From IMG/VR virus record IMGVR_UViG_3300015179_000022: a DNA stretch of 6,015 bases; one strand, given 5' to 3'. Origin of the DNA: a virus. Lineage: Duplodnaviria > Heunggongvirae > Uroviricota > Caudoviricetes. Below, one piece after another: positions 1 through 6,015 of the stretch. The notes below the pieces were generated by a model. That model was not told the DNA's origin. It ran no database searches and saw nothing but the letters and a program-made list of their open reading frames with translations. Position numbers and translations under genes: made by a program. Every line of letters starts with the position of its first letter. Position 1 is the first letter of the stretch.

Positions 1-133
1 CACGGTCCAGCGAGATGTCTAGGTCAAAAATTTCACCGTCAAAGCGTTTTTTTTTTCTTTACTCTAAAGTTACCGTAACTTTATTCTCAAAATTGCGGAT
101 CCCTTTCACAATCAGTTCATAGTTTTGAGTCAT
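1..133 (-). pseudogene. ydfR-like small lysis-cassette protein (Qin YdfR / DUF1327-type), 5' part only; frame interrupted by in-frame TAA at 59..61 and gene runs off the window edge
   Basis: ATG at 131..133 sits 4 nt after the holin stop, with GGGGAGAG upstream. Translation MTQNYELIVKGIRNFENKVTVTLE, then TAA, then the same frame continues RKKKRFDGEIFDLDISLDR to position 2. The MTQ.YEL.VKG.RNFENKVTVT and RFDGEIFDLD motifs match my recollection of E. coli Qin YdfR. Confidence 0.5.
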
Positions 134-137
134 TGAA

Positions 138-353
138 TTACTCTCCCCGTGCAGCCTTACGCTTGTCTTCTTTAATCTTGAAATAAAGGTTTGTCAGGTA
201 CGTCAGCAGGCCAAATACCAGGCTACCCAGCACTCCAATTGCCGCCCACTGTGAGGGCGTGACTTTATCTAGCAGCTGTAAAAACCAGTACCCGGCACTA
301 CCTGCTGAGGTGCCATAGGCGACACCCGTTGTTAACTTATCCATGGATTTCAT
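138..353 (-). CDS. essD: Class II (S21-type) holin / pinholin, 71 aa
   Basis: Translation [71 protein letters not shown] matches the phage 21 S / EssD-EssQ holin family. Dual-start motif Met1-Lys-Ser-Met4; GAGGTGG Shine-Dalgarno upstream of ATG at 351..353. The ORF-track extension to 398 begins with TTG and was not used. Confidence 0.9.
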
Positions 354-480
354 AACCCCACCTCGCAGACAAAGCGGGTGTAAATTGAGGGAATACAACG
401 TATCGCAAAAAAGCAGAAACGTAACAGACTCGGAGTCAGTGAATAACTCAGGTATTGGGTTATCAGCTAATATCGAGACT

Positions 481-514
481 CAAAAAATGGAAAAACCCGC
501 TCGACGGCGGGTTT
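481..514 (-). terminator. Rho-independent terminator (minus strand) upstream of the holin
   Basis: Stem CCCGC(496..500)/GCGGG(507..511) with 6-nt loop; on the minus strand it is followed by TTTTTCCATTTTTTG (complement of the A-runs at 481..495). Confidence 0.55.
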
Positions 515-659
515 AAGCTGTGTGACGAAGTAACCACTCTTAACAGCATAACCAATTTTTTACGTACGTAAACCACTAAATGATATTTGCGAGAATGCTA
601 CCGAGTATTGAAAACACCACTACAAATACATAAGCAAATCTCAACAAATAACCAACAAA

Positions 660-942
660 TAATTTCCAGTGTTATTTTTAGCTGGTTTAAATTGAACCTT
701 CAAATTATAGAGCACTTATAAATAATAGCCGTTAATATAAATTGGCTAATAGATTTATTTTTATTCAGCCAAGAGCCATGAATAGGATTCGATAGAAAAA
801 AGTTCAGATAAAAATAGAGATCTACTTCACAAATCAAACGAGAAACCAAAACTTACATCTTGAAATAATCACATTGATTAGATGAATATTTATCGCGCAG
901 TGACATCATTTTTTAATAATAGTTCAAAAAAAAGGGCTCACG
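660..942 (+). promoter_or_regulatory. AT-rich upstream regulatory / promoter region of the porin gene
   Basis: Strongly AT-rich non-coding stretch directly upstream of the porin ATG at 943, with several -10-like hexamers (e.g. TTATAA around 716..721, with TTGAAC at 692..697). Exact promoter not resolved. Confidence 0.3.
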
Positions 943-2025
943 ATGAAAAAATTAACAGTGGCAATTTCTGCTGTAGCTGCATCAGTACTGATGGCGATGT
1001 CTGCTCAGGCAGCTGAAATTTATAATAAAGACAGTAACAAGCTGGATCTGTACGGGAAAGTTAATGCTAAGCACTACTTCTCCTCTAATGATGCAGATGA
1101 TGGTGATACTACTTATGCCCGTCTTGGCTTCAAAGGTGAAACCCAAATCAACGATCAACTGACTGGTTTCGGTCAGTGGGAATATGAATTCAAAGGCAAC
1201 CGCGCTGAATCTCAAGGTTCCTCCAAAGACAAAACCCGTCTTGCATTTGCAGGCCTGAAATTCGGTGACTACGGCTCAATCGATTACGGCCGTAACTACG
1301 GTGTAGCATACGACATCGGTGCGTGGACTGACGTTCTGCCAGAATTCGGTGGCGATACCTGGACCCAAACAGATGTGTTCATGACTGGTCGCACCACTGG
1401 TGTTGCAACCTATCGTAACAACGACTTCTTTGGTCTGGTCGATGGCCTGAACTTTGCTGCTCAGTATCAGGGTAAAAATGACCGCACTGACGTAACTGAA
1501 GCCAATGGTGATGGTTTCGGTTTCTCCACTACTTATGAGTATGAAGGATTCGGCGTGGGTGCAACCTATGCTAAATCAGATCGCACTGACGGTCAGGTCG
1601 CCTATGGTAAGAGCAAATTCAATGCCTCCGGCAAAAATGCGGAAGTATGGGCTGCAGGCCTGAAATATGATGCGAACAATATCTATCTGGCTACCACATA
1701 TTCTGAAACTCAGAATATGACCGTTTTTGGTAATAACCATATTGCAAACAAAGCACAAAACTTTGAAGCAGTAGCACAATATCAGTTTGACTTCGGTCTG
1801 CGACCATCTGTTGCTTACCTTCAGTCAAAAGGTAAAGACCTTGGTGTTCATGGTGACCGAGACTTAGTCAAGTATGTCGATGTCGGTGCTACTTACTACT
1901 TTAATAAAAACATGTCCACTTTTGTTGATTACAAAATCAACTTAATTGACGATAGTAAGTTTACCAAAACAGCTGGTATTGATACCGACGACATCGTCGC
2001 TGTAGGTCTGGTGTATCAGTTCTAA
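943..2025 (+). CDS. nmpC: Outer-membrane general porin of the OmpC/OmpF/PhoE family, prophage-encoded NmpC/Lc type, 360 aa, apparently intact
   Basis: N-terminus [46 protein letters not shown] (signal peptide plus porin start), internal porin motifs and C-terminal ...VAVGLVYQF with terminal Phe. Convergent with quuD. Confidence 0.93.
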
Positions 2026-2035
2026 TCTGATTACG

Positions 2036-2075
2036 AAAAAGATATGTTGCGGGAGGCTTTGCCTCCCCAACATAT
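2036..2075 (-). terminator. Rho-independent terminator (minus strand), candidate tR'-like late terminator downstream of quuD
   Basis: About 15-bp stem with a one-base bulge (2042..2057 pairing 2061..2075), 3-nt loop; on the minus strand followed by CTTTTTCG (complement of 2034..2041). Confidence 0.6.
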
Positions 2076-2076
2076 A

Positions 2077-2214
2077 AGTGGCTCCCTCAAGCCACTTCCT
2101 TTAGGAGCACAACCTTGCTTCTAACTATATAAACCTTCTGTTATATATTACCCTTTATTTTTGGGGGCGTCTCAACGCCCCATTTTTAATAATTTTTAGT
2201 AAACAATTGGCATA
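2077..2214 (-). promoter_or_regulatory. Candidate late promoter / Q-utilisation (pR'/qut-like) region directly downstream of quuD
   Basis: Position immediately 3' of the Q-family gene and 5' of a strong minus-strand terminator, as in lambdoid phages. A TTGAGA -35-like hexamer (complement of 2170..2175) lies about 17-19 bp from GTAATA/TAATAT. No exact promoter could be assigned. Confidence 0.25.
2163..2190 (+). terminator. Rho-independent terminator (plus strand) for the porin transcript
   Basis: Stem GGGGCG(2164..2169)/CGCCCC(2176..2181), loop TCTCAA, followed on the plus strand by ATTTTTAATAATTTTT. Confidence 0.55.
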
Positions 2215-2598
2215 TTAATTAGAGTTATTAACAACGATATCCATCTCTAACCGGATATCTAATGCCATTAACATCCCTTCAATTATGCCCTCAGCCTTCT
2301 GTAACCTTTTCCCGATATAACCATCAGAGCAGCAATGCTTACCTGCCAGTGACATGAATGTCATACCGACTACATAATAATCTACCAATAAATCATGCAA
2401 ATCGCTGTTGTTCTTTTTCAGACGGGCCATGCACCCGCAAATGATCATCGCGTCATCGTCACAACATTGTGGGCGAGATTTTACTTTTGAAGGAATTAAT
2501 CCCTTAAAACCGGCGGCAATGGACGACCAGGTCACATCTTCATGATTATTAGCCGCCCACGCTCCCCAACGCTCAAGAACCATCTGAATATCACGCAT
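2215..2598 (-). CDS. quuD: Late-gene antitermination protein Q (phage 82 / DLP12 QuuD-type), 127 aa
   Basis: Translation from ATG 2596..2598: [31 protein letters not shown]...[32 protein letters not shown]..., recognised as the DLP12 QuuD family. GGAG Shine-Dalgarno upstream. The ORF-track N-terminal extension begins with TTG and was not used. Confidence 0.88.
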
Positions 2599-2682
2599 CA
2601 ACTTACTCCACAAAATCAGACCAGAACGCCAATTACAAGCAAAAATCAACAAAACAGTATTAGTTGATTGTTATCTCTGACT

Positions 2683-2820
2683 TCATACTCCTGCTCCTGT
2701 CAGGGTTTTGGCGTAATTCTTCAGTATTCGGTAATCGGTCAAAACAGAACCGGGGAAACGATATAAGCGCAGACGCCCCCAGCGGTGGCGAAGACGTTCT
2801 GCCATATAAAACTCAAACAT
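2683..2820 (-). CDS. ylcG: Small nin-region protein YlcG (DUF3950-like), 45 aa
   Basis: ATG at 2818..2820 overlaps the rusA TGA stop (TGATG). Translation [45 protein letters not shown] matches recalled DLP12 YlcG. Too short for the ORF track. Confidence 0.72.
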   Translation of the reverse strand: MFEFYMAERLRHRWGRLRLYRFPGSVLTDYRILKNYAKTLTGAGV

Positions 2821-3182
2821 CATTCATTCCCCATTTCGGTGATGGTCAGTTCCAGCCTCCCACCTTTGGTAACAGGCATCTTCACAACGCGGTAATCAAC
2901 GACCTGAGCATCATCCAGCCAGAAACCTGCTTTAGTGAGTGCGTCAAAAGCGGCTTTTTGCAGATTATCCAGGTCACGGCGACGGCGATCCGGCATGTGG
3001 CACTCAATGCGGATTTTCACAGGCATAGCCAGGCCGATATCCAGCATTGCGTTTTTAATGATTCGGGCGACGTTATCGCGGTATGCCTGCCCCTCTGCGC
3101 TGACGTGCGTGCGCCCGCGATTATGGCGGTAATAGCGATTATTGCTCGGAGGCCAGGGTAATGTGATGCTGTAGGTATTCAC
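2820..3182 (-). CDS. rusA: Holliday-junction resolvase RusA, 120 aa
   Basis: Translation [37 protein letters not shown]...[31 protein letters not shown] recognised as RusA. GTG start at 3180..3182 overlaps the ybcO TGA stop (GTGA). Confidence 0.93.
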
Positions 3183-3469
3183 GCCTTAATAACCCCCTCT
3201 TTCAGCCAGATAACCTGTGTTCTCGCCATACCTTCCAGCGCGCATTCTTTTGCATATGCAGCATCGACAAAATGTGTGCGGCGGTCGATTTCGTCGTGGC
3301 AGGCAGAACATGCAATGGTGGCAATCAGGTCTGGCGGTTTGGTACCGGTGCCGCACAATCCAGTCAGCCGGATATGTGCCAGTACAGACGTTTCAGAGTT
3401 GCCATTACATACGCCAGGGATTCTTACCTGGCATTCCCGACCACGCGCTGCTTTTCTCAAATCAGCCAT
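3179..3469 (-). CDS. ybcO: YbcO (DUF1364) nin-region putative nuclease, 96 aa
   Basis: ATG at 3467..3469 preceded by AAGGAGGAA. Translation [37 protein letters not shown]...[23 protein letters not shown]. Start overlaps the 3' end of ninE (ATGGCTGA). The ORF-track extension to 3508 begins with TTG and was not used. Confidence 0.88.
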
Positions 3470-3632
3470 GATTCCTCCTTGCTGCCAGTCGCAACCATTT
3501 TTTATCAACCAGGCTGGCGGTATATCCGAGCAGTGTTGGTATTTCGGAAGGCTTCAGCTCCGGTTTACGCTTACGACGATCTGGTACTCTGTAGATGTGT
3601 CCGTTCATGACACGAATAAGCGGTGTAGCCAT
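3462..3632 (-). CDS. ninE: NinE-family protein, 56 aa
   Basis: ATG at 3630..3632 overlaps the natural ybcN stop TAA at 3632..3634 (TAATG). Translation [56 protein letters not shown] matches recalled NinE. Too short for the ORF track. Confidence 0.8.
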   Translation of the reverse strand: MATPLIRVMNGHIYRVPDRRKRKPELKPSEIPTLLGYTASLVDKKWLRLAARRNHG

Positions 3633-4087
3633 TACGCCTCCTGCTTGTCGCGCAGCAGCTGGAACTCGCAGCTCTGCGGAATAGTCAGGTGGCAGCCAAT
3701 ATTCATCGCCTAGGCTTCAACCTTACACAGGAAGACATACATCTCTCCGGCATCAAGATCGGAGGTATGGCGTAACGACTGGATAGTGGTGATTTCACCG
3801 GTTACGACATCAACCAGTTCTTTGGTTTCATAACCGAGGTATGTGTGTTTGAGAGCTTCTTTTACCCATGCTGCGGTAGCGAACGATTTCCCCCTGCTGA
3901 TAAGGTATTCACTGATTTCGCTGTACCACATGTGGCTGAGTGCATTCTGGGAAAGACTGCGTTTCTCACGCCACGGTTTAAGCACCATGCGAAAGCATTT
4001 TCCGTCCTCCAGATAAGGCTGGATCTGCTGGCCGATAGCGGTGAAGTTGCCGCGATGTAATTTGATGCCATCTTGTGGTAGGTTCAC
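3632..4087 (-). pseudogene. ybcN: ybcN (NinB-family recombination protein) with an in-frame amber codon at 3710..3712; translatable N-terminal fragment 3710..4087 is 125 aa
   Basis: GTG start at 4085..4087 with GGAGGTGA Shine-Dalgarno. 125 codons ([15 protein letters not shown]...LCKVEA) then TAG. The same frame continues AMNIGCHLTIPQSCEFQLLRDKQEA to a TAA overlapping the ninE ATG, giving 125+1+25 = 151 codons, the recalled YbcN length. The recalled family member has Trp (TGG) at the stop position. Confidence 0.8.
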
Positions 4088-4185
4088 GCTTCACCTCCGC
4101 AGAGGTCAAACGTTGGATGCAAAAAATCGCAGGTGCATTTCTGCATCTGTGAAGGGAGAAGAGAGTTTGAATTGTATGTGCGCAT
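4084..4185 (-). CDS. ylcH: Small protein YlcH, 33 aa
   Basis: ATG at 4183..4185. Translation [36 protein letters not shown] stop overlaps the ybcN GTG start (GTGA). Matches the recalled 33-aa DLP12 YlcH. Confidence 0.62.
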
Positions 4186-4281
4186 AAACGTCCCCGTTTA
4201 GCGCAGAAGTCACCGGAGTTGTTCAAGCTCCAATGGCATGATTATGGCTGGTTGATTATTGGAAATCAAATGTGCTGAAAA

Positions 4282-4791
4282 TTAGTCTGCCAAGTCTTCC
4301 TCAGTCGCAACTGGGTAATTCCAAATATCAAAAAAAGCTATAGCCTCCTGCCATTTGCTCCATAAGTTATCAAGTACTTGTGTAGGTTCCGTACTTTTAA
4401 AAACAGAATCAGCCGCATCACCGTTATGAACTTCCTCGTACAGTTCCATTATTAGCAGATTAACAAAGTACTGTTTCAACATTAATGCCTGATTACCTTC
4501 TTTCTGCTGGCTATCCTGCTTGATGATCTCCATCGCCCGTACTAGGCACCTGATGATATCCGCTGCATCATTAACGCTCCATTCAGATCCGCGCTTATCT
4601 TTAGCTGATGAATTGGCTCTCTCAGCGCAAGCCTTTAAAGACTCATAAAGGTAAACTCTATTTTGTAGCTGCAGCGCTTTTTTTGACGTGTACCAACTTG
4701 CAAGCGCCGACCCCGCTGCGGCTAATGTGCCAAACGCAGAAATGCCTGCTGCTATTGCACTTAAGTCGGCACTGTCAAAGTTCCACATCAT
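4282..4791 (-). CDS. Hypothetical protein, 169 aa: N-terminal Ala/Gly-rich hydrophobic segment (about residues 9-34, likely single transmembrane helix) followed by an acidic soluble domain; no family recognised
   Basis: Uninterrupted ORF with tandem ATGs at 4786..4791 preceded by AAGGTG. Hydrophobic stretch DLSAIAAGISAFGTLAAAGSALASWY followed by basic TSKKALQLQNR. Visibly more AT-rich than the flanking nin genes. Bounded upstream by its own terminator (4967..5006). Confidence 0.7.
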   Translation of the reverse strand: MMWNFDSADLSAIAAGISAFGTLAAAGSALASWYTSKKALQLQNRVYLYESLKACAERANSSAKDKRGSEWSVNDAADIIRCLVRAMEIIKQDSQQKEGNQALMLKQYFVNLLIMELYEEVHNGDAADSVFKSTEPTQVLDNLWSKWQEAIAFFDIWNYPVATEEDLAD

Positions 4792-4966
4792 CGTTACACC
4801 TTATATAAACACCCCTCAGTAATATCCAATAAGGTATGTGAACAATCAATATAATTTATATCCGTATCGGCACATAGCGATTTTAATGCTACTGATAATG
4901 GTATCTTTTAGATTATATCGTCCAGTTCCAGTACCCGTATTTTAGGAATGGACTCGCACATTACCC

Positions 4967-5006
4967 CAAAAAATGCCAGCACTTCCGTCATCGCAGAATG
5001 CTGGCA
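4967..5006 (-). terminator. Rho-independent terminator (minus strand) downstream of the Roi-like gene
   Basis: 8-bp stem TGCCAGCA(4974..4981)/TGCTGGCA(4999..5006); on the minus strand followed by TTTTTTGGGG (complement of 4965..4973). Confidence 0.5.
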
Positions 5007-5025
5007 GTATTTCTAACTAGTGACT

Positions 5026-5634
5026 TTATTGCAACAGATTCTGACGGAAATATGGTAACACTCGACTCCACTTATCATCCTGCCACGGTTGGAATTTTAC
5101 ATGCGCCGTTTCTCTGGCAAGGATTTCTCGCGCCCTGTTGAGTATCCGAGGATATTCTTGTTCGATTGAAGTGAATCTACCTGCTTCGCGATGCTCTGCG
5201 ACCTGAAGAAGGGGCGTAACGTTCTGGCAGGCGGTTAACATCGTATCACTTGCTCGCCATAACCAGGCGAGTGTGCAAAGTTCGTTATCAGTGAATTGTT
5301 TTGTGATTGGGGATTGTTGAACTTCTCGATCGAGAATATCCAGAACCCAGCGGCGGAATTCTTTGGCCACAGGAGTACGAGCAAACATGGCGATCAAATG
5401 GGCTCCGCGAAGGCTAAATACTCGAGACTCCTGCATTCCACGAGGGGTGGTCACTTTGACCACCCTTGTCATCATATCTGTGAATTCATCTGAGTGCCGA
5501 GAGTAAATGCGCTGAACTGCTTTATCGTCCGCATATTCCAGTGCTAAACCAACTTCAGTGGCAGTAAGCCAAATTCTGTTATTGTGGCAAATCGGGGTAA
5601 ACGTCGTTTTGTGGAATGCTAATTGAGTAGTCAT
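5026..5634 (-). CDS. Bro-N domain DNA-binding protein, Roi/antirepressor-like, 202 aa
   Basis: ATG at 5632..5634 with GAGGTGA Shine-Dalgarno. N-terminal half (FHKTTFTPICHNNRIWLTATEVGLALEYADDKAVQRIYSRHSDEFT...FRRWVLDILDREV) fits the Bro-N pattern and resembles Roi-type proteins found in lambdoid nin regions. C-terminal half not recognised. Confidence 0.75.
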   Translation of the reverse strand: MTTQLAFHKTTFTPICHNNRIWLTATEVGLALEYADDKAVQRIYSRHSDEFTDMMTRVVKVTTPRGMQESRVFSLRGAHLIAMFARTPVAKEFRRWVLDILDREVQQSPITKQFTDNELCTLAWLWRASDTMLTACQNVTPLLQVAEHREAGRFTSIEQEYPRILNRAREILARETAHVKFQPWQDDKWSRVLPYFRQNLLQ

Positions 5635-5658
5635 AGTATCACCTCATCAGGTTAACCA

Positions 5659-5691
5659 TCACCACCAACGACGCCAATCGACTGGTGGTGA
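5659..5691. repeat. Perfect 9-bp inverted repeat TCACCACCA / TGGTGGTGA with 15-bp spacer, in the leader of the Roi-like gene
   Basis: Arms at 5659..5667 and 5683..5691, read directly from the sequence; located about 25-60 nt upstream of the Roi-like start on the transcribed strand. Confidence 0.5.
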
Positions 5692-5790
5692 ACTGTGTAA
5701 GGTTGGCGTAACCGGCTACTCAAACCCGGCGCTTCCGAAGAAGCCCTCACACAGCCCACCATAATTTGGGCATAGCCGTGCTTAGCGCAC

Positions 5791-5811
5791 AAAAAAACCG
5801 CTTAACGCGGT
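5791..5811 (-). terminator. Rho-independent terminator (minus strand), possibly tR2-like early-operon terminator
   Basis: Stem ACCGC/GCGGT (5797..5801 / 5807..5811), loop TTAAC; on the minus strand followed by a run of 7 T (complement of 5791..5797). Confidence 0.5.
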
Positions 5812-5896
5812 ATGCGTTGAGTAGTATCCCGGGACGCCAATCCCGTGTGCCGATTTTGCGGCAACGCACAGAATATAGCGCCGGATAAATCTTGTC

Positions 5897-6015
5897 GGTG
5901 ATGCTGCCAACTTACTGATTTAGTGTATGATGGTGTTTTTGAGGTGCTCCAGTGGCTTCTGTTTCTATCAGCTGTCCCTCCTGTTCAGCTACTGACGGGG
6001 TGGTGCGTAACGGCA
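5897..6015 (+). mobile_element. IS1 insertion sequence, left end (terminal inverted repeat plus start of insA), continues beyond the window
   Basis: 5897 onward reads GGTGATGCTGCCAACTTACTGATTTAGTGTATGATGGTGTTTTTGAGGTGCTCCAGTGGCTTCTGTTTCTATCAGCTGTCCC..., the canonical IS1 terminus and insA leader as I recall them. Confidence 0.92.
5952..6015 (+). CDS. insA: IS1 InsA (transposition inhibitor / N-terminal part of InsAB' transposase), 5' fragment only
   Basis: GTG at 5952..5954 (IS1 position 56) followed by codons for ASVSISCPSCSATDGVVRNG, the InsA N-terminus with its zinc-finger cysteines. Truncated by the window edge. Confidence 0.85.
   Translation, partial: MASVSISCPSCSATDGVVRNG

What the first reader, a model, noticed from the sequence alone, without database searches (positions are those of the whole stretch)
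1..133. ydfR-like gene after the holin is interrupted by TAA immediately 5' of an A10 homopolymer
Reading frame MTQNYELIVKGIRNFENKVTVTLE-stop-RKKKRFDGEIFDLDISLDR: the conserved RFDGEIFDLD block continues in the same frame after the TAA at 59..61. Directly downstream of the stop on the coding strand is a run of ten A (complement of 47..56). Homopolymer tracts of 9 or more are hotspots for replication slippage and for transcriptional slippage, so this could be a pseudogene, a slippage-prone on/off site, or a reshaped local sequence relative to family members that read VALQDKE here.
Basis: partly seen in the sequence, partly recalled or inferred. Interest (0 to 1): 0.45.

Follow-up and report, generated by a model that had tools for sequence, protein, structure and literature searches.

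The report
One-off nonsense patch in prophage ydfR
A small prophage gene of unknown function (YdfR/DUF1327 family) is broken in this one sequence by a unique 11-base patch of six changes to A that creates a stop codon and a ten-A run; it is an ordinary dead gene copy or a sequence error, not a slippage-operated switch.

Summary
On the minus strand a DUF1327/YdfR gene starts at 133, hits TAA at 59..61 (codon 25), and after a 2-nt spacer comes A10 (47..56). The conserved RFDGEIFDLD block continues in the same frame.

Comparison changes the meaning. Two sister contigs are identical to the window over about 6 kb except for six substitutions at 53, 55, 56, 58, 60 and 63. All six are to A on the coding strand. 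They turn TTAGCGTTACGGGACAAAAAACGC (LALRDKKR) into TTAGAGTAAAGAAAAAAAAAACGC (LE*RKKKR).

None of the six changes, and no intermediate, was found in:
- 4883 ydfR-like places in 5426 complete E. coli genomes;
- 88 close alleles that I read directly;
- IMG/VR, JGI metagenomes or 185,579 species representatives.

No donor sequence for the patch was found.

The stop lies upstream of the tract and in frame with both halves, so no tract length (A7–A13 simulated) reopens the gene. The other frames are closed. The only downstream in-frame start is at codon 92.

Verdict: a private, non-programmed lesion. It is either a genuine clustered mutation that pseudogenised the gene in an IS-flanked prophage fragment, or an error in this record. 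Only the reads can tell which. The on/off slippage idea is refuted. Interest is low.

The parts
1..133 (-). 5' 44 codons of a DUF1327/YdfR-family gene. The rest lies beyond the window edge. The full gene is 114 codons in sister contigs.
   Evidence: Translation; Pfam PF07041 hits on both halves; intact sister gene L030 5880-6224.
62..133 (-). 24-codon stub ORF (MTQNYELIVKGIRNFENKVTVTLE), which is all that can be translated.
59..61 (-). Premature ochre stop TAA at codon 25, where relatives have TTA (Leu).
   Evidence: Alignments.
53..63 (.). Private 11-nt patch of six substitutions at 53, 55, 56, 58, 60 and 63. On the + strand they are G>T, C>T, C>T, G>T, A>T and G>T, so all are to A on the coding strand.
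   Evidence: These are the only differences from L030 over 6012 nt and from L032 over 5947 nt. They are also the only differences from E. coli 203740 over window 1-2170.
47..56 (-). A10 homopolymer, made from the ancestral A6 (47..52) plus the pre-existing A at 54 and the changes at 53, 55 and 56.
   Evidence: ancestral A6 in 66+ alleles and in at least 120 IMG/VR contigs.
138..353 (-). Holin gene essD (71 aa), immediately upstream in the same late operon. It is unaffected.
   Evidence: ORF list; annotation of identical relatives; PF04971 in sister contigs.

Best explanation
This is a one-off, non-programmed lesion of an accessory prophage gene. A single clustered-substitution event replaced six bases within 11 nt by A on the coding strand of a DUF1327/YdfR gene. 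The gene sits between the holin and the endolysin in an IS-flanked lambdoid (DLP12-like) prophage fragment. One change (TTA>TAA) makes an ochre stop at codon 25. Three others fuse with the ancestral A6 to give A10. Shown: translation can only yield a 24-residue stub, and the remaining 89 codons are left untranslated with no usable restart. Also shown: the patch is derived, private and not copied from any allele or nearby sequence. Inferred: the gene is a fresh pseudogene in this isolate. Inferred: the loss is tolerated because the gene is dispensable for lysis and the prophage is already decaying. Inferred: there is no polar effect on the endolysin, which starts 344 nt after the DUF1327 stop in sister contigs and is transcribed by Q-antiterminated polymerase. 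The A10 is a by-product with no switching role. The chemistry of the event is unknown. The all-to-A pattern fits polymerase insertion of A opposite several non-instructive lesions on the + strand (the 'A rule' of translesion synthesis), or repeated dislocation at the A6 run. Both are inferences from general knowledge.
For: The window equals sister contigs L030 and L032 at every other base over about 6 kb. It equals E. coli 203740 over 1-2170 apart from the patch. The probability that six random differences in 6012 nt fall within 11 nt is about 1e-13, and that all six give the same base about 5e-3, so this is one event and not six. The patch is derived. 88 close alleles read LALRDKKR or differ only at other positions. 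None of 4883 ydfR-like places in 5426 complete E. coli genomes is closer than the unpatched ancestor at 95.5%. The lineage already carries another inherited nonsense mutation (ybcN TGG>TAG) and ends in IS1, which fits a decaying prophage. YdfR genes are pseudogenised elsewhere: E. coli 042 has A7 and is annotated 'frameshifted'. Apart from the patch the window shows no other difference from L030 or L032, so the record looks accurate elsewhere.
Against: A six-substitution, single-base-type cluster is far outside the usual spectrum of spontaneous mutation. The allele is a singleton with no second observation in any collection searched. The source record and its reads could not be located. A local error or edit in this record therefore cannot be excluded and is nearly as likely.
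Confidence: 0.5

Rival explanations
1. Record error or edit. The six to-A (to-T on the + strand) calls are a local sequencing, assembly, polishing or data-handling artefact. The organism actually carries the intact 114-aa gene.
For: The allele is a singleton, absent from 5426 complete E. coli genomes, 185,579 species representatives, IMG/VR and JGI metagenomes. Sister contigs are identical at every other base over about 6 kb and have the intact gene. The one-base-type pattern looks non-biological. No natural donor was found.
Against: The window has no other difference from L030 or L032 over about 6 kb, and the few differences from the other sisters are scattered single bases, so the record is otherwise accurate. 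The patch is about 2.5 kb from the far end of an 8.6-kb-type contig and about 6 kb from the IS1 end, so it is not contig-end noise. The usual artefacts at homopolymers are indels, whereas this patch preserves length exactly. Perfect homology resumes on both sides.
Confidence: 0.38
2. Slippage-operated on/off site or programmed recoding. The A10 changes length during replication or transcription and so switches YdfR expression.
For: A10 exceeds the roughly 9-nt length at which runs of A or T become slippage-prone and are selected against in many bacterial genomes (PMC1088944). The ancestral A6 already shows rare +1 alleles: A7 in E. coli 042 and in 3 IMG/VR contigs.
Against: The TAA is upstream of the tract and in frame with both halves. 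A7 to A13 all terminate at codon 25, and lengths other than 7, 10 and 13 also frameshift the rest. The two other frames are closed across the site, so there is no ORF to fuse. The tract and the stop are absent from all homologues. Known functional slippage sites join two frames and are conserved (PMC1088944).
Confidence: 0.02
3. Gene conversion or template switching copied the patch from a divergent ydfR allele or from another A-rich sequence.
For: Lambdoid prophages are mosaic, and E. coli genomes with a ydfR-like match carry 1-4 copies, median 1. A patch with intact flanks is the expected footprint of short-tract conversion.
Against: None of the 88 alleles has any of the six changes. No complete E. 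coli genome has an intermediate. The 19-mer patch occurs only 4 times in 185,579 species representatives, all in unrelated organisms, which is about the chance rate. There is no copy with 3 or fewer mismatches in the 8.6-kb sister contig or in the rest of the window. Versions of the patch with any base at the two upstream changed positions, including sense-codon ones, are absent from IMG/VR and JGI metagenomes.
Confidence: 0.05
4. A naturally separate 24-aa small ORF followed by an independent downstream gene.
For: None beyond the ORF's existence.
Against: All homologues are single ORFs of 104-114 aa covering both parts. There is no in-frame ATG, GTG or TTG after the stop until codon 92.
Confidence: 0.01

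Closest known systems
YdfR of the E. coli K-12 Qin prophage (P76160) / Pfam DUF1327 (PF07041)
   Same: Same family by Pfam and the same position directly after the class II holin in a lambdoid lysis cassette. K-12 YdfR is a 103-aa cytosolic protein of unknown function. It binds the catalytic N-terminal half of RNase E through its first 72 residues and co-purifies with RNA (PMC13232886).
   Different: Here the ORF is cut at codon 25, so at most a third of the mapped interaction region could be made. The closest intact relatives are the 114-aa variant, 100% identical outside the patch.
Frameshifted YdfR pseudogene of E. coli 042 (EC042_RS07115) and similar alleles
   Same: The same gene is inactivated at the same spot, the A-tract at codons 28-29. 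This shows that loss of this gene is tolerated and that the tract is a weak slippage site.
   Different: Those alleles are simple +1 slippage (A6 to A7). The window allele has no indel but six substitutions and a nonsense codon.
Functional transcriptional-slippage sites (Thermus thermophilus dnaX A9, Shigella mxiE, IS-element transposase genes)
   Same: A run of 9 or more A's in the sense strand of a coding region (PMC1088944).
   Different: Those sites link two reading frames or set the ratio of two products, and they are conserved among homologues. Here both halves share one frame separated by a stop, and the run is unique to one sequence.
Clustered multi-nucleotide mutations from error-prone or translesion synthesis ('A rule'); named from my own knowledge, not tested
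   Same: Several substitutions within about one helical turn, on one strand, with adenine inserted each time.
   Different: Six hits in 11 nt is unusually dense. No experimental or read-level evidence is available for this locus.

Membership tests
DUF1327 / YdfR family gene | Significant match to Pfam PF07041 above the gathering score | tested here: met
   N-terminal 24 aa: 38.2 bits. C-terminal part (window plus sister extension): 90.4 bits. Intact sister: 142.8 bits. Cut-off is 25.
DUF1327 / YdfR family gene | Single uninterrupted ORF of about 100-115 codons | tested here: not met
   TAA at codon 25. Homologues have 104-114 aa. It is therefore a pseudogene or disrupted copy of a family member.
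DUF1327 / YdfR family gene | Location after the holin in a lambdoid lysis cassette | tested here: met
   essD at 353..138 is followed by the gene at 133. Sister contigs continue with lysozyme and Rz-like genes.
Programmed transcriptional slippage / frameshift site | Homopolymer of at least about 9 A or T in the coding strand | tested here: met
   A10 at 56..47. Threshold from PMC1088944.
Programmed transcriptional slippage / frameshift site | Two ORFs in different frames that slippage joins, or a nearby out-of-frame stop that gives a second product | tested here: not met
   Upstream and downstream parts are in the same frame with a TAA between them. The other two frames are closed.
Programmed transcriptional slippage / frameshift site | Conservation of the slippery run among homologues | tested here: not met
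   0 of 88 alleles. None in 5426 E. coli genomes, IMG/VR, JGI metagenomes or GTDB representatives.
Phase-variable (contingency) locus with a simple-sequence repeat | Tract-length change toggles the ORF between on and off | tested here: not met
   A7 to A13 simulated. Every length terminates at codon 25.
Phase-variable (contingency) locus with a simple-sequence repeat | Tract-length polymorphism among isolates or within reads | not testable with these tools
   The allele is a singleton and no reads are available. Only the ancestral A6/A7 polymorphism was seen.
Diversity-generating retroelement target (adenine-specific mutagenesis) | Nearby reverse transcriptase and a template repeat, with the variable copy differing at template adenines | tested here: not met
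   No RT gene or Pfam RT domain appears among the genes of the window or of the 8.6-kb sister contigs. No second copy of the segment exists. The change is towards A in the single copy, not away from A.
Programmed stop-codon readthrough | The stop codon is conserved at this position in homologues | tested here: not met
   All homologues have TTA (Leu) there.

The most novel reading that the evidence does not exclude
The patch is genuine biology: a single mutational event in which six neighbouring bases on one strand were all replaced by the same base. That would create, in one step, both a nonsense codon and a 10-nt homopolymer, a length not seen in 673 kb of related phage DNA. It would be a natural snapshot of the birth of a homopolymer by clustered 'A-rule'-type synthesis next to an existing A6 run. 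The new tract would now be a hypermutable, transcription-slippage-prone element inside the late operon.
Probability: 0.35. Interest if true: 0.3.

Novelty: already known. Interest (0 to 1): 0.1.

Why it matters
It matters little. If real, it is one more inactivated accessory gene in a decaying E. coli prophage, in a gene family whose function is still unknown and which is also found frameshifted in other strains. There are two points of mild interest. The first is the unusual mutational signature of six to-A changes in 11 nt, which would deserve a look at the reads. The second is a general caution: a homopolymer next to a stop codon is not evidence of a switch unless a change in tract length can actually restore the frame.

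Tried and rejected
1. Finding the source record. Exact-protein look-ups with the 169-aa protein and with Q hit proteins that were too common. The truncated YbcN led to sister contigs, but none carried the patch. The only ORFs spanning the patch are a 24-aa stub, too short to look up, and a 35-aa antisense ORF that is not on record.

2. Exact and relaxed DNA pattern scans for the allele. I tried the 39-mer, A6-A14 tract lengths, and any base at the two upstream changed positions, in GTDB representatives, IMG/VR and JGI metagenomes. All returned zero.

3. Donor search for templated mutation. The 19-mer gave only four hits in unrelated organisms, about the chance rate, in 185,579 species representatives. 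Nothing within 3 mismatches was found locally.

4. New regulatory signal created by the patch. No terminator-like site appears on either strand. The folds of both strands are no better than shuffles (z +0.39 and +0.35) and weaker than the ancestral sequence. One promoter-like match (TTGAGA-18-TAGAGT, 9 of 12) appears only in the patched version but is at the chance rate of 0.8 per region. I rejected it as meaningful.

5. A systematic artefact across the window. I looked for other private clusters and found none.

6. DGR, readthrough and small-ORF readings were considered and rejected; see the membership table.

7. I did not run the large protein searches. Clustering at 90% identity would hide a 4-residue variant, and the disrupted gene yields no called protein. 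Structure prediction of the intact protein was not possible, because only 44 codons lie in the window and outside sequences are not accepted.

Full report
**What is in the sequence**

The minus strand of window 1..400 reads the end of a class II holin gene (essD, 353..138), a 4-nt gap, and then ATG at 133..131. From there the frame gives MTQNYELIVKGIRNFENKVTVTLE, TAA at 61..59, then RKKKRFDGEIFDLDISLDR up to the window edge. Between the TAA and the run of ten A's (56..47) lie two bases, A and G.

Both halves match Pfam DUF1327 (PF07041) in register, so this is one gene with an internal stop and not two genes. An A/T 10-mer is expected 0.07 times in shuffles of the window. In 673 kb of related enterobacterial phage loci I counted one 9-mer and no run of 10 or more.

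**What relatives show**

The best matches in 5426 complete E. coli genomes and in GenBank phages (E. coli 203740, phage Chlobot) are annotated as an intact 114-aa 'YdfR family protein'. Aligned, they read TTAGCGTTACGGGACAAAAAACGC (LALRDKKR) where the window reads TTAGAGTAAAGAAAAAAAAAACGC (LE*RKKKR). The length is the same, with six substitutions that are all to A on the coding strand: C>A, T>A, C>A, G>A, G>A and C>A.

Over window 1-2170 these six, at + strand positions 53, 55, 56, 58, 60 and 63, are the only differences from E. coli 203740.

**Sister contigs**

The window's ybcN carries a nonsense codon (TGG>TAG, 3712..3710). An exact look-up of that truncated 125-aa protein led to a small lineage of short-read contigs with the same gene order as the window.

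Two of them, L030 (GCA_965180305.1) and L032 (an ENA metagenome scaffold), are identical to the window at every base over 6012 and 5947 nt except for the same six positions. In the sisters whose contig reaches the end of the gene, the DUF1327 gene is called intact, mostly at 114 aa.

Six random differences in 6012 nt would fall within 11 nt with probability about 1e-13, and would all give the same base with probability about 5e-3. So this is one event, or one error, private to this sequence.

**How widespread is it, and where could it come from?**

- None of 4883 ydfR-like places in the complete E. coli genomes is more similar to window 1-133 than the unpatched ancestor at 95.5%. No genome there carries the patch, or any subset of it, on this allele background.
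- Among 88 close alleles read directly, variation at the site is limited to point changes at four other positions, mostly G/A, plus one A7. None shares any of the six changes.
- Exact and relaxed pattern scans found nothing in one genome per species for 185,579 species, in IMG/VR or in JGI metagenomes. The scans covered tract lengths of 6-14 and any base at the two upstream changed positions.
- The 19-nt patch occurs four times in the species representatives, about the chance rate, in an Agriterribacter, a Pelagibacteraceae, a deltaproteobacterial and an Asgard genome. None is a plausible donor.
- No copy with up to three mismatches exists in the 8.6-kb sister contig or elsewhere in the window.

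Gene conversion or template switching is therefore unsupported.

**Can the A10 act as a switch?**

No. The stop is 5' of the tract and in frame with the downstream block. I rebuilt the full gene from the window plus the sister's 3' part and varied the tract from A7 to A13. Every version terminates at codon 25, and lengths other than 7, 10 and 13 also frameshift the remainder. The two alternative frames are closed across the site, so no upstream ORF could be fused by a ±1 slip. The only in-frame ATG, GTG or TTG after the stop is at codon 92.

Functional transcriptional-slippage sites join two frames, or set a product ratio, and are conserved among homologues (PMC1088944). Neither holds here.

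The patch does not create a terminator on either strand. Both strands fold no better than shuffles, and less stably than the ancestral version. A 9-of-12 promoter-like match (TTGAGA-18-TAGAGT, 90..61, minus strand) appears only in the patched sequence, but it is at the chance rate.

**Context**

The window is a DLP12-like lambdoid segment. Its parts are:
- a P22AR/ant-like gene preceded by C4 antisense RNA and isrK;
- ybcN (truncated), ninE, ybcO, rusA, ylcG and quuD;
- a porin gene on the opposite strand;
- then essD and the DUF1327 gene.

The window ends 119 nt into an IS1 end (5897..6015), which is where the sister contigs also stop. The truncated-YbcN lineage is known only from contigs under 10 kb. 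This fits a repeat-bounded, decaying prophage fragment taken from a short-read assembly.

The ancestral A6 is itself a weak slippage site. E. coli 042 has A7 and is annotated 'frameshifted'. Fourteen further complete genomes give the same 134-nt alignment. IMG/VR holds 3 A7, 0 A5 and at least 120 A6 alleles. Loss of this gene is therefore tolerated in nature.

K-12 YdfR has no known function. A 2026 study found that it binds the catalytic half of RNase E through residues 1-72 and co-purifies with RNA (PMC13232886). A 24-residue stub would lack most of that region.

**Interpretation**

The best-supported reading is a non-programmed, one-off lesion. If the sequence is correct, a single clustered-substitution event made a fresh pseudogene, and the A10 is a by-product.

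No polar effect on lysis is expected. The endolysin starts 344 nt after the DUF1327 stop, and late transcription is Q-antiterminated. That second point is an inference from lambda biology.

The one-base-type signature suggests adenine insertion opposite several damaged bases on the + strand, or repeated dislocation at the A6 run. Both are inferences from general knowledge and are untested here.

The main rival is that the six calls are an error or edit in this record. In its favour are the singleton status and the unnatural-looking pattern. Against it are the otherwise error-free 6 kb, the exact length preservation, and the position well away from contig ends. I rate a real mutation at about 0.5 and a record error at about 0.38. 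Only reads or resequencing can decide between them.

The slippage switch, conversion, small-ORF, readthrough and DGR readings are rejected on the tests above.

**Novelty and score**

This is an ordinary kind of thing, a disrupted copy of a known family in a prophage remnant, with an odd mutational signature. Interest is 0.1.

Noticed in passing
window 3632..4087 (-), stop at 3710..3712: ybcN (DNA base-flipping protein) is truncated to 125 aa by TAG where relatives have TGG (Trp126). The last 26 codons remain in frame up to the normal stop. Unlike the ydfR patch, this nonsense allele is inherited. The exact 125-aa protein is on record in 109 blocks of the protein collection, always on contigs under 10 kb.
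   Followed up: yes
window 5897..6015: The window ends 119 nt into the terminal inverted repeat end of an IS1 element (GGTGATGCTGCCAACTTACTGATTTAGTG...). Sister contigs break within a few bases of the same point, which suggests the source is a short-read contig ending in a repeat.
   Followed up: partly
L003 (E. coli 042, NC_017626.1 1421596-1421911); also H107-H120; L120-L122: The ancestral A6 tract at codons 28-29 of ydfR-like genes is A7 in E. coli 042, where the gene is annotated as a frameshifted pseudogene. It is also A7 in 3 IMG/VR contigs. Fourteen more complete genomes show the same 134-nt alignment. No A5 alleles were found. So the natural tract is a recurrent +1 slippage site.
   Followed up: partly
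window 5681..5766 (-) and 5791..5863 (-): Rfam matches above the gathering score to C4 antisense RNA (74.8 bits) and isrK Hfq-binding RNA (58.7 bits). They lie just upstream of the Bro-N/P22AR-C antirepressor-like gene (5634..5026, minus strand), an arrangement that resembles the phage c4/ant type of immunity (that comparison is from my own knowledge).
   Followed up: no
window 493..514 (-): A strong terminator-like hairpin (AAACCCGCCGTCGAGCGGGTTT followed by a T-rich tail) lies about 140 nt upstream of the holin start on the late-operon strand. It is identical in the sister contig and may be the late-transcript terminator that Q overrides.
   Followed up: no
window 943..2025 (+): A 360-aa OmpC/NmpC-like porin gene sits between the antiterminator gene quuD (2598..2215, minus strand) and the holin, on the opposite strand. 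This is prophage cargo of the DLP12 type.
   Followed up: no
L030 6190..6462 (-), outside the window: In sister contigs and in annotated relatives, a 90-aa 'hypothetical protein' ORF is called antisense to, and overlapping, the 3' end of the DUF1327 gene. Whether it is a real gene is unknown.
   Followed up: no
window 61..90 (-): The patch raises a hexamer from TAGCGT to TAGAGT, which creates a 9-of-12 sigma-70-like match (TTGAGA-18-TAGAGT) absent from the ancestral sequence. It is at the chance rate for the region.
   Followed up: yes

What the first reader, a model, noticed from the sequence alone, without database searches (positions are those of the whole stretch)
2026..2214. Convergent quuD/porin intergenic region with a terminator on each strand and a likely late promoter
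Two hairpins sit here: a long bulged stem with a T-run on the minus strand (2036..2075) and a GC stem with a T-run on the plus strand (2163..2190). The minus-strand one is positioned like tR' after a promoter adjacent to Q. If so, Q-modified late transcription must run antisense through the whole porin gene to reach the holin, linking porin expression inversely to late-gene transcription. The GC hairpin loop carries a -35-like TTGAGA on the minus strand.
Basis: partly seen in the sequence, partly recalled or inferred. Interest (0 to 1): 0.42.

Follow-up and report, generated by a model that had tools for sequence, protein, structure and literature searches.

The report
Back-to-back terminators, not the late promoter
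The two hairpins between the prophage antiterminator gene quuD and the porin gene are real and look like ordinary back-to-back terminators, but the phage's late promoter lies 1.6 kb further on, between the porin and the holin, so late transcription need not cross the porin gene.

Summary
A bulged 16-pair stem (2075-2042) followed by T5 sits on the minus strand. A 7-pair GC stem (2164-2181) followed by ATTTTTAATAATTTTT sits on the plus strand. TTGAGA spans the GC hairpin's loop.

Reading the hairpins as a terminator on each strand is reasonable. Reading them as a late promoter plus tR' is not.

QuuD belongs to the Q21 Pfam family and is 79-82% identical to the Q protein of Stx phages. The promoter that travels with this Q clade is TTTACG-N16-TATxxT, with a 14-bp palindrome over the -35. 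In the window it lies at 572-545 on the minus strand, followed by a hairpin plus U-run at 514-487 and the holin ATG at 353.

That stretch is homologous to the PR' of phage Sp5, which was mapped by dRNA-seq and Term-seq. All 106 evaluable viral contigs carrying the motif have a Q of this clade upstream: adjacent in 28, separated by the porin in 60, and by other cargo in 18.

So the porin sits between Q and pR', outside the late operon. The locus is the long-known PA-2 lc / DLP12 nmpC module, and the finding is ordinary. A short constitutive RNA made from 2175-2036 cannot be excluded.

The parts
2164..2196 (+). Intrinsic terminator of the porin (lc/nmpC-type) gene: GC stem 2164-2181, loop CTCA, tail ATTTTTAATAATTTTT. 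It lies about 140 nt after the porin stop codon.
   Evidence: Top terminator-like site; dG -13.9, z -3.5. Across 29 unique variants from 83 loci the stem changes only once (2170 A to G, which keeps a U.G pair), while 3 of the 4 loop positions vary.
2036..2075 (-). Bulged hairpin (2075-2042) plus C-TTTTT (2040-2036). Terminator-like element at the end of the quuD (early-right) transcription unit, facing the 3' end of the porin gene.
   Evidence: dG -22.7, z -6.3. Common variation falls in the loop (2058) and at the bulge (2050); four stem positions (2069, 2067, 2057, 2054) change in only one or two variants each. The T-run is T5 in 17 and T4 in 12 of 29 unique variants, and T3 in one degraded remnant. 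In K-12, adding an rrnB terminator in this intergenic region changed nothing downstream (PMC11677980).
2076..2099 (.). Small third hairpin (8-9 pairs) between the two terminators. No clear U-tract on either strand.
   Evidence: dG -11.1 on plus, -13.7 on minus. Phage 4A7 loses 2 stem pairs without compensation.
2145..2175 (-). If active, it would start near 2138 and give an RNA of about 100 nt ending at 2036. Function unproven, and not a Q-loading site.
   Evidence: Not listed by the consensus scan, which allows spacers of 16-18 only. It scores 10.8 bits in my rough PWM, the 4th best in the window. The -35 positions 2174, 2172, 2171 and 2170 vary among relatives. No clade-specific motif is present here.
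2215..2598 (-). quuD, a late antiterminator Q of the Q21 Pfam family.
   Evidence: PF06530, E = 8.5e-54. Distant match to the Q21 structures 6P18/6JNX. 79-82% identical to the Q of Stx phages.
943..2025 (+). Porin gene (lc/nmpC/OmpD-like). Cargo gene in opposite orientation, located between Q and its late promoter.
   Evidence: PF00267, E = 1.9e-151. Same arrangement in phage PA-2 (J02580), 434B, 4A7, mEp332 and K-12 DLP12.
545..572 (-). Cognate late promoter pR': -35 TTTACG (572-567), 16-nt spacer, -10 TATGCT (550-545). A 14-bp perfect palindrome TTTACGTACGTAAA (572-559) overlaps the -35 and is the candidate Q-binding element. The inferred start is A538.
   Evidence: Homology to Sp5/Stx2 PR': 64 of 88 identical; local score 69 against 15.8 +/- 2.2 (maximum 26) in 1000 shuffles. 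In Sp5 the same geometry gives exactly the 258-nt PR'-to-tR' RNA measured by dRNA-seq and Term-seq. Palindrome. Block 573-531 is invariant but for one site in 24 unique variants, while 617-574 is polymorphic.
481..514 (-). First terminator after pR' (tR' candidate): AAACCCGC-CGTCGA-GCGGGTTT followed by TTCCATTTTTT, at about +25 to +58 of the late transcript and roughly 130 nt before the holin ATG.
   Evidence: Second-ranked terminator-like site; dG -12.0. Homologous to the hairpin at the same position in Stx phage and Morganella phage leaders.
138..353 (-). Holin (S21-type), first late gene.
   Evidence: PF04971, E = 2e-35.

Best explanation
The 189-bp quuD/porin intergenic region is a junction of two converging transcription units and holds their ends, not the start of the late operon.

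On the plus strand, the GC hairpin plus U-run (2164-2196) terminates the porin mRNA. That leaves a 3' UTR of about 165 nt which also contains the other two hairpins.

On the minus strand, the long bulged hairpin plus U5 (2075-2036) stops unmodified RNA polymerase that has read through quuD. In a lysogen, stray early-right transcription is therefore kept from running antisense into the porin gene. (That it terminates is inferred from its anatomy and from one K-12 experiment.)

The porin is cargo sitting in a slot between Q and Q's own promoter. QuuD made from the early transcript acts 1.6 kb further on, at pR' (572-545, start about 538). There a clade-specific 14-bp palindrome overlaps the -35. 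QuuD lets polymerase pass the terminator at 514-481 into holin, endolysin and the rest of the late genes.

Shown here: the hairpins, the homology of 572-487 to a mapped PR', and the strict co-occurrence of that motif with this Q clade.

Inferred: that transcription starts at 538, that the palindrome is the Q-binding element, and that both intergenic hairpins terminate in vivo.

Antisense transcription of the porin during lytic growth may still occur through antiterminated early (N-type) transcription, but not through Q-modified late transcription.
For: Hairpin anatomy and stability.

Pattern of variation in 83 loci (29 unique): loops and the bulge carry the common variants, and stems are nearly invariant.

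Q family and clade.

Promoter homology to Stx PR': with the mapped start and end from PMC7547250.

Forward association: the exact motif TTTACGNNCGTAAAAA occurs once in 87 of 90 loci. It lies next to the Q stop in the Stx and Morganella phages and about 1.65 kb downstream of Q, after the porin, in 80+ porin-type loci.

Reverse association: a scan for the motif in viral contigs gave 120 stretches. A Q of this clade lies upstream on the same strand in 106; the other 14 have less than 2.2 kb of upstream sequence. Q is adjacent in 28, separated by the porin in 60, and by other cargo in 18.

Phage ev087 (Q 89% identical): Q, then a terminator, then a reverse-oriented lipocalin gene, a ybgA-like gene, then TTTACA-N16-TATGAT carrying the same motif with 1 mismatch.

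Absence from the finding region: no match to the motif in 2026-2214 with up to 3 mismatches.

Conservation: 573-531 is nearly invariant while the flanks are polymorphic.

Literature: the published '+1' of the DLP12 lysis operon maps to about window 894, also beyond the porin. Phage 434B is viable with the DLP12 Q / late promoter / lysis segment. An extra terminator in the K-12 quuD/nmpC spacer has no effect.
Against: No transcript ends were measured for this phage, so the start at 538 rests on homology alone.

By consensus score, pR' at 572-545 is only moderate (8/12; 8.0 bits), and TTGAGA-N19-TAATAT next to quuD scores higher (10.8 bits).

The minus-strand U-tract is short (5 U) and drops to 4 U in 12 of 29 unique variants, so termination may be partial.

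In Sp5, RNA evidently passes the homologue of the 514-481 hairpin and ends at a second terminator 258 nt from the start, so the efficiency of 514-481 is uncertain.

The published essDp start (about 894; RpoE-dependent according to PMC7918800's citation) differs from my 538, and I could not read that paper.

The loci compared are closely related, so the counts are not independent events.
Confidence: 0.75

Rival explanations
1. First reader's model. A late promoter pR' lies next to quuD (-35 TTGAGA in the hairpin loop, -10 TAATAT, pause element TATAGT). The hairpin 2075-2036 is its tR'. Q-modified polymerase runs antisense through the whole porin gene to reach the holin.
For: The position relative to Q resembles lambda, 21, 82 and the Stx phages. 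The site is sigma-70-like, 10.8 bits in my PWM. A second -10-like hexamer, TATAGT (2129-2124), would lie at about +10 to +15, where a sigma-dependent pause element could sit. A terminator follows about 100 nt downstream.
Against: The motif that accompanies this Q clade in 106 of 106 evaluable loci is absent here and present at 572-557. The homologue of the mapped Stx PR' is at 572-538. The spacer is 19 nt, and the site was not found by the standard scan. Four of six -35 positions vary among functional phages (TTGAGA, TTGAAA, TTGCAA, TGGAAA, TCGAGA, TTGAAG). A second, complete promoter-plus-terminator set before the holin would be redundant.
Confidence: 0.06
2. A small constitutive RNA gene. 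The TTGAGA-N19-TAATAT site drives a Q-independent RNA of about 100 nt (about 2138 to 2036) that ends at the bulged hairpin. It would be fully complementary to the porin 3' UTR and could act on the porin mRNA in cis, or in trans like StxS.
For: The PWM score is high for this window. The core 2152-2112 changes in only a few variants across 29 unique sequences and is nearly unchanged in a remnant whose flanks are only about 82% identical. ev087 also has a promoter-like site plus a terminator directly after Q. Precedent: the short PR' RNA of Stx phages is a functional sRNA (PMC7547250).
Against: No expression data were found (searches found nothing). There is no Rfam family above chance. The spacer is poor and the -35 is variable. 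The U-tail is short (4-5 U) for an Hfq-type sRNA. The conservation may simply reflect recent common descent.
Confidence: 0.17
3. The long hairpin 2042-2075 works on the plus strand, as a 3' stabiliser or processing barrier of the porin mRNA 16 nt after its stop codon. The A5/T5 run is incidental, and there is no minus-strand terminator.
For: The hairpin is equally stable on the plus strand (dG -23.3, z -6.5). The stem is conserved while the T-run is not (T5, T4, T3).
Against: There is no U-tract after it on the plus strand, whereas a canonical terminator follows at 2164-2196. Another phage with reverse-oriented cargo after a Q of this clade (ev087) also has a Q-strand terminator at that place. 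The K-12 experiment suggests that nothing reads through from the quuD side.
Confidence: 0.12

Closest known systems
PR' / StxS / tR' cassette of Stx phages (Sp5, Sp15, 933W-type; Sy et al. 2020, PMC7547250)
   Same: The Q protein is 79-82% identical. The window has the same promoter (TTTACG-N16-TATxxT), the same 14-bp palindrome, the same initial transcribed sequence AGAGTGGTTAC and the same first hairpin plus U-run, but at 572-481 and not in the finding region.
   Different: In Stx phages the -35 abuts the Q stop codon and cargo (tRNAs, stx) follows tR'. Here 1.65 kb of cargo (terminators plus the porin) separates Q from the promoter. The 3' part of the Stx leader (the StxS body and second terminator) is absent.
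Lambda pR' / qut / 6S RNA / tR' (the textbook Q cassette; from established knowledge and PMC9388147)
   Same: The logic is the same: a constitutive promoter, Q loading at a promoter-proximal site, and a terminator before the lysis genes.
   Different: Q-lambda (PF03589) is unrelated to QuuD (PF06530). In lambda the cassette directly follows Q. The finding region has the right position but lacks the clade's promoter motif.
Phage 21 Q21 and its QBE (two direct TGAGCA repeats between -35 and -10; PMC6606751)
   Same: Same Pfam family as QuuD. The structures 6P18/6JNX are the only solved relatives.
   Different: Only about 35% identity over 80 residues. No TGAGCA direct repeats here. The conserved element of the QuuD/Q933 clade is an inverted repeat over the -35.
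Phage PA-2 lc and E. coli K-12 DLP12 (qsr') nmpC locus (GenBank J02580; NC_000913.3 573,956-577,613)
   Same: The intergenic region is 98-99% identical, with the same gene order Q, porin (reverse), holin. The window is a member of this module, which is present in at least 2,186 of 5,426 complete E. coli genomes.
   Different: K-12 has IS5 in the 3' end of nmpC; the window's porin is intact. Neither record annotates the hairpins as terminators.
Reverse-oriented lysogenic-conversion cargo ('morons') in lambdoid phages, such as lambda bor (from established knowledge)
   Same: An autonomous gene with its own promoter and terminator, oriented against the flanking phage transcription.
   Different: Lambda bor lies inside the late transcript. 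Here the cargo lies upstream of the late promoter, so it is outside it.

Membership tests
Q-dependent late cassette (pR' + QBE + pause element + tR'), tested on 2026-2214 | Sigma-70 promoter on the late strand just downstream of Q | tested here: inconclusive
   Only TTGAGA-N19-TAATAT is present. It is absent from the 16-18-nt-spacer scan and scores 10.8 bits in my PWM. The -35 varies at 4 of 6 positions among relatives.
Q-dependent late cassette, tested on 2026-2214 | Binding element cognate to the resident Q | tested here: not met
   The motif that co-occurs with this Q clade has no match in 2026-2214 with up to 3 mismatches; the only minus-strand match in the window is at 557-572. A gapped resemblance (GTTTAC...TAAAAAT at 2204-2182) is not above chance: local score 19 against 15.9 +/- 2.1, reached by 108 of 1000 shuffles.
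Q-dependent late cassette, tested on 2026-2214 | -10-like pause element in the initial transcribed region | tested here: inconclusive
   TATAGT at 2129-2124 would lie at about +10 to +15 of a start at 2138. In an AT-rich spacer this could be chance.
Q-dependent late cassette, tested on 2026-2214 | Intrinsic terminator within about 50-260 nt of the start | tested here: met
   Hairpin 2075-2042 plus T5.
Q-dependent late cassette, tested on 2026-2214 | Q-dependent read-through of the terminator | not testable with these tools
   Needs reporter fusions or in vitro transcription with QuuD.
Q-dependent late cassette, tested on 572-481 | Homology to an experimentally mapped PR' of the same Q clade, followed by a terminator before the lysis genes | tested here: met
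   for the homology and the 258-nt geometry. for the terminator. The holin follows at 353.
Rho-independent (intrinsic) terminator, plus strand 2164-2196 | GC-rich stem-loop immediately followed by a U-rich tract | tested here: met
   7 pairs (6 G-C), 4-nt loop, tail ATTTTTAATA. Variation falls in the loop; the stem changes once, keeping the pair.
Rho-independent (intrinsic) terminator, minus strand 2075-2036 | Stable stem-loop immediately followed by a U-rich tract | tested here: inconclusive
   The stem is very stable (-22.7 kcal/mol). The tract is C-U5-CGU, reduced to U4 in 12 of 29 variants and U3 in one remnant. Termination efficiency is unknown.
Moron (autonomous cargo gene in a prophage) | Own terminator and own promoter, dispensable for phage growth, variable presence at a fixed slot | tested here: met
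   Own terminator. CRP sites are annotated upstream of lc in PA-2; the promoter itself was not tested. The same slot between Q and pR' is empty in 28 loci, holds the porin in 60 and other genes in 18. K-12 and 434B carry the porin inactivated by IS5.

The most novel reading that the evidence does not exclude
The conserved core of the spacer may be a small-RNA gene. Its -35 would sit in the loop of the porin terminator, and its own terminator would be the bulged hairpin. The resulting constitutive RNA of about 100 nt (about 2138 to 2036, minus strand) would be fully complementary to the porin 3' UTR. It could tune expression of the lysogenic-conversion porin, or act in trans as StxS does in Stx phages.
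Probability: 0.15. Interest if true: 0.45.

Novelty: new member of a known kind. Interest (0 to 1): 0.18.

Why it matters
The result mainly corrects a plausible mis-annotation. In this very common E. coli prophage module (at least 2,186 of 5,426 complete genomes), the porin conversion gene is not embedded in the late operon. It sits in a cargo slot between the antiterminator gene and that antiterminator's own promoter, with a terminator facing each way. The proposed inverse coupling of porin expression to Q-dependent late transcription therefore has no basis.

One by-product is more useful than the finding itself. The QuuD/Q933 clade of Q proteins, which includes the Q that controls Shiga toxin expression, always travels with a promoter carrying a 14-bp palindrome over its -35. 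That gives a concrete candidate Q-binding element to test.

Tried and rejected
1. I first assumed QuuD was phage-82-like. Pfam places it in the Q21 family instead.

2. I looked for Q21-type TGAGCA direct repeats. Only isolated TGAG words occur in two hairpin loops (2174-2171 and 2089-2086), and the first is lost in phages 4A7 and Turner. Rejected.

3. I considered that GTTTAC...TAAAAAT next to quuD might be a remnant of the pR' -35 and palindrome. The local alignment score is not above shuffles, and the first AAAAAT varies. Rejected as unsupported.

4. I considered the ORF running through the terminator (43 aa, 2073-1942; 'ORF1' in PA-2, pseudogene CPT_434B_68). The T5-to-T4 variants shift its frame. 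Not a gene.

5. I searched supplements of E. coli Term-seq, Cappable-seq, SMRT-Cappable-seq and Rend-seq papers for K-12 coordinates or gene names. Nothing was held or found.

6. The two Rueggeberg papers on Q(DLP12) and essDp are not held. Their '+1' was reconstructed from the primers of PMC7918800.

7. Rfam shows nothing above chance in 1990-2260 or 340-960.

8. The blastn 'distant' search with the spacer finds only the 36 porin-carrying phages, so no informative distant homologues exist for a covariation test.

9. The Sakai coordinates in PMC7547250 are offset by 142 nt from NC_002695.2. I relied on the 258-nt distance rather than on absolute coordinates.

Full report
WHAT THE WINDOW IS. 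The late (rightward) direction of this lambdoid prophage is the minus strand of the window. Pfam and PHROGs assign the genes as follows:
- an antirepressor-like gene (5634-5026);
- an unknown gene (4791-4282);
- a NinB/Orf-like ybcN (4087-3710);
- ninE, ybcO, rusA and ylcG;
- quuD (2598-2215; PF06530, the Q21 family of antiterminators);
- on the plus strand, a porin (943-2025);
- back on the minus strand, an S21-type holin (353-138).

The same order is annotated in E. coli K-12 DLP12, where nmpC is broken by IS5. It is also annotated in functional phages such as 4A7, Turner, mEp332 and 434B, and in the 1986 record of phage PA-2 (lc gene). The junction occurs in at least 2,186 of 5,426 complete E. 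coli genomes.

THE OBSERVATION.
- Minus strand: 2075-2042 forms a stem with one bulged G and an AAA loop (dG -22.7 kcal/mol, z -6.3, none of 200 shuffles as stable). It is followed by C-TTTTT at 2040-2036. The consensus scan misses it only because of the bulge.
- Plus strand: GGGGCGT-CTCA-ACGCCCC (2164-2181) followed by ATTTTTAATAATTTTT is the best terminator-like site in the window (dG -13.9).
- A third, weaker hairpin lies at 2076-2099.
- TTGAGA is at 2175-2170 on the minus strand, across the loop.

Across 83 related loci (29 unique sequences), common variation in the GC hairpin is confined to three of its four loop bases. One further stem change keeps a U.G pair. In the long hairpin the common variants are in the loop and at the bulge, and four stem positions change in only one or two variants each. 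That pattern is what constrained hairpins show, although the sequences are close relatives. The T-run is less constrained: T5 in 17 unique variants, T4 in 12, and T3 in one degraded remnant.

WHERE THE LATE PROMOTER REALLY IS. QuuD is only distantly related to Q21 itself, but it is 79-82% identical to the 144-residue Q of Stx phages. For those phages the late promoter has been mapped. dRNA-seq and Term-seq place the PR' start 258 nt upstream of the tR' 3' end, 'closely associated with Q' (PMC7547250).

In the Sakai Sp5 sequence, the promoter TTTACG-N16-TATCAT overlaps the end of Q. Seven bases after its -10 is an A that lies exactly 257 nt before the last T of the tR' T-run. The mapped start is therefore this promoter's.

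The window has no such sequence next to quuD. It has one at 572-545 on the minus strand: TTTACG, 16 nt, TATGCT, then GTTAAG, then A538 followed by GAGTGGTTAC, then AAACCCGC-CGTCGA-GCGGGTTT plus a T-rich tail (514-481).

This aligns with the Stx PR' region from the -35 through the first hairpin. Identity is 64 of 88 positions. The local score is 69, against 15.8 +/- 2.2 (maximum 26) for 1000 shuffles. The same alignment includes a Morganella phage whose Q is 67% identical.

In all three, the -35 is the left half of a perfect 14-bp palindrome, TTTACG(AT or TA)CGTAAA. The central change keeps the symmetry.

ASSOCIATION WITH THE Q CLADE, IN BOTH DIRECTIONS. Starting from Q: 87 of 90 loci then in hand carry exactly one copy of TTTACGNNCGTAAAAA. 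It is adjacent to Q in the Stx and Morganella phages and about 1.65 kb downstream, beyond the porin, in the porin-type loci.

The three exceptions fit:
- one locus has a short flank;
- one is SfIV, whose Q is only 52% identical;
- one is phage ev087 (Q 89% identical), which carries a one-mismatch copy with TTTACA-N16-TATGAT 1.9 kb downstream of Q. That copy lies after a terminator, a reverse-oriented lipocalin gene and a ybgA-like gene.

Starting from the motif: a scan of viral contigs returned 120 stretches. In 106 of them a Q of this clade lies upstream on the same strand. The other 14 have less than 2.2 kb of upstream sequence, so there is no counter-example. Q is adjacent in 28. It is separated by the porin in 60. 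In 18 it is separated by other cargo: a CPBP-like membrane protein, antirepressor modules, or a pair of large ATPase-like genes.

Within the porin-type loci the block 573-531 is invariant except for one site in one variant, while the 45 nt upstream of it carry several common polymorphisms.

LITERATURE. I could not read the two papers on Q(DLP12) and the essD promoter. PMC7918800 amplifies 'the regulatory region from -121 to +650' as defined by one of them. Its primers map to window 1015-996 and into essD, giving an amplicon of exactly 771 nt in K-12. That puts the published '+1' at about window 894 on the minus strand.

That site differs from my 538, but it too lies between the porin and the holin. 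The amplicon also contains the Stx-like promoter. [quoted passage not shown] In K-12, inserting an rrnB terminator in the quuD/nmpC spacer had no effect on IS5. [quoted passage not shown]

WHAT THE FINDING REGION THEREFORE IS. It is the meeting point of two converging units.
- The GC hairpin plus U-run ends the porin mRNA.
- The bulged hairpin plus U5 ends unmodified transcription coming out of quuD and shields the porin from antisense read-through.

ev087, which also has reverse-oriented cargo after Q, likewise has a Q-strand terminator at that spot. The porin is cargo in a slot between Q and pR', outside the late operon. Antiterminated early transcription may still cross the porin during lytic growth. 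That is an inference I could not test.

WHAT REMAINS OPEN. TTGAGA-N19-TAATAT scores well in a rough position-weight scan (10.8 bits, 4th in the window). The homologous pR' scores 8.0. The stretch 2152-2112 changes in only a few variants. A constitutive, Q-independent RNA of about 100 nt, antisense to the porin 3' UTR, is therefore possible. I give it about 0.15-0.17.

Against it:
- the 19-nt spacer;
- the variable -35;
- the short U-tail;
- no Rfam family;
- no expression data that I could find.

The hairpin 2042-2075 could also serve the plus strand as a 3' stabiliser of the porin mRNA.

VERDICT. Interest is low (0.18). The by-products are more interesting than the finding: the cargo slot between Q and pR', and the palindromic candidate Q-binding element shared with Shiga-toxin phages.

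Noticed in passing
window 559-572 (minus-strand promoter 572-545); L091 712-725; L089 2926-2939: A perfect 14-bp palindrome, TTTACG(TA/AT)CGTAAA, overlaps the -35 of the late promoter in every member of the QuuD/Q933 clade examined. The central dinucleotide differs (TA here, AT in the Stx and Morganella phages) but the symmetry is kept. It is a candidate Q-binding element, and it would differ from the direct repeats bound by Q21.
   Followed up: partly
loci L096-L215 and L092: In this Q clade the gene for Q and its cognate promoter are often separated by cargo. The cargo is the porin in 60 loci. In 18 loci it is other genes (CPBP-like membrane protein, antirepressor/isrK-C4 modules, a 517-aa plus 370-aa ATPase-like pair, lipocalin plus a ybgA-like gene). 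Nothing intervenes in 28. A cargo hot-spot upstream of pR', rather than downstream of tR', seems worth describing.
   Followed up: partly
window about 931-894 (minus strand) versus 572-538: The '+1' of the DLP12 lysis operon used in the literature (reconstructed from the primers of PMC7918800) falls at about 894, inside the divergent porin promoter region. That is 356 nt upstream of the Stx-like pR'. The reporter fragment used there contains both sites, so published Q-dependence cannot tell them apart.
   Followed up: partly
window 5681-5878 (minus strand) and 5026-5634: Rfam finds a C4 antisense RNA (74.8 bits), an isrK-like RNA (58.7 bits) and the a1/b1 target (39.6 bits, below that family's gathering score of 46.7) just upstream of a Bro-N/P22AR antirepressor gene. 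This is a P1/P7-type immI-like antirepressor control module in a lambdoid nin region.
   Followed up: no
window 5897-6015: The last 119 nt are 100% identical to the end of the IS1 copy in Shigella phage SfIV (L090 3101-3219). The window therefore ends inside an IS1 inserted just upstream of the isrK/C4 module.
   Followed up: yes
window 538-518 (minus strand): The first 21 nt of the inferred late transcript (AGAGTGGTTACTTCGTCACAC) correspond to the stretch annotated as a CRP/CAP binding site in the PA-2 record (L005 1730-1750). A CRP site over the late-promoter start, shared with the divergent porin regulatory region, might couple the two.
   Followed up: no
window 416-401: A 16-nt segment of the holin leader (CTGCTTTTTTGCGATA) is absent from 7 of 24 unique variants, including K-12 DLP12.
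   Followed up: no
L087 2880-3020 (phage ev087, just after Q): A good sigma-70-like promoter (TTGCTG-N17-TAATGT) is followed by a -10-like TAGAAT. It ends in a terminator, AGCCAGCCTCCCCAAAGGCTGG plus T8, that resembles the tR'/StxS terminator of Stx phages. It may be a small-RNA gene sitting between Q and reverse-oriented cargo.
   Followed up: no
window 4282-4791 (minus strand): A 169-aa ORF with no Pfam match; it is a full-length member of PHROG 1779 (unknown function).
   Followed up: no
L086 2976-3004 / L091 768-796 (Stx phages): The Stx PR' leader has a canonical-looking hairpin plus U7 at about +25 to +50, yet the reported RNA ends 258 nt from the start. Either this first terminator is leaky or very short products escaped detection. 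This bears on how efficient the homologous window terminator (514-481) is.
   Followed up: no

What the first reader, a model, noticed from the sequence alone, without database searches (positions are those of the whole stretch)
3632..4087. ybcN (NinB-family) carries an in-frame amber codon, yet the downstream frame and its coupling to ninE are intact
The ORF stops at TAG (3710..3712) after 125 codons. The same frame then continues for 25 codons to a TAA that overlaps the ninE ATG, the usual coupled arrangement. The recalled full-length protein is 151 aa with Trp at this position, so a single TGG-to-TAG transition is the simplest explanation. It is either a very recent inactivation or a gene expressed in full only under amber suppression; it may also reduce coupled initiation of ninE.
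Basis: partly seen in the sequence, partly recalled or inferred. Interest (0 to 1): 0.5.

Follow-up and report, generated by a model that had tools for sequence, protein, structure and literature searches.

The report
Nonsense-mutated ybcN pseudogene in decaying prophage
One base change, at a position prone to mutation, has put a stop codon into a phage recombination gene inside a decaying prophage of one E. coli lineage; this is ordinary gene decay, already flagged as a pseudogene in public annotations.

Summary
On the minus strand, ybcN starts at GTG 4087 and stops at TAG 3712..3710 after 125 codons. The frame then runs 25 more codons to TAA 3634..3632, which overlaps the ninE ATG (TAATG).

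Over 481 nt the locus differs from the intact allele of E. coli 042 and WCHEC020031 by one base, TGG to TAG at Trp126. The changed base is the inner C of an ancestral Dcm site (+ strand CCAGG to CTAGG), the classic 5-methylcytosine deamination signature.

YbcN proteins are 151 aa from Escherichia to Pantoea, and Trp126 and the tail are conserved. The amber allele is real but rare: 2 of 2932 complete E. coli genomes that carry ybcN, where NCBI's genome annotation pipeline (PGAP) marks it as a pseudogene with an internal stop. It also occurs on 54 short contigs, including human-gut metagenomes. No TAG version was found on diverged backgrounds.

The two complete carrier genomes have none of the five classic one-step amber suppressor tRNAs. 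The element is a defective lambdoid prophage at att-lambda, riddled with IS1 and IS100.

Best reading: a lineage-fixed nonsense pseudogene. Loss of the conserved C-terminal part is shown; a polar drop in ninE translation is only predicted. Ordinary and already known; low interest.

The parts
3710..4087 (-). Translated 5' part of ybcN: GTG start at 4087, 125 sense codons, premature TAG.
   Evidence: NF007281/PRK09741 scores 219 bits and covers profile positions 1-125 of 151. PGAP places the gene start at the same GTG in relatives.
3710..3712 (-). Amber codon TAG replacing Trp126 (TGG).
   Evidence: It is the only difference over 481 nt from the E. coli 042 and WCHEC020031 alleles. W126 is at least 90% conserved in the family.
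3710..3714 (+). Mutated Dcm site. The window reads CTAGG where intact alleles read CCAGG; the changed base, 3711, is the inner C that Dcm methylates.
   Evidence: Sequence. The CCTGG context on the coding strand is kept in nearly all 64 sequence variants. Dcm specificity and the 5-methylcytosine hotspot are established knowledge (Coulondre et al. 1978), recalled rather than looked up.
3632..3709 (-). Untranslated remnant of the ybcN 3' end: 25 codons plus the original TAA at 3634..3632.
   Evidence: It is 100% identical to intact alleles. It would encode conserved residues A127, G131, C132, L134, P137, L145 and Q149, and the end of helix 113-129 plus helix 141-150 of the model.
3637..3642 (-). 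ninE Shine-Dalgarno sequence AGGAGG, 4 nt upstream of the ATG.
   Evidence: It is invariant in nearly all homologous junctions.
3688..3692 (-). CCACC within ybcN codons 132-134, predicted to pair with the ninE Shine-Dalgarno sequence.
   Evidence: In the fold prediction (MFE -44.4 kcal/mol, z -2.16), four of the five Shine-Dalgarno bases pair here with probability about 1.0. The same pairing is predicted in most of 63 variant junctions. There is no covariation proof.
3462..3632 (-). ninE (56 aa), intact; its ATG overlaps the original ybcN stop codon.
   Evidence: NF007245 scores 140 bits. PGAP calls it an intact CDS in relatives.
4084..4185 (-). A 33-codon upstream ORF (recalled as resembling K-12 ylcH; not tested) whose TGA overlaps the ybcN GTG (GTGA).
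   Evidence: It is annotated as a hypothetical protein in relatives. It has no NCBIfam match.
2820..3508 (-). Downstream nin genes ybcO (3179-3469) and rusA (2820-3182), each overlapping the gene before it.
   Evidence: Pfam YbcO and RusA matches. PGAP coordinates in the relatives.

Best explanation
This ybcN copy is a pseudogene, made by one C-to-T transition on the + strand at position 3711 (TGG to TAG, Trp126 to amber). It sits in a defective, IS-riddled lambdoid prophage at the att-lambda site of one E. coli lineage.

The mutated base is the methylated inner cytosine of an ancestral Dcm site (CCAGG). The most likely origin is therefore spontaneous deamination of 5-methylcytosine that escaped very-short-patch repair (inferred).

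Translation now ends at codon 125. That removes the last turn of helix 113-129, a conserved loop, and the C-terminal helix of a NinB/Orf-type recombination mediator (shown). The product is expected to be impaired or unstable (inferred).

Ribosomes no longer cross the last 75 nt. Those bases hold the partner of a predicted hairpin that covers the ninE ribosome-binding site, so ninE translation is probably lowered (predicted, not measured).

The prophage lacks its early region, and the host lineage carries other internal-stop and IS1-disrupted genes. The loss is probably neutral decay.
For: - **The change itself.** One base differs over 481 nt from intact alleles. The exact Trp126 ancestor protein is on at least 1000 contigs; the 125-aa form is on 54.
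- **Family norm.** Length is 151 aa in nearly all listed homologues down to 62% identity. W126, A127, G131, C132, L134, P137, L145 and Q149 are at least 90% conserved.
- **Rarity.** The exact 71-mer with TAG occurs in 2 of 2932 genomes that match the 71-mer. A degenerate pattern with TAG gave 0 hits in viral, metagenome and species-representative genome collections, against at least 120 with TGG in viral contigs.
- **Existing annotation.** PGAP marks 'YbcN family protein, internal stop'.
- **No suppressor in the complete carrier genomes**.
- **Defective prophage.** The order is int-xis, then IS1, then the nin genes. There is no immunity or replication region. Three IS1 copies, one IS100, and truncated head and tail genes are present.
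- **Other decay in the same genome.** chiP and a fimH-like gene have internal stops, and other genes are split by IS1.
- **Structure.** The AF2 model has pLDDT 87 with helices 113-129 and 141-150. Its top PDB match is lambda NinB/Orf 1pc6, probability 0.99. The C-terminal helix of lambda Orf contributes to DNA binding (PMC4118853).
- **ninE.** The Shine-Dalgarno sequence is predicted to be sequestered.
Against: - No expression or protein data exist, so a 125-aa product with residual ssDNA or SSB binding is not excluded. The RAGNYA core and central-channel residues lie upstream of the stop.
- The Dcm-deamination origin is inferred from sequence context alone.
- The window's own host genome was not available for a suppressor scan.
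- The hairpin has only a modest z-score (-2.16). It lacks covariation support because the Shine-Dalgarno side is invariant.
- With 75 nt and about 0.15% divergence among carriers, the lack of further decay downstream says nothing about selection either way.
Confidence: 0.9

Rival explanations
1. The gene is still expressed in full through amber suppression or efficient natural readthrough of the TAG, giving conditional or low-level YbcN.
For: The downstream frame and the overlap with ninE are untouched. Amber suppressors exist in some E. coli: supE44 is in 155 records, those listed being laboratory strains, and a serU-CTA allele is in DSM 498.
Against: Both complete genomes with the allele have CTG anticodons in glnV and glnX. 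Neither is among the records with supD. No supF, full-length supP or su7 type gene exists in any of the 5426 genomes. The intact downstream frame is expected simply from the youth of the mutation. The TAG is not kept on any diverged background.
Confidence: 0.03
2. The TAG is a sequencing or assembly error, and the gene is intact in the organism.
For: It is a single-base difference. The same window has a suspicious cluster of six changes to T at 53-63 that no relative shares, so local errors in this sequence are conceivable.
Against: The identical ybcN*-ninE block occurs in two complete genomes and seven other contigs from different projects and technologies. The 125-aa product is recorded on 54 contigs. 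One human-gut metagenome contig is 100% identical to window 292-6015.
Confidence: 0.02
3. The truncated 125-aa YbcN is a functional, selected variant (a shortened or dominant-negative Orf-like protein) rather than a dead gene.
For: The allele persists in a lineage found in several human-gut samples. The 125 residues still score far above the family cutoff. They contain the conserved core, including the QN motif and Trp54 region.
Against: The lost 26 residues are conserved across genera. No other lineage carries this truncation. The element is a defective prophage in a genome with many other pseudogenes. Persistence is expected for a neutral lesion that hitch-hikes in a clone.
Confidence: 0.05

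Closest known systems
YbcN of E. coli K-12 cryptic prophage DLP12 / orf151 of phage 82 (NCBIfam NF007281, PRK09741)
   Same: The family and gene order match: a small upstream ORF (recalled as ylcH-like), ybcN, ninE, ybcO, rusA, ylcG, quuD, then an oppositely oriented porin. The closest cluster representative is about 92% identical. The restored protein is an exact match to a very common E. coli YbcN, named 'DNA base-flipping protein YbcN'.
   Different: Codon 126 is TAG instead of TGG, so only 125 of 151 residues are made. The prophage sits next to ybhC (att-lambda), not at argU. Its porin gene is uninterrupted.
Lambda Orf (NinB), recombination mediator, PDB 1PC6, Pfam PF05772
   Same: It holds the same position in the nin region, upstream of a Holliday-junction resolvase (PMC4118853). 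It is the top fold match. It falls under the PHROG 72 NinB/Orf label. DLP12 YbcN binds ssDNA and SSB as Orf does (PMC4118853).
   Different: Only about 16% identity is reported. The restored protein scores 22.5 bits, just below the Pfam gathering cutoff of 23.8, and the truncated one gives no Pfam hit. The TM-score is only 0.44-0.53.
5-methylcytosine (Dcm, CCWGG) deamination hotspots that give amber mutations, as in lacI (Coulondre, Miller, Farabaugh and Gilbert 1978; recalled, not looked up)
   Same: The same chemistry and context apply. On the + strand, CCAGG becomes CTAGG at the inner C, creating a TAG on one strand.
   Different: Here the amber arises on the complementary strand from a Trp codon (TGG to TAG), not from CAG. 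Whether the host has active Dcm was not tested. No recurrence was seen elsewhere.

Membership tests
YbcN family (NCBIfam NF007281 / PRK09741) | Score above the curated cutoff of the family HMM. | tested here: met
   219.4 bits against a cutoff of 164 for the 125-aa product; 276.4 bits for the Trp126 form.
YbcN family (NCBIfam NF007281 / PRK09741) | Full-length coverage of the 151-position profile, and the 151-aa length typical of members. | tested here: not met
   The product covers profile positions 1-125 of 151. Homologues are almost all 151 aa. The remaining 26 positions are encoded in frame behind the TAG, so this is a family member as a pseudogene.
YbcN family (NCBIfam NF007281 / PRK09741) | Position in the nin region just upstream of ninE, ybcO and rusA. 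| tested here: met
   and the annotation of the relatives.
NinB/Orf (Pfam PF05772; lambda Orf fold) | Pfam gathering score reached. | tested here: not met
   The restored 151-aa protein scores 22.5 bits against 23.8; the truncated protein has no hit. Some homologues carry a precomputed PF05772 hit.
NinB/Orf (Pfam PF05772; lambda Orf fold) | Orf-like fold. | tested here: inconclusive
   For the model of the full-length cluster representative (pLDDT 87), the best PDB matches are 1pc6_B and 1pc6_A with probability 0.99. However, the E-values are 6e-3 and 2e-2 and the TM-scores 0.44-0.53. PHROG 72 'NinB/Orf' matches at E 3.7e-39. Published Phyre2 modelling and biochemistry support the relationship (PMC4118853).
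Nonsense pseudogene | The stop lies at a position that is a conserved sense codon in homologues, and the downstream frame is still homologous. | tested here: met
Nonsense pseudogene | No cognate suppressor tRNA in the host. | tested here: inconclusive
   This holds for the two complete genomes that carry the allele, across five classic one-step amber suppressor classes. The host genome of the window itself is not available.
Programmed stop-codon readthrough / recoding | The in-frame stop is conserved across diverged homologues. | tested here: not met
   The TAG pattern gave 0 hits in viral, metagenome and species-representative genome collections. The TGG pattern gave at least 120 in viral contigs.
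Dcm 5-methylcytosine deamination hotspot | The mutated base is the inner C of CCWGG in the ancestor, and the change is C to T. | tested here: met
   The + strand at 3710-3714 reads CCAGG in intact alleles and CTAGG here.
Dcm 5-methylcytosine deamination hotspot | The host has active Dcm methylation at this site. | not tested
   dcm was not looked for in the carrier genomes. Methylation status cannot be read from the sequence.

The most novel reading that the evidence does not exclude
The conserved pairing between ybcN codons 132-134 (CCACC) and the ninE Shine-Dalgarno sequence could be a genuine coupling device that makes ninE translation depend on ribosomes finishing ybcN. In that case this natural amber allele would be a ready-made polar mutant that also silences ninE. 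Alternatively, YbcN(1-125) could persist as a dominant-negative partner of intact Orf-family proteins from co-resident or infecting lambdoid phages.
Probability: 0.1. Interest if true: 0.3.

Novelty: already known. Interest (0 to 1): 0.08.

Why it matters
It matters little beyond correct annotation. The locus should be labelled a ybcN pseudogene with an internal stop, as RefSeq already does for the same allele. It should not be labelled a 125-aa gene or a recoding candidate.

It is a clean textbook case of a nonsense mutation at a Dcm-methylated cytosine in a decaying prophage. The allele could serve as a lineage marker. It could also serve as a natural control for studying translational coupling in the nin operon.

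Tried and rejected
- **Sequencing error.** Rejected, because the allele recurs in independent assemblies.
- **A naturally shorter homologue.** Rejected. The family is 151 aa, and the shorter cluster representatives examined look like partial sequences or carry internal deletions.
- **Recurrence of the hotspot mutation, or a conserved stop.** Three collection scans with a degenerate TAG pattern found nothing.
- **Amber suppressors.** supE44 served as a positive control and was found in 155 records, those listed being laboratory strains. The carriers have wild-type glnV/glnX. No record holds supF (tyrT-type sequence), full-length supP or su7. supD occurs only in DSM 498. A suppressor in tyrU, or an unusual suppressor, would have been missed.
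- **Sequence search of PDB with the restored protein.** It did not find 1pc6; only the fold search did.
- **Covariation support for the ninE hairpin.** Not obtainable, because the Shine-Dalgarno side is invariant.
- **A second ybcN copy in JCC-EE 7.** I looked at the argU/DLP12 site, and no prophage is there. The second matching place reported was not located.
- **Source genome.** The window's exact source is not among the complete E. coli genomes. The best full-length match is 98%. The closest relatives lack window 4794-5894.

Full report
**Observation**

The window is the nin-to-lysis segment of a lambdoid prophage. On the minus strand it holds:
- a Bro-N/P22AR gene (5026-5634);
- a 169-aa PHROG 1779 gene (4282-4791);
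- a 33-codon ORF (4084-4185);
- ybcN, then ninE (3462-3632), ybcO (3179-3469), rusA (2820-3182), ylcG, and a Q antiterminator (2215-2652).

On the plus strand there is an OmpC/NmpC-type porin gene (943-2025). An IS1 end lies at 5895-6015.

The ybcN frame starts at GTG 4087, behind GGAGG at 4098-4094. It reads 125 sense codons and meets TAG at 3712..3710. It then stays open for 25 codons to TAA 3634..3632, which overlaps the ninE ATG 3632..3630 as TAATG.

**What the stop is**

Over 481 nt, the locus was aligned with the alleles of E. coli 042 and WCHEC020031. Exactly one column differs: TGG in those strains and TAG here.

The protein with Trp at 126 and the other 150 residues unchanged is a very common E. 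coli protein, on at least 1000 contigs and named DNA base-flipping protein YbcN. The 125-aa form is recorded on 54 contigs.

Among 382 homologues, nearly all of the 120 listed are 151 aa, from Escherichia and Salmonella to Cronobacter and Pantoea at 62% identity. In an alignment of 50, residues W126, A127, G131, C132, L134, P137, L145 and Q149 are at least 90% conserved.

The product matches positions 1-125 of the 151-position NCBIfam profile NF007281/PRK09741. It scores 219 bits against a cutoff of 164. So this is a member of the YbcN family that has lost its last 26 residues to a nonsense mutation. It is not a naturally shorter homologue.

**Is it real, and how common is it**

A 71-mer centred on the TAG is exact in 2 of the 2932 complete E. 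coli genomes that match it: JCC-EE 7 and FELIX_MS533. All but one of the others fall in the 95-99% identity band, and every intact allele listed differs by a single base. PGAP annotates both carrier loci as 'YbcN family protein, pseudogene, internal stop'.

An exact look-up of the 125-aa product found it in 109 blocks of public assemblies. These include NCBI draft genomes and human-gut metagenome assemblies from several projects, always on short contigs with the same neighbouring genes. All nine fetched loci carry an identical 656-nt ybcN*-ninE block. One metagenome contig is 100% identical to window 292-6015. A sequencing error is therefore very unlikely.

A degenerate pattern that tolerates synonymous and family-level variation around codon 126 gave these counts:
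- 0 hits with TAG in IMG/VR viral contigs;
- 0 hits with TAG in JGI metagenomes;
- 0 hits with TAG in the GTDB species-representative genomes;

The stop is thus confined to one lineage. It is neither recurrent nor conserved, which argues against programmed readthrough.

**Origin of the mutation (inference)**

In intact alleles the + strand at 3710-3714 reads CCAGG, a Dcm site. The window reads CTAGG. The changed base, 3711, is the inner cytosine, the one Dcm methylates. Deamination of 5-methylcytosine to thymine at such sites is the classic base-substitution hotspot of E. coli (Coulondre et al. 1978; my recollection, not looked up). This is the most economical origin. Whether the host methylates this site was not tested.

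**Context: a decaying element in a decaying genome**

In the complete relatives the prophage lies between ybhC and ybhB/bioA, the att-lambda region. It runs from int and xis to an IS1, and then straight to the nin genes, so the recombination, immunity and replication region is missing. Further along there are an IS100, two more IS1 copies, a truncated head-decoration gene and tail-fibre fragments.

The same genome has other internal-stop pseudogenes, chiP and a fimH-like adhesin, and several genes split by IS1. A nonsense mutation in a recombination accessory gene of such a remnant is what neutral decay predicts.

**Consequences for the protein**

An AlphaFold2 model of the full-length cluster representative (pLDDT 87) has helices at 113-129 and 141-150. 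Its best PDB matches are the two chains of lambda NinB/Orf, 1pc6, at probability 0.99 and TM-score 0.44-0.53.

The stop removes the end of the first helix, the conserved G131-C132-x-L134-x-x-P137 loop, and the last helix.

In lambda Orf the C-terminal helix contributes to DNA binding: W137A and earlier C-terminal mutants bind DNA less well. DLP12 YbcN is an ssDNA- and SSB-binding relative of Orf that is already poorly soluble without a fusion partner (PMC4118853).

I infer an impaired or unstable product. This was not measured.

**Consequences for ninE**

ninE has its own AGGAGG at 3642-3637, four bases before the ATG, so it does not depend on reinitiation alone.

In the predicted fold of the 120 nt from the TAG into ninE, four of the five bases of GGAGG pair with CCACC at 3692-3688, which is ybcN codons 132-134 (MFE -44.4 kcal/mol, z -2.16). 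The pairing probability for those bases is about 1.0. The same pairing is predicted in most of 63 distinct homologous junctions.

In intact alleles, ribosomes finishing ybcN would melt this stem. Here they stop about 20 nt upstream of it. A drop in ninE translation is therefore plausible.

The Shine-Dalgarno side never varies, so there is no covariation evidence. The z-score is also modest. This remains a prediction.

**Amber suppression**

As a positive control, a glnV query carrying the supE44 anticodon found 155 records; the 60 listed look like laboratory strains, mostly K-12 derivatives.

| Suppressor type | Gene and anticodon tested | Result |
|---|---|---|
| supE | glnV/glnX CTA | both carrier genomes have wild-type CTG |
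| supF | tyrT CTA | no record |
| supD | serU CTA | only DSM 498 |
| supP | leuX CTA | no full-length match |
| su7 | trpT CTA | no record |

So the two complete carrier genomes have none of the five classic one-step amber suppressors. The window's own host could not be examined.

**Comparison with the known, and verdict**

The gene works like, and belongs to, the YbcN branch of the Orf/NinB recombination-mediator family. It is a nonsense pseudogene of that family. The same allele is already flagged as such in RefSeq.

Nothing about the mechanism is new. The Dcm context and the possible polar effect on ninE are tidy details.

Interest is low, at about 0.08. The most novel reading not excluded is a real coupling hairpin that makes this allele a natural polar mutant, or a dominant-negative truncated Orf. 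I give that about 10% probability, and modest interest if true.

Noticed in passing
window 53-63 (+), inside the minus-strand ydfR/DUF1327-family gene that starts at 133: Six substitutions, all to T, fall within 11 bases relative to the seven related loci that reach this stretch. They extend a T6 run to T10 and turn LALRDKK into LE*RKKK, creating a TAA at codon 25. This could be a local sequencing or assembly smear, or a clustered mutation.
   Followed up: partly
window 3637-3692 (-): The ninE Shine-Dalgarno sequence is predicted to pair with CCACC in ybcN codons 132-134. The same pairing is predicted in most of 63 variant ybcN-ninE junctions from viral contigs. It may be a coupling hairpin, but there is no covariation evidence.
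   Followed up: partly
window 4794-6015; L001 3543-4297: The window keeps a Bro-N/P22AR gene (5026-5634) between the 169-aa gene and an IS1 end (5895-6015). In the two complete relatives this 1.1 kb is absent and IS1 abuts window position 4793. That points to an IS1-associated deletion or a different insertion history.
   Followed up: partly
window 2820-4185 (-): There is a chain of overlapping start and stop codons: the 33-codon ORF with ybcN (GTGA), ybcN with ninE (TAATG), ninE with ybcO (8-nt overlap), and ybcO with rusA (4-nt overlap). This suggests serial translational coupling through the nin genes.
   Followed up: no
window 943-2025 (+): An intact 360-aa OmpC/NmpC-type porin gene lies between the Q antiterminator and the lysis genes, on the opposite strand. 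As I recall, the K-12 DLP12 nmpC copy is interrupted by IS5.
   Followed up: no
L132 13480-14886; L135 2547-5462 and 28723-30729 (NZ_CP101922.1): The carrier genome JCC-EE 7 has other internal-stop pseudogenes (chiP and a fimH-like adhesin) and several IS1-split genes. It has no prophage at argU. The picture is of an IS1-rich lineage that is accumulating pseudogenes.
   Followed up: no
NZ_CP193717.1 2931840-2931929 (E. coli DSM 498): This is the only complete genome of 5426 with an exact match to serU carrying a CTA anticodon, a supD-type amber suppressor. The stretch has no annotated feature under it.
   Followed up: no
NZ_CP101922.1 and NZ_CP137696.1: Each record has a second place that matches the ybcN query. 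It is not at the argU/DLP12 site. I did not locate it, so an intact paralogue may exist.
   Followed up: no

What the first reader, a model, noticed from the sequence alone, without database searches (positions are those of the whole stretch)
4282..4791. Unrecognised 169-aa membrane-anchored protein inserted as a self-contained unit between the Roi-like gene and the nin operon
This is the one gene in the window I cannot place in any family. It has a single N-terminal Ala/Gly-rich hydrophobic helix with small-xxx-small spacing (AAGISAFGTLAAAGSALA), basic residues after it, and an acidic roughly 135-aa C-terminal domain. It is more AT-rich than its neighbours, has its own strong RBS, and is separated from the upstream gene by a terminator (4967..5006) and 234 bp of AT-rich spacer. 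That is the signature of a moron. Small bitopic membrane proteins carried in prophage early regions are often superinfection-exclusion or abortive-infection effectors, so a phage-defence or host-modulating role is a reasonable hypothesis.
Basis: partly seen in the sequence, partly recalled or inferred. Interest (0 to 1): 0.68.

Follow-up and report, generated by a model that had tools for sequence, protein, structure and literature searches.

The report
Uncharacterised membrane-anchored prophage cargo gene
This is a real, conserved but unstudied small membrane-protein gene that lambdoid prophages of E. coli carry as a swappable cassette in the slot where sibling prophages carry known anti-phage defence genes, so it is a good but unproven defence candidate.

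Summary
Window 4282-4791 (- strand) encodes a 169-aa protein (168 aa if the second ATG is used). It has one N-terminal Ala/Gly/Ser-rich hydrophobic helix, basic residues after it, and an acidic all-helical C-terminal domain. A hairpin terminator and a 234-bp AT-rich spacer lie upstream.

The gene is real. Synonymous sites are saturated between lineages, with dN/dS about 0.1-0.3. It belongs to PHROG phrog_1779 (function unknown). It has no Pfam, NCBIfam, PADLOC, PDB or fold match.

The family is small: 35 representatives among 1.84 billion proteins, all seen so far in lambdoid prophage early regions of Enterobacterales.

A promoter-like element (TTGNNN-17 nt-GATATT) travels with the gene and occurs nowhere else in the loci scanned. 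Many lineages also carry an intrinsic terminator right after the gene.

In sibling E. coli prophages the same junctions hold BstA, a HEPN pair, a PRTase-like/NADAR pair or ybcLM. PD-lambda-1 lies nearby in phage PhiR26_1. The "moron" reading is therefore well supported.

A defence or exclusion role is the best guess (about 0.4) but rests on guilt by association. An early lytic accessory or counter-defence role is a serious rival, because distant homologs sit inside early-left operons. It is a new member of a known kind, of moderate interest.

The parts
4968..5007 (-). Intrinsic terminator-like hairpin (stem CUGCCAGCA/UGCUGGCA, then U6). It ends the upstream Ant/Roi-like gene module.
   Evidence: Read from the sequence. 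The fold gives -21.8 kcal/mol, z = -2.2. Homology with the O157 sibling (L064) ends inside it at 4994.
4850..4967 (-). AT-rich spacer specific to the E. coli lineage (GC about 0.38). No credible ORF.
   Evidence: This stretch is absent in the other lineages, where the promoter-like element follows the upstream gene directly.
4821..4849 (-). Promoter-like element: -35 TTGATT (4849-4844), a 17-nt spacer, and -10 GATATT (4826-4821). The predicted start site is near 4814.
   Evidence: Conserved with exact spacing in 15 of 17 distinct upstream sequences, which is 7 of 9 divergent lineages. It occurs once per locus, and only upstream of this gene, in about 512 kb scanned. It matches 8 of 12 consensus positions, so the simple scan does not call it. 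Its activity has not been tested.
4809..4837 (-). Inverted repeat straddling the -10 (ATACCTT 4837-4831 and GGGGTGT 4815-4809; ATACCCT/AGGGTAT in relatives). It could be an operator or an RNA hairpin; this is unresolved.
   Evidence: 87.5% of cells pair, against 33-57% when the partner is slid. Only one pair shows a change on both sides.
4797..4802 (-). Shine-Dalgarno sequence AAGGTG, 5 nt before ATG 4791 and 8 nt before ATG 4788.
   Evidence: GAGG-type sequences sit at the same place in relatives.
4282..4791 (-). ORF169 coding sequence (169 aa; alternative start at 4788 gives 168 aa). It is a member of phrog_1779.
4696..4758 (-). Residues 12-32: weakly hydrophobic Ala/Ser/Gly-rich helix, the predicted single transmembrane anchor (N-terminus out, C-terminus in). 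One narrow stripe is bulky (positions 20, 23, 27, 30) and the rest is a broad face of small residues.
   Evidence: The acidic N-flank and basic C-flank hold for most of the 34 relatives. The periodicity peak is at 100 degrees.
4312..4656 (-). Residues 46-160: acidic all-helical bundle, predicted to be cytoplasmic. No conserved catalytic-type residues.
   Evidence: AlphaFold2 model m917331a6539c, pLDDT 83.4, with 92-98 over residues 41-90. The nearly invariant positions are only Q43, L52, N60, A86, F109, L113 and W147. No significant fold match.
4285..4305 (-). Residues 163-169: conserved acidic C-terminal peptide T-E-E-D-L-A-D (family pattern [DE]-x-[DE]-L-x-[DES] within the last 12 residues).
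   Evidence: T163, E165, D166, L167 and D169 are invariant in the close subfamily. The pattern is present in 21 of 34 family members.
4271..4993 (-). Exchangeable cargo cassette (spacer, promoter and ORF169), bounded by the points where homology to sibling prophages is lost.
   Evidence: Right-flank homology begins at 4269-4276 in all 7 siblings compared. Left-flank homology ends at 4994 (L064) or 5033 (L065).
4084..4270 (-). Downstream boundary, not part of the cassette: the conserved ninB/ybcN leader. It holds a promoter-like TTGATT-17-CATAAT, three hairpins, and the annotated 33-aa 'ylcH'.

Best explanation
ORF169 is a genuine accessory (moron-type) gene of lambdoid prophages. It moves as a small cassette with its own promoter-like element. 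In the window it sits in the variable slot between the Ant/Roi-like module and the ninB/ybcN leader. In sibling E. coli prophages that slot carries anti-phage defence genes.

Its product is a small bitopic inner-membrane protein. A short acidic, Trp-containing N-terminus faces the periplasm. One Ala/Ser/Gly-rich transmembrane helix follows; its broad small-residue face suggests tight packing against other helices, either copies of itself or a host membrane protein. A long stalk then leads to an acidic, non-enzymatic helical bundle in the cytoplasm, which ends in a conserved acidic peptide (TxEDLxD).

The most likely function is protection of the lysogen against other phages, with the protein made from the prophage and acting at the cytoplasmic face of the inner membrane. 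It could do this in two ways. It could bind a component of incoming phage or of the host entry machinery and block an early step (superinfection exclusion). Or it could sense a phage protein through the cytoplasmic domain and disturb the membrane through the oligomerising helix (abortive infection).

Shown: the gene is real, the cassette architecture, the hotspot location, the helix and charge pattern, and the helical non-catalytic domain.

Inferred: membrane insertion and topology, oligomerisation, expression in the lysogen, and the defence function itself.
For: Real gene under purifying selection.

Cassette:
- The promoter-like TTGNNN-17-GATATT is conserved across lineages with saturated synonymous sites and is unique to this gene.
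- A terminator lies upstream in the window.
- Canonical terminators lie within about 60 nt downstream of the stop in L055, L056, L058, L059 and L060 and in L011, L013/L015 and Erwinia phage 49.
- The breakpoints are shared with sibling prophages.

Hotspot: the same junctions hold BstA (PADLOC E = 3.6e-121), a HEPN/PDC-M28A pair, a PRTase_III-A-like plus NADAR/PDC-M42C pair, or ybcK-ybcL-ybcM. PD-Lambda-1 (E = 2e-198) lies in the same P-to-nin region of PhiR26_1. BstA is an experimentally validated prophage abortive-infection protein (PMC8585504).

Membrane anchor and topology:
- The position and composition of the helix are conserved.
- Most of the 34 relatives have a net-negative N-flank and a net-positive C-flank.
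- The helix shows alpha-helical periodicity of small versus bulky residues.
- The 288-aa relative P0042 has what look like three extra hydrophobic segments in front of the family helix. By the positive-inside rule this would keep the same topology (sequence; my own reading).

The domain has no conserved catalytic residues and no enzyme-like fold match.

Intact copies persist in decayed prophages:
- The window itself has a nonsense codon in ybcN.
- The O104:H4 copy sits beside pseudogenes.
- Homologs persist in minimal prophage remnants.
Against: - No homology to any known defence or exclusion protein: PADLOC gave none at E <= 10 and Pfam gave none.
- No expression or phenotype data exist, and no literature was found.
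- The transmembrane helix of the window copy is marginal (dG about +2.7 kcal/mol).
- The promoter-like hexamers match only 8 of 12 consensus positions. An inverted repeat overlaps them, so the conserved block could be a regulatory site rather than a constitutive promoter.
- Distant homologs lie inside early-left operons. One overlaps the preceding gene by 4 nt, which implies expression with delayed-early lytic genes.
- The gene is co-directional with the pR operon, so lytic read-through expression is certain to occur as well.
- The slot also holds non-defence cargo (ybcL-ybcM, emrE).
Confidence: 0.4

Rival explanations
1. Early lytic-cycle accessory protein. It would be made with the delayed-early genes (from pR or pL by antitermination, plus its own regulated promoter) and tethered to the membrane. 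There it would bind and neutralise a host or defence component, acting as a counter-defence or host-takeover factor. This would be analogous in logic to lambda Ren, which sits in the same P-to-nin interval.
For: - The gene is always co-directional with early transcription.
- Distant homologs sit in early-left regions between N or the recombination genes and xis/int. One overlaps the upstream DNA_pol3_theta-like gene by 4 nt, and another lies 47 nt after one.
- In L009, L007 and L056 there is no terminator between the upstream gene and the ORF.
- An inverted repeat over the -10 suggests the promoter is regulated rather than constitutive.
- An acidic, non-enzymatic binding domain suits an inhibitor.
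Against: - The dedicated, conserved promoter-like element and the flanking terminators are not needed for an operon-embedded early gene.
- The gene shows presence/absence polymorphism at a slot otherwise filled by lysogen-protecting genes.
- It is retained in minimal prophage remnants that can no longer grow lytically.
Confidence: 0.3
2. Lysogenic-conversion factor unrelated to phage defence. It would be a small membrane protein that changes host physiology (envelope stress, transport, division, colonisation) for the benefit of the lysogen.
For: - It has the same moron architecture.
- The same prophages carry other conversion genes, namely the porin between Q and the holin, and bor.
- The slot also holds ybcL-ybcM and emrE, which are not defence genes.
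Against: - The cargo sampled in this slot is enriched for defence families.
- No similarity to any known conversion factor.
- The family is restricted to prophage early regions.
Confidence: 0.15
3. Releasable (SAR-like) or pore-forming membrane protein that takes part in lysis timing or in membrane depolarisation of the carrier phage's own host cell.
For: - The helix is 47-74% A/G/S/T, with marginal insertion energy in many members. This composition resembles signal-anchor-release (SAR) domains (the comparison rests on my own knowledge of SAR endolysins and pinholins).
- The face of small residues is typical of tightly packed helix bundles.
Against: - The gene is not in or near the lysis cassette.
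- The charge distribution is the opposite of SAR endolysins (acidic N-flank, basic C-flank).
- There is no muralytic domain, and no match to holin PHROGs or Pfam holin families.
- It is expressed from the early region.
Confidence: 0.08
4. The hydrophobic N-terminus is not a membrane anchor, so the protein is soluble. A more extreme version is that the ORF is a non-functional remnant.
For: The window copy scores only Kyte-Doolittle 1.59 and dG +2.7 kcal/mol. AlphaFold2 confidence is low for residues 1-30.
Against: - The helix is conserved in position, and many relatives are clearly hydrophobic, with dG below 0.
- The flank charges are consistent, and interfacial Trp/Tyr residues occur at positions 3 and 10.
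- Purifying selection acts on the protein.
- About 40 of the 42 full-length viral-contig copies are intact.
Confidence: 0.05

Closest known systems
PHROG family phrog_1779 (unknown function)
   Same: Full-length profile match: E = 1.2e-102, residues 1-169 of 169. All 34 relatives tested also match it.
   Different: The family carries no annotation. Membership names the protein but explains nothing.
BstA, a prophage-encoded abortive-infection protein (Owen et al. 2021, PMC8585504)
   Same: It occupies the same junctions (Ant-like gene to ylcH/ybcN leader) in a sibling E. coli prophage. It is a single-gene prophage cargo.
   Different: No sequence similarity. BstA is about 300 aa and is not matched by ORF169 in PADLOC. 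According to the paper it localises to sites of phage DNA replication, whereas ORF169 is predicted to be membrane-anchored.
Lambdoid 'morons' that encode small inner-membrane exclusion proteins, for example HK97 gp15 (Cumby et al. 2012; recalled from my own knowledge)
   Same: An autonomously transcribed insert in a lambdoid genome that encodes a small membrane protein. It shows presence/absence polymorphism between otherwise collinear phages.
   Different: No homology was tested or found. HK97 gp15 lies in the tail-gene region, and its mechanism acts on DNA entry. Function and expression in the lysogen are unknown for ORF169.
Classical superinfection-exclusion proteins: P22 SieA, P22/lambda SieB, T4 Imm
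   Same: Prophage- or phage-encoded inner-membrane proteins that act on superinfecting phage.
   Different: No Pfam match, including to any exclusion-protein family. The size and the single-helix architecture differ. The resemblance is one of concept only.
Signal-anchor-release (SAR) domains of phage endolysins and pinholins
   Same: An N-terminal, weakly hydrophobic helix rich in Ala, Gly and Ser.
   Different: The flank charges are opposite, which predicts a cytoplasmic C-terminal domain. There is no muralytic domain, and the gene is not in the lysis cassette.
phi29 p16.7 (an early, membrane-anchored organiser of phage DNA replication; recalled from my own knowledge)
   Same: An early-region phage gene that encodes an N-terminal membrane anchor plus a helical cytoplasmic domain.
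   Different: The p16.7 domain binds DNA. The ORF169 domain is strongly acidic (pI 4.5, net charge -10), so direct DNA binding is unlikely.

Membership tests
phrog_1779 | Full-length match to the family profile | tested here: met
   E = 1.2e-102, residues 1-169 against profile positions 1-169. 34 of 34 relatives match.
Moron (autonomous accessory transcription unit in a phage genome) | Present or absent between genes that are adjacent or collinear in related phages | tested here: met
   Seven sibling loci share the right flank from window 4269-4276 and carry different cargo. The leader is in 2971 of 5426 E. coli genomes, the ORF in 180-207.
Moron (autonomous accessory transcription unit in a phage genome) | Own promoter | tested here: inconclusive
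   TTGNNN-17-GATATT is conserved at -56 to -61 in 7 of 9 divergent lineages and is unique to this gene. It matches only 8 of 12 consensus positions, an inverted repeat overlaps it, and its activity is untested.
Moron (autonomous accessory transcription unit in a phage genome) | Own terminator downstream | tested here: inconclusive
   Canonical terminators follow the gene in eight other loci. The window copy runs straight into the ninB leader; the nearest terminator-like hairpin is at 4145-4128.
Moron (autonomous accessory transcription unit in a phage genome) | Base composition differs from the neighbours | tested here: met
   ORF GC 0.441 and spacer GC 0.380, against 0.473 and 0.489 for the flanking genes. 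The difference is modest.
Moron (autonomous accessory transcription unit in a phage genome) | Expressed from the repressed prophage | not testable with these tools
   No transcriptome data were available and no literature was found.
Known anti-phage defence systems (PADLOC-DB 2.0) | Match to a defence-protein profile | tested here: not met
   0 families at E <= 10.
Anti-phage defence or superinfection exclusion (functional class) | Located among defence genes or in a defence hotspot | tested here: met
   BstA, a HEPN/PDC-M28A pair and a PRTase_III-A-like plus PDC-M42C pair occupy the same slot in sibling prophages. PD-Lambda-1 lies in the same P-to-nin region of PhiR26_1.
Anti-phage defence or superinfection exclusion (functional class) | Reduces infection by some phage | not testable with these tools
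   Needs plaque or efficiency-of-plating assays.
SAR (signal-anchor-release) domain proteins | N-terminal weakly hydrophobic Gly/Ala/Ser-rich helix | tested here: met
   74% A/G/S/T and dG +2.7 kcal/mol in the window copy; 47-74% across the family.
SAR (signal-anchor-release) domain proteins | Basic N-terminus and an exported catalytic domain, encoded in the lysis cassette | tested here: not met
   The N-flank is acidic and the C-flank basic. There is no enzyme domain. The gene lies in the early region.
HEPN domain (weak Foldseek neighbours HepT, 7bxo, 5yep) | Significant fold match and a conserved R-x(4-6)-H motif | tested here: not met
   Best E-values are 0.33-0.59 with TM-scores 0.21-0.33. 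No conserved Arg/His pair appears in the family alignment.

The most novel reading that the evidence does not exclude
ORF169 is the founding member of a new single-protein, membrane-anchored anti-phage system. It would be a promoter-gene-terminator cassette that hops between the early-right (pre-ninB) and early-left hotspots of lambdoid prophages. Its acidic cytoplasmic bundle and C-terminal TxEDLxD peptide would recognise a component of the invading phage. Its Ala/Ser/Gly-rich, SAR-like helix would convert that recognition into a membrane event, either exclusion at the entry site or depolarisation.
Probability: 0.3. Interest if true: 0.65.

Novelty: new member of a known kind. Interest (0 to 1): 0.47.

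Why it matters
The gene is present in about 3% of complete E. coli genomes, including the O104:H4 2011 outbreak strain, and in plaque-forming lambdoid phages (PhiR26_1, PhiR5_1). It has no annotation anywhere.

It lies at precisely the junctions where sibling prophages carry BstA and other defence cargo. That makes it one of the better-founded candidates for an undescribed prophage-encoded defence or counter-defence protein.

It is cheap to test: the native cassette is about 740 bp, and the carrier phages grow on K-12 and E. coli C.

The work also delimits a defence-cargo hotspot in DLP12-like and lambdoid prophages, running from the Ant/Roi-like module or P/ren to the ylcH/ybcN leader. That hotspot could be mined systematically.

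Tried and rejected
1. Sequence families. Pfam, NCBIfam and PADLOC scans of the protein gave nothing. A Pfam scan of all 34 relatives gave only scattered chance hits above E = 0.003.

2. Solved structures by sequence. phmmer with the protein and hmmsearch with the family profile found nothing better than E = 0.026; the top hits were designed helical proteins.

3. Fold searches.
- Foldseek against BFVD gave a best E of 0.04.
- Foldseek against PDB with the better model gave a best E of 0.13.
- The weak HepT/HEPN neighbours were rejected, because there is no R-x(4-6)-H motif and TM-scores are at most 0.33.
- The AFDB library was not available.

4. Rfam found nothing in or next to the ORF. Its hits (C4, isrK) belong to the upstream Ant module.

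5. A CII-type activator site (TTGC-N6-TTGC) and a LexA box were considered for the promoter region, by eye, on the alignments. Both were rejected because the second half-sites do not match.

6. RNA hairpin versus DNA operator for the inverted repeat over the -10. Pairing is real, but covariation is too thin to decide.

7. A tandem paralogue in L013 (a second 171-aa ORF) was rejected: BLASTP E = 22.

8. Literature searches by phage name, protein accession, PHROG id and UniProt id found nothing on this protein. The source paper of the PhiR phage panel could not be identified.

9. Small ORFs in the 234-bp spacer and the overlapping + strand ORFs were rejected. All are short and none is supported by conservation.
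Full report
**What is in the window**

The window is the early-right and late-regulatory region of a DLP12-like lambdoid prophage of E. coli, with the genes on the - strand. In order of transcription:
- isrK and C4 antisense RNA elements (5863-5681).
- An Ant/Roi-like gene with Bro-N and P22AR_C domains (5634-5026).
- A hairpin terminator (about 5007-4968) and a 234-bp AT-rich spacer.
- ORF169 (4791-4282).
- A conserved non-coding leader that overlaps the annotated 33-aa 'ylcH'.
- ybcN (NinB/Orf family), ninE, ybcO, rusA, ylcG and Q.
- A porin gene on the + strand and the holin.

The region is 100% identical over 4100-5100 to E. coli EF7-18-58, where the ORF is WP_000990013.1, 'hypothetical protein'.

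- The ORF, the hydrophobic stretch, the basic residues after it, the acidic C-terminal domain (pI 4.5, net charge -10), the AAGGTG ribosome-binding site, the terminator and the spacer are all at the stated places.
- The AT-richness is real but modest: GC 0.441 against 0.473 and 0.489 for the neighbours.
- The true start may be the second ATG (4788). Several lineages have ATA at the first position, and PhiR5_1 is annotated as 168 aa.
- The ORF is not a chance reading frame. Between lineages the synonymous sites are saturated (pS 0.65-0.90) while non-synonymous change stays low. dN/dS is 0.09-0.31 wherever it can be estimated.

**Family**

- The protein matches PHROG phrog_1779 (function unknown) over its full length, and so do all 34 relatives tested.
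- Nothing matches in Pfam, NCBIfam or PADLOC.
- The family is small. It has 15 clusters at 90% identity among 5.8 billion proteins, and 35 representatives at 50% identity among 1.84 billion proteins in an exhaustive profile search.
- Named members are from Escherichia, E. albertii, Scandinavium and Pantoea.
- Of 50,697 isolated phage genomes only three carry it: PhiR26_1, PhiR5_1 (both plaque-forming on K-12 or E. coli C) and Erwinia phage vB_EhrS_49.
- In complete E. coli genomes it occurs in 180-207 of 5426, including O104:H4 2011C-3493.
- A 46%-identical allele (WP_000017329.1) occupies the same position in strain G1/2.

**The protein**

- *Hydrophobic helix.* All members share one N-terminal hydrophobic helix of about 20 residues, and nothing else in the protein is hydrophobic. 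The helix is unusual in being 47-74% Ala/Gly/Ser/Thr. In the window copy it is only marginal for insertion (Kyte-Doolittle 1.59, summed Hessa dG +2.7 kcal/mol), but relatives range down to -1.2.
- *Topology.* The N-flank is net negative and the C-flank net positive in most members, and Trp/Tyr residues sit at positions 3 and 10. By the positive-inside rule the short N-terminus faces the periplasm and the C-terminal domain the cytoplasm. The 288-aa relative P0042 has what look like three further hydrophobic segments in front, which would keep this topology (sequence; my own reading).
- *Packing face.* Within the helix, positions 21, 24, 25, 26, 28, 29 and 32 are at least 88% small residues. Positions 20, 23, 27 and 30 are bulky. 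The periodicity peak is sharp at 100 degrees. A narrow lipid-facing stripe and a broad small-residue face point to tight helix-helix packing, either self-association or docking on a host membrane protein. That step is inference.
- *No catalytic signature.* The nearly invariant positions are Q43, L52, N60, A86, F109, L113 and W147. No catalytic-type constellation is conserved. I therefore read the domain as a binding module.
- *C-terminal peptide.* Its most distinctive feature is the acidic C-terminal peptide. T163, E165, D166, L167 and D169 are invariant in the close subfamily, and a [DE]x[DE]Lx[DES] pattern within the last 12 residues is present in 21 of 34 members.

**The transcription unit**

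- *Promoter-like element.* Upstream of the ORF, 15 of 17 distinct sequences (7 of 9 clearly divergent lineages, with proteins down to 50% identity) keep TTG(A/C)NN, exactly 17 variable nucleotides, then GATATT(A), at -56 to -61 from the ATG. In the window this is 4849-4821. The pattern TTG-N20-GATATTA occurs once per locus, always there, and nowhere else in about 512 kb scanned on both strands. Because neutral sites are saturated between these lineages, this conservation implies function. A similar TTGTTG-17/18-(T)GATATT precedes a 24%-identical homolog in a different genomic position (L016).
- *Caveat on the promoter.* The hexamers match only 8 of 12 consensus positions, so the simple scan does not report them. 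An inverted repeat (ATACCCT...AGGGTAT; ATACCTT...GGGGTGT in the window) straddles the -10. It pairs in 87.5% of cells, against 33-57% for slid controls, but shows almost no covariation. I cannot say whether it is an operator or an RNA hairpin.
- *Terminators downstream.* Canonical intrinsic terminators follow the stop codon within about 60 nt in L055, L056, L058, L059 and L060 and in L011, L013/L015 and Erwinia phage 49. The window copy has none of its own. Its stop is 12 nt from the -35-like box of the ninB leader.

**The slot**

- *Conserved position.* In the close subfamily the gene always lies immediately upstream of the first nin gene (NinB, YbcN or DUF1367). Its upstream neighbour varies: Ant-like, DUF551 or hypothetical proteins.
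- *Breakpoints.* The ninB leader is present in 2971 of 5426 E. coli genomes. BLAST of the window against seven sibling loci puts the right breakpoint at 4269-4276 in all of them. The left breakpoint is at 4994 or 5033 where the Ant-like gene is shared.
- *Alternative cargo between those junctions.*
  - A 309-aa protein that is BstA (PADLOC E = 3.6e-121).
  - A HEPN protein (PDC-M28A) with a partner.
  - Two hypotheticals, one with a glycine-zipper match.
  - ybcK-ybcL-ybcM in K-12 DLP12.
  - emrE-ybcK.
- *Cargo in the wider P-to-nin interval.* A PRTase_III-A-like protein with a NADAR/PDC-M42C protein, and PD-Lambda-1 in PhiR26_1.
- *Significance.* BstA is an experimentally validated prophage abortive-infection protein (PMC8585504). 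ORF169 with its promoter is therefore an exchangeable cassette in a hotspot that is rich in defence cargo, although the hotspot also holds other cargo.

**What argues for caution**

- The distant homologs (18-29% identity; Pantoea, Erwinia phage 49) lie in the early-left region, between N or the recombination genes and xis/int. They are co-directional with early transcription.
- Two of them follow a DNA_pol3_theta-like gene: one overlaps it by 4 nt and the other lies 47 nt downstream. Those copies must be expressed with the delayed-early lytic genes.
- The window copy is likewise co-directional with pR, so antiterminated transcription will read through it.
- The family could therefore equally be an early accessory function, for example a membrane-tethered inhibitor of a host or defence component. 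Lambda Ren, in the same interval, is a precedent in logic (my own knowledge).
- Against this rival, the gene persists intact in decayed prophages. The window's own ybcN carries a TGG-to-TAG nonsense codon at 3711. The O104:H4 copy is flanked by pseudogenes. Homologs also survive in minimal remnants next to host genes.

**Verdict**

- The 'moron' interpretation is well supported.
- The 'defence or host-modulating' interpretation is strengthened by the BstA-slot finding but remains guilt by association.
- My best single explanation is a prophage-expressed, membrane-anchored exclusion or abortive-infection protein acting at the cytoplasmic face of the inner membrane (confidence about 0.4).
- The main rival is an early lytic accessory or counter-defence protein (about 0.3).
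- Other lysogenic conversion (0.15), a SAR-like or lysis role (0.08) and a soluble or non-functional product (0.05) follow.
- In kind it is a new, uncharacterised member of a familiar class: small membrane proteins carried as prophage cargo.
- Interest is moderate. A specialist would not be surprised, but the candidate is well delimited, common in E. coli and cheap to test.

Noticed in passing
window 4084-4270 (- strand), overlapping the annotated 33-aa 'ylcH' (4185-4084): A conserved non-coding leader lies upstream of ybcN/ninB. It is present in 2971 of 5426 complete E. coli genomes, including K-12 DLP12. On the - strand it holds:
- an inverted repeat TTGAT..ATCAA;
- a promoter-like TTGATT (4269-4264), 17 nt, CATAAT (4246-4241);
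- hairpin 1 (4235-4211), with a conserved loop CUUGAACAA and compensatory changes in 5 of 9 stem pairs;
- hairpin 2 (4204-4180), in two fully covarying alleles (UAAACG/CGUUUA and AUUUAA/UUAAAU);
- a terminator-like hairpin at 4145-4128.
There is no Rfam family for it. It could be an attenuator, a put-like antitermination RNA or a small RNA. Indels between lineages make 'ylcH' doubtful as a protein.
   Followed up: partly
window 5681-5766 and 5791-5878 (- strand): A C4 antisense RNA (RF01695, 74.8 bits) and isrK with c4-a1b1 target elements (RF01394, 58.7 bits; RF03163) lie directly upstream of the Ant/Roi-like Bro-N/P22AR_C gene. That gene therefore looks like a P1 immI-type, antisense-controlled antirepressor module that ends at its own terminator.
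   Followed up: partly
window 3710-3712 (- strand codon; base 3711): ybcN carries a TGG-to-TAG nonsense mutation (W126*) relative to the 151-aa allele WP_001372486.1. The recombination-mediator gene next to the intact ORF169 is therefore truncated in this prophage.
   Followed up: yes
L065 3701-4630 (E. coli strain 100248), the slot equivalent to window 4271-5032: A gene annotated only as 'hypothetical protein' (WP_000068668.1) is a full-length BstA abortive-infection homolog (PADLOC E = 3.6e-121). It sits between the Ant-like gene and ylcH/ybcN rather than downstream of cI, which is where BstA is usually described.
   Followed up: partly
[not shown]
   Followed up: no
window 943-2025 (+ strand): A 360-aa OmpC/NmpC-type porin gene with a signal peptide sits on the opposite strand between Q and the holin, flanked by very AT-rich DNA (GC 0.29-0.33). 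It is a lysogenic-conversion gene. It is intact here, but IS5-interrupted in the K-12 copy examined.
   Followed up: no
L011 8762-9004, L016 6160-6309, L017 and L018: Distant phrog_1779 homologs in Pantoea-type prophages are preceded by a DNA_pol3_theta (HolE/Hot-like) gene. In one case the two overlap by 4 nt. Whether this pairing is functional is unknown.
   Followed up: no
P0042 (288 aa, from the representative library): One family member carries an N-terminal extension of about 137 aa with what look like three further hydrophobic segments in front of the family helix. It is a natural fusion, consistent with a cytoplasmic C-terminal domain.
   Followed up: no
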